63,479 nt of DNA, filler included, from Octopus bimaculoides (GCF_001194135.2; 5 parts of 5 records of this genome joined end to end with filler, not necessarily neighbours in it), one strand, 5' to 3'; shown: positions 1-63,479, counted from the first letter of the whole stretch. The notes: generated from the letters alone by a model not told the origin. A program made the numbers and translations.

Positions 1-39
1 AAGCACGTTATAAAAATAAAACTACTGAACAATAATAAA

Positions 40-124
<85 letters not shown>

Positions 125-580
125 TTCCACGGAATGAAAGGTAAACCTGTTGGGATATTTCTGTAAACTTTATCCCAAAAACCTGAAAGCGTATCCTCCT
201 GTGCTGTGTCTCTATGGAAAGAGAGAGTCTCTCGTCTGCTAATCATTGGAAAGTGAAGGAAATTGGAATACGATGAGTATTTAATGCACTTTATATATAT
301 AAAGTGCTGTTTTGAGGAGAGCTGTTAGTCGATGCCATCGACCCCAGTACATGACTGGTACTTTATTCCTTTACTTTTTTTGCTCATTTGACTGCGGCCA
401 TGCTGGAGCACCGCCTTTCATCGAACAAATCGACCGCAGCTCTTATTCTTTGTAAGCCTAGTACTTATTCTATCGGTCTGTTTTGCCGAACTGCTAAGTT
501 ACGGGGATGTAAACAGACCAACATCGGCTGTTAAGCAATGGTGGGGGAGGATATGCATAGACACACACAGACATATATGT

Positions 581-630
<50 letters not shown>

Positions 631-720
631 GGGAGAATTTACGAAAAAAACAACAGACGAAGACAGGTGGTGTAAACAACAAATGGATGTATTAGTTTAA
701 CGCATTAGAATAGAGAAAGT

Positions 721-756
721 CTTTGACGTTTCGAGCCTACGCTCTTCAACTGAAAG
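721..756 (-). ncRNA. Degenerate minimal hammerhead-like motif of a second repeat family
   Basis: cttt-CAGTTGA-A-GAGCgtagGCTC-GAAA-CG-TC-aaag: helix I 4 bp, helix II 4 bp, ACGU palindrome, GUC site. Two core substitutions (U4, A6). Confidence 0.45.
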
Positions 757-869
757 GAACACAAAGAAATAAGGAGAGAAACAAGGAGAAAAATTATATA
801 AATGTAGTGGTCAGCGATCTATCATGGCGAATATATATATACACACGACGGGCTTCTTATTACAGAGGT

Positions 870-913
<44 letters not shown>

Positions 914-1680
914 CGTCCGTCTTTTCTGTCGCTAACCCTCATCTTTTAGTTCTCAAATATGTGAATTGTTATTTAACAAGCACAAATTAGATGAAATGCT
1001 AAGCTTTTTAACACTATTTAATCCTCTCATGGTTACAATATTAATCCTAAATTTAAATTCCAGTTAAAGCTCATATGTAGTTTAATTCTGTAACATGATT
1101 CTAAAAAAAAGCCCAATTCAGTTTGAATTAATTCATGGAGTATTATATAATAAGTAAAAAGTAACGATTTTTTTTCTTTTTGTTCAGAGAAAAACGCAAG
1201 TCACATTAACTTGCCACAACCTCTATTATTGTAAAATCATCATATAGACGTTTTCTTTTGTGTTTCACAACAACAACAAACAAACGGTCCCCGATCGTAA
1301 CATTCCCATCACGCGTTCCTGTCGTGAGAGAACCGTGGGAGATTCAAATAGATACTGCTTACGTATTTCGTGTGTATCTAAACATTAAAGCCATGAATAT
1401 AGCCAGTATGCAGATGTCTCCTTCTGTTTCATTGTTAGTAAAGACTTTTAGATCCACCACATATCTTCACATCAAAGTTGGTTTAGCAATGAATACGTTG
1501 AATAAAACCTTGAAATAACGTAGACTAAATACAGTGTATTTCAAATGTTTTCATTACGAACGTGTGCTGCTGCTGCTAAGTAAATAATATTGCAAGAATG
1601 ATGTAACTTCTTATATTCACAAATCACTCGATTTAACTTTGGTAAATTTTTATAATACAGAGATTATCAAATATTCTTTT

Positions 1681-1890
1681 CTACTCTAAGCACAGGGCCT
1701 GGGATTTTTGGAGAGGGGTGGCCAGTCGATTAGATCAACCCCAGTACGCAACTGGTGCTTAATTTATCGACCCCGAAAGGATGAAAGGCAAAGTCGACCT
1801 CGGCGGAATTTGAACTCGGAACGTAAAGACAGACGAAATACCGCCAAGCATTTTGCCCGGCGTGTTAATGTTTCTGCCAGCTCGCCGCCT
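1681..1890 (-). mobile_element. SINE family C (ggcggcgagctggcaga...gagttcaaattccgccgaggtcgactttgcctttcatcc...)
   Basis: Pol III-like A and B boxes. Further copies at ~2840-3056(-), ~7043-7238(+), ~9030-9200(-), ~9300-9512(-), ~27345-27712(-), ~31400-31790(-), ~33390-33710(-), ~35830-36130(-), ~39228-39400(+), ~40650-40800(+), ~41503-41650(-), ~49012-49110(-), ~53600-53740(+) and ~54090-54260(+). Confidence 0.9.
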
Positions 1891-3564
1891 TGGTTTATCC
1901 AATATTACATCTGATGTAGTAAAAATAAGGCTTCTCGTTTGTAAAGAAATAAGAGAGACAGACAGACAGAGAAAGAGAGAGAGAAAGAGTAATATAGCAG
2001 ATTGGATGAGATAATTGTGTTGTTTAGTGCAGAGGTCAGCCTTGTGTGAATAGATCTATGATCATAGGTGTGCTGGTCGTAATTATCCCAACACAGGCTC
2101 AGTCTATGAATATCTAGGATTACATTTTTGACTTGTGCTTCCAGTTGCATGACAGTGAGGTGTAATTTGAAAACCATCATCCTGTTATTTCAAGCAAGTC
2201 GAGCGACTTTGCAAAAGTCCCCATCTTGGCTCGAATCTCATATATGCATCTTAAGTCAGAAATATATAAAATAACAAAAACAATGGCAACAGATAAAGAT
2301 TCGTTTATTGGATGCCTTCGCTGCTCGCTAACGGGAAATTAGAAGAAGGTAAAAACTGTTATGATTGCTAGAGAATAGACAGGAAATGGAAACAGTGTCA
2401 TTGTGGGCCAGGAATAATAATGTGTTGATGGCTTTTTTTACCAATCATCTGGATGACCGTCATTTGGATGTGATATTTGTCGTGTGCATAGCAGCAGCAC
2501 CGTGTTTGACGGGTGAGTATTGAAGGGTTTTGAGGCGCATGCTCTGAAGGAAGCACAGATTTAGTACGAAGTGGCTCAGTTATATATGGATGGCGAAGGT
2601 TAAGAAAGGAGTAACGATTTATGTCTTCTACAAAGAAATGGAAGTTGTTAGAAGTGATAGTAAGCAGGTCGCTGATGTTCACGAGGAAAAGTATGAGAGA
2701 CTTCAAACAACCCTGGAGAACGTCAATGCTGCGAATTGACTCCCTTTTGGCTAAAAACAAAAACACTTGTGATGTCCGAGAAACATTAAATTTCAGTGCA
2801 TTATCTAGTTTATATTTCTAGAAAAAACCGCACCTATTATTGGTTTCAAATTTTGGCACGAGATCAGGAATTTCAGGAGAGGGGTTAAGTCGATAACATC
2901 GACCTCAGTACATGACTGGTACTTATTTCATCGACTCCGAAAGGATGAAAGACACAGTCGACCCCAGTGGAATTTGAACTCAGGACGTAGATATGGACGA
3001 AATGCCGCTAAGCATTTCACCCAGCGTGCAAACGATTCTGCTAGCCCGGCGCCTTATCCGCACGTATTATTGCGATATTGTTTTACAGACGAATGTCGTT
3101 TTTGCTGCTTGCTAACCCTCACCTTTTATTTTTCAAGTAAGGGATTTGTCATTTAGTACCTGCAAATAAGGTAAGACACTAACCCTTTTTTAACAGGCGC
3201 TGTTCTTTCCTCTCTGAATAAACTATGAAAAGATGGAGTAAATTGTTATTGACCATAGGCGCAGAAGTGGCTGTGTGGTAAGTAGCTTGCTTACCAACCA
3301 CACGGTTCAGGGTTCAGTCCCATTGCGTGGCACCTTGGGCAAGTGTCTTCTACTATAGCCTCGTAGTTCAAATGCTGTGGATGTCAACTTCACCTTTTAC
3401 AGTTGATAAAATAAAGTAGCAATCAAGTATTGGGATCGATGACATCGACAAAAGCCTCCCCTTAAAACCTGCTGGCCTTTGTCTCAATCAGAAGTTAAAA
3501 GTGAGTTCAAATTTCACTGAAGTTAACGTTGCTTTCCATTGATGAAATAAAGTACCAGTCATAT

Positions 3565-3957
3565 GGGCGCAGCGTGGCGGTGTGGCAAAAAAGCTTGCTT
3601 CCCAACCACATGGTTCCGGGTTCAGTTCCACTGTGTGGCACCTTGGACAACTGTCTTCTACTATAGCCTCAGGCCGACCACAGCCTTGTGAGTGGATTTG
3701 GTAGACGAAAACTGAAAGTAGCCCGTCGTATATGCATGAGTGTATGTGTGTCTGTGTTTGTCCCCCCCCATCTGCGCTTGACAACCGATGCTGGTGTGTT
3801 TACGTCCCCGTAACTTAGCGGTTCAGCAAGAGAGACTGATAGAATAAGTACTAGGCTTACAAAGGAATAAGTCCTGGGGACGATTTGTTCGACTAAAAGT
3901 GGTGCTCCAGCATGGCCGCAGTCAAATGACTGAAATAAATAAAAGAGCAAAAGAATA
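3565..3957 (+). mobile_element. tRNA-headed SINE family A, full length
   Basis: ggcgcag.gtggc.gtgtgg (A-box region), ggttccgggttcagt.ccactg (B-box region), internal microsatellite, tail gctccagcatggccgcagtcaaatgactgaaa...aaaagaata. Partial copies at ~366-552(-), 3257-3363, ~8445-8605(-), ~10455-10660(-), ~11075-11230(-), ~20470-20640(-), ~43370-43625, ~50165-50367(-), ~52470-52950, ~57190-57395 and ~61415-61480(-). Confidence 0.9.
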
Positions 3958-4851
3958 TATATGTAACTTAATTAATGTTATTGAAAAATTAAGTCATTAC
4001 AATAAAAAAAAAAATTAAACAAACCCACCGCAAATTAAGTTCGGTGACGGAGAAAGTATTTCTAAATTTACGTTGCGGGAAGAAGTCATTTTTGTGTTTT
4101 CATTTGAACGACTAAGATACAACGGAACAAATAAGACGAAAATGAAATGAAAGAAAATATGAAAGGAAGAGAAAAAGGGAACAATAATATTTTATACGAG
4201 ATTTTTGTTATTGTTATTAAAATGACCGAAGAGATAAGAGTGTATAATTTAATAGTCGTGGAAGAAATGGAAGAAATAGCTTTACTTTCAATGCTTGTCA
4301 AACATTGGTAGCAGGTGTGTTACATAGTTTTTGTCTAGGTGGACATAGGCGGCGGAGGAGCGGTGGTATTTACTTATATGACTGTACTAATCAGTTCGTA
4401 TAGGCACACGCACCAACACACGCGCATACACACACACACACAAATCACACACATTCGCACATACAAACACAGCCAGAGACAAATAATATTTGAAATTTTT
4501 CTAGGTGTACACATACGTATAGTACATGGTCACACGGTCACAGATAAGCGCACATAAGCACATATTTACACATTAACATACACTTCTATGTATGAGTGTG
4601 TGCGTGCGTGCGTATGTGTGTGTGGGCGTGCGTAGGTTTAGTTTCCATTTTTCTACAAAGGGGAAGGAGCCGGTTTCAAGCTTAGAATTAAGGATTCCCC
4701 AGAAGTTTTGCCACACGAACGAAGTAGTGATACATGCATGGAAGTATACAAGTATGCACATACATATATTTATACTTACATGCATACATACATACATACA
4801 TACATACATACATACGTACATATATATATATATATACACACATATATATAT

Positions 4852-4906
<55 letters not shown>

Positions 4907-5666
4907 TGATAAGATTAGGGATAAAGATCCAAATTTACTGGTAAGAATTCAATTTAATTTAATTTATCAAAATTAAGTTAAATTAAATTTCACAATATAT
5001 AATATATAAATATATAATTTAGAGAAAAAACCCACAATGCATTATATACAAATTTATGCATATGTATGAGCACACACATCCATGGATTCAGGCATACATT
5101 TCATTGCCTAGAAAGGTCTATATGCTTTGTCTTTTATACATATACATGTCACTCCGTGAGATCATACCACACGCCATTCTTCAGTGTGAGGGGACTTTGA
5201 GACAGCGCAATGCGTCTCCTCAGTCAAAGCTACTTCACCGGTTATTATTTACTGGTGAATGCAAATAAATGGATATGTCGTTGGATGGATACACCTTTTT
5301 GCGTAAATCTCATGTTATTAATTGTTCGGCAGACCTCAGTAAATAGTACGTTTGCTGATTTCTATAGACAGTAAACAGTACTGTTGTTAGATTCATCGGT
5401 TCGGCGGCCAAACGTAGAGTGAGAAGATACACAAGACGCTCGAAACAACGTGGCATCTCGAAGTCCTCTCACGTAGATGAATCACATGTGTTATAAACAC
5501 ATATCGTCTAAAGGGAGATATTCTCCGATGACGAAATGCAACAGCGTTCCAGCCTGCCAAAGCGTATAGAGAATGAACAATACCTTATTTCATGTTTTCT
5601 CGCTGTTCCACGTGCACCTCATGAAAAAGTGCTTCACATTTTTAGTGTTTCATCATTTCATTATTA

Positions 5667-5719
<53 letters not shown>

Positions 5720-5721
<2 letters not shown>

Positions 5722-6205
5722 GATATGTTTGGTTTTTGCTTTGTATTTGTACAAGTTGACTCCAAGTCTCACCCAGAGACCTCAAGAGACAACAAGTTAG
5801 AAGTTCAAGTTGGTGTTATGACTAGGGTGTCATATATTAGGATTTGCACAAAGTATTGTTCTAGAGAATGTCTGTGAAAACATAAGAAAATTAGAAGTTT
5901 GTTTTAAAAGTAATTTGATTATAAGATGCTGGTGTTGTGTTAAGACGACAATAAAAGGTGTTTGCTATTATGTACACTTAAAAGTATTTTCATATTGTTT
6001 ACCGATTAAAATGTTTTGGGGATTACATCGACAATATTTTTCTTATGATATGAGTAATTCCCATCAGCACTATTTTTTGAATTTCTTCCATTTTGGGATT
6101 TCCTGATATCTGGGATAGGTAGCAATCGGCCCCTTTTACTATAATTCCTAGGGCACCTATGGCAACAGGTATTATTTTAGTCTTGAGGTTCACTAATACC
6201 GACAA
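5720..6205 (-). mobile_element. R4/Dong-like retrotransposon 3' end (second copy)
   Basis: LKTKIIPVAIGALGIIVKGADCYLSQISGNPKMEEIQKIVLMGITHIIRKILSM* (PVxIGALG is typical of the restriction-like endonuclease tail). The 3' UTR matches the 33.1-33.3 kb copy and ends in a (TAA)n array. Confidence 0.75.
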
Positions 6206-7682
6206 TATTTACTGAGAATGGTAAAACAATCACTCTGAAATATTCCGTTTTGTCTTAAATATTATCACCAATTATTAAGTTGTACTGCAACATTGTACAT
6301 TTTATCAGTGAACAATGGTTATTTTAATATGTATGATGCCACTTGCAGCTGTGCACATTATGTAATCATCTCAAAGCTTATCAGTCTTTTTAATTCTTTT
6401 TATATTATTCTATTTTATATTGTAATGTAAATATCTTTAACGATCCGCCCTGTTCGGTTGAGTTTCTTTTCTAAAGAATAATTACGTACATGATACTAGA
6501 CAGTAATCAAAGTCTCGTCACTGTTTCCGTTTAGTCTTCATGATTTTTTGTACTGGAATTATATTAGAAATATTAAAGCCTGTGAATTTGTCGATATGAT
6601 AGACTACTGGACAAAATATTTTACAGTTTTAATGGTTCAATGGAAGCTAATACTTCAGTGAACAAAATATATTGTTCATTAAAATTCACTAGTTTTCAAG
6701 AAATATTGGGTTTAATGATTAATTTTTGTCAAGCAATGCAAGGGAGAGAACTCCGACATCCAACTTGATTAAATACCCAGGAAGGGAATGCAGCATCATG
6801 AAAACTGCGGCCATATTTCGGTCATGTGAGATCTTCTCAATAAAGGATAGATTCTTTCTGATTGATAACAAATATTTTGAATGAAGCATTTACGAATTTG
6901 GCAACGTAAAATAATCATGAGAGAAATTTTTAATGAACTAGAATAACATCTGTAATGAAGAGGAAATAATTTCTCCATGTTCGATCTGGTATTTTATTCT
7001 GATGGTATCACTATATAAAATATTGCCAATATATTAGATGAAGGCAGCCAGCTGGTAGAATGGTTAGCACGCCGGGCGAAATGCTTAGCGATATTTCGCC
7101 CGTCTTGACGGAGTTCAAATTCCGCCGTTGTCGACTTTGCTTTTCATTCGTTCAGAGTCAATAAAATAAGTACCAGTCGATGTAATCGACATATTTCATC
7201 CCACGAAACTGCTGGCCTTGTGCAAAAATTTGAAACCAACATATCAGGTTAAATCATATCGTTTACGCCTATTTTCGTATTAGCTTATGCATAGACAAAA
7301 CAGGTCAGCAGTATCATTGAAGGATGGTGTGATGACGGACTGAAACATTGCGTCTATAAATAAAATAAGAAGCATTTCATTTTGGTTAAGATATTTTAAG
7401 TAATGTCGCTTTAGGATAAACACTATTGTAGTTCAAATGTCTAACTATGACTTTTCCTTTTTGAAATACGGATAAACTAATATTTAAGTATATTTGCACA
7501 CTGCTGGTAGTAGGAATGCTTATCTTTTCATCTCACATCTTTTCATTCAACGATGTTATAAGTGCATATTGAAAGCTTTTCCACGCCTACTGTAATAGGA
7601 AAATATTGTTATATGTTCAAGTGGTACCTTATACTTAAACAAAAGTTTCTGGCGAACACACACGCACTCTTACACATGCATG

Positions 7683-7819
<137 letters not shown>

Positions 7820-10699
7820 ACTAGATGGAATCTATATTTTAAACAGCTACTGTTTTAAAAGTATTTTCGGAATATTTTTATGTGCACAAGGAAACAATTA
7901 CGCGTCATATTTTGCTTTTATGTTCTGTCCTTAGGAACGTTCACGATGGATTTCTATGCATTTAAAAATGATTCAGGATTAATTCAAGCAGTACATGAAG
8001 ACATCAATACACTAATCTTAGAGTTAGTATTTATTTTCACTTAAAAATGGATGTTGTGCTAGAACACAAAATACTGCGATAGTTTCGCTTTGAATTAAAG
8101 CTCATTAGTACTGATTACTCCATCGCTTATGGTTAAGCTAAATCCTGCCTATCAGTATACAGTATTTACCATATGAATCAATGAATGACTCAGCAAAATG
8201 GTAATGTGAAAATAATTAAATAACGAAGGTGGCTATACGCAATATAAGCCTTAATTCCAAGCAAAACTATCTTGCTAGTATGGTGACCTCGCTCGCTGTG
8301 GGGCGGTCATCTGCCCAGCTAGAACATAAACAATGTGCTTGGTGGGGGTGCATAAGCGTCTTTGAATCTTGTTTCTAACGATGTAGATGCCACCCTGCTG
8401 CCTCAGTCACTATTAGTGATAATAGAACTTTTCTTTTTAGTTTTGTATTGCATCTAGCCACCTACGTTATTTCGATGGTGCTTCATACAGTTTCCGTCAA
8501 CCAAATTCATTCACAAAACGTTGGTCGGTCTGGAACTACGGTAGAAGGCACTCACTTACCCATGATACCGCGCAGTGGGACTCAAAGCCACATGGTTGCA
8601 AAGAGAGGGTCTAACCACACACTCATGCCTGTCAATGACACCTGTAAAAGAATGAGGCAACATATCTTGTGTAATCATTTTCTTTCTGTCCAAACTTTTC
8701 CCCTTCTTCTGTATCAGGTAATATATGCTGTCTATCAGGTTAGCCTGCCATTGACGAACATATAAAATACGTGACGTACAAACAATTGGCATCTGAAATG
8801 ATATTAATATCTGTAGGTGTATATGTCTTCTTTTTTTTCTTTTACTTCCATCAACTGTCATTTTAAATATTTATAGTTTATTAAACATGCAGACAGATAC
8901 CTTATTTAGACGACACATACACATACTCACATCCATACGTACACCTACACACACATACGTAAATATATTTACATATTTCTTATACACAGACACAACAAAT
9001 ACAGCGTCGTGAAAAATGCTAAATATCGGTTTTAAATTTTGACACAAGGCCGGCAATTTCAAGGGTGGGGGTGGTAAGTAAAGTATCTCAGCGCTCAATT
9101 GACGCATTTTTTTTACCGACCCCGGCAGAATATGAACTCACAATGTAAAGACGGACGAAATGCTGCTAAGTATTTTGTCCGGCGTCCTCATGATTCTGCC
9201 AGTTGGCCGCTTTTGAAAAAGTGTTAAATATTGGTATTCCATCGGGAGAGTTAGAAACTGACTTCTGGAGCAAGGTTTGCCGTTGGGCAATAATAATCCT
9301 TTCTACTAAAGGCACAAAACCTGAAGTTTGGAGGGGAGGGGGACTAGTCAATTACATCGGCCCAAGTGTTTCACTGGTACGTTATTTATCGACTCCCGAA
9401 AGGATGAAGCGCAAAGACGATTTCGGTGAAATTTAACTCAGAACGTAGCGGCAGACGAAATACCGCTCAGCATTTCGCTCGGCGTGCCAACGATTCTGCC
9501 GGCTCGCCGCTTTCCGTTGGGCAGTAATAATACTATATACCTTGACAAAGTTTGGAGAGAGGTGCCTGGTGACGGGTTACTAGTATGTCAGAGTAGCAGT
9601 TTAGTTTAAGTGTACTAATCTTGATGGTCAAGGGCTGTAATATGGTCTTCAGTCCTATTCTGAGACTTACATTATATTTACCTGGACTGATCGATCCTCT
9701 TCTGAGAGTTACATCATGTCTACATGGACTTATCTCCNNNNNNNNNNNNNNNNNNNNNNNNNNNNNNNNNNNNNNNNNNNNNNNNNNNNNNNNNNNNNNN
9801 NNNNNNNNNNNNNNNNNNNNNNNNNNNNNNNNNNNNNNNNNNNNNNNNNNNNNNNNNNNNNNNNNNNNNNNNNNNNNNNNNNNNNNNNNNNNNNNNNNNN
9901 NNNNNNNNNNNNNNNNNNNNNNNNNNNNNNNNNNNNNNNNNNNNNNNNNNNNNNNNNNNNNNNNNNNNNNNNNNNNNNNNNNNNNNNNNNNNNNNNNNNN
10001 NNNNNNNNNNNNNNNNNNNNNNNNNNNNNNNNNNNNNNNNNNNTAGATAAATAGATAGATAGAGACACACACACAAACAGACAGACGGGCAGACAGAACA
10101 GGCAGAGAAAGAAGGAAACAGATAAAATGTGATGAGTCACGGTTATATTACATAAAAGAGATTTAATTAGAATTTGTAAACAGAGTTAATTACTTAATTA
10201 CTTCCCGCGGTAATTTACCTGAGAGAATTGATCTAAATACAAGCAAAATATTTACGATTTCTTTGGAATGCTTCAGCACGGTACATGAGAAAGTATCAGA
10301 ATCCGTTCTATTAGCGATAAACAAGACCAGTCGTGTGCCATAGTTACTGCTCTAATCGCTGGTACAGTTTGAATAGTTTTAAAAACTCGGTGGAAGGATT
10401 TGGGAACGATGACCTGAATAGCGATTAAATGTATCTTTTATTGTTTATTTGTTTCATTTATTGGACTGCTGCCACGCTGGAGCACCGCTCTGAAGGAATT
10501 TAGCAGAACAATTAGACTGCTGTACATATTGTTATTTTAAGTTTTATATTTACTACATCGCTATATTTTGCCGAACCTCTAAGTTACGGGTACACAAACT
10601 AACCAACACCAATTGTCGAGCGAAGTGGAGGTTAAACACAAACACAAAGGCACAAAGACCCCCCCCCNNNNNNNNNNNNNNNNNNNNNNNNCACACACA

Positions 10700-11070
10700 C
10701 ACAGAGGCTCAGGAGTGGCTCTGGGATTAGAAACTTGCTTACCAACCACATGGTTCCGGGTTCAGTCCTACTGCGTGACACCTACTATAGCCTTGGGCCG
10801 ACCAAAGCCTTGTGGTTGCACTCGGTAGACGGAAACTGAAAGAAACCCGTCGTATGTATATATATATGTACGTATTTGTATGTCTGTTTCTCCCTTCCAT
10901 CGCTTGACACCGATGTTGGTGTTCACGTCCTCCTAACTTAGCGGTTCACCAAAAGAGACCGATAGAATAAGTATTAGGCTTACAAAGAATAAGTCCTTGG
11001 GTCGATTTGTTCGACTAAAGGCGGTGCTCCAGCATGGCCGCAGTCAAATGATTGAAACAAGTAAAAGAAT
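10700..11070 (+). mobile_element. SINE family A, flanked by two antisense partial copies
   Basis: Colinear with 3565-3957. Antisense fragments lie directly upstream (~10455-10660) and downstream (~11075-11230). Confidence 0.85.
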
Positions 11071-11699
11071 GTATATACGACAGGCTTCCATACCGTTCCC
11101 GTGTACCAAATTCACTTACAAGGCCTAAGCTACAATAGAAGACATTTGCCCCAGGTGCCACACTGTGGGATGGAACCTAAAAGTACGTGGTTGCAAAGCA
11201 AGCTTCTTAACCACACAGCCATGCCTGCGCCTATTACCATCAAAAACAACAATTTTTTGTGGTGTTTCTGTCCACCATTTTTCAACTTAAACACAAATTG
11301 CCACTCTGATAGTCCAACGTTGTTCGTTCTTCCTCGAGTGTTCAAAAGATTGTTCAAACATTAGAATTGTGAATTGCTTTGAGGAGACACTGTAATATGC
11401 TCAGAATTTCCCTTCGTGTTTTATGAGGTCAGCGACATACGTTGTATATCAGGTTGTCCTGCCATCGATGAATACATAGAAGTTCAAAATTTGACACATT
11501 GTTACAATGTGAACGGTTTTTCACATAGTTGTGTGCTTTTAAATATTCATAATGTCTTAAATATGCAAACGTGTTTCATATTTAATCAGCGCACACATAT
11601 ACACATATGTACAAAAGTATTCGCACTCACGCAGTTCAATATAGAGTCACACATATCTTTTATCTCTGACACTAGGGAAGAGGGTTTTTGTTGTCCGAT

Positions 11700-12560
11700 G
11701 TTGGAGACATGTTTCCTACTAATTCGGGGGTGTTGATTTCAAAAATGAAATCTATTTTGCTCTATTATGTCAAGATTTTCCACGAACTTAGATGTCCATT
11801 TTTCAACATTTCTGGTATTGTCACAATTTCTAAGGATAGATTTGACTTCATCAAATGTGAGTATGGAGCTTGACATAACTTTGAAAATATAGTTTTTCAT
11901 TGTTATTTAAAATTAATACAACTACAAAAATGAAAACAAAAGTCATGATTTAAGTATCTTTAGTAAATAAAAAGTATCAAACTTGAGCAACTTTCACTAT
12001 TTTCAACCAAACCGGTTTCAAATGTCATGAGGATGACAGAAATGTCCTTTATACAATTAGATGTCAAGAAACAACATATTTTTGTGACTCTTGACCCCAT
12101 ACGTCTCATATTTGCGGAATTAATCGGCAGATATGCCCACGCTTTGCTTAATTTAGTGTGACTATCATTGCAAACCAGATGAGACGTTTTGTTAGGAAAA
12201 TTGGTATTTTGAATGTAGCTTTAATGTGTTGATTGGGAGGTCACATTGGTCAAGGTCACATTGGTCAAGGTCACATTTTGTCAACCATGGTCAAAGAACC
12301 GTAAAAAGATCTTCATGATATGTATGCTCTTTATGGAGCTTTGCCATCACAAATCTGCATTTGCTTACTTTATAACTCTTGACTGTTCTGAAAATGCTTT
12401 CCCAGCTGACAACTGGCTTGAACATGTTTTGCATTTCAGAAATATTGCCAGTTGTCAGAGAAGAGAATGCAAAAACAGTCTCGATGTCTTCTGCTTATTT
12501 CTGGATTAGGCAGCGAAATAAAATCACAGATTTCGTGAAGAAAGCTTACTTTACTTCTTT
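11700..12560 (+). mobile_element. 5' relic of a related Chapaev3-like element
   Basis: The subterminal-like tgatttcaaaaatgaaatctattttgctctattatgtc resembles 45735-45780. The coding start RRECKNSLDVFC matches RRMCYNDTDIFC of the 45.9-kb copy. Confidence 0.45.
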
Positions 12561-12640
12561 ACTTTAGCATGAAACTGAGTGACAAGGCAAAGCCTGGGTG
12601 ACAAGGCAAAGCCTGGGTGCTCCATAGAGTGTGCAAAACA

Positions 12641-13036
12641 TCTTTGCTTTCAAGACGAAAGGTGTTCTTCCATCAGGATAAAAACGGTCACATACAGCGA
12701 GGATGACATTCCATAGGCTAGAGCATTTTGAATGGGAAACGATCGCCCACCCACCATATTCGCCTCGTCTAATTATCATTTATTCCGCTGTCTTCAAAAT
12801 CATTTCGACTGAAAAATATGAATTTTGTAGACGACGTCAGAATAGTACTAGAGGAGTATTTTTCGTCACGGACAAGTGAATTTTGGAAGAGGGTCCTTGC
12901 AAGTCTACCAGACAGATGGAAGAGCCTTGTAGAAAATGAAGGAGAGTATATTTTAGATTAAAAAAATAAGTTTGTTTATCTTAATTTTAAAAAATAAAAG
13001 AAGTATAAAAACCGCATTATTTATGGGATGACCCAA
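12641..13036 (+). mobile_element. Decayed mariner transposon, 3' part with right TIR
   Basis: Frameshifted translation gives VFFHQD...HTARMT..RLEHFEWETIAHPPYSP...YHLFRCLQNHF...FWKRVLASLPDRWKSLVENEGEYILD*. It ends ttatgggatgacccaa followed by TA. Confidence 0.85.
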
Positions 13037-14018
13037 TATCTATATAGATATTAGGTTTCACTGTTTCAATCAGATTTGATGTTTTCTAGAAACTAATTGA
13101 TTGATGCTGAGATCGAACCGTTGAAGATGGAATTAGAAGTGATTATGAACGACATCATGGCCGTCAGTAGTGAAAAAAATGGAGGCTGAGTAGAAACCTG
13201 AGAAAACATAAATGAAATGATAAACATCGCAGAGATAAACCGGGGTCGGTGAGTATGAAGAAAAAGGGAGCAAAAATATGATGAAGATAGAAATGAAAAA
13301 TTATAACAATGATGGTATCAGACAGAACAGCTGAAGATATTTTAGAAATACTAGTTTGAGAGGAAATACCCAATGGCCTCTAGCTGGCTTTGCGGTCAGG
13401 AAGAGCAGAGTTACGTTACGCCCCGTCACTTATGAATAAATGGTGATCGTCTGCTCTTACAATTATTAATAACCTGATACAAAACGATAAATCTTTCTGA
13501 CAAGATATGTAGAAATATTTGAGACCCTTGCTTAATCATGTTGTTATGTAGAAATAGTTAGAGCGTTGTAGTAAACAATCTCGTAAAAAGAATTTCCAGG
13601 AAAATAAGCAAGTCAGAAAGGTTACTTATAAAATTATAATTTCTATCATTTTTCTTATATGACGGCGTTATGTATATAATGTTCCGTCACATTCTTAGAG
13701 AGTTAGATAATTAATTTCATATAATATGAATCACAGTATTTCTTTTTTTCGTTTCAAGTTCAGCTTCTGTATTGCAATTTTTGATCTCGTGGAATAAGCT
13801 GCGGACAAAGTTCTACTATTTATATATTGATATGTACATACATATATACTCACATCCATATACACTCATATACATACATACACACACGCATGCACACACA
13901 AACGCACACACACACACACATGTGCATATATGTGTATGTATGAATATGTATACATTTTACGTGTGCATATGAGCTTGAGTGGAGAATAAATATATATATA
14001 CATATATGCAGTTCAACA

Positions 14019-14051
<33 letters not shown>

Positions 14052-15708
14052 GTATATATATATNNNNNNNNNNNNNNNNNNNNNNNNNNNNNNNNNNNNN
14101 NNNNNNNNNNNNNNNNNNNNNNNNNNNNNNNNNNNNNNNNNNNNNNNNNNNNNNNNNNNNNNNNNNNNNNNNNNNNNNNNNNNNNNNNNNNNNNNNNNNN
14201 NNNNNNNNNNNNNNNNNNNNNNNNNNNNNNNNNNNNNNNNNNNNNNNNNNNNNNNNNNNNNNNNNNNNNNNNNNNNNNNNNNNNNNNNNNNNNNNNNNNN
14301 NNNNNCAGATTTGTGTGTGTGTGTGTGTGTGTGTGTGTATAAGTGTGCGTGCGTGCGTGCGTGCGTATGTGGATAAAAAGATTATACTTGTCCTTCCGCC
14401 AATTTGTACGTACAAAGATTCGATGCACACATTCACTGGAAAAGGTAAACATTTTACTTTGACTGATGCGGTTGTTATACACAACGAAAATCATCAAAAG
14501 AGAATTCGCAAGTATTGTTCTATTCCATTTCCCGAGAATGAGAAGGAGGAAAGGAGACACTAATTTTCTTTCTTATGTATAAATGTAAAATATCAAAGAA
14601 TTTGATCATTGAATACGACTATCATTTGTCATAAAACACGAAAACATCCTCAGAACTAGATTCTCATATATTCTCGGGAGAGACAATTGCATCGTACAAA
14701 AATAATCCTCAGTTATTTTTGAATTTATCAATTAATGCTATCTATTGATTAACTATCATCGATATCATCAAGGAGGGGAGGCAATGATACTCTTAATCGA
14801 TAATTCAAACTTTCGAATATTATTGAAAATTTTCTTTGACTGTCCTCAAATATTCCGCTTTATTTCCCGTTCGTGTTCATTAATTATACGCTAATTAGTT
14901 TCATTCACTTATTTCCTGTTTGCACAGTGGTAATTAAAGACAGTTAATGACAAAATTAATTTGTAAACGACTCATAAATATTTCAACTCTACAAAAAGCA
15001 TTCCATCATAATATTTAATTAATTGGTGTTAATTAGCTAGAAACAAAGCTTAGGCAAAGTTAAATCAAAGCCAAGATTAACAAAATAAATCAACTGCTAC
15101 TTTCTCACTCGTAAAATATCCCTTGGAAGGAAGGAAGGAAGGAAGGTGAGTCTTATTTCAAAGAACAAACCACCCTGATGATTTCTTTTGTGAAGCAAAT
15201 CATTCTTGACACCCTTCGTGGAATCAAGCTAACAAGAGAGACCTAATCCGTCGCTTAACAAACTCTCTCAGACACTATCCTCTTTTAAAAATATCTACGC
15301 TTAGATAATGCGACCAGGGTACGAAACTGGAAAGACAAAGTTGGATGTTAATGGCTTGAATGTCTTTTAGGACAGGTTTGCTGGAGTAAGTCTGACTATT
15401 GGATGAAAATAACAAATTCGACAAAACTTCATTCATGAAATATCTGTAACGGTAAAATATTTTGTGCAATTTAAAAAACTCATCACAAACTAATAAGAAA
15501 ATAAAGTCAACAAAACAATTGAGAAACAAAAACAAGAAAAAGTTGGATCGGAAGTGAGAAGAGTTTATAGAAACAGGAAGACAGTAGAATAATTTCGAAA
15601 AAAGAGCCATTCCTTATAACTGAACTGTCGAAACATTTTATTGGCAGATTTCTGGCAAAGAAGCTGATTTCCGGCCAGATGATACAATAACTATTCTGAA
15701 ATGTGTGT

Positions 15709-15741
<33 letters not shown>

Positions 15742-17299
15742 TGTTTTTCTGTCTGTGTGTGTGTGTGTATGTGTGTATTCACAACACCAGTGGTGACTTC
15801 CAGCCACCAGGCAAATGATAGAACGTCTTGAGTTTGAGATTTTGCACTATTTTTACATTTATTGGAAGATTTCTGGTGAAAACTATTAATGTTATTTCTG
15901 TTTCGATCTAGGTCTGACATGACTGAGAAGGTCTACGTTTAAAGGTGTCCTAGTTGTGACATTGGTTTTTTTTTTAATATCTTCGACTGCTTCATCCGAT
16001 GTGTTCCTCTTTTACTTTTTTTTAAAAATCATTTCTTTCTTACCCATCTAATGTTATCGATAAAGACCAAAGAGGATCAAAATATTTACAAACACCGAAA
16101 AGAATGCAGACGACACACAATATGAATTTGTGGCTCGTCTTTAAACGAATTTTGTCTAACTTTTTCTCATGGTTTATATGACAACCATGCAATGCCACTT
16201 TTACTGTACTTAAAACGTAATTTGATCAAGTGTATTCGCGGAATTTTTGTTAATGGTAAGTTTGGTATAAAAGTACACAGAACCAGTGTAGTTTAGAAAT
16301 ATGGCGAGACGGCTAAACCAATGAACAAATATCATACGGTAGTCAAGCCAGAAACTATAAAATTCAGGCCGTCAGTATCAATGAAAGTATGCAAAGACTG
16401 AAGATATCACAGAAAAGCAAGGAGTTATAAGGGAATCGTATGTAATGCTGGCCTCCAGGGATATTGCGTGTATGTGTTTACATTAATTAGGTAATTTAAT
16501 TTAATTATGTCTATTATAGCTAATTATTACGTCGGAGTAAAACAGCATGGTTAACGACCCTGTGTTAGTTCCATTCTACAGCTGTTGAGGCAAGATAATT
16601 TGCATGAAAAACCCTTGGCTTCCGTCTCGCTAAAGAATGACACGGAGCTTTTAGTACTGAATAGCATTAGACGATGAGGAAACGAAAGTTGTTGTTGTTG
16701 CTGCTGCTGTCTTGTTCGTTTTGCTATGACTTAGTCAACAGGGGAGGGGGCAGGGCCTATAACATTTGCAAGGGTATCAAAATTAGTCAGAGAAGGGTGA
16801 AAGGGACCTCGATTTATGGATTGCTGCAGAGTTATTCTTAGTTATTGTCAGACCTGTGAAGGCATCCGTGGAACTGGTGTTGGTGGTGTTAAGAGATGTA
16901 CAGGACGCAGTATCTAAGAATAAATAGAATCCGAAGAGCTTCCGCACTGTTTCAAATCCCAAACCCCAAACTCCAAACCCCAAGGTGCAAGGTCGAAAAC
17001 ACTTAATCAATGTTGCATGCATGGGAATTAAACCAGGTGGATGATTACGAAGCAGACGACTACTTCTACGAAACTTTTCTAATAACGCTCAGTTATTAAC
17101 ACAAAAAGACTGTTGGAAAAGATTTTATATTTTTCTTATCTCTTCAAAGCAATTTTTTCATTAAAATATTAAAGTACAGTTGATTATTTGCTTTAACTCG
17201 AAGTCGAAATGACACGGTCTCACTCCTTAGCATTACAACGGGTTTTTTGTTTGTTTTTGTTTCCATGAAAATATTGAAAAAAGAAATCCCGGTGTTAAA

Positions 17300-17520
17300 A
17301 AACAAACAAACCGCGATTCGGCCGCTCTCTGACACATCTATGGGCAGCCTGTGGCAGTAGAAACGACCGGTGTTCTCGGCCCCCGGACCACATCGATTCA
17401 TCTCTAGCGGTCGAGCGTCCATCATTGACAAGATCAAGGAAGGTCGAAAATCACGTGATCTGGTGGCCTCGGCGCTGGAGATGGCGGAAATGTATTTCCC
17501 CGCTAGCGATATAAACAAGA
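17300..17520. promoter_or_regulatory. CpG-rich promoter-like island with E-box and YY1-like motifs
   Basis: Locally CpG-dense against the AT-rich background. Contains TCACGTGA (~17451-17458) and GAGATGGCGG (~17478-17487), and no recognisable repeat family. Confidence 0.4.
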
Positions 17521-17953
17521 GTACATTTTACACCAAAAGCCATTTTGAGAGCTTCACTTATGGCATCTACCGCAATATAACTCATTCTAACTGAACATCC
17601 TCGTTGAAGTGGGGATAAATATAAACTTATGTTGAACAGGGGCCTTTAATCTAACGTGGGACCAATCATTTCCTATAAAGCTTTTGTTATATGCTTAGAT
17701 ATTTACTTCAAACAGACATCTAACTCCCAGCAACAATAATAAGACGTTAGATAGGCTTGTATCAGACATGTGTCTCTGCAGATACTTCCGCTAAACTTAT
17801 GCCCCAACATCTTTTCTTGTTTTGTTTCCGTCTGAGGCAAACTAACCAACTACCAGCTCTGTACTTTTAGCCTGAAAACACATTTTGTGCTTTTGTATGT
17901 GTATATATGTTTCGAGGTAGGTATGTATGTAGTATGTATGCATATACATAGGA

Positions 17954-17988
<35 letters not shown>

Positions 17989-19953
17989 NNNNNNNNNNNN
18001 NNNNNNNNNNNNNNNNNNNNNNNNNNNNNNNNNNNNNNNNNNNNNNNNNNNNNNNNNNNNNNNNNNNNNNNNNNNNNNNNNNNNNNNNNNNNNNNNNNNN
18101 NNNNNNNNNNNNNNNNNNNNNNNNNNNNNNNNNNNNNNNNNNNNNNNNNNNNNNNNNNNNNNNNNNNNNNNNNNNNNNNNNNNNNNNNNNNNNNNNNNNN
18201 NNNNNNNNNNNNNNNNNNNNNNNNNNNNNNNNNNNNNNNNNNNNNNNNNNNNNNNNNNNNNNNNNNNNNNNNNNNNNNNNNNNNNNNNNNNNNNNNNNNN
18301 NNNNNNNNNNNNNNNNNNNNNNNNNNNNNNNNNNNNNNNNNNNNNNNNNNNNNNNNNNNNNNNNNNNNNNNNNNNNNNNNNNNNNNNNNNNNNNNNNNNN
18401 NNNNNNNNNNNNNNNNNNNNNNNNNNNNNNNNNNNNNNNNNNNNNNNNNNNNNNNNNNNNNNNNNNNNNNNNNNNNNNNNNNNNNNNNNNNNNNNNNNNN
18501 NNNNNNNNNNNNNNNNNNNNNNNNNNNNNNNNNNNNNNNNNNNNNNNNNNNNNNNNNNNNNNNNNNNNNNNNNNNNNNNNNNNNNNNNNNNNNNNNNNNN
18601 NNNNNNNNNNNNNNNNNNNNNNNNNNNNNNNNNNNNNNNNNNNNNNNNNNNNNNNNNNNNNNNNNNNNNNNNNNNNNNNNNNNNNNNNNNNNNNNNNNNN
18701 NNNNNCGAAGTGAAGTAAAAATGCTTGCTTTTTTCTATAAATTTCATTTAATTCTTACATCACTTGTGATAGAAACATATGTTAAACATACGGTCCGGGA
18801 TTTCTGTACAGTTGACGATATAATACGTTTTAATGTCCTGGTGGCATATTATCGTATAACAGGGGTCACTTGAAGTTTCTATCTCTCTCTCTCTCTCTCT
18901 CATACACACACACACATACACACGCACGCACACACACATACACATATGATATATATGTCTGTATGTATAACCACCCTCCGTGCACAAGTGTTTAGGTACA
19001 CGTTCTATCACTTGCATTTACTTTCTACTTCTGTCTCTATTCCCCACACCGTCTGCCTTTCTCTCCACGCACACACATCGGTGGACTCACTCATAATCAC
19101 ACACACTGACACACACACACACACTGACACGTTTACATACATAGATGCACATGTGTATATATACACACACATATATACATACATACATACATACATGCAT
19201 ACATACATATNNNNNNNNNNNNNNNNNNNNNNNNNNNNNNNNNNNNNNNNNNNNNNNNNNNNNNNNNNNNNNNNNNNNNNNNNNNNNNNNNNNNNNNNNN
19301 NNNNNNNNNNNNNNNNNNNNNNNNNNNNNNNNNNNNNNNNNNNNNNNNNNNNNNNNNNNNNNNNNNNNNNNNNNNNNNNNNNNNNNNNNNNNNNNNNNNN
19401 NNNNNNNNNNNNNNNNNNNNNNNNNNNNNNNNNNNNNNNNNNNNNNNNNNNNNNNNNNNNNNNNNNNNNNNNNNNNNNNNNNNNNNNNNNNNNNNNNNNN
19501 NNNNNNNNNNNNNNNNNNNNNNNNNNNNNNNNNNNNNNNNNNNNNNNNNNNNNNNNNNNNNNNNNNNNNNNNNNNNNNNNNNNNNNNNNNNNNNNNNNNN
19601 NNNNNNNNNNNNNNNNNNNNNNNNNNNNNNNNNNNNNNNNNNNNNNNNNNNNNNNNNNNNNNNNNNNNNNNNNNNNNNNNNNNNNNNNNNNNNNNNNNNN
19701 NNNNNNNNNNNNNNNNNNNNNNNNNNNNNNNNNNNNNNNNNNNNNNNNNNNNNNNNNNNNNNNNTATATTAGAAACAAGTTTCAAACAAAAAAATGTCTA
19801 CACCTAGTATAAATAGTGGAAAAGAAACAAAGAAAATATAGACAAGATATAAAAGCAACGGCTTCCTTTTATAAAAACAAAGATATAGACATACAAATAA
19901 TAATTTGAGGTGGAATTGAGAAGTATAAAACTCATTATCATGAGTGAATATAG

Positions 19954-19992
19954 AAAGTCATACCGGTTTCGTCATCGCTATTCATTGACTTT
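19954..19992 (-). ncRNA. Minimal type I hammerhead-like motif (left arm of foldback; A3-U8 core, GUA site)
   Basis: aaagtca-ATGAATA-GCGATGAC-GAAA-CCGG-TA-tgacttt: 7-bp helix I, 1-bp helix II, palindromic ACCGGU helix III. Confidence 0.6.
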
Positions 19993-20264
19993 GAATTAAC
20001 ACCGATTTCCAAACGGTGTTGAATCTAATTGTACCTGAGTGAAAAGATTGCATACAGCGGAGATAAGCAGTTCTGAAAGTGATGTAGTTAAGGTAGATAC
20101 GATTAACAGAATATGGATGGTATATCGGTTGTATGAGGATTAGTGGTATTATTGGTATTAGTACAGTTAGTAGTGTCCTGTTTTAAGTTGTGCGTTCACG
20201 TTAAGTTGTGGTTAATGAAAGTTACCTATTAGACTCAATACCGATTGGAAATCGGTATTGATTC

Positions 20265-20303
20265 AAAGTCAGTGAACAGCGATGACGAAACCGGTGTGAC
20301 TTT
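20265..20303 (+). ncRNA. Minimal type I hammerhead-like motif (right arm; G3-C8 core, G at position 17)
   Basis: aaagtca-GTGAACA-GCGATGAC-GAAA-CCGG-TG-tgacttt: same fold as the left arm, but the GUG triplet is predicted not to cleave. Confidence 0.55.
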
Positions 20304-20683
20304 CTATATTGACTAATAATCTTTATACTTCTTAATTCCACCCGAAATCCTTTATTTGTATGTATATATCTTTGTTTATATAAAAGAAAAAAACATTACT
20401 TTTATACCTAGTGTCCATTTTCCTTGTTTCTTTTTACTATTCTCCTATATATAGATACATATATATATATGCGGTCATGTTGGGACATCGCCTTCAAGTA
20501 ATTTAGTGTAGCGAATTGACCCCAGTACCTATTCTTTTAAGCCTTGTACATATTCTGTCTGTTTCTTTTGTCGAACGCTTGTTTGCGGGGACTTAATCAC
20601 AACACCACTTGTCAAGCGGTGATGGGGGACAAGCAACTACATGCCCATATATGCACGTATGTATGTATCTATATGTATATCTA

Positions 20684-20725
<42 letters not shown>

Positions 20726-22128
20726 NNNNNNNNNNNNNNNNNNNNNNNNNNNNNNNNNNNNNNNNNNNNNNNNNNNNNNNNNNNNNNNNNNNNNNNNNNN
20801 NNNNNNNNNNNNNNNNNNNNNNNNNNNNNNNNNNNNNNNNNNNNNNNNNNNNNNNNNNNNNNNNNNNNNNNNNNNNNNNNNNNNNNNNNNNNNNNNNNNN
20901 NNNNNNNNNNNNNNNNNNNNNNNNNNNNNNNNNNNNNNNNNNNNNNNNNNNNNNNNNNNNNNNNNNNNNNNNNNNNNNNNNNNNNNNNNNNNNNNNNNNN
21001 NNNNNNNNNNNNNNNNNNNNNNNNNNNNNNNNNNNNNNNNNNNNNNNNNNNNNNNNNNNNNNNNNNNNNNNNNNNNNNNNNNNNNNNNNNNNNNNNNNNN
21101 NNNNNNNNNNNNNNNNNNNNNNNNNNNNNNNNNNNNNNNNNNNNNNNNNNNNNNNNNNNNNNNNNNNNNNNNNNNNNNNNNNNNNNNNNNNNNNNNNNNN
21201 NNNNNNNNNNNNNNNNNNNNNNNNNNNNNNNNNNNNNNNNNNNNNNNNNNNNNNNNNNNNNNNNNNNNNNNNNNNNNNNNNNNNNNNNNNNNNNNNNNNN
21301 NNNNNNNNNNNNNNNNNNNNNNNNNNTATGTATATATTAATATTAGGGACAAAATCCAAAATTACAGGTAAAAACTCAATTAAAATCAATTTATAAAAAA
21401 TTAAAATTAAATTGAGCTTTATAGATAAAATATATATAAAATATATAGTTTTAGGGAAAATTCGTAATATATATATATATATATAGATTTTCATTAAATA
21501 TATATGTATCAGTTTTTTATCTATATATATAATACATACATACATGTATGCTTGTGTATAATTCCTATGTATGTATGTATATGTACATGCGCATGCGCGT
21601 GTATGTGTGCGTATGTGTGTAGGTTTGCCTTTATTCAAAATTATAAATACTGCCTATGTCTGCGAAAAGTTGAAAACTCTAAAAATAGATGAATTTTGAA
21701 AGAAAAATAACATCAATTTATATATGTTTTTTAAAATCTAATATAATGTTTATTTAGTATTATAATTATTTATAAACCCTTATAGGGGAACAGTTGTGAG
21801 AAATATCAATGAAGATTTTAAGGCGTATAAAATATTCTTTAGAAATTTCACAACTGAAATTCTAATTAAAATATTTTCTGTAAAATTTAATTCGCATTTG
21901 AAATATTCTAAATATTGAACTTTAATTGAAAGTTGGTCAATTTAGAACATCGATACGATATAAATACTTTTTATATCAGTAATTAACTGTATCTTGAGAT
22001 AGTTCAGTAAAAGCCCAGCTTACTTTTGATATTACACTGATGTATATATACATACTTACTTCAGCAATGTAATTACACGTGTGCCGTTGCCGATTTCTCT
22101 TCCAGTTTTGAACTTTACCCTTTTTTTC

Positions 22129-22161
22129 TTTCCGACGAAGAGCTAAGTTCGAAACGTCAAA
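22129..22161 (+). ncRNA. Minimal hammerhead-like motif, same family as 721-756
   Basis: ttt-CCGACGA-A-GAGCtaaGTTC-GAAA-CG-TC-aaa: one substitution (U4 to C) from the canonical CUGANGA core. The downstream flank shares aactaatacat with the 650-720 copy. Confidence 0.5.
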
Positions 22162-22458
22162 AGCTCTCTCCTTTTACTCAACGTGAAACTAATACATTCT
22201 TTGTGAAAGCCCTCTTGTTGTCTATTATTGTTAATTTTATAATTCGATTTTCTGAAATGATTGTTTATTTGAATTAATTAAATAGAAAACATCTAGCCTA
22301 TATGCTGAAAAGAGACGCTAAATCATCCACCATTTTATATGTATATACGCGCACACACACACACACACACACACACATATTTATATATATATATATATAT
22401 ACATAGTGAATTCAAATAATCAATCAATTCAAATAAACATTTCTCTCTGTGTTTATTT

Positions 22459-22558
22459 NNNNNNNNNNNNNNNNNNNNNNNNNNNNNNNNNNNNNNNNNN
22501 NNTTAATTAATTAANNNNNNNNNNNNNNNNNNNNNNNNNNNNNNNNNNNNNNNNNNNN
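22459..22558. other. Synthetic scaffold spacer 44N-TTAATTAATTAA-44N (also 45065-45164, 51879-51978, 57063-57162)
   Basis: Four identical 100-nt constructs. TTAATTAATTAA places stops in all six frames. Confidence 0.95.
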
Positions 22559-22587
22559 CACACACACACACATATATATTTATATAT

Positions 22588-22664
<77 letters not shown>

Positions 22665-22877
22665 CACATACAGTTTAGAGCTGCATATACAGAAATATGA
22701 GCGTGTGTGTATATACACACACTCACATATTTTAAAGATTCAGATATATATGACTGATTTCCTGTGAATATATAAGCAAAATATTTGACAAAGAAATCTG
22801 AAAGTTAAAGGGTTAAACCACACATTCGTACCAGATTCACGTGCAACAGATGCAACTCTTGAATGCAGTAAACTCAC

Positions 22878-22975
22878 CTCATGTTAATCTCATTGAATGT
22901 AGTCAACATTGCGCATGTGTTCTGTGCATCCTTAAGGCGTTGAGCAATCTTCTGACGCATTCGGTTCATTTTCAC
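22878..22975 (-). CDS. DLST: DLST exon: start of catalytic domain [32 protein letters not shown]
   Basis: Near-identical to the conserved [28 protein letters not shown] segment of animal DLST. Acceptor ccattcaag, donor AG|gtgagt, 98 bp, phase 0 to 2. Confidence 0.97.
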
Positions 22976-23799
22976 CTTGAATGGTTGAAAAGAGAAAAAT
23001 ATATTACGACAAATGAAAGTTGGGTTGAATATAGAAGAGTGGTGGTGGTGGTGGTGGAGGTAGTGGTTGTATAGCAATAGTCAGTGGATGATGGCATGAA
23101 TATATAGCTGATATAAATATATAAACTTTTACAAGGTAAAGGTTGACAGTAGTTTCACAGTTTCGGTTTTCTAAGCATCATCAAATTGTTACTGTTAACC
23201 TTTATCTTGTAAAAATTAATAAACATGTACTCTATTAAAAGTTATTGAATCATCCTTCAGTTTAATATTTATCTGTTTATACATCATCATCATTTAATGT
23301 TTGTTGTCCATGTTGGGATGGGTTGGACGATGTAACTGGAACTAGTAAATGTCTACGAACCTCAAGACATTTTTATTTACCGCTTTCCATCTATGAAATT
23401 TTACACGCGAAAAGTTGAATGTAGGGGAGATAAGTCACAAAGACATAAATCGGAGCTAATCATTAATTACCTCCCTTGAGCCAAGAAAGATAACACATCT
23501 CTTCCTCGGTAAGAGTTACTTTCCTTTCTCATATCGCATTTCGCGTGTTACTGTTGTTTAGCCCCAAGCCAGCCTTGTTAAACCAGATCTACGACAGAGA
23601 TGACACTCTAGTCGCCTCCTTCACTTTTTTTTTTGCTTTCGTACAGGAGAATTCTTGCCTACATTATTCAATGTGCCCTTTTTCTAAAAAGATATGGTGT
23701 GACACGAAGGATTTGGCTATTTCAAGCAGATTTAAAGACCATGTAGAGGCTCCTTCATAAGGTCGTTTCTGTGGAATGAGCATGGAGAGGGACAATATA

Positions 23800-24510
23800 T
23801 AGGAGTGACAGTGTGAAGTGACACAATATATATAGTGTGTCATGGCATATTAGCGATACTATGCGAAGTGACATTATAGAGTGTGACACCACAATGATGT
23901 AACACTGTGATATGGCACAGTGACCTCACAATGTGACATGATGTCAAGTGACATATAGTGATATGACATGAAATGACATTATACATACACAGTGACATGA
24001 CATTATAACACCAATGTTATTTGATGTAGCATTATACAGTGTAACGTGGAGGCGCAATGGCCCAGTGGTTAGGGCAGCAGACTCGTGGTCATAGGATCGC
24101 GGTTTCGATTCCCAGACCAGGCGTTGTGAGTGCTTATTGAGTGAAAACACCTAAGGCTCCACAAGGCTCTGGCAGAGGATGGTGGCGAACCCTGCTCTAC
24201 TCTTTCACCACAACTTTCTCTCACTCTTTCTTCCTGTTTCTGCTGTGCCTGTAATTCAAAGTGTCAGCCTTGTCACACTGTGTCACGCTGAATCTCCCCG
24301 AGGACTACGTTAAGGGTACACATGTCTGTGGAGTGCTCAGCCACTTGCACGTTAATTTCACGAGCAGGCTGTTCTGTTGATCGGATCAACTGGAACCCTC
24401 GATGTCATAAGCGATGGAGTGCCAACAACAAAAAACAACAAAAATACAGTGTAACATGACATCGAATGACAATGTGCGTGACATAATGGGGAGTAACACC
24501 ATATAGTGTA
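23800..24510. repeat. Degenerate GTGACA/ATGACA-rich satellite interrupted by a SINE
   Basis: Repeated gtgaca/tgacat motifs on both sides of the 24049-24443 SINE. Confidence 0.65.
24049..24443 (+). mobile_element. tRNA-headed SINE family B, full length, with 15-bp TSD
   Basis: A-box TGGCCCAGTGG, B-box-like GGTTTCGATTCC, CAA-rich tail. TSD atacagtgtaac(g/a)tg at 24034-24048 and 24444-24458. Other copies at 42091-42413(+), ~29270-29460(-) and ~54470-54630(-). Confidence 0.9.
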
Positions 24511-24555
24511 ACAAATAAACATTGGTGAAATATTTACAAAACGTCACACACACAC

Positions 24556-24890
24556 TCATCATCATCGTTCAACATCCGCTTTCCATGCTAGCATGGGTTG
24601 GACGATTTGACAGAGGACTGGTGAACCAGATGGCTACACCAGGCCCCAATCTGATCTGGCAGAGTTTTTACAGCTGGATGCCCTTCCTAATGCCAACCAC
24701 TCAGAGAGTGTAGTGGGTGCTTTTACGTGCCACCGGCACGAGGGCCAGTCACGCGGTACTGGCAACGGCCACGCTAAAAAGGTGTTTTACACGTGCCACC
24801 TGCATGGGAGCCAGTCCAGCGGCACTGGCAACTACCTCACACGAATGATTTTCTAACATGCCACCAGCACAAGTGCTAGAAGGCAACGCT
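24556..24890 (-). mobile_element. RTE-like LINE 3' tail
   Basis: The minus strand ends ...ccaacccatgctagcatggaaagcggatgttgaacgatgatgatga (GAT-repeat tail). Upstream it carries the gttgccagtgccgctggactggctc unit also seen at 51.6-51.9 kb. Shorter fragments at ~23285, ~39540 and ~42690. Confidence 0.55.
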
Positions 24891-24935
24891 ATATATACAT
24901 ACACACCTACACTAAACACAACAATAAACAATTAC

Positions 24936-25183
24936 CCGCTGTTCAGTTCTAGCAGTTGGGGCTGCACTGACAGCAGGAACAGCACCAGCAGCAGCTGTGG
25001 CAGGCTGCGGCAGTTGCACGGTAGATGGTGGAGTAGTAGCCATTGGCTTTGAGGGGAGAGGAGTCACAGGTGGTGGCGTGCTTGGTATAGGTCCAGCAGC
25101 GGCTGCAGCTGGTGGTGGTGGAGGTGGTGGTGAAGTCTCGACAGCAGCAGCGGCAGGTGGTGGTGGTGGTGCAGCTCCACCAG
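24936..25183 (-). CDS. DLST: DLST exon: Pro/Ala-rich flexible linker ending ...APTARTEQR
   Basis: Lies within ORF 24912..25199(-). Acceptor tttattttacag, donor CGG|gtaatt, 248 bp, phase 1 to 0. RTEQR joins the following VKMNRMR motif. Confidence 0.93.
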
Positions 25184-25396
25184 CTGTAAAATAAAACAAA
25201 ATTAATTAAAAGTAACTTAAGAGTAATGAATTTTTTTTTAAACAAAAGGAAAAAATAAGTGGCTACCAAGCCCACAAATCTAAAGAGGAATTTGCAGTTT
25301 ACCCCAATATATGACTGGTAGAGCAATATGTTTTCTCAAACATCAGGACAGATGGGCATTGGCTCCTATAGGATTTGAATTTGGACAAGTTTTTAA

Positions 25397-25687
25397 CCCA
25401 TTACCTCCTATAATTTTATTAACTGGAATTTTTTTTTATGAAACTTTCATTTCTAGCATAAAACAGCCTTAGAAACACGCTGGAATGATCAAAATAACAT
25501 TTCAAAATAACATTTTAAATAGAAATAAGCAAGATATTGGGTGAAAATTAGCAAACCACATTTGAATATCAGAGAAATATACCTAGTAGATATAGCAAAA
25601 AGGTTAGATATGTGTAAATATTGACAGATAATTACAAAATTTGTAATTTTTAAGTGATCTCATATGAGATCACTGGTAGGTAATGGG
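25397..25687. mobile_element. piggyBac-type MITE in a DLST intron
   Basis: Perfect 10-bp TIRs CCCATTACCT (25397-25406) and AGGTAATGGG (25678-25687), flanked by TTAA on both sides, 291 bp, no ORF. Confidence 0.85.
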
Positions 25688-25722
25688 TTAAAGGTGAGCA
25701 AAACTAAATATTCTAGGGGAAT

Positions 25723-25856
25723 CAATCTTAACAGAGGCATATGGTTAAAATTGTCAACATTAACAGAAGCACGTGGTTATAAGAGTCAACATTTAAGAAA
25801 TATGTGGTGATAAGAGTCAATGCTAATAGAAGGCATGTGATTATAAAATTCAACAT
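25723..25856. repeat. ~33-bp degenerate tandem repeat, about 4 units
   Basis: Recurring aacattaacagaagca.gtggttataagagtc. Confidence 0.7.
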
Positions 25857-26330
25857 TTTGCCATACCTGAAGCAAAAATAAATATTGAAAAAAAAAAACG
25901 TATTTGGTCAAATTTGGGCATAAGGGAGTTTAACATAATACCAATGATATATATACAATAATAAAAACAGGAAAAGCATAAATTTCACAGATAGATCATA
26001 ATTTAATTACTTTCAACAGCTGTTTCATTAGGAATAAACATCATTAATTCTATGGTTATGTAATTAAGATACCTAATTAATATAAATTAGTTAAAATTAA
26101 ATTTAAAGCAATGTTAAACAATGATGATGATGTTTCTATCCCAAATCAACATCCCAAAGCATCAGGCATACTACAGTCTGTGGTTGCTATAAGCTGTTGC
26201 TGATTTAAATACAAGTACACTGGATTTACTGCAATGTTATATCAGGTTGGAGTTAGTTTAATGACCTATTATAAATTACCATGGATATGTATATATATAT
26301 TTTTAATGTTTTATACATCATCCCTTTTCA

Positions 26331-26366
<36 letters not shown>

Positions 26367-26382
26367 GTATATATATATATAT

Positions 26383-26653
26383 AATATTAGGGATAAAATC
26401 CAAAATTACAGCTAAAAACTCAATTAAAATCAATTTATTAAAAATTAAAATTTAATTAAGCTTTACAGAATAAAATATATATAAATATATAGTTTTAGGG
26501 AAAAGAACCAAGGTTCATGAACTCATCGATAAAAATCCACTGTCACATATAGAAAAATTAATAATTAAAAGCATTTAATTATCATTAAAAATCAATTGAA
26601 TAATAAAAAAAATACAAGAATACTTATTTAATGCTTTTAATTATTAATTTTTC
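26383..26653. mobile_element. AT-rich (TA)n-anchored repeat with terminal hairpin
   Basis: tattagggataaaatccaaaattacag... recurs at ~4912-5050 and ~21340-21470, always next to (TA)n. This copy has a perfect 24-bp inverted repeat (26552-26575 / 26630-26653) abutting an N gap. Confidence 0.75.
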
Positions 26654-27026
26654 NNNNNNNNNNNNNNNNNNNNNNNNNNNNNNNNNNNNNNNNNNNNNNN
26701 NNNNNNNNNNNNNNNNNNNNNNNNNNNNNNNNNNNNNNNNNNNNNNNNNNNNNNNNNNNNNNNNNNNNNNNNNNNNNNNNNNNNNNNNNNNNNNNNNNNN
26801 NNNNNNNNNNNNNNNNNNNNNNNNNNNNNNNNNNNNNNNNNNNNNNNNNNNNNNNNNNNNNNNNNNNNNNNNNNNNNNNNNNNNNNNNNNNNNNNNNNNN
26901 NNNNNNNNNNNNNNNNNNNNNNNNNNNNNNNNNNNNNNNNNNNNNNNNNNNNNNNNNNNNNNNNNNNNNNNNNNNNNNNNNNNTATATACACATACACAT
27001 CTATATATAGAAAAGAGTATGCTTGC

Positions 27027-27135
27027 CTGAAAGTTTAACTTTAAACAATTGCTGTTCAGCTTCCACTTTTTCACCATCCTCAACGAAAAACTGTTCAATG
27101 ACACCTGCCACAGGTGATGGCACGGGGATGGTTGT
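27027..27135 (-). CDS. DLST: DLST exon: TTIPVPSPVAGVIEQFFVEDGEKVEAEQQLFKVKLS(A), with GC donor
   Basis: Completes the lipoyl domain (VPSP.AGVI...V.DG.KV). Acceptor cttcatttgcag, 109 bp, phase 0 to 1. The only phase-compatible donor before an in-frame stop is CAG|gcaagc. Confidence 0.92.
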
Positions 27136-27952
27136 CTGCAAATGAAGTAGACAGATGGATACTACAATGGACTAGGAATAATAAACAAGCAACATTGAAA
27201 AAATATACCACCATTTGGTTTAACCTTTTAACATTTAGACTGATCATATCCAGCCAAAATATTCTGCCTTTCTTATGTTCAAACTGGCCAGATCCAACAT
27301 CTCATACCTACCCTACAGTGTCATTCTAAAAATAAACATCTTTTCTACTCTAGGTACAAGGCCCAAAATTTTGGGGGAGGGGGCCAGTCGATTAGATCAA
27401 TCCCAGTACACAACTGGTACTTAATTTATCGACCCCGAAAGGATGAAAGAGACCTACAAAGTAATGCATTGATTAATTCAAAACAATGTGAATAAATAAG
27501 CATTACTTATTACAGAATAATGTGAATGCTAAAATGTTAAGCAATTGCTGATTATATCGACCCCAGTACCTAACTGGTACTTATTTAATCGACCCCAAAA
27601 GGATGAAAGGTAAAGTCGACCTCGGCGGAATTTGAACTCAGAACGTAGCGGCAGACAAAATAGCGCTAAGCATTTTGCCCGGTGTGCTAACATTTCTGCC
27701 AGCTCACTGCCTAAATGTTTGTGTGTGTGTGTGTGTGTTGTGTGTGTCCCTCACCACCACTTGACAACTGGTGATGATGTGTTTACATTCTAGTAACTTA
27801 TAAATTCAGCAAAAGAGATCAAGAGAAGTATCAGGCTTAAAAAAACCCAAAAAAAGTACAGGGATCAGTTCATTCAGCTAAAACATTCTTCAAGGTGGTG
27901 CCCCAGCATGGCCACAGCCTAATGACTGAAACAAGTGAAAGATGAAAGATAC

Positions 27953-28008
27953 CTTGTCAGTCTCGATTTCAGCAACGACATCATCGACAGCCACTGAATC
28001 ACCAATTG
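27953..28008 (-). CDS. DLST: DLST exon: (A)IGDSVAVDDVVAEIETDK, ending on the lipoyl-lysine
   Basis: EIETDK lipoylation motif. Acceptor gtcttttaacag, donor AAG|gtatct, 56 bp, phase 1 to 0. Confidence 0.95.
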
Positions 28009-28534
28009 CTGTTAAAAGACAAGTAAAATCAATATAAAATACAAAAAAGAAAAAAGAAACAGTCTAGGTCATTGACTGCTTTAATCAGTATTGATTAGTT
28101 TAATCGATATTGAGAAAGATATATAAAGTAATATGGTAAGAAGAAAGTTTCAGAGAAAAGGTATATTTTTAAATGAATTAGAAAGAAAAAAAAAATCTAT
28201 GGAAACATATTTTCTCCCCAAGAAATTTATTAATTTAACTAAATTTTTCCACAGGTAACTATTTTTGTTTTTAGTGTATATTTCTGTTGCCCAGCATAAG
28301 TGCTTGATACAGCTTTTGGTGTGTGTGTGTGTGTGAGTGAGCAAGAGAGTGGGAAGGAAAAATAACAAGAGAGAGAGAGAAAGATACACATGGAGAGAGA
28401 GGAAGAGGCAAATACAGAAAGATGGATAAAGAGAGAAAGATAGACAGGTAGATAGATAGAGAGGGGGGAGGAGGAAAAGGAAAATGTAGAAAGACAAATA
28501 AAGAGAAGGAGTCACACAGATATATATGTGTGTG

Positions 28535-28569
<35 letters not shown>

Positions 28570-28571
28570 TT

Positions 28572-28610
<39 letters not shown>

Positions 28611-29099
28611 TTCTATTTATAGATCTCTACCAAAAATTTGGTAAAAATATTGTACCTATTATCAACGTAGCAAAATTCTCATATGAAAGGTTGTTAATCA
28701 TACAATTTTGTGTGCATATCAATTTACAATGGATCGCGTTATAGCTCTTATTTAAATTGATATATATATATATATATGTGTGTGGGTATGTATGTAGAGA
28801 GAGAGAGAGAGACAGAGAGAGAATGTGATTTTAAATTGTTACATTAATGATGGTTCTAGAGATGANNNNNNNNNNAGAGAGAGAGAGAGAGACAGAGAGA
28901 GAATGTGATTTTAAATTGTTACATTAATGATGGTTCTAGAGATGAAGTCTGTTTAATCAAAAAAAAACAAAAAAACATGCATACATCAACACAAACACTG
29001 ACACATGTGCATTTGCCGACACACTCACATACAGCAACATACGAGAAAGCACAAACATTCATGAACAATATCAATAAATATCGGTCAGAAGAACATCAC

Positions 29100-29174
29100 C
29101 TTTGACCCAGATAATGTCTCCTTCAGTAACAGATTCTGCAAAATGTGGAGTCAAAACAATATGGAAGTCATCAA
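29100..29174 (-). CDS. DLST: DLST exon (start of lipoyl domain): xDDFHIVLTPHFAESVTEGDIIWVK(A)
   Basis: Manual translation gives the P.FAESVTEGD..W.K motif of OGDH E2 lipoyl domains. Acceptor ttttatatttcag, donor AAAG|gtgatg, 75 bp, phase 1 to 1, in phase with the next exon. Confidence 0.93.
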
Positions 29175-29469
29175 CTGAAATATAAAAATAGAAAGACAGA
29201 AAGAATTAGTATAAAGTGGAGAAGGTGTGGTGTCTTCACATAACCATATACACTTCTCACACTAACTGGCACTTCATCGGTCATGACGACAAGTGTTACA
29301 GTTGATCTGATCAACGGAACAGCCTGCTCGTAAGGATTAATATGCAAGTGGTTGAGTACTCCACAGACATGCATACCCTTAATGTAATTCTCAGGGAGAT
29401 TCGATGTGAAACAGAGTATGGCAAGGTTGGCCCTTTGAAATACAGGTCCAACTCATTTCTGCACAAGGT

Positions 29470-29790
29470 GCATGGTTCAATGGTTAGAGTGTAGAGATCA
29501 CAATCATGAGGTAATGAGTTCGATTCCTGGACCGGGCTGTGTGTTGTTTTCTTGAGCAAGATAACTATTTCATGTTGCTCCAGTTCGCTCAGCTGTTGAA
29601 ATGAATTGTGATGTCCACTGGTGCCAAGCTGCATTGGCCCTTTTGCCTTTCCCTTGGATAACATCAGTGGCATGGAGAGAAGAGTCTGGTATGCATGGGT
29701 GACTGCTGGTCTTCCATAAACAACCATGCCTGGACTTGTGCCTCTGAGGGGAACTTTCTTACATGCAATCCCATGGTCATTCATGACCGA
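29470..29790 (+). mobile_element. Fourth tRNA-headed SINE-like family
   Basis: ggttcaatggttagag...gagttcgattcctggaccgggc...ttgagcaaga head. Related pieces at ~29810-29945(-), ~30735-30860(-), ~40380-40625(-) and ~54630-54775(-). Confidence 0.65.
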
Positions 29791-31915
29791 AGGGGTTCTT
29801 TTTTACTCAGTTCTGCAGCTGAATGGACTGGAGCAATTTGAAATAAAGTGCCTTGCTTAAAGACACAATGTGCCAGCAAGAATTGAACTCATAACCTTAC
29901 CATCATGAACTGAATATCCTAACCAACAAGCCATGTACTTTCACACTTCTCATAGTAACACCCACGTAATCTTACAATCACTGGTATCATCAAACACTAG
30001 AGAGATCATCCATGTGGTTGTTTTTCTGATAGCAATAGCAACCAAATCTTTATAATCACACTGTATTGTCTAAGAAAAGGAAGGACACACTGGATAATGT
30101 AGCCTTTGATATTGATAGACAGTGTCTGAAATACTGATGGGATAGTGATGGGTGAAACACCATTGATTCTATCTCTGATCAATCAGGAATGTTAAGGGTC
30201 TAAACATTAACAACAATGAAGGGAGTTTCAGTGTGAATAGGCTACCTTGTCACACAACCAACTACCTTAAAAAAAAAAAAAAAAAAACCCAGCACATGGC
30301 ATAATGTAGCAATGTAGTTCTAGAAACACCATGTCATGGTTAAAACACTTAATTTACCCATAAAAAGAAGTCTGCATTGCTACACTGAAGTAAAAGTAAA
30401 TAATATCGATACTTTAGACAAGTTGGCCATTTGTCAAGGTAAACTTAAGAGAACATAATTGTGCTGCATTTATAAATCTTCTTTAGTTATGTTTACCTTA
30501 CTTCAGTGCAGGTCTGTTTGTTTCAATGATGTTATTATGCTGATGATGGACCAAAACACAGAGACTTTATTACATGTAAGATATGATGTATGTGTGACTT
30601 AAACTTAGGTTTATCATGAGCCCTATGGCATATAAATGCCTGAGATTAAAACACACCCCCACTGAATAGGATGCCAGTCTGTTGCATGGATAACTTCCCA
30701 GCTATTGCAGGAAATCATTTACAGCTGGGGGTGGGGGGAGTGAAGCAGCATGAAACAAAGTGTTTTGCTCAACAAGAACAGAACTTACTGCCCGATCCAG
30801 GAATCGAAACCACAATGTTATGATAATGAGCATTGCAACACCCTAACCACTAGGCCACACTGTTTTGCTATACATGTGGGACATGGGTGAACTTTATAAC
30901 CCCAATCCCCCCCCCCNNNNNNNNNNNNNNNNNNNNNNNNNNNNNNNNNNNNNNNNNNCCCCCCATCAAAAGTGAGCCATTATAAAAAGAAGCTGTTGGT
31001 GTTTAGTTTAGGAAGCCCCTTTTTGAGTTAGAGAGGTACCTTTTTGGCTTGGAATTTTGTTGTTGTAGATGATGCTTGTTTTCAAGTGAATCACCATTTT
31101 GTCTACTATCCCTTCTTTTCCACTACAGATAAAAATCTGTAGTTTCTAGTGACAACTAGAATTTCAGAATTCCATGGCCAATGTAAACCTAGAATGTGGA
31201 GGAGATTAAATAAATTAGATAAATCTAAACATTAGGAAACATTTAACCTGGATTTGTACCATTTCTGCTGCTAGTCGATTAATCTTATTGCTCATAATGA
31301 TTCCTCAAATTGCTAACAATTTCAATAACTTCTTTGGTAGCTGTGCCATCAAGTTTACCAAATATTGATAATATGAGGTAATAAGCATTTTAAATATAGG
31401 CACAAGGCCAGAAATTGGGGGTGGGAAGGGAAGGATTTGTTGATTACATCAACTCCAGTACCTGACTGGTACTTATTTTAACAAACCCAAAGGGGCAAAA
31501 AGTGAAGCTGACCTCAGCAGAATTAGAACTCAGACGAAGCACCTTAACAACTCTACCAGTTCACCGCCCAAATAATAATAACAATAATCCTTTCTATTAT
31601 TTTCCAAATTCTAGAAGGAGGGTCTAGTCAATTACATTGACCCCCAGGGCTCAACTGGTACTTATTTTATTGATCCCAAAAAACTGAAAGGCAAAGTCAG
31701 CCTTGGCGGGATTTGAACTCAGAATGCAAAGCCAGAAGGAAAGCTGCTAAACGTTTTGTCCAACATGCCAACAATTCCCCCAGCTTGCTGTCATAAGTGA
31801 CTTGCATCAGCTGGGAAATGAAGCTGGGATGCCCACATGACAGACGAGCATTTTACTATTGAATGACTGATGCTGAATAACAATAATAATAATAATAATA
31901 ATAATTTTTAAAAAA

Positions 31916-32035
31916 ATGCTTACAGCACTTAGGTTTCCCAAGCAGTCAACCATCTAAGTACCAACTAGGCTCGATGTTGCTTAACTTCGGTGATCGGATG
32001 AGAACTGATGCTTTCAACATGATATAGCCGGCAAC
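31916..32035 (-). pseudogene. Full-length 5S rRNA copy, probably a pseudogene
   Basis: The minus strand reads GTTGCCGGCTATATCATGTTGAAAGCATCAGTTCTCATCCGATCACCGAAGTTAAGCAACATCGAGCCTAGTTGGTACTTAGATGGTTGACTGCTTGGGAAACCTAAGTGCTGTAAGCAT (120 nt), followed by a T-run. It contains the conserved CCGATCACCGAAGTTAAGC and GTACTT.GATGG segments, several CpG-type transitions and an altered 5' helix I strand. Confidence 0.9.
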
Positions 32036-32144
32036 ATTCGTCCTATTTTTTGGGGACTGCCATGTTAGCTTGGTGATAACTATTAATATCCAGTACCACT
32101 GCCGCAGTCTCCTTTAGAGAAACTTAGAAATACTAATATTTATA

Positions 32145-32292
32145 ATAATGATAATTGGTGCATTGAGAATGATAAAGAAGGGAGCTGAGAAGTATATTAA
32201 GCAACTCACTGGTGACTCCAATCTCCGTGAACTACAAAAGATAACTTTGATGGGTACAGCCCATATACTATGGAAAGCACTCTCCTTCTAAA
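32145..32292 (+). mobile_element. Third, more diverged R4/Dong-like C-terminal fragment
   Basis: IIGALRMIKKGAEKYIKQLTGDSNLRELQKITLMGTAHILWKALSF*. Confidence 0.65.
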
Positions 32293-32966
32293 ATGGAATA
32301 AATGTGGTGATAATTTTAGCATGCATAGCAAAACATAAGTGCCCTTGCTACTTTTGGCNNNNNNNNNNCCCCCCCCCGGTACAAAGACAGCTGAAATAAA
32401 GTTATAATGAAAGGAAACCATAAACAACAACAACAACAATAATAATCCCTTTTTAATATAGACACAAGGTCTGAAATTTTGTGTGAGTGTGTGGGAGGGA
32501 TAGTCGAGATTACATTGAAGCCAGTGCTTAGCTGGCACTTATTTCATCAACTCCAAAGAGATGAAAGACAAAGTTGACCTTGACTGAATTATTATTAATA
32601 ATAATAATAATGATGATGATAGTGCGACTGTTATTGAATGAACAATATTTCAACACTTCATGTGTCCTCCACAAGTTCAAAATGATCATCTAAATCTACT
32701 TCATTTTGGTAATATTTAAAAGGATTGATGTCACTCCTACCAAAATGAAGTAGAGACTGAGATGATTATTTTGAACTTGTGGAAGACACGCAAAGTGTCG
32801 AAATATTGATCATTCGATAACAGTCACACTCCAAATTTTGGCACAAGGTCAACAATTTTGAGAGGAAAAGGCAAGTCAATTACATTGGCGCCAGTACTTG
32901 ACTGGTACCTTATTCAATCAACTCTAGTGGGATGAATTTTTCGATGCAATTCTGCCAACTTGCCAT

Positions 32967-33002
<36 letters not shown>

Positions 33003-33004
<2 letters not shown>

Positions 33005-33336
33005 CAGCATGACAGCGAAACGGGCTGATTACTACCTAGCTCAGATACCAGGAAACCCCAAAATGGCTGAAGTTCAAAAGATAGTGCTCATGGGAACTGC
33101 CCATATCCTACGTAAAATACTGTCTATGTGATCTCAAATTTTAAAGCAAACACAATTTTCTTATGGTTTCTTAAACATTCTCGAGAACAACACTATGTAC
33201 AAATCCAAATATATGGTACCCTAGGCATAACACCTACATGAACTTCTAACTTGTTGTCTCTTGAGGTCTCTGGGTGAGACTTGGATCCAACTTGTACAAA
33301 TGCAAAACAAAAATCAAACCTAAAATAATAATAATA
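33003..33336 (+). mobile_element. 5'-truncated R4/Dong-like non-LTR retrotransposon 3' end inside (TAA)n
   Basis: KRADYYLAQIPGNPKMAEVQKIVLMGTAHILRKILSM* followed by a ~200-bp 3' UTR. (TAA)n on both sides. Confidence 0.75.
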
Positions 33337-33440
33337 ATGGTAACAAAAACAACAACCACAACAGTAAAGAACAACAACAATCCTTTCTACAATAGGCACA
33401 AGTCCTGAAATTGGGGGGGAGGGGAACAGTTGATTACATC

Positions 33441-33680
33441 AACCCCAGTGTCTCACTGGTACTTAATTTATCGACCCTGGAAGGATAATTCAACACAGGT
33501 GGAATCTGAACTTGGAATGTAAAGGCAGATAGAATAATGCTAAGCATTTTTGTCTAGCATAACCCCAGTGTCTCACTGGTACTTAATTTATCGACCCTCA
33601 AAGGATAAGTCAACACAGGTGGAATTTGAACTCGGAATGTAAAGGCAGATGGAATAATGCTAAGCATTTTTGTCTAGCAT
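33441..33680. repeat. 120-bp tandem duplication within a SINE C copy
   Basis: aaccccagtgtctcactggtac... starts at 33441 and 33561. The copies differ at several positions. Confidence 0.85.
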
Positions 33681-34674
33681 GCTAATGATTCTGTCAGGTC
33701 ACTGCCTTTATAATAATAATAATAATAATAATAATAATTTGATTATTATTTCTAACATATGCAAAAGGCTACAAATTGGTGAGGCGGGGGGGGGGGGGGT
33801 TTAGCTAATTAGATCGACTTGAGGCAGGAAGAAGGCCAAACATGGCCTCCAAATCTCATTTGCTTATACACATACATACACACCACATATGCATCGCAAA
33901 CAGTACACACACTCACTACCTTATGCACGTAACATATATTGCAAATGACGCATATACATCACAAACACAACCCCCCACCACCACCACCAACTCCTGGCGC
34001 ACCATACTCATCAGTAAAAGAGTTAAACCAATGAAAAATTTTAAGAACCTGATTGAAGTCACATCATCCAGGTGTTGTGTCGCAAAAGAGGGAGCAGGAG
34101 GAGGTAGGTAGGTAGGTAGGTAGGTAGAAATGATGGACTACCCCCCCACCCACCAGATCCTTCCCTCCTCCTCCTCATCTCCACACCGACCTGACCCTCA
34201 CCTGGAAAGATCTGTTTTGTTTTGACAGACTTTTCAAGATATTCAAGGGCAACACACACACACACACACACACACACAGAGAAATACATACACACATGGA
34301 CAGACACAAGGCTACATAGACACACACTCACCATTATTCCTATGTCATTTATGTTTCAGCATATGAAAAATTCTTTCTTCAAACACCATAAATACAAACC
34401 ACACACACACACACACACTCACATTCACACACACACGTTTTCATGTCAATGCATTCCAGTCATTAAGACAGCAAGGAAATTCTCCATTTTTTTACATGCA
34501 CATGTAAACACAAACACATAAACACATGCTTCTCAAGAAATACATAAACGCTTTAATACATAGGTACACAATACTCACTCACTCATTTCTCTCTCTCTTC
34601 CCTCATCTCTCTCTCTCTCTCCCTCTACACACACACATTCAAATGCAGATATACAAATACATACACATCAACAC

Positions 34675-34746
<72 letters not shown>

Positions 34747-36211
34747 TACATATATACACAACAAAGTTGGTTTGTGTAACTAACATTTTTGAAATGAAAA
34801 CAAAATTCTTTGTTGACGGATTTCCATCAATAATTATATCTGTGAGTCACAAACATCACACACACACCCCTCCCTCCTTCCCCCCTCTCTCTCTTTCACA
34901 CACACACACACACACAATCTACAGTCTCTGTACTTTGGACATACGTGAGAAATCATTGACACCACTGTAACGGTGATTGGCCTTTTTGTGTTGGTGTTGA
35001 TCTTAAACCCCAGGCCACAATCTGACCAAGCAGACCTAACAACATCAAAGGCCTTTCCACGTGTGACTCTTCCATCTATTTCATACCAGCAGAGAACTGA
35101 AGACTATGCTATACAATTTCTCCTTTTCAGCTTTTTTTTTTTTTGNNNNNNNNNNNNNNNNNNNNNNNNNNNNNNNNNNNNNNNNNNNNNNNNNNNNNNN
35201 NNNNNNNNNNNNNNNNNNNNNNNNNNNNNNNNNNNNNNNNNNNNNTCATTAACCTACTCTCTCTCTCTATCTCTCTCTCTACATACATACAATGCCGTTC
35301 ATTGAACTGTGAAACGAACCTCATCTCTTGTATTCGTCACCACCACCACCACTATCAACAATGACAAGCCATCTGGGCCCAACACACTTAAGACATTAGA
35401 CAGATTTGCTCTTTTTGGGGGAAGAGTCTGTTGTTTTCTGTTGTACACCTAACAGCCATCCAGACAAACAAACACAGACAGACAGATGGTAGACAAATGA
35501 CTATCTCTCTCATCACTATAGCTATCATCTCCAGATGTTTTGGCTTTCTACCTTCTGTTGATGTTGTTGTTGCTGTTCAGAGACACCTTTAACTGTTCAA
35601 CCTGCCCCCCTCCTCCCTACCATCTTGCCCATCAGTAGAAACTCCCCCAGCACCATCACCACCACCACACTCAACATCTCCAATACTTTTGTTGTTGCCA
35701 CCACCACCACCTCCACAGTTATATTATCCAATAAAGGAGTCTTTTACATGGTTGCTTGACTGCTAGAAACAACAACCCCATTTCCCTGAAATCACATTCT
35801 ACTGTTTTAAGGATGAAAAGCTAAGTTGACCTCGATGAAATTTGAACTCAGAACATAAAAACGGACAAAATACTGTTAAGTATTTCACCAGCGTACTAAT
35901 GATCCTTTATTGTTATAATGATAACAACAACAACAATAATAATGGTGTTGGTTTCAAATTCTGGCACAAGGTCAGTAATTTTGATGTAGGCACTAAGTCA
36001 ATTAAATTGACCCCCAGTGTTCAACTGGTACTAGGATGAAAGGCAAAGTCGGCCTTGGTGACATTTGAACTCAGAATGCCGCTAAGCATTTTGCTCCACA
36101 TGCAAACAATTCTGCCAGCTCGCAGCCTTAATAGTAAAATACATCCAGTTTCCATATGGACATGAGTGGGACAGGTTGTTAGAGTACAAGTTAGAGTACA
36201 ACTGATTCTTA

Positions 36212-36626
36212 AGAGTGGCTGTGTGGTAAGTAGCTTGCTTACCAACCACATGGTTCCGGGTTCATTCCCACTGCGTGGCACCTTGGGTAAGTGTCTTCTA
36301 CTATAGCCTCGGGCCGACCAAAGCCTTGTGAGTGGATTTGGTAGATGGAAACTGAAAGAAGCCTGTCGTATATATGTATATATATATGTGTGTGTGTGTG
36401 TGTATATGTATGTATGTGTGTGTTTATGTGTCTGTGTTTGTCCCCCCAACATCGCTTGACAACCGATGGTGGTGTGTTTACGTTCCTGTAACTTAGCGGT
36501 TCGGCAAAAGAGACCGATAGAATAAGTACTAGGCTTCCAAAGAATAAGTCCTGGGGTCAATTTCCTTGACTAAAGGTAGTGCTCCAGCATGGCCGCAGTC
36601 AAATGACTGAAACAAGTAAAAGAGTA
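36212..36626 (+). mobile_element. SINE family A, near full length
   Basis: Colinear with 3565-3957 throughout. Confidence 0.9.
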
Positions 36627-37106
36627 CCACTCTCCAAGATGAGTTGGAGGAGTTGGTCTTGTTTATTTCGTATTGTGTTTTGGTTTCTACAGTCAGGAAA
36701 TGCCCTTCCTACTATCAATCACTTTACAAGAGTGGGTGCATGTTATTGTGACACTAGAACTACGTACGTACATGCGTGCATGTGTGTGTGTGTAATGCGA
36801 TAAGAGACAAGTGGCAACATCTTGGTAGTTAGTCTTAAACAGTTGTCAGTTGAGCACAGCATTCTTGCTAGACTTCAGCCTTCAACACCAGACTTATGAC
36901 AGATGTCTATGGAGACTGGTGGGGGTAGGGATGGAGAAAGGAAGGACATAGTAGGTTGAGAGGGATGGAGGTGAGTGACAGAGTGGTAGAGTAAATGAGT
37001 GTATATTGTAAGACTGAGAGAGCAGACTGGCTGTACACTGAGTGAAAGAGAGAACATGCTAGAGAGGGGATGAGAGATGGGATGCTAGAGAGGTGTTGGG
37101 CAAGAG

Positions 37107-37385
37107 CAGGGCTGGCCAACCTGAGGCCTGAAGGTCACATGTGGCCTGCTTGATGCTTTCTTGAAATGGGTTTATTTAAATAAACATTTAAAAATTTTTT
37201 TATCAAAAATTAAAGATTGTACTGAAAAGTAAAAAAGAAAGATACTACTGTTTTTGCAACGATAATATTTCATGTTGAATTAACGACCATTCATTCATTA
37301 TTGTAATAATAGCATGAGAAAGCAAAATGTTTTCAATTCTGTCAGTACACAAGTGGCCCTCAAACTTTCAGTGATTAAAGTGGCC
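37107..37385 (+). mobile_element. hAT-like MITE left end
   Basis: Begins CAGGGCTGGCCAACCTGAGGCC...CATGTGGCC, as in hAT-type termini; gtggccct recurs near 37352. The right TIR is not seen. Confidence 0.45.
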
Positions 37386-40300
37386 TAGGTGAGAGAGAGA
37401 GAGAGAGATAGAGAGAGAGAGCAAAAAATGAGTTGTGAGAGTAGGAGGGAGATAGATAAGANNNNNNNNNNNNNNNNNNNNNNNNNNNNNNNNNNNNNNN
37501 NNNNNNNNNNNNNNNNNNNNNNNNNNNNNNNNNNNNNNNNNNNNNNNNNNNNNNNNNNNNNNNNNNNNNNNNNNNNNNNNNNNNNNNNNNNNNNNNNNNN
37601 NNNNNNNNNNNNNNNNNNNNNNNNNNNNNNNNNNNNNNNNNNNNNNNNNNNNNNNNNNNNNNNNNNNNNNNNNNNNNNNNNNNNNNNNNNNNNNNNNNNN
37701 NNNNNNNNNNNNNNNNNNNNNNNNNNNNNNNNNNNNNNNNNNNNNNNNNNNNNNNNNNNNNNNNNNNNNNNNNNNNNNNNNNNNNNNNNNNNNNNNNNNN
37801 NNNNNNNNNNNNNNNNNNNNNNNNNNNNNNNNNNNNNNNNNNNNNNNNNNNNNNNNNNNNNNNNNNNNNNNNNNNNNNNNNNNNNNNNNNNNNNNNNNNN
37901 NNNNNNNNNNNNNNNNNNNNNNNNNNNNNNNNNNNNNNNNNNNNNNNNNNNNNNNNNNNNNNNNNNNNNNNNNNNNNNNNNNNNNNNNNNNNNNNNNNNN
38001 NNNNNNNNNNNNNNNNNNNNNNNNNNNNNNNNNNNNNNNNNNNNNNNNNNNNNNNNNNNNNNNNNNNNNNNNNNNNNNNNNNNNNNNNATGTTGAATTAA
38101 CGACCATTCATTCATTATTGTAATAATAGCATGAGAAAGCAAAATGTTTTCAATTCTGTCAGTACACAAGTGGCCCTCAAACTTTCAGTGATTAAAGTGG
38201 CCTAGGTGAGAGAGAGAGAGAGAGATAGAGAGAGAGAGCAAAAAATGAGTTGTGAGAGTAGGAGGGAGATAGATAAGACAGACAGACAGACAAAGTAATT
38301 GCTTTTGTTTATAATTCAGTTAATTTTGAAAATAAAGAAGAATTTAGTAAAATAATCGTCATTGTTCAAGCTGATGTTTGGAACATAAATTAACAGGAAG
38401 TTTGTATCACAAGACCAAGGACCATGTCAGGTGGTTTGGTATAAAAAAGGGTTAAATACACTCAATCTCACATTTATTCTTTTCCCTTCTTCTCTCATAT
38501 ATAATGCATCACTCCTTTATTCAGTTCTTGTTGCTTAAATCACTCTGGATCCATACATCTATTCTTTTTCTCACCATCCAGTCACCTACTTTTGTCTCAA
38601 TCTCTCTCTCTCTTTCTCACTCTTTCTCTTTCTCTCACACACACACACACCTATAGGGTGTGAGGGAGGGAAGAAAATCATGACTCAACCAAATCACACA
38701 TACATATAGTGTGTGTGTGTGTGTGTGTTACAAAAAAAAAACTTGGTTATAATCCAGTTTTAACATTTAATAAAGGATTTCTTTCATATTTATTTCAATC
38801 ATACTATTTGGAACAATAAATAATCAGTCGACAGACCATGGTCATTTATTGTTCCACAGACCGCATCATATTATCTGGATGAAATGTCTGTAGTGGTGGC
38901 CATTGTTGTTTTTGTTCTTTTCTTTTTTCTTTTTTTAATAATAATATTAGATGAGAAACGTGAGAGCGAATCCATCACCAACGCCACCATGATTGTCTGT
39001 CTTCCTTTCCATGATTCTCATTTGTTATCAATGTTAATGGCACCTTAGAAAACACATTGGTCTCAACAGAACATAAGAAACTAATAACGAAAAATTGGAA
39101 AGTCCTTGACAAAGAAGTTGAAACTGCAACACACAGTTCTATTTGCAATAACTCTGGTTTACAAAAGGAAGCTACCCCCCCTCACCTCCCAAATATACAA
39201 TAATGATTATTATCATTGTTATTCAAAGTGGTGAGCTGGCAGAATCATTAGCACACTGGGCCAAATGCTTCGCGGTATTTCATCTGCCGTTACGTTCTGA
39301 GTTCATATTCTGCCGAGGTCGACTTTGCCTTTCATCCTTCCGGGGTCGATGAATTAAGTACCAGTTATGCACTGGGGTTGATGTAATCGACTTAATCCCT
39401 TTGTCTGTCCTTGTTTGTCCCCTCTGTGTTTAGCCCCTTGTGGGCAGTAAAGAAATAAGTATCTTACCAACAAACTGTCTGGGGGTCGTGCGCTTTCAAA
39501 GATGTATGAAATTGTAAAAAAAATTAGTCAAGGGTTGCCAATAGGAAGGACATCCAGTTGTAAAACATCACATGAACAATTCGTATTCATCTAACTCATA
39601 CTGGTATGGCAAAATAGATGTAAAACAAGAACAAATGAATGAATGCAATGGAAAATAGTTTACATAAAATCCGAACCCAATGATTTTACAATAAAATCAA
39701 CAGAGCTGCAAGTAAATCAAGATCAGATACAAGAAAAAGGACAGAATGCAAGTCAGTGTCCGTTCTTCAACCCAATCTCACGGAAGCATCTAGAATACAA
39801 AGTAAAGCTGGGAAACAATATCACTTCAACTGTTACCTACATAGTAAAGCACTTGAGTGGAACGGTCTTGTGTGCCTGCACTTGTAACAAAGGTCATTAG
39901 AGTATTTCTTGTATCTGGAGGAAGAAGACAGAGAAAGTGAGTGCATTCAGTGAGAGATAAAGAAAACGATGATGACAAAAAACAAAAACAAAAAAAAAGC
40001 AATATTATTAATTAACTCTTAAGATTTAATGTTGATTGTATTAGAAATTATGATCAACCACATCACCCCCACTATGTTCCATTCGCTGCCTTCATCTCTA
40101 ACCATCTGCCACTCTCTTCGCACATTAATGAACTTATTCACTCACCCATACCCATCCTTGGTCAATATTTTCTCATATATTCACCATTTTGTATCTTGAG
40201 TTTCTGTCACGAAACCCTCACCGCCATCTGTGTTTTCTTTCCAGTTACTCCCACCCACCCTTATATAATGCAGTCATGTATCTCCTCTGTATCAAGACTC

Positions 40301-41009
40301 CTGTGCCTGTCCCCCTCTTATAATTTAGTCGCTCATCACTTGATATAAAGCTATGTCCCTCTCTACTAGAGTAAAAGGTAAAGACCTGGTTCAGTCATGT
40401 ATGGCCATAGGATTGCACCTAGAAAGTTAGCCTCCGAGGTACAAGTCTGGGCAAGGTTACTTATGGAAGACCAGCAGTTACCCCCCATGCATACCAGCTT
40501 CTCCTCTCCATGCCACTAATGTTATCCAAGAGATAGCAATTCTATAGCTGAATGAACTGGAGCAACGTGAAATAAAGTGTCTTGTTCAAGAACACAACAC
40601 GCAGCCCGGTCCCGGAATCGAACTCACGTTTAGTGGCATCTTGTTTGTCTTTATGTTCTGAGTTCAAATTCCACCGAGGTTGACTTTGCCGTTTTGGAGT
40701 TGGTAAAATAAGTACTGAGTACGGGGGGNNNNNNNNNNGGGGGGGGTCTCAATGTAATCAATTTATCCCCTCCCTTGAAATTGCTGGCCTGGTGCCAAAA
40801 TTTGAAATGAATATTATTATTATTATCATTATTATTGATCCTGGAAAAATGAAAGGCAAAATCATCAGACAAGGTTTGAAACAAAGCCATAGATTATGTT
40901 TAATACAAAGATCAATTTAATCATCTGCCTGACCATGCTGAGCCTATCAATGATAAAGAGACGAGAGATAAAACAGGAATTTAAATTAGACTCAGCTTCA
41001 TCTTGTCTT

Positions 41010-41330
41010 CTCTGACCAACACTCTTGGTCACCTCATAAACAATAATTTCTACGAGAGTCTGATCTTGCAACTATGTCACTGACCAACAACAATCATAGT
41101 TTCTGCACAACAATAAATATTACTATACAATCCAGTGATGTGACTGTCTATCTCTGACCAACTAACCAATACTCTCAGTAACCTCACAACAACAATTATC
41201 ACTATACAGCCTGATCTTGTGACTCTGTCCTAGACCAACTGACCAACACTCTCAGTCTCCTCACAACAACATCTACTACTATACAGTTCAACCAGTCCTA
41301 ACCAGTTCCTCAGTATATCTCACACGAGCA
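41010..41330. repeat. Degenerate ~70-80-bp tandem repeat, about 4 units
   Basis: Recurring ctgaccaacactctcagt..cctcacaacaac..actatacag..tgatcttg. Confidence 0.7.
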
Positions 41331-44300
41331 ACAAGATATAAGATAGAGAAGGATTATTTGTTTGTAAGCAAGTGACCCTGCTTAGGAAGGTGTACTAATT
41401 GTTTATGCATTAAATAACAAACAGTATTTTATACATGAATTAATTTCTGAAGCGCACAACAAAAAATGACATCAAACATTTGGAGCACCAATACCCTTTT
41501 CTACTTTAGGCACAAGGCCTGAAATTTTGGGGGAGGGGGGCCAGTTGATTAGATCGCTCCCAGCACGCAACTGGTACTTAATTTATCGACCCCGAAAGGA
41601 TAAAAGGCAAAGTTGACCTTGGCGGAATTTGAACTCAGAATGTAAAGACAAATGAAATTTGGGGTACCAATATTACACAGAAATGGGCAAAAAGCTTGCT
41701 GACAGGACCTGGATCTTATCCAGCCCCAAATTATAGAATGACCACATTAATGATGACATAGAAAAGCACTTGCTGCACTTTTTCTTTTTAAATTACATAC
41801 NNNNNNNNNNNNNNNNNNNNNNNNNNNNNNNNNNNNNNNNNNNNNNNNNNNNNNNNNNNNNNNNNNNNNNNNNNNNNNNNNNNNNNNNNNNNNNNNNNNN
41901 NNNNNNNNNNNNNNNNNNNNNNNNNNNNNNNNNNNNNNNNNNNNNNNNNNNNNNNNNNNNNNNNNNNNNNNNNNNNNNNNNNNNNNNNNNNNNNNNNNNN
42001 NNNNNNNNNNNNNNNNNNNNNNNNNNNNNNNNNNNNNNNNNNNNNNNNNNNNNNNNNNNNNNNNNNNNNNNNNNNNNNNNNNNNNNNNNNGATTCCCAGA
42101 CCGGGCGTTGTGAGTGTTTATTGAGCGAAAACACCTAAAGCACCACGAGGCTCCAGCAGGGGATGGTGGCGAACCCTGCTGTACTCTTTCACCACAACTT
42201 TCTCTCACTCTTACTTCCTGTTTCTGTTGTGCCTGTAATTCAAAGGGTCAGCCTTGTCACACTGTGTCACGCTGAATATCCCCGAGAACTATGTAAAGGG
42301 TACATGTGTCTGTGGAGTGCTCGGCCACTTGCACGTTAATTTCACGAGCAGGCTGTTCCGTTGATCGGATCAACTGGAACCCTCGACGTCGTAAGCGACG
42401 GAGTGCCAACAACATTTATAGATATGATCTGTCTCCTCAGTTTACACTGACTGGAGCATCACTCATCATATTCTATATCATTACATACACACATACACAG
42501 AGTAAGCTATGGTGTCACAGACACTTTATTGTGCCTGTGACACCATAGTAATAGAAAAGATGTCCCATGTGTGAGAACTAAAGAGTAACTGCCTTCTTAG
42601 ACAAGTAGCCTGCAGTGTGGCATGTGGACGCCCATGTCCAGCTTGCATGTTGCATTATGTGCATGTGTGTAATTCATTTACATTCATTTTTCTATCCTAG
42701 CATGGGTTAGGTAAGTACATATCATTGTGCCATAGTTTTACAGCTGGATGCCTTTACTGTCATTAACCCTTTCCTCTTTATCAAAATAAAGGATTTTTAT
42801 TTTTACTCCATATATCTTCACAAAGCATAGATCTAACACACAATTTGTTGACAAGGAATTGTGAACAAAATTTGCTGTTTGTATCAACACTATTTTCTTT
42901 GCAAGAACAGAATAAAAATACACACACACACACACACACAAGCCCATTACAGCAATGTACCCCACCTTAATTCTAATGTTTACAATATGATATGACCATA
43001 TCAATAAAATTATAAATAAGTCTGTCAGTATAAAATTATAATAAACATTATAATTCATAATGTGAAACAGAAAAAAGTAACAGGACCACTTAGAGAACAT
43101 AAAGTTAGATAAATATATTACTGGAGTTGTGTCAAGGTTCCTACACGTTGCTCTTTTCTCTCTTATATCAGTATTTTATAATGTTACCATTAGAGCCTTC
43201 ACTAATCAGAGTTGATCTGATATCTTTAACCTTTAGCACACTGAGGGTGAATCATGTTGCTGGATGAGTTTTCTCCCCTGTAGCTACAGGCACACTGTGT
43301 TGCATTGGGAGGGGAGAAAGCTCATATGGCAACATGATTTGCCTTCAAAATGCTAAAGATTAACATAGGCACAGGCATGGTTGTGTGGTAAAAAGCTTGC
43401 TTCACAACCACATGGTTCCCAGGTTCAGCCCCACTGTGTGGCACCTTGGGCAAGTGCACACACACATGCACACACACACACAATGGGTTTCTTTCGGTTT
43501 CCATCTACCAAATCCACTCACATGGCTTTGATAGAAGACACTTGCCCAAGGTACCACACATTGGGACTGAACCTGAAACTATGTGGTTGGGAAACAAACC
43601 TCTTACCACACAACCATACCTGCATAATGGAATTGAAAAAAAAAAAACCCCCAAAAAACCCCACCCTTGGCATTAGCAAAACTTGAATTGGGGAGATGAA
43701 ATGAAATGAAACTGTACTGCAGTGACTCGTTATCGGCGTCTTACCTCTTGATCAACTGATGCTTGTATCATTGAAATCAATCAAAACATTAACGAAAGTA
43801 AATTGACTTCCTGATCCATTATTTCATCAAAAGAGCGAAAAAACAAAAAAGACAGGGAGAAGAGAGAGAGAGGGGGGGAGGGGACAATTTTTTTTATTTT
43901 TAAATATAAACAAAATCNNNNNNNNNNNNNNNNNNNNNNNNNNNNNNNNNNNNNNNNNNNNNNNNNNNNNNNNNNNNNNNNNNNNNNNNNNNNNNNNNNN
44001 NNNNNNNNNNNNNNNNNNNNNNNNNNNNNNNNNNNNNNNNNNNNNNNNNNNNNNNNNNNNNNNNNNNNNNNNNNNNNNNNNNNNNNNNNNNNNNNNNNNN
44101 NNNNNNNNNNNNNNNNNNNNNNNNNNNNNNNNNNNNNNNNNNNNNNNNNNNNNNNNNNNNNNNNNNNNNNNNNNNNNNNNNNNNNNNNNNNNNNNNNNNN
44201 NNNNNNNNNNNNNNNNNNNNNNNNNNNNNNNNNNNNNNNNNNNNNNNNNNNNNNNNNNNNNNNNNNNNNNNNNNNNNNNNNNNNNNNNNNNNNNNNNNNN

Positions 44301-45668
44301 NNNNNNNNNNNNNNNNNNNNNNNNNNNNNNNNNNNNNNNNNNNNNNNNNNNNNNNNNNNNNNNNNNNNNNNNNNNNNNNNNNNNNNNNNNNNNNNNNNNN
44401 NNNNNNNNNNNNNNNNNNNNNNNNNNNNNNNNNNNNNNNNNNNNNNNNNNNNNNNNNNNNNNNNNNNNNNNNNNNNNNNNNNNNNNNNNNNNNNNNNNNN
44501 NNNNNNNNNNNNNNNNNNNNNNNNNNNNNNNNNNNNNNNNNNNNNNNNNNNNNNNNNNNNNNNNNNNNNNNNNNNNNNNNNNNNNNNNNNNNNNNNNNNN
44601 NNNNNNNNNNNNNNNNNNNNNNNNNNNNNNNNNNNNNTTTTTTTTTTTTGCACTAAAATAAACACGACAACAATAAACACTAAAAACATTATCAACGTCA
44701 TCATCATCATCACCAACAGCAACAACAACAAGATCAAGATAAGCGTCGCCTTTTTCTTTTTTCTTTTCTTTTTTTTTTTTGCGAGTTATCGTTATGACTA
44801 TCAATTTAGTCTTTAGAGCCTTCGAGGTTTTTTACCAATTCCACAGTTCCACAGACCATGCATGAGTACTCCTCCCCTCATTCCCACATGACAGGATGGA
44901 TGGAATGAAGTAATAGATTTGGTTTTCTTTTTTTCTTTTACTTTTTGTTTCTTTGCTGTTGTATTTACTTTGTCATCAGTGAAAATTTGTCATGTGAATT
45001 TCATATTTTTATGTATATACATATATTGCATGCATATAAGTGTGTGTATATATGTGTAAGTGTGNNNNNNNNNNNNNNNNNNNNNNNNNNNNNNNNNNNN
45101 NNNNNNNNTTAATTAATTAANNNNNNNNNNNNNNNNNNNNNNNNNNNNNNNNNNNNNNNNNNNNTCCAGCATGGCCGCAGTCAAATGACTGAAACAAGTA
45201 AAAGAGTATAGATGCTCCACTTTAAACAGCAGTTCAACTACATCTACACATAATTAGTTTATCCAGTCAACAAAATGTTTTCACAATATTGAGGTATTGA
45301 GTTCTTACATCATCTATAGTTCATTTCTCATTATCATTTGTTTTTACTTTACTTTCTCCATTAAGACAATATTTATGATCATTATATTGAGAAAAACACA
45401 CATTATTGGTTAACATCAAGATTGATGATACTTAATGAGTAAATATTTACTTGTCAATCACGAATAACACAAAATATTCATTAAAAAACAAAGCAAAAAA
45501 TAAAAACATATCATCAAGTCAAATATACAAGGGAACAAATGTCACAATAATAAAACGCAACAAAGGAACAAGAACCTTTCTATACAAGTGGCTTGAGAAA
45601 GCCAACAGGCCATAGCAGGAGAAATACTAATGGGACAGTATTGTATATATAAATATAGCAATAAATAA

Positions 45669-46280
45669 CACAGGTCAACAAAATAAAACTTATTTGATGG
45701 CATAAAATCTTAGAGCTGTTTTAGGCTAATTTTAGGATACTGATTCCAAAACTGCTCTCAGATTTGCTCTATCACATCCAAAAGTTAACTCTTCACGACT
45801 ATTTGCAAGAATTTCGGCTGGATTGCCATGCTAATTTTGAAGAATATATTGAAGCAGAGTTTTGATTCAAAACCTTATCTCTTCTTTTCAAATGTGAACT
45901 GTACCACTGTGATCTTGTTATGACGACCACATCAAAAAGAAGGATGTGCTATAATGACACTGATATTTCTGTTAAATCTGTGGAAGTTTCACTCCACAGT
46001 CTCAAAGGTGCATCGTTAGTAACTTAGTCTAGAAGGTCTATCTTGCTTACTTTAAAGTAACACATCGAGACCAGGACAAAACCTGGGGCCTCCACAAAGT
46101 TTGAAAATCATTGTTGAAATTTGGTTTGATGAAGCAATTCACCAAAGCTCTTGACAACAGTGGAGACTGCTTCAAATATGTCTGTACAACCTTTCCGAGT
46201 TTCAGTGACGAGAGGGCAGGAATATTTGATGGACCTCAAATAAGAACACTCGTCAGAGATCCATATTTTTGCCTGAATAA
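45669..46280 (+). mobile_element. Internally deleted Chapaev3-like (CMC) DNA transposon relic
   Basis: The N-terminal Cys-rich segment MTTTSKRRMCYNDTDIFC*ICGSFT...KVYLAYF...DQDKTWGLHKV*K is joined directly to LKFGLMKQFTKALDNSGDCFKYVC..FP...AGIFDGPQIR. The putative left end begins CACAGGTCAACAAAAT. Family name is from recalled motif similarity. Confidence 0.65.
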
Positions 46281-46924
46281 TAGTCACACCTCTGTAGTGA
46301 CCTTTATTCCTATGAGAATCAAAGAGCTGCTAGAATTCTGCAACACTTAACAATAAATACCAACAGATCTACCAATGGATACACACTGCTACCTTTGTAT
46401 ATGTATATATAATTGTACATACAAAACATAAGTACAAGGAAACTCTCTAAGGACCTTGCTTCATTGTATCCATTCTCTGGTGTTCTAAGATACAACATTG
46501 TTATGACATTTCCACAGAACGTCAAAGCATATATATTGTATAAAAGAAGTGTGACAGAGGGGAGCTGTTTGAGTCAGTATTCTTCATTGAATGGACTGGA
46601 TGTATTTACCATGACGCCAGCACTATAAATGTTACCGTCCATCATGTCACGCAGACATCTTTTCTACCCTGAATCATTGTTATTAGGGAATATTATCTCC
46701 TCTCCTCAATAGGTCACTCCCCTTCATATTGTGATGAGTGTGTTTATATGGCCAACGTTCGAGATGGGTTACCTTCTCTACCATGGAGAGGCCATGGCTT
46801 TGAGAGTGAAAGGAAATGGGATATTGTTTGTTACATAATATAACTAGGGTAGACTGGATCATGAAATGGTAATGGAGAAGGTTGATTTGTGTGAATTGAT
46901 ACACGACATACAATGTCTGTCCGT

Positions 46925-46958
<34 letters not shown>

Positions 46959-47017
46959 AACGCACGCACGCACACACACGTACATTATATATATTCATAA
47001 AAAATTTCAAATCTTAC

Positions 47018-47227
47018 CTCATTCAAAATACTCAACGGTTCAACATCAGAATGAAATACCGTCTCCACAGCAAGGTGCAGACAATTATTGTCTTCATAGT
47101 TGACAGCATTTATGTCTGCACCTCTTACTATCAACTTGTGCATCATTCCAAGGTGACCCCTTGAGACGGCTTCAAGCAATGGTGTCATTTTATTACGGTT
47201 CTTAATATCCAATTGAACTGAAGAATC
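47018..47227 (-). CDS. Orphan ankyrin-repeat exon (DSSVQLDIKNRNKMTPLLEAVSRGHLGMMHKLIVRGADINAVNYEDNNCLHLAVETVFHSDVEPLSILNE)
   Basis: Two ankyrin-type motifs (TPLLEAVSRGH...L...GADIN; NNCLHLAV). Acceptor ttttacttccacaaag, donor GAG|gtaaga, 210 bp, phase 0 to 0, no stops. No partner exons found in this block. Confidence 0.8.
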
Positions 47228-47370
47228 CTTTGTGGAAGTAAAAATAGAAAATGAAAGCTTATACGCAAATCAGGGTGGATATTAATGAATCATTACTGTC
47301 ATCTACTGGGTACTTGACTAAATTTATCATGTACATATGATGTTTGTCAGTGAAATCAAACTTCCATGTA

Positions 47371-48300
47371 GAGGCGCAATGGCCCAGTGGTTAGGGCAGC
47401 GGACTCGCGGTCATAGGATCGCGGTTTCGATTCCCAGATCGGGCGTTGTGAGTGTTTATTGAGCGAAAACACCTAAAAGCTCCACGAGGTTCCGGCAGGG
47501 GATGGTGGCGAACCCTGCTGTACTCTTCCACCACAACTTCCTCTCACTCTTACTTCCTGTTTCTGTTGTGCCTGTAATTCAAAGGGTCAGCCTTGTTACA
47601 CTGTGTAACGCTGAATCTCGCTGAGAACTACGTTGAGGGAACAGTGTCTGTGGAGTACTCAGCCACTTGCATAGGATCGCGGTTTCGATTCCNNNNNNNN
47701 NNNNNNNNNNNNNNNNNNNNNNNNNNNNNNNNNNNNNNNNNNNNNNNNNNNNNNNNNNNNNNNNNNNNNNNNNNNNNNNNNNNNNNNNNNNNNNNNNNNN
47801 NNNNNNNNNNNNNNNNNNNNNNNNNNNNNNNNNNNNNNNNNNNNNNNNNNNNNNNNNNNNNNNNNNNNNNNNNNNNNNNNNNNNNNNNNNNNNNNNNNNN
47901 NNNNTCCATGTAGAGGCGCAATGGCCCAGTGGTTAGGGCAGCGGACTCGCGGTCATAGGATCGCGGTTTCGATTCCCAGATCGGGCGTTGTGAGTGTTTA
48001 TTGAGCGAAAACACCTAAAAGCTCCACGAGGTTCCGGCAGGGGATGGTGGCGAACCCTGCTGTACTCTTCCACCACAACTTTCTCTCACTTTTACTTCCT
48101 GTTTCTGTTGTGGCTATAATTCAAAGGGTCAGCCTTGTCACACTGTGTCACGCTGAATCTCGCCGAGAACTACATTGAGGGAACACGTGTCTGTGGAGTA
48201 CTCAGCCACTTGCACGTTAATTTCACGAGCGGGCTGTTCCGTTGATCGGATCAACTGGAACACTCGATGTCGTAAGCGACGAAGTGTCAACAACAACAAC
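47371..48300 (+). mobile_element. SINE family B insertion, represented twice around an N gap
   Basis: TSD caaacttccat at 47357-47367 and 48300-48310. Both copies begin with the same unique flank tccatgta|gaggcgc, so this is probably one insertion duplicated by the assembly. Confidence 0.8.
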
Positions 48301-48390
48301 AAACTTCCATAAGGTACCTCTGTAGCTTGGTCTGTGTATGCGTTAGAGGCATGATAAACCTATTACGATGTCATAAACAGATTGGTCAAT

Positions 48391-48477
<87 letters not shown>

Positions 48478-48539
48478 CATATGACGACCGCTCTATCTTG
48501 ACAGACGATAGCCATCCCATCAACATTCCACACATATCA

Positions 48540-48911
48540 TCACGCAGTACAATCACTTCGTTGGTGAGCCCTCAAGTGACTTTGAAGTCTGGCTGCTGAG
48601 CGACAAGGTCTACAGCACAGATGACAAATGTTCAAGCCTCTCGATCCTTGCTCGCTGGTATCTGATTCTAAGGAAACGCTTCTGTGAACCAGCATATGTC
48701 TCTTACGTCCGGGTATTGTTTTACAAACCTTGTGACATATGCCACAGGTCGCAGAAGGCGGTTGGTATTTAGGGTGTCTGAAATTTCTACCCTCATGTGT
48801 TTTCGTGTGATTCACATATCCTGCTTTTGACATAAGAACGTGATCACATACAGTACACATTCTATACTCTCCACTGATTCCAATTTTTCCCTTTCGACAG
48901 GCCCGCTTAAG
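48540..48911 (-). mobile_element. Three C2H2 zinc fingers at an ORF 3' end; probable RTE-type LINE C-terminus
   Basis: Frame is open from the gap edge: LKRACRKGKIGISGEYRMCTVCDHVLMSKAGYVNHTKTH...CGICHKVCKTIPGRKRHMLVH...CHLCCRPCRSAARLQSHLRAH. The last finger resembles the CxxCxRxCxSxxGLxSHxRxH tail of RTE ORFs. No TGEKP linkers. A short 3' segment then runs into (TA)n. Confidence 0.6.
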
Positions 48912-50052
48912 NNNNNNNNNNNNNNNNNNNNNNNNNNNNNNNNNNNNNNNNNNNNNNNNNNNNNNNNNNNNNNNNNNNNNNNNNNNNNNNNNNNNNNNNN
49001 NNNNNNNNNNNGAAAGGCAAAGCTGACCTCAGCGGAATTTGAACTCAGAACATAAAGACAGGCGAGATACCGCTAAGCATTTTGCCCGGCGTGCTAACGT
49101 TACTGCCGCCTTAAGAAATTATAAATCTAGCTTTATAAGACGCTATCGTACATTAAATTCAACTTACGTTTAAAGTCAACAAAGTTTGCTTCAAAAGCTT
49201 TGAGATGTATTGAAAGATACAGATGTCCGTCCTTGTATCGTCCATCTGTCCGTACGTTTTTATTGTCATCCTTTATGTTTCTGTTGCGTGTTTTAGATTT
49301 ATATATACATATAGCGGCATACGTGCACCTTTTTCTCAGCTTGTAAGTATATATCTAAATTCTGTACGACCTTCTTTCTTCTTTTCTTTTTCTCGCTCCT
49401 CCTCTCTCACTTTCTTTAATCTCTCTACTTTCCTCTGCTGTCTCCCTTGTACTTTTCCCTTTCTCTCTCACACTCTCCCTCGCTCTAGTTCCTTCCCTAA
49501 TTCTTCGATCCTTCTGCCCCCTACCTCTCTCTGTTCCTCCCACGTGACCGGTGCTTGACCAACCATGGTCTTTCTTTCTTGGCTTAACCACCTCTTGCAC
49601 AACACTTATTTTCCTGTCTCCTGACTCTCATCCAACGTTGTTGCCGCAAGGCTTCCACTTCATACGCCAGCTTAACTTAATTTGTTCTTTTAGTCGAAAG
49701 ACATCTGATGTTATTCTTGTTGTTTGTGTTTGTAATCGTGTAACATTTACCCCGTTTTCTCGTTTTTGTTTTTTGACCGTGTTGTTGCACATATTCGCCA
49801 GCTTTCTTCCAAAAATTTAATGCCCTTAGCTTAGATTTTTGGGGCCTACCCATTTTGAACCGTCTCAAGTGTAACGGGCCGAAACTGTAGTGATAACTGG
49901 AAGCTTGACTGATGAATAAAAATCCACGAATGTTCCATACTGGTTTTCCTGTCCATCCGTGCATCGTCCATCTGTCCGTATGTTTTCATTGTCGTCCGTT
50001 ACGTTCTTGTTCTGTTTTTTTCTTGGGATTTATATATGTGTGTGTATATATG

Positions 50053-50097
<45 letters not shown>

Positions 50098-50779
50098 ATA
50101 TATATTTATATATATGTATGTGTGTATATATATATATACGTGTGTGTGTGTGTGTGAATACATATATTCTTTTATTCTTTTACTTGTTTCAGTCATTTGA
50201 CTGCGGCCATCCTGGAGTATCACCTTCAGTCGAACAAATCAACCCCAGGACTTATTCTTTGTAAGCCTAGTACTTATTCCATTGGTGTCTTTTGCTGAGC
50301 CGGTAAGTTACGAGGATGTAAACACACCAACACCGGTGGTAACGCGATGGTGGGGGACAAACACAGANNNNNNNNNNNNNNNNNNNNNNNNNNNNNNNNN
50401 NNNNNNNNNNNNNNNNNNNNNNNNNNNNNNNNNNNNNNNNNNNNNNNNNNNNNNNNNNNNNNNNNNNNNNNNNNNNNNNNNNNNNNNNNNNNNNNNNNNN
50501 NNNNNNNNNNNNNNNNNNNNNNNNNNNNNNNNNNNNNNNNNNNNNNNNNNNNNNNNNNNNNNNNNNNNNNNNNNNNNNNNNNNNNNNNNNNNNNNNNNNN
50601 NNNNNNNNNNNNNNNNNNNNNNNNNNNNNNNNNNNNNNNNNNNNNNNNNNNNNNNNNNNNNNNNNNNNNNNNNNNNNNNNNNNNNNNNNNNNNNNNNNNN
50701 NNNNNNNNNNNNNNNNNNNNNNNNNNNNNNNNNNNNNNNNNNNNNNNNNNNNNNNNNNNNNNNNNNNNNNNNNNNNNNN

Positions 50780-50821
<42 letters not shown>

Positions 50822-51555
50822 GAGGATCTTCTTTCAGTTTCTGTCCACTAAATCTGCTCACAAGGCTTGTGAACCCAACCAACTAAGGGATAGTACCTAT
50901 CCAATCTACAGCTGGTTGTGTACTCAACCATTAATAATACTCAAGGGCTGGTTATTGCAAGGCAATTACACAGTCGAGTGCAATAAATGGCCGGGGCTAA
51001 AAAGTGGTTTACCCTTAATTTATACACCAAAAATAAATGGAGGCGATACAGAAATGACATTCATCAACCGGTAGACCTTCTATTATGTCTATTTATTAGT
51101 CTAAAACATTTATAAGAATACGTACATATGTAAAGACTGTGTGATGCACATATATGCACTGATAATGCATAAAATTACTAGTGCATATATGTGTAACACA
51201 CACACACACATATATATTTATATATATTATAAGCATATACAGTTCTGTTACTCTTTTATGTTTCAACTCCCAAGGCTGTGTCCATACTGGAGCCAATATA
51301 CATACATTTTACATGCGTACCTTTATAAATGGGCCCCAGGAGCGGGAGAGGTGTTTAATAAAAATTCGCAAGAGTCGACTTTGTTTACTCGTAATTTTCA
51401 GAAAAATGCATAAATTCTTATGAACATTTCTAGTAATACATTTCAGAATTTAATATAAGTAATAAAAACAAGATTAAAAAGTTGGTTGGTGCAAAACACA
51501 CACATCGCAATTCACATTATATATACAAGAACACATTTTGTGTGTGTGTGTGCAT

Positions 51556-51878
51556 CACATGAAATGTTTTGAGCGGGACGGGATCGTTGCCAGTGCCCCT
51601 GGACTGGCTCATGTACGGGCGACACATGAAATCTTTCGAGCAGGATCATTGCCAGTGCCCCTGGATTGGCTCATGTGCGGGCAACACATGAAATCTTCCG
51701 AGCGGGATCGTTGCCGGTGCCCCTCGGCTGGCTCTTGTGCGGGTGACACATGAAATTTCTTCGAGCGAGATCGTTGCCGGTGCCCCTGAACTGGCTCTTG
51801 TCTGGGGTTGTTGTAGGATTTTCGAGCGAGATCGTTGCTGGTGCCCCTGGACTGGCTCTTGTGCAGGTGACACATGAG
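51556..51878 (+). repeat. 62-bp minisatellite, about 5 units, running into a gap
   Basis: The cacatgaaat..ttcgagcgggatcgttgccagtgcccctggactggctc unit starts at 51556, 51623, 51685, 51747, ~51809 and 51871. Confidence 0.9.
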
Positions 51879-52424
51879 NNNNNNNNNNNNNNNNNNNNNN
51901 NNNNNNNNNNNNNNNNNNNNNNTTAATTAATTAANNNNNNNNNNNNNNNNNNNNNNNNNNNNNNNNNNNNNNNNNNNNCTTAGATTTGATCTTCACCTTA
52001 GTTTTCATTCGTATTATTTTTAGTTTATGTGTCTCTCAAAGTTGTTTTGTCACACATTCTGTGACTCCATTAGTGATTGGCTGTTCCAGTGACTCTCTGT
52101 CCCAGTGTCTTCTCTTGTCCTGCTTACTCCATTTTCCATTGTCGTATATACATGTGTGTGTGTATGTGTGTATGTGTGTATGTGTGTTTGCGTGTGTGTG
52201 AGGGAGTGTGTGTGTGTGGGTAATCAGGTAAACCTAACATTATCAAAACGTATTATTTGTTATTAAACATGGGCTAATTTCTTGTTTGTCGCTCCATTCA
52301 TATTTCTGCATTGTCACGTAGGTTCGCGTTAAGTATGACATTTTGACCATAAATCTCTACTTGAGTGCACTGAAAAAACTTTGTGAACATAATTTTTCAA
52401 TCTAATATGTATTTCATACACACC

Positions 52425-52473
<49 letters not shown>

Positions 52474-52540
52474 ATATACGGGGACGTAAACAAACCAGCA
52501 AGGGTTGTCAAGCAGTGGTAGGGGACACATACAGATAGAA

Positions 52541-52571
<31 letters not shown>

Positions 52572-53028
52572 NNNNNNNNNNNNNNNNNNNNNNNNNNNNN
52601 NNNNNNNNNNNNNNNNNNNNNNNNNNNNNNNNNNNNNNNNNNNNNNNNNNNNNNNNNNNNNNNNNNNNNNNNNNNNNNNNNNNNNNNNNNNNNNNNNNNN
52701 NNNNNNNNNNNNNNNNNNNNNNNNNNNNNNNNNNNNNNNNNNNNNNNNNNNNNNNNNNNNNNNNNNNNNNNNNNNNNNNNNNNNNNNNNNNNNNNNNNNN
52801 NNNNNNNNNNNNNNNNNNNNNNNNNNNNNNNNNNNNNNNNNNNNNNNNNNNNNNNNNNNNNNNNNNNNNNNNNNNNNNNNNNNNNNNNAAAGAAGTTCTT
52901 CAAGGCCCTGCCCTAGCATGACCGCAGTTTGATGGCTGAAACAAGTAAAATAAACATAAAAGTTATATACACACATATACATATTCATATGTATGTATGT
53001 ATGGATGGATGGATGGATGGATGGATGG

Positions 53029-53104
<76 letters not shown>

Positions 53105-53989
53105 GATTTATGAATCAGGATTTATAAAAACGATTTCTAAACAGATTTGTTCGGTAGCAAATCAAATCAGCCAACGATAAAGACGGTATCAACAAGGAAG
53201 CATATGCGTAGTCGCTTGATCTTTGAGACAAAAAAAAAACTTCCTAAAATAATACTCAACTATACTGGAAAAGAGGTATACATTAGGTAATGTAATTTTT
53301 TTTGGTGGTGGTGGTGGGGGAATGATGGAAAGTCATTACGGGAACTGCTTTGATCATGACTGTTCTCTGTTAGGGCTGCTCTGGGGTTCAACAACAATAG
53401 AACATCAACAGTAAGAACGGAAAAACAAAATAGAAATGTATTTTAGATATGTAAAATAAAATAAGGTGGGATGTTATGAGGAGAAGTAGATCTGACGTTT
53501 CAGAGCTGAGCCCTTTTACAAATTCCATTAATGCTTTTGTCCTTGCAGACCATTACACATTTCCTCCATTTCCTCGGACATTAAATTTTTGATGTTATTA
53601 TTGCGGCGAGCAGGCAAAATTGTTAATGTGCCGGACAAATTGCTTAGCGGCATTTCGCCTGTTTTTACATTCTGAGTTCAAAGTCCGCCGAGGTCTACTT
53701 TGCCTTTCATCCTTTCAGAGTCAACAAAATAAGTACCGGTTGAGCATAGTGTGTATAGTTGGTATCGTATGTCGGACATCGTATGTATAGCTGGTAAGAT
53801 TATTCTGCTTTTGATTAATTTATTATGAATATGCTTCATCGTCTGCTTTATTGATAGACATTTTTTTCCAAACATTCTTCCTTTGAAATATAAAGAATTC
53901 GCAGAATCGGTACACAGACGGTGATGAAATAATCACCTGTCAACTACTTCAGTCTAATTGAGTGCTTCATTTCTTCCAAATATACGGCC

Positions 53990-54056
<67 letters not shown>

Positions 54057-55389
54057 CATCATCATTAAGGTAAAAAAAGAAGCAGTGGTTGATTGGCAGC
54101 ATTAGCAGTGCGTCGGACAAAATGCCTTTTGGTGTTAGTTCTGGCTCTTTACATTCTAAATTCATTTCCCGTAGTTGTTAATTTTGCCTTTCATTATTCT
54201 AAAGTCAAAAATGTAAAGTATCACTCAAGTATTGTGGTCGATATAATCAACCATTCCCTACTGCCCCAATATCTGGTTTTCTGCTTATGTCAGCGATGAT
54301 TATTGCTGAAGTAAAAGATGACAGAACTGGCAAAATGTCGGACAAAAAAAATATAGTCTCTTTACGCTCTGAATTCTAAGCCGTGGTGGACTTAAACCCT
54401 TCCTCTTTCAGGGATCAGTAAATATCAATGAAATACTGGACTTGACGAAAATGGCTCTCCGTTGGCTATGAAGAGGAGGATTCCAGTTGATCCGATTAAT
54501 GGAACAGCCTGCTCGTGAAATTAACGTGCAAGTGGCTGAGCACTTCACAGACACACATACTCTTGATATAGTTTTCAGGGAGATTCAGCGTGACACAGAA
54601 TGTAACAAGGTCGACCCTTTGAAATACAGGTACTACTAATTTTTGCCAGCTGAATGAACTGGAGCAAAGTGAAATAAAGTGTCTTGCTCAAGAACACAAC
54701 ACGCCGCCGTGAATCGAACTCACTACCTTACGAGCATGAGTCAATTGCTCTAACTATTATGCCACGCACCTTCACTGGATTTGATATCACCGACTACTTT
54801 CGTCATCCCCTACCCCAGCAAAATTTCTGGAGTTGTGCTTTTACTAGAATTCGTTAGACTCGGTAGATTATCAGACAAATATTATTTAATTACATCCCTT
54901 TAGGTCTTGCTCTGTTACCTAAGAGATTGATTTTGACGATTACCCTTTAGGGAACGATGAAATGCAGTACATTTCATTAAGGGGGCAGACTTGAATACGT
55001 GGTTGTGACAGAAGTTTGCAATCTATGATTCAATACTCGGTTCCACTGCACCATATCTTAGGTAAGTGTCATCCACTGCAATTTAATATCGCAACTTCAT
55101 TACTTCGTTGTGTGAAGTTTATGACGTTTATGATATTAGCATGAGAACCAGAAAAATAAAACCAAAGGCGTGAGCTTGAAGAAGCCGCTTTCGCACGTGT
55201 CCTTCTCAAAGGTTGCTAAATGAAAGCACATAAGAGCACACGTTTCCTTTAAACATTCATTTCACATTTCAAATAAATAAATAAATAAGAATATACAGAC
55301 AAGAGATATTCAAAAGAAAACCAGGCTTAGCTCACCTGTTGATTATCGGAAACGAGTAACTCTGAATACTGGAAATCAGAGCCTTTCGG

Positions 55390-55428
<39 letters not shown>

Positions 55429-56475
55429 GCATACATACCTCGCTCAGAGATTTATTATATATACATACATACATACATGCATACATGCATANNNNNNNNN
55501 NNNNNNNNNNNNNNNNNNNNNNNNNNNNNNNNNNNNNNNNNNNNNNNNNNNNNNNNNNNNNNNNNNNNNNNNNNNNNNNNNNNNNNNNNNNNNNNNNNNN
55601 NNNNNNNNNNNNNNNNNNNNNNNNNNNNNNNNNNNNNNNNNNNNNNNNNNNNNNNNNNNNNNNNNNNNNNNNNNNNNNNNNNNNNNNNNNNNNNNNNNNN
55701 NNNNNNNNNNNNNNNNNNNNNNNNNNNNNNNNNNNNNNNNNNNNNNNNNNNNNNNNNNNNNNNNNNNNNNNNNNNNNNNNNNNNNNNNNNNNNNNNNNNN
55801 NNNNNNNNNNNNNNNNNNNNNNNNNNNNNNNNNNNNNNNNNNNNNNNNNNNNNNNNNNNNNNNNNNNNNNNNNNNNNNNNNNNNNNNNNNNNNNNNNNNN
55901 NNNNNNNNNNNNNNNNNNNNNNNNNNNNNNNNNNNNNNNNNNNNNNNNNNNNNNNNNNNNNNNNNNNNNNNNNNNNNNNNNNNNNNNNNNNNNNNNNNNN
56001 NNNNNNNNNNNNNNNNNNNNNNNNNNNNNNNNNNNNNNNNNNNNNNNNNNNNNNNNNNNNNNNNNNNNNNNNNNNNNNNNNNNNNNNNNNNNNNNNNNNN
56101 NNNNNNNNNNNNNNNNNNNNNNNNNNNNNNNNNNNNNNNNNNNNNNNNNNNNNNNNNNNNNNNNNNNNNNNNNNNNNNNNNNNNNNNNNNNNNNNNNNNN
56201 NNNNNNNNNNNNNNNNNNNNNNNNNNNNNNNNNNNNNNNNNNNNNNNNNNNNNNNNNNNNNATAGATATATTGAGAAAAAAGTCGTCGAAATTTTTGGAA
56301 AAAAATCTTTTTATTTCTTCATTATTATTAGCGCTTTCGTTCGTTTCTCGAACTCGTCAAATAAAATTTTGTGAATGTACAAACAGCTTGCTCATTTATA
56401 TAAAAGAGATGTTTTTTGGGTTTTTTTTTTTTTTGGTGGGGTGAGGTCCATGACAATGGTGATGGATAAATAGAA

Positions 56476-56506
<31 letters not shown>

Positions 56507-57625
56507 TGGATAGACAGACAGATAGGTAGAAAGAGAGAGAGAGAGAGAATAGGGCGATCGCGCTTCCTATTCACCATTCATTTATTTATTTAGTTATTTA
56601 CCGTTGTATTGGAATGGGTTTAAGGACGGTGACCTCTTCAAAAGAAGAAAAAAAAGACAGGTGCGGTCTCATCACTGGAAGCCTTTTTGCTTTCTTTCAC
56701 TCTTCTTTCCTTCTTTTTTACCTCTTTCTTTTTCTCCTCTTTGGATTATTTCGAATACAAAATGTATCGTTTCCTCTTTTATAAACATTCAATTTTCCAA
56801 AATTCTGACAACTTTTTTTGTCAATATTCAATTTCTGTACATCACACCTAACACTCTAGATACACACACACACACACACGCATATATATATGAGTATATA
56901 TGTATATATCAGCATTCAATATAACCCACAACACCTTTGAACAAGACAACCTTGGAGCGAACAAAATGAGATCGTCATGTCAAAATGGTGTAAGTGATTT
57001 TGTTTCAACCAGAGTTAGCAAGTGAAAGGGTTCAAGGTAAAGAAGAAAAACAGCTGCAAATANNNNNNNNNNNNNNNNNNNNNNNNNNNNNNNNNNNNNN
57101 NNNNNNTTAATTAATTAANNNNNNNNNNNNNNNNNNNNNNNNNNNNNNNNNNNNNNNNNNNNTATATATATATATATATATATATATCTGTGTGTGTCTC
57201 TGTCTGGATTTGTCTCCCCCAATCACCGCTTGAAAACCGGTGCTGCTGTGTTTATATCAACCAGTTTTGCAAAAGAAACCGATAGAATAAGTACTAGGTT
57301 TTAAAAATAAGTCCTGGGGTCGGTTGTTCGACTAAAACCATTCAAAGCACTGCTTCCTCATGGGCGCAGTCAAATGACTGAAACAAGTAAAAGAATAATG
57401 GAATATACATACATAGATATACATATATATATATATATATACATAATGCATACATATACATACATACATACATACATACATATACTGCATACATATTGTG
57501 CTTAGCTGCTTATATTAATTTCTAATACACACATTAGCGTTTCGCTAAATCAGCCATAAATTTGTATTGTAATATATGTACTGACAGATCGATTTAGCCA
57601 AACCATCCTAGCAATAGTGTAGGCA

Positions 57626-57665
57626 CTGCTGATGAGTTTACCGCTAAAAGACGAAGCCGGCCTAG
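57626..57665 (+). ncRNA. Hammerhead-like motif with G15.1-C16.1 swap
   Basis: ctg-CTGATGA-GTTT(accgctaaa)AGAC-GAAG-CCGG-CC-tag: canonical CUGAUGA core, 4-bp helix II, palindromic GCCGGC helix III, 3-bp helix I. Confidence 0.35.
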
Positions 57666-58009
57666 ACCATTTCTCATGGGGTGGTCACCTCCTCTGTCGG
57701 TGTATATATAGTGTGCACCTCATGCAGTATTAAGGGTTTTAACTCTTATTTCTAGCAATATAAGTGCTATTTATCATACACATACACATGCACACTCACT
57801 CCAACCCTCACGCACACACGCATATACACGCACAGATACACACACGTGTATATATCGTCTGTGCAAAATGATGTATACGCGCTCTAACAGCTGTTAACTC
57901 AATTTTCGTTTCTTTAAATTGACCCCATTACAAATAAGGGATTCAGACAAAACTATCTTAGAAAATTTTTATTACAGAGCTTCTGGAGGTTTAAAATTGC
58001 AGTCGAATG

Positions 58010-58930
58010 GCAAAAGACAATTTAGGAGGGAGTTTCAAACCGACAAACCTACGCGACTTGCCGTCACTCGTATTACATATAAATTTGAAATAAATGGAAC
58101 TGTTAAGAACATCTATAAGAAAAGCTTCGGAAGATCGCAAACGTCAAGGAAACCCACGAAAACAAAGTTTACTAATAACATATAATCAATATTTAAGAAA
58201 ATCTGTGCAGCAAGCAAGTTGTAAGATAGGAATTGCAGAATCAAGTGTCTATCACATTTTGAAGCGCTGTCAATGGATAAGTTGCATTCTAAGAATAGCC
58301 CATGTTCTTAATGAAGATAATTCGGTCCGAAAAATAGACGTTTCTGCGTGATGTTTGACACGATGTGTACAAGATGAATAATTTCCAATGAAGATTATTA
58401 AGAATGGTGAGATAAATGGTTCAGTTAACCACCGCAATTTAAACTACAGGGGACATGAGAATTTGTATATTACGTAAGTACATCTTATTAATTCACCAGG
58501 AGTTATTGTCTGTTGCAGCTTATCATCCGAAGATTAATTGACCCATACTTTTTGACAGTTCTGTGAATGGTTCCATTTACTTGTCGTTGCTGCAACAAGC
58601 TGTCATGCCAAGAATTGAATAGGACTTTGAAGATGTGGAGATTTATTTCCAGCAAGATGCTACCACCATACTTCCTACTCTAAAGAACTTTTCCCTAACA
58701 GTGGATTGGACGAGAATGTTCAATAGAGTACCTTCCGGATTCATGGGACGTCAACTCACTAGACATATTTTTATGGAGTTACTTAAACTATAAAGTTTAC
58801 TATAAAAACCGGCATCAGTCAAGGAAACGAGAGCAGCTATTGGACGATAATGCGCGCAAACACCAAATGAAATGTTCCTGTTATTTGTGATTCTATTGCA
58901 AAATTTAACACTGCGTAGTATTATGTCCGA
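58010..58930 (+). mobile_element. Decayed Tc1/mariner-superfamily transposase with N-terminal HTH
   Basis: QFRREFQTDKPTRLAVTRITYKFEINGTVKN...GRSQTS, SVQQASCKIGIAESSVYHILKRCQW and YLSLLQQAVMP...EIYFQQDA segments, with several stops and frameshifts. TIRs not resolved. Confidence 0.75.
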
Positions 58931-60753
58931 CATGATTATGATTCAGCCAATCTCTCACCTTGCAGAAGGCCAACGATTCTAGACGAAGGGAATCAGTCAA
59001 TACTATCGATTTCATTACAAGTTAATACCTTGACCCCGGTGGTGAAAGGATGAAAAGCAATGTTGACAACTGCGGCGTTTGTACTAAGTACATGAAGAGC
59101 CATAACAAATACGGCCTGTATCCCCTGTTCTAACAATTCTGCTAATTCAGACTTTTATTTGTTACTGGGGCGATAAATGGGGGACATTACAAAGATGAGT
59201 TTCAAAGCAATTGTATTTTGTCTTTTCGTCTTTTAACGAGTAAAATAAGAAAACAAAGAAAAATAGTAATTAAATACAAAGGAATCATATACTCTCATAG
59301 AAGTATTCGTGTATATATCTTTGAAAATGGGAATTAGCTACCTCGCTAAATTAAGAGGCGCAATAAATCCCCAAGTCATCTTCAACACTGAATCAAGTGC
59401 CTTTTCTCTATTAAAGTTGCACACACAAACTAAAATGTGAAACAATCTAGCCATACTAAACTTGCCATTTTTATTCATCATTCAGCCAGCTCACCTTCGT
59501 GTAGCACTCTAAGCTCTCTTCAAGTGGCACTTAAGAAAGCCATCAACCTGCCCTTCATTGTCAAAACACGCTTCACCTGATAGCAAATCTACGATGAAAT
59601 CTTTCCGATGACCTCGTTTAAATGAGATGGCACAGAAGTTACGTAGAACTCTATGAGTCAGCAATGTTTGGACACTGAACAAGTGTACAAAGCTTTCCAT
59701 TTCTTCTCGCTCATCTCTGACACGCCCGGCTGGTAGCACTACCAGTCCAAAGATATTTAGAAGGTGTTTATAGTCGCCGATGCGAAAGTCGCCCAATTGA
59801 TCTTTATCGATACCCACACTGTCACCCAGTTACACCTTAAACGTTGAACAAATGCAGTTGTTAACGTTCCTCCAGTCGCATCGCCCAGCTGATACAAGAC
59901 TCCGATCATCTAATGTCATTTCAGTTGGCAATCCCCCAACCTTTTTCTACGCTAGACCCATAAATTCAGCTTGATGAAAGACGTGACTAAGTAACGACGA
60001 CCACACATACTGACCATAATGCGAACATATTTAGGTATTGCACAGCGTAGGTACTATCTGCTCATCATCGGCTATAACATCTCAGAACCCCCTAGTAGTT
60101 GCTAAAATAACCAAAATCCTAGAACTTACATATGTACACATATAGGAAATAACACGGTCAGACACAGCAAACATATTGCTTAGACTATTCTTAATACGAT
60201 AGAACTGAAAAGTAAAACAAAACTGCGTTAATGAAAACAAAAAATAATAATGATGATGATGTTAAGCTTTAAAGTCTTGTAAATATCTAGTCTTTCCCAT
60301 TCTCAGTATATTATGTCTGGTGTGGAATGTTAACTTGAAAGAAATAATTTTTGTTGAGATAGATATTCGTTTTAAACATAAGAAAAATATAAAATCTGTT
60401 GAGAGAGGCGAGAGATTTTTACCGAAAAATACCATAAATTTAGACAGGACGTTAATATAAACCAAACAACTAATCAAACTGCTTTCTTTCTACGCAAGCA
60501 CACACACTTTATATGTATTTCTTATTCTGTGTAGGGGGTGTTTGTGTGTGCGCGTGCGCATGTGCGTGTGTGTGTGTTTGTGCGAGTCTGTGCGTGTGGG
60601 CGTGTGTGTGTATTTGTATAGTGAGGAATTTTGACGAGTATTTACCACCTACGTTGCATCATTCGCAGGCAGACACACACACACACACATCCACACACAC
60701 GAGCAAACACACAGACACATATGCATAAGTTTATATCTAGTTAGTTAGTTAGT

Positions 60754-60785
<32 letters not shown>

Positions 60786-60798
60786 CAGATAGATAGAG

Positions 60799-60852
<54 letters not shown>

Positions 60853-61019
60853 TTAGATAGATACACTCACGCATGTATATATGTATGCATGTGCTGTGTG
60901 TATATATGTAGTTGCGTAAGTAAACATAATGGTGTGAGAATGTGTGTGCGTGGCGTGTGAGCTTCAGCAGCAACACCAATGTCCAGTGCATGAAATAAGT
61001 AATGTGTGTATACGAACAA

Positions 61020-61063
<44 letters not shown>

Positions 61064-61357
61064 NNNNNNNNNNNNNNNNNNNNNNNNNNNNNNNNNNNNN
61101 NNNNNNNNNNNNNNNNNNNNNNNNNNNNNNNNNNNNNNNNNNNNNNNNNNNNNNNNNNNNNNNNNNNNNNNNNNNNNNNNNNNNNNNNNNNNNNNNNNNN
61201 NNNNNNNNNNNNNNNNNNNNNNNNNNNNNNNNNNNNNNNNNNNNNNNNNNNNNNNNNNNNNNNNNNNNNNNNNNNNNNNNNNNNNNNNNNNNNNNNNNNN
61301 NNNNNNNNNNNNNNNNNNNNNNNNNNNNNNNNNNNNNNNNNNNNNNNNNNNNNNNNN

Positions 61358-61415
<58 letters not shown>

Positions 61416-62525
61416 ACGCAGTGGGACTGAACCTAGAACCATGTGGTTGGGAAGCGAGCTTCTTAGCATACAACACCTGCAACTTTGATTAGATTTGTTG
61501 GTCAATACATGCCAAAATTAATTGTACTTGAATACAGATGACTTTTCGATTTTTGTAATGGTAAGGATAGCTGAGAAAAGGGATGCGATAGGGGTTACAT
61601 TAACCTGGTTCTTTGTCTAGCTGAAACCATTGGAAAATTACTTGAACGTGATATCTGGGGCGTCAGAGCACAAAGCAATGGTTTTCTTAATATAAAGAAA
61701 CCTGTCATTCTTCGAATTAAGCTTTAGAACCCCACCTGTCTGCGAAATGCAGTTTGAAATAGATCAGTTGGCTGTCTGAGATTGAACACATGTCTACAGC
61801 CTGTGACAAAGTTGTATTGAGACTTGGAGGATTGATTACAAGATATCAATAGCAAGATGGATGCAGAAAAAACAGTCACCGACACGAAATCAAAAGTCCA
61901 AAGCGTTATGGAATATGTCTGCCCATGTTTGGTGAATGCCTCACTTATAGTCTTAGTCAAAACAAAAAAAAATTCGCATTATAACAACAGTTCATGACAC
62001 TGATGTCATAAAATTGCGCACGACATCAGCGTCATGAGCTGTTGCTATGATGTTCCTGCATGAAGATTCCATAAATGCCCACAAGCCATAGCTCATAAGA
62101 ACTTGAAGCAATGCTTCCAATGTACAACGGAAAGTTATCATGAATGCCTCATGCCTTTCTCAAAACCTTATTCCATCAGCAATTTTGGTGTATGCATACA
62201 CATATATATAGATAAATACAAACATATATGCATATGTATGTATGTGTGTGTATGTATATATAAGATATACCTATAAATGTAAATACATAAATACACATAT
62301 ATACAAACGTTTACATATAATATGTGTATGTGTGTGAGTGTGTAGTAGTGTGTATGTGTGTGAGTGTGCGTGTGTGTGTGCGTATGGTTCATTTATAAAG
62401 AAAAAGAAAATACTTCGCCTTCGTAATAAGTTCTCAAGCTTCATTTACAAAGCTATTTATTTACAAAGACTATCCATATGCATAGATACTTGAGTATATT
62501 TGAAAGTTTATACATACACATACAC

Positions 62526-62560
<35 letters not shown>

Positions 62561-63015
62561 TATGTAATATTTTTCATGTGTGTTTGCGCCTGGGTTATTT
62601 TCATGCTGCATTCTGCGTAAGCGTGCGTGTGCGTATGTATATGTATGTATCTGTAGTTGTGTGCATGTATGTGAGTGTGTATGTATGTACGAATGTGTGT
62701 TCGAGTTCTGTCTATATGTGTTTAATACCTTAAATACTTGATGTAGTGTCACCATTAGTCATCTACGAGCCGATGGATATTTTTGTTTTTTAACGAAGAC
62801 GTCATATATTTTTGTACAATTCAACTGACATGGCGGCGGTGATCGACCGCTGATAATGTTTACTTTTGCTGGTTTTCTTTTATGTTTTGTTTTGCTTTGG
62901 AGGGATTTTTTTTTTTTGTCTTTATCCCCTTCCGTTGAAATTGATACACATTATCTAAATAAATTCCCTAAAAAAATATATATCAAGGAAGTATTACAGT
63001 TATAACATTATAATA

Positions 63016-63050
<35 letters not shown>

Positions 63051-63448
63051 CAACAACTACTACAACAGTAGTACCAGCAGCAACAAAAGCAGTTACAACA
63101 CCAACAATAATGATAATAAAATGGTGAAGAACGACAGAGTGAAAACATTTGTAGTTAATAAAATAAATTTTCGTGCACAGTTTACTATGAAATTCTATAA
63201 TTTCGTTCCTGGAATTTTTTCTTAACAGTCTGTCACATCAATTTATGAAATTTATGATGTCAAAATATTCTTTACTTTTTTATAATTTTATTTTAATTTT
63301 TTTTCTTTCCGGTCTTTCTGGTTTTCTTTTTTCTTCTTTTTTTAGTTTTTATCTTATCTTATTTTCATTCGCAGACTTTTGTTTATTTGTTTACACTTTA
63401 GGAGCATGTATGCGTAATCCAAATACATACATATACATATACATACAT

Positions 63449-63479
<31 letters not shown>

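What the first reader, a model, noticed from the sequence alone, without database searches (positions are those of the whole stretch)
19954..20303. Paired minimal hammerhead-like ribozymes with compensatory swaps at the catalytic 3-8 pair
Seen: both foldback arms read aaagtca-[N3 UGAA N8 A]-GCGAUGAC-GAAA-CCGG-U-N17-ugacuuu. The 7-bp helix I abuts the core exactly as in a type I hammerhead, and helix III is the palindrome ACCGGU. The core is AUGAAUA in the left arm (minus) and GUGAACA in the right arm (plus), instead of CUGANGA, so both copies keep a Watson-Crick 3-8 pair (A-U, G-C) while differing at both positions. Known: C3-G8 is a tertiary Watson-Crick pair in the active hammerhead fold, and minimal, dimer-dependent type I hammerheads with palindromic helix III occur in the terminal repeats of Penelope-like elements. 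Inference: a non-canonical purine-3/pyrimidine-8 hammerhead family with a 1-bp helix II that CUGANGA-based searches would miss. Only the left copy has a cleavable GUA triplet.
Basis: partly seen in the sequence, partly recalled or inferred. Interest (0 to 1): 0.85.

Follow-up and report, generated by a model that had tools for sequence, protein, structure and literature searches.

The report
Hammerhead-like motif in octopus foldback repeat
Two diverged inverted copies of a ~235-base non-coding repeat in an octopus genome each carry a 39-base string that looks like a stripped-down hammerhead ribozyme, but nothing here shows that it cuts RNA; it is more likely an inherited part of a transposon-type foldback.

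Summary
The minus strand (19992->19954) and the plus strand (20265-20303) both read AAAGUCA-N3-UGAA-N8-A-G(CGAUGA)C-GAA-A(CCGG)U-N17-UGACUUU. They differ only at positions 3, 8 and 17 (A/U/A versus G/C/G).

They sit inside a ~660-nt foldback. Its arms (~19797-20031 and ~20226-20461) are 78% identical, around a unique ~195-nt centre. TA-rich microsatellites and assembly gaps flank it. The scaffold is from an Octopus genome.

The match is unlikely by chance in one window (roughly 1e-4 to 1e-3), but tens of chance matches are expected per genome.

Several results do not support a ribozyme:
- No Rfam hammerhead model matches, even at E<=10.
- Helix II is a single base pair that never forms in the predicted ensemble.
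- The favoured fold pairs position 8 with 17, which explains the "compensatory" changes as well as a 3-8 pair does.
- There are only two related sequences.
- The copies are inverted, so a read-through transcript would bury the motif in a ~230-bp duplex.
- No further copy and no Penelope reading frame was found.

Precedents exist for a natural U3-A8 core, for single-base-pair helix II, for G3-C8 with G17, and for opposite-strand pairs. A real variant is therefore not excluded (~10-15%). A BLAST against octopus assemblies would decide.

The parts
19797..20031 (-). Left arm of the foldback (repeat unit; its sense orientation, as defined by the hammerhead-like motif, points leftwards)
   Evidence: Inverted-repeat pairs I1-I4; global alignment of the arms: 78.5% identity overall, 90-93% over 19944-19988
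20032..20225 (.). Unique centre (spacer) with a degenerate GTA/GTT trinucleotide run; no counterpart in either arm
   Evidence: Arm alignment breaks down here; weak matches only to trinucleotide microsatellites elsewhere in the window
20226..20461 (+). Right arm of the foldback (same repeat unit, sense pointing rightwards)
19954..19992 (-). Left hammerhead-like 39-mer: A3, U8, A17. The predicted cleavage site would lie between 19961 and 19960
20265..20303 (+). Right hammerhead-like 39-mer: G3, C8, G17. The predicted site would lie between 20296 and 20297
20236..20260 (+). Perfect 11-bp hairpin (loop GGA) 4 nt upstream of the right motif
   Evidence: Inverted repeat I23; fold z = -3.5 for 20222-20318; pair counts
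19997..20021 (-). Same hairpin in the left arm: one compensatory change (C-G instead of U-A) and two mismatches
   Evidence: pairs 9-27, 6-30, 14-22
20658..20725 (.). (TA)n/(TATA)n microsatellite running into the right assembly gap (N run 20726-21326); a shorter TA-rich run lies at 20446-20470, at the outer end of the right arm
19156..19210 (.). (ACAT)n/(TA)n microsatellite running into the left assembly gap (N run 19211-19764). The gap ends only about 33 nt before the left arm

Best explanation
The locus is a ~660-bp foldback in an Octopus genome. Two inverted, long-diverged copies of one ~235-nt non-coding repeat unit surround a ~195-nt unique centre, in a TA-microsatellite-rich, gap-ridden, repeat-dense stretch.

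Each unit reads, from its inner end outwards: CWATTAGAYTCAA, an 11-bp hairpin, the 39-nt hammerhead-like segment, then ~150 nt of A/T-rich sequence with short sub-repeats.

The structure most likely arose by transposable-element activity. One route is a head-to-head insertion of 5'-truncated copies, as is typical of Penelope-like retroelements. The other is a MITE/foldback-type element.

The hammerhead-like string is simply part of the duplicated unit. It resembles a hammerhead by coincidence and does not self-cleave. If the locus is transcribed through, the RNA folds into one long hairpin that sequesters the motif.

Shown: the anatomy, the divergence between arms, the host genus, and the absence of a match to known ribozyme models. 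Inferred: the transposon origin and the lack of catalysis.
For: - Inverted repeat and arm alignment.
- The whole 19797-20455 stretch folds into a single hairpin of -261 kcal/mol, z = -22.
- Octopus origin. A window repeat ORF hits an O. vulgaris protein at 88% identity; other repeat ORFs hit O. bimaculoides proteins; and interspersed repeats are shared at 80-95% with O. vulgaris and O. bimaculoides loci.
- There are no long ORFs and no Pfam domain in the six frames of 14306-17988.
- Microsatellites and N gaps lie on both sides.
- No hammerhead or other ribozyme model matches, even at E<=10 on 401 nt or on the whole window.
- The hammerhead secondary structure is +4 kcal/mol, against MFE values of -5.2 and -6.6; the G10.1-C11.1 pair has probability <=0.003; and the 39-mers fold no better than shuffles, with z = -1.1 and -0.4.
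- The motif is not conserved much above the rest of the arms: 90-93%, against 90% for 19870-19898.
- The 3/8/17 differences fit an 8-17 pair as well as a 3-8 pair.
Against: - The match to the hammerhead plan is tight. Nine of eleven invariant core bases are present, the other two form a Watson-Crick 3-8 pair in both copies, G10.1-C11.1 is present, helix I is flush with the core, and there is a palindromic A-CCGG-U. The estimated chance rate is only 1e-4 to 1e-3 per window.
- All three differences between the copies obey hammerhead logic: 3-8 stays paired, and base 17 can never pair with base 3.
- The outward orientation of both motifs, the unequal extent of the two copies and the TA-repeat flanks fit the inverted 5'-truncated insertions of Penelope-like elements, which do carry minimal dimeric hammerheads (PMC4209133, PMC8557442).
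- I could not show that the unit is a multi-copy repeat, and I found no target-site duplication.
Confidence: 0.62

Rival explanations
1. Active, previously undescribed natural hammerhead variant. It would be a type I 'miniribozyme' with a single G10.1-C11.1 pair in place of helix II, a purine-3/pyrimidine-8 tertiary pair, and a palindromic helix III that needs a second copy in trans. It would be carried by a cephalopod Penelope-derived or retrozyme-like repeat, where it processes the element's transcript.
For: - The architecture matches exactly and is rare by chance.
- The three differences between the copies (A3/U8/A17 versus G3/C8/G17) keep the 3-8 pair and avoid a 3-17 trap.
- A G3-C8 core is reported to be more active with G17 (PMC3884650).
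- Miniribozymes with a one-base-pair helix II cleave efficiently at 10 mM Mg (PMC544870).
- Natural U3-A8 min-hammerheads, palindromic helix III and opposite-strand pairs 100-700 bp apart are known in Penelope-like elements (PMC4209133).
- A homodimer cofold keeps the ACCGGU x ACCGGU helix.
Against: - No Rfam hit.
- No natural hammerhead with a 1-bp helix II or an R3-Y8 core is on record in the papers read.
- Min-hammerheads of Penelope-like elements have the opposite proportions: helix II of 6-8 bp, helix I of 2-5 bp, and an extra base after A9.
- There is no loop-loop tertiary contact, so activity at physiological Mg would be poor.
- Competing folds (8-17/9-16.1, and GUCA with the internal UGAC) dominate the ensemble.
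- The only partner copy is antisense on the same transcript.
- No other copy was found.
- The covariation rests on two sequences.
Confidence: 0.12
2. Decayed relic of a genuine min-hammerhead from a Penelope-like element. The arms would be old 3'-terminal fragments of a PLE inserted head-to-head, with a ribozyme that has since lost most of helix II and is now inactive.
For: - The inverted, unequally truncated copies, the microsatellite flanks and the assembly gaps fit published PLE insertion structure (PMC8557442).
- Arm divergence of ~21% of aligned columns, gaps included, indicates an old event.
- Some cephalopod PLE lineages are described as ancient remnants (PMC8557442).
Against: - Decay would not be expected to leave two different Watson-Crick 3-8 pairs and all the other core bases intact in both copies.
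- No RT or GIY-YIG remnant was detected in the one flank scanned, 14306-17988.
- No canonical CUGANGA...GAAA motif with a real helix II was found in the window or in 59 kb of other octopus DNA.
Confidence: 0.12
3. Hairpin-RNA locus. The foldback would be transcribed as one unit and its ~230-bp imperfect duplex processed into small RNAs. The hammerhead-like string would be irrelevant.
For: A long hairpin of -261 kcal/mol, z = -22.
Against: There is no expression or small-RNA evidence available here, and any inverted repeat gives such a fold. Arm identity of 78% with indels makes a poor duplex in the outer half.
Confidence: 0.08
4. Assembly artefact: a chimeric inverted duplication created when short reads were joined between two gaps.
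For: The piece holding the foldback is only 961 nt long (19765-20725) and lies between two N runs. PLE-type inverted structures are known to trouble short-read assemblies (PMC8557442).
Against: The arms differ at about 21% of aligned columns, including indels. An artefactual inverted copy would be identical.
Confidence: 0.03

Closest known systems
Minimal hammerheads (min-HHRs) of Penelope-like elements (Cervera & de la Pena 2014, PMC4209133)
   Same: Type I topology; helix III reduced to A15.1-U16.1 plus a palindrome, so that two copies must pair; a G10.1-C11.1 pair; natural covariation at 3-8 (U3-A8) already reported; pairs on opposite strands 100-700 bp apart reported; low or no activity as monomers.
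   Different: Those have a long helix II (6-8 bp), a short helix I (2-5 bp) and an unpaired base between A9 and G10.1. Here helix II is 1 bp, helix I is 7 bp, and there is no extra base. The 3-8 pair is purine-pyrimidine (A-U, G-C), not C-G or U-A. No PLE reading frame was seen nearby, and no family of copies was seen.
[quoted passage not shown]
   Same: The same reduction of helix II to one G-C pair closed by a few unpaired bases. This shows that such a core can cleave in vitro.
   Different: They are synthetic, trans-acting, keep the canonical C3/G8, use a 4-nt linker and are assayed at 10 mM Mg. Here the motif is natural DNA-encoded sequence, acts in cis, has a 6-nt linker and an altered 3-8 pair, and is untested.
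Inverted 5'-truncated insertion structures of Penelope-like elements (PMC8557442)
   Same: Two copies head to head with unequal truncation, flanked by (TA)n-type microsatellites and prone to assembly gaps.
   Different: No RT/GIY-YIG coding sequence, pseudo-LTR or 30-40-bp tail could be identified. The arms could equally be a MITE/foldback-type DNA element.
Foldback / MITE-type inverted-repeat transposon remnants
   Same: Long inverted arms with internal sub-repeats (family D2), a short unique centre, no coding capacity, and an A/T-rich context.
   Different: No target-site duplication and no further copies could be demonstrated.

Membership tests
Hammerhead ribozyme (Rfam Hammerhead_1, _3, _II, HH9, HH10) | 5' core box C3-U4-G5-A6-N7-G8-A9 | tested here: not met
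   AUGAAUA (left) and GUGAACA (right): U4, G5, A6 and A9 are present, while C3 and G8 are replaced by A/U and G/C. Both replacements could still form a Watson-Crick 3-8 pair.
Hammerhead ribozyme (Rfam Hammerhead_1, _3, _II, HH9, HH10) | 3' core G12-A13-A14 followed by the A15.1-U16.1 pair | tested here: met
   GAA-A-CCGG-U in both copies
Hammerhead ribozyme (Rfam Hammerhead_1, _3, _II, HH9, HH10) | A real helix II (natural examples have several base pairs) closed by G10.1-C11.1 | tested here: not met
   Only G-C around a 6-nt CGAUGA loop. The pair probability in the ensemble is <=0.003.
Hammerhead ribozyme (Rfam Hammerhead_1, _3, _II, HH9, HH10) | Helix I flush with the core on both strands | tested here: met
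   AAAGUCA/UGACUUU, 7 bp, invariant in both copies. It competes with an internal UGAC.
Hammerhead ribozyme (Rfam Hammerhead_1, _3, _II, HH9, HH10) | Cleavage site N17 = H (not G) | tested here: inconclusive
   A17 in the left copy, G17 in the right copy. G17 is tolerated in some contexts, and reportedly better with G3-C8 (PMC3884650).
Hammerhead ribozyme (Rfam Hammerhead_1, _3, _II, HH9, HH10) | Score against the curated covariance models | tested here: not met
   No hammerhead hit at E<=10 on 19930-20330 or on the whole window
Hammerhead ribozyme (Rfam Hammerhead_1, _3, _II, HH9, HH10) | Covariation of helices and of the 3-8 pair across a family | tested here: inconclusive
   Two sequences only. 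There is one double change at 3-8, equally explained by 8-17; 140/500 and 118/500 shuffles do as well.
Hammerhead ribozyme (Rfam Hammerhead_1, _3, _II, HH9, HH10) | Site-specific self-cleavage | not testable with these tools
   Needs in vitro transcription assays or mapping of RNA ends
Min-hammerhead of Penelope-like elements | Long helix II (6-8 bp), short helix I (2-5 bp), unpaired base between A9 and G10.1 (PMC4209133) | tested here: not met
   Helix II is 1 bp, helix I is 7 bp, and A9 is followed directly by G10.1
Min-hammerhead of Penelope-like elements | Palindromic 15.2-16.2 / loop 3 that allows a dimeric helix III | tested here: met
   ACCGGU. The intermolecular helix is kept in the homodimer cofold.
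Min-hammerhead of Penelope-like elements | Location in the pseudo-LTR of an element encoding RT and GIY-YIG endonuclease | tested here: inconclusive
   No long ORF. No Pfam domain in the six frames of 14306-17988. However, 554-nt and 601-nt gaps flank the piece, and heavily truncated copies lack the ORF anyway.
Min-hammerhead of Penelope-like elements | Hundreds to thousands of related copies in the genome | not testable with these tools
   No octopus genome can be searched by DNA here. No copy was found in the window or in 59 kb of O. vulgaris/O. bimaculoides DNA.
Foldback / inverted-repeat transposon remnant | Long inverted arms, short centre, no coding capacity | tested here: met
Foldback / inverted-repeat transposon remnant | Target-site duplication and multiple dispersed copies | tested here: inconclusive
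   The outer ends lie in low-complexity TA-rich sequence ~33 nt from a gap. No duplication is recognisable, and no other copies were found in the little octopus DNA available.

The most novel reading that the evidence does not exclude
Cephalopod genomes carry a family of natural 'miniribozyme' hammerheads. These would have helix II reduced to the single G10.1-C11.1 pair, a purine-3/pyrimidine-8 tertiary pair that covaries together with base 17, and a palindromic helix III that requires dimerisation. They would ride on Penelope-derived non-autonomous repeats and be invisible to CUGANGA-based descriptors and Rfam models.
Probability: 0.1. Interest if true: 0.8.

Novelty: new member of a known kind. 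Interest (0 to 1): 0.3.

Why it matters
If the motif were an active ribozyme, it would be the first natural hammerhead with a one-base-pair helix II and a purine-3/pyrimidine-8 core. That would show that current descriptor- and model-based censuses miss a class of self-cleaving RNAs in animal repeats, and it would give a natural test of the 3-8/17 interplay so far seen only in engineered variants.

If it is an inherited piece of a foldback repeat, as I think more likely, it is an ordinary feature of a repeat-rich octopus genome. It is also a useful caution: a very minimal hammerhead descriptor is expected to hit tens of chance sites per large genome.

Tried and rejected
- **Rfam scans.** I scanned the whole window and the 401-nt locus at E<=10. 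There was no ribozyme hit. The mir-297, mir-3149 and similar hits are TA/TG microsatellites.
- **Copies in public collections.** The 17-mer in viral contigs gave 6 hits, all with unrelated flanks. The 22-mer in metagenome contigs gave one GC-rich bacterial hit. In prokaryote genomes it gave one Desulfovibrio coding-sequence hit. All are chance matches.
- **Six-frame pseudo-protein of both arms** against 5.8 billion proteins, to catch repeat-derived gene calls: nothing.
- **Exact look-up of ten window ORFs:** none is in the collection.
- **Fetching octopus DNA through repeat-derived proteins.** Only two loci were obtainable, L008 (O. vulgaris, 20 kb) and L009 (O. bimaculoides, 39 kb). Three other proteins are not on record. 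Neither locus holds an arm copy.
- **Canonical min-hammerhead descriptor** on the window plus these loci: only one weak hit, in L008 (3-bp helix I), taken as chance.
- **Pfam on the six frames of 14306-17988:** nothing.
- **Other assignments of the motif.** I tried the 11-bp hairpin as helix II, and the internal CGAUGA as a CUGAUGA box with helix II deleted. Neither places the core boxes and helix I correctly.
- **A 'GAAAYCGGTRT' sub-repeat as a protein-binding site.** I saw two direct copies and one inverted copy per arm, but by my estimate a 9/11 match is expected by chance at this scale.
- **Literature string search for CGAAACCGGU/T:** only unrelated primers and papillomavirus E2 sites.
- **Evaluating the dimeric 'double hammerhead' energy with RNAcofold.** This is not possible because the topology is a pseudoknot in that representation.

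Full report
**1. What is there**

The window is an AT-rich (36% G+C) eukaryotic scaffold piece with six N gaps, many microsatellites and no long reading frames.

It comes from an octopus:
- A repeat-derived ORF matches a hypothetical protein of Octopus vulgaris at 88% identity.
- Other repeat-derived ORFs match O. bimaculoides proteins.
- The window shares several interspersed repeat families, at 80-95% identity, with an O. vulgaris chromosome locus (L008) and an O. bimaculoides chromosome locus (L009).

The finding lies on a 961-nt island (19765-20725) between two gaps.

**2.

The two 39-mers are:
- Left, minus strand 19992->19954: AAAGUCA-A-UGAA-U-A-G(CGAUGA)C-GAA-A(CCGG)U-A-UGACUUU.
- Right, plus strand 20265-20303: the same, with G, C and G at hammerhead positions 3, 8 and 17.

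The 17-mer GCGATGACGAAACCGGT occurs nowhere else in the window, with 0 expected.

The motifs belong to a larger inverted repeat. The inner 93 nt are 88% complementary. The relationship extends to about 19797-20031 and 20226-20461, at 78.5% identity with several indels, around a unique centre of ~195 nt. The whole stretch folds into one hairpin of -261 kcal/mol, z = -22. That is simply what an inverted repeat does.

Each arm also holds an 11-bp hairpin just upstream of the motif. It is perfect in the right arm. The left arm has one compensatory change and two mismatches.

**3. Is it more than chance?**

I wrote a descriptor for exactly this plan: helix I flush with the core, N3-UGA-N-N8-A with a Watson-Crick 3-8 pair, G-loop-C, GAA, A-palindrome-U, N17.

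It finds only these two sites in the window. In 200 Mb of random sequence of the same composition it gave:
- 5 hits with helix I >=4 bp;
- 1 hit with helix I >=6 bp;
- 0 hits with helix I >=7 bp.

That is about 1e-4 to 1e-3 per window, so the resemblance is not trivial. By extrapolation it is also some 10-130 chance sites in a genome of ~2.7 Gb. That genome size is from my own knowledge of O. bimaculoides.

Three caveats apply. The descriptor was written after the fact. Allowing any two core deviations, rather than only a 3-8 swap, would raise the rate about a hundred-fold by my estimate. And the two arms are one observation, not two.

**4. Tests of the ribozyme reading**

- No Rfam hammerhead model, or any other ribozyme model, matches. 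This holds even at E<=10 with the laxer filters used for a 401-nt search.
- Helix II is a lone G-C pair around six bases. Its probability in the predicted ensemble is <=0.003.
- The hammerhead secondary structure costs +4 kcal/mol, against -5.2 and -6.6 for the best folds.
- The 39-mers fold no better than shuffles, with z = -1.1 and -0.4.
- The best folds extend helix I by pairing base 8 with base 17 and A9 with U16.1, with probabilities of 0.65 and 0.94.
- The three differences between the copies (A/U/A versus G/C/G) therefore support an 8-17 pair exactly as well as a 3-8 pair.
- Counting pairs on the two-sequence alignment gives one double change under either structure, and 140/500 and 118/500 shuffles do as well. 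There is no statistical power.
- All three changes are transitions. Given a purine site and a pyrimidine site that both changed by transition, the odds of a 'compensatory' outcome are one in two.
- The motif is among the best-conserved parts of the arms at 90-93%, but 19870-19898 is at 90% as well.
- In a homodimer cofold the ACCGGU x ACCGGU helix forms, but helix I is displaced by a local hairpin using the internal UGAC.
- The only second copy nearby is on the other strand. A single transcript would therefore carry one sense and one antisense copy, and would hide the motif in a ~230-bp duplex.

**5.

The literature removes several a-priori objections:
- Min-hammerheads of Penelope-like elements are type I, have a palindromic helix III, act as dimers, and keep G10.1-C11.1. 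They include a natural U3-A8 covariant. They are found as pairs on opposite strands 100-700 bp apart (PMC4209133).
- Engineered miniribozymes with helix II reduced to a single G-C pair cleave efficiently in vitro (PMC544870).
- G17 hammerheads retain activity, and a G3-C8 core is said to be more active with G17 than with C17 (PMC3884650, data not shown there). The right copy is therefore not necessarily dead, and the triple change is coherent in hammerhead terms.
- Penelope-like elements often insert as an inverted 5'-truncated copy next to another copy. They prefer microsatellites such as (TA)n, and they break short-read assemblies (PMC8557442).

Here both motifs point outwards, the two copies appear to extend unequally, and TA-rich repeats and gaps flank the structure.

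The same paper on Penelope-like elements gives proportions opposite to those seen here: helix II of 6-8 bp, helix I of 2-5 bp, and an extra base after A9.

**6. Search for relatives**

This is the decisive test, and I could not complete it.
- The collections that can be searched by DNA hold no octopus genome. Pattern scans of viral, metagenome and prokaryote contigs returned only chance matches with unrelated flanks.
- A six-frame pseudo-protein of the arms found no repeat-derived gene call.
- Using repeat-derived proteins as handles I could fetch only 59 kb of octopus DNA. It holds no arm copy and no canonical min-hammerhead.
- No RT or endonuclease remnant is detectable in the six frames of 14306-17988.

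**7. Verdict**

The most likely reading (about 0.6) is a transposon-type foldback: two old inverted copies of a ~235-nt non-coding unit, whose hammerhead-like segment is inherited sequence with no catalytic role.

The alternatives are:
- a real, active variant hammerhead, about 0.1;
- a decayed relic of a Penelope-element hammerhead, about 0.1;
- a hairpin-RNA locus, below 0.1;
- an assembly artefact, about 0.03. The arms differ at about 21% of aligned columns, which argues against this.

The claim is cheap to settle with a BLAST against octopus assemblies and a cleavage assay. Until then it remains an attractive resemblance at a single locus.

Noticed in passing
window 12682-12958 (+), with frame shifts: Remnant of the C-terminal part of a mariner-type transposase. 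It matches Mos1 transposase and human SETMAR in the PDB (E = 2e-7 to 2e-5), including the ...H..YSP.L and LP.RW motifs. Pfam did not detect it.
   Followed up: partly
window 362-587, 3255-3363, 3560-3966, 8480-8582, 10557-11234: Several copies of an octopus interspersed repeat (SINE-like), 76-94% identical to copies in O. vulgaris (L008) and O. bimaculoides (L009). Spurious ORFs in it match 'hypothetical' octopus proteins. No tRNA-like head was found by ARAGORN.
   Followed up: partly
window 1670-1898, 2876-3059, 7037-7177, 9286-9513: A second ~220-nt interspersed repeat family, present at least 8 times in the 39-kb O. bimaculoides locus L009 at 76-87% identity.
   Followed up: no
window 5691-6191: A stretch 84-88% identical to L009 19302-19696 inside the O. 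bimaculoides kelch-like 10 gene region. It is probably another dispersed repeat.
   Followed up: no
window 550-620, 4735-4805, 13819-14043, 17919-17988, 19134-19204, 20647-20713, 21536-21633: Sub-threshold Rfam 'mir-297 / mir-3149 / mir-466 / mir-1277' hits (up to 58 bits, against gathering scores of 81-100). All lie in TA/TG/TATG microsatellites, so they are false positives of low-complexity miRNA models.
   Followed up: yes
L008 18201-18328 (-), Octopus vulgaris OX597836.1: A U4 spliceosomal snRNA gene or pseudogene, 69.8 bits against a gathering score of 46.
   Followed up: no
window 19826-19844 and 19873-19891 (and mirror positions in the right arm): Short direct sub-repeats AACAAAGA(AAAT)ATAGACA within the outer, A/T-rich half of each foldback arm (family D2). 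This resembles the sub-repeat structure of foldback-type terminal repeats.
   Followed up: no
window 20247-20261 and 20285-20299 (and mirror positions in the left arm): The GAAA-CCGG-U part of the hammerhead-like core resembles the 3' half of the neighbouring hairpin (GAAATCGGTAT versus GAAACCGGTGT, 9 of 11). This could mean a repeated binding motif, but by my estimate the match is within chance for this search space.
   Followed up: partly
L009 10001-29090: The O. bimaculoides locus returned for kelch-like protein 10 is flagged 'translates_to_query: no'. This is as expected for a multi-exon gene given as a genomic range, and it shows that repeat-derived exons are annotated in that gene model.
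   Followed up: no
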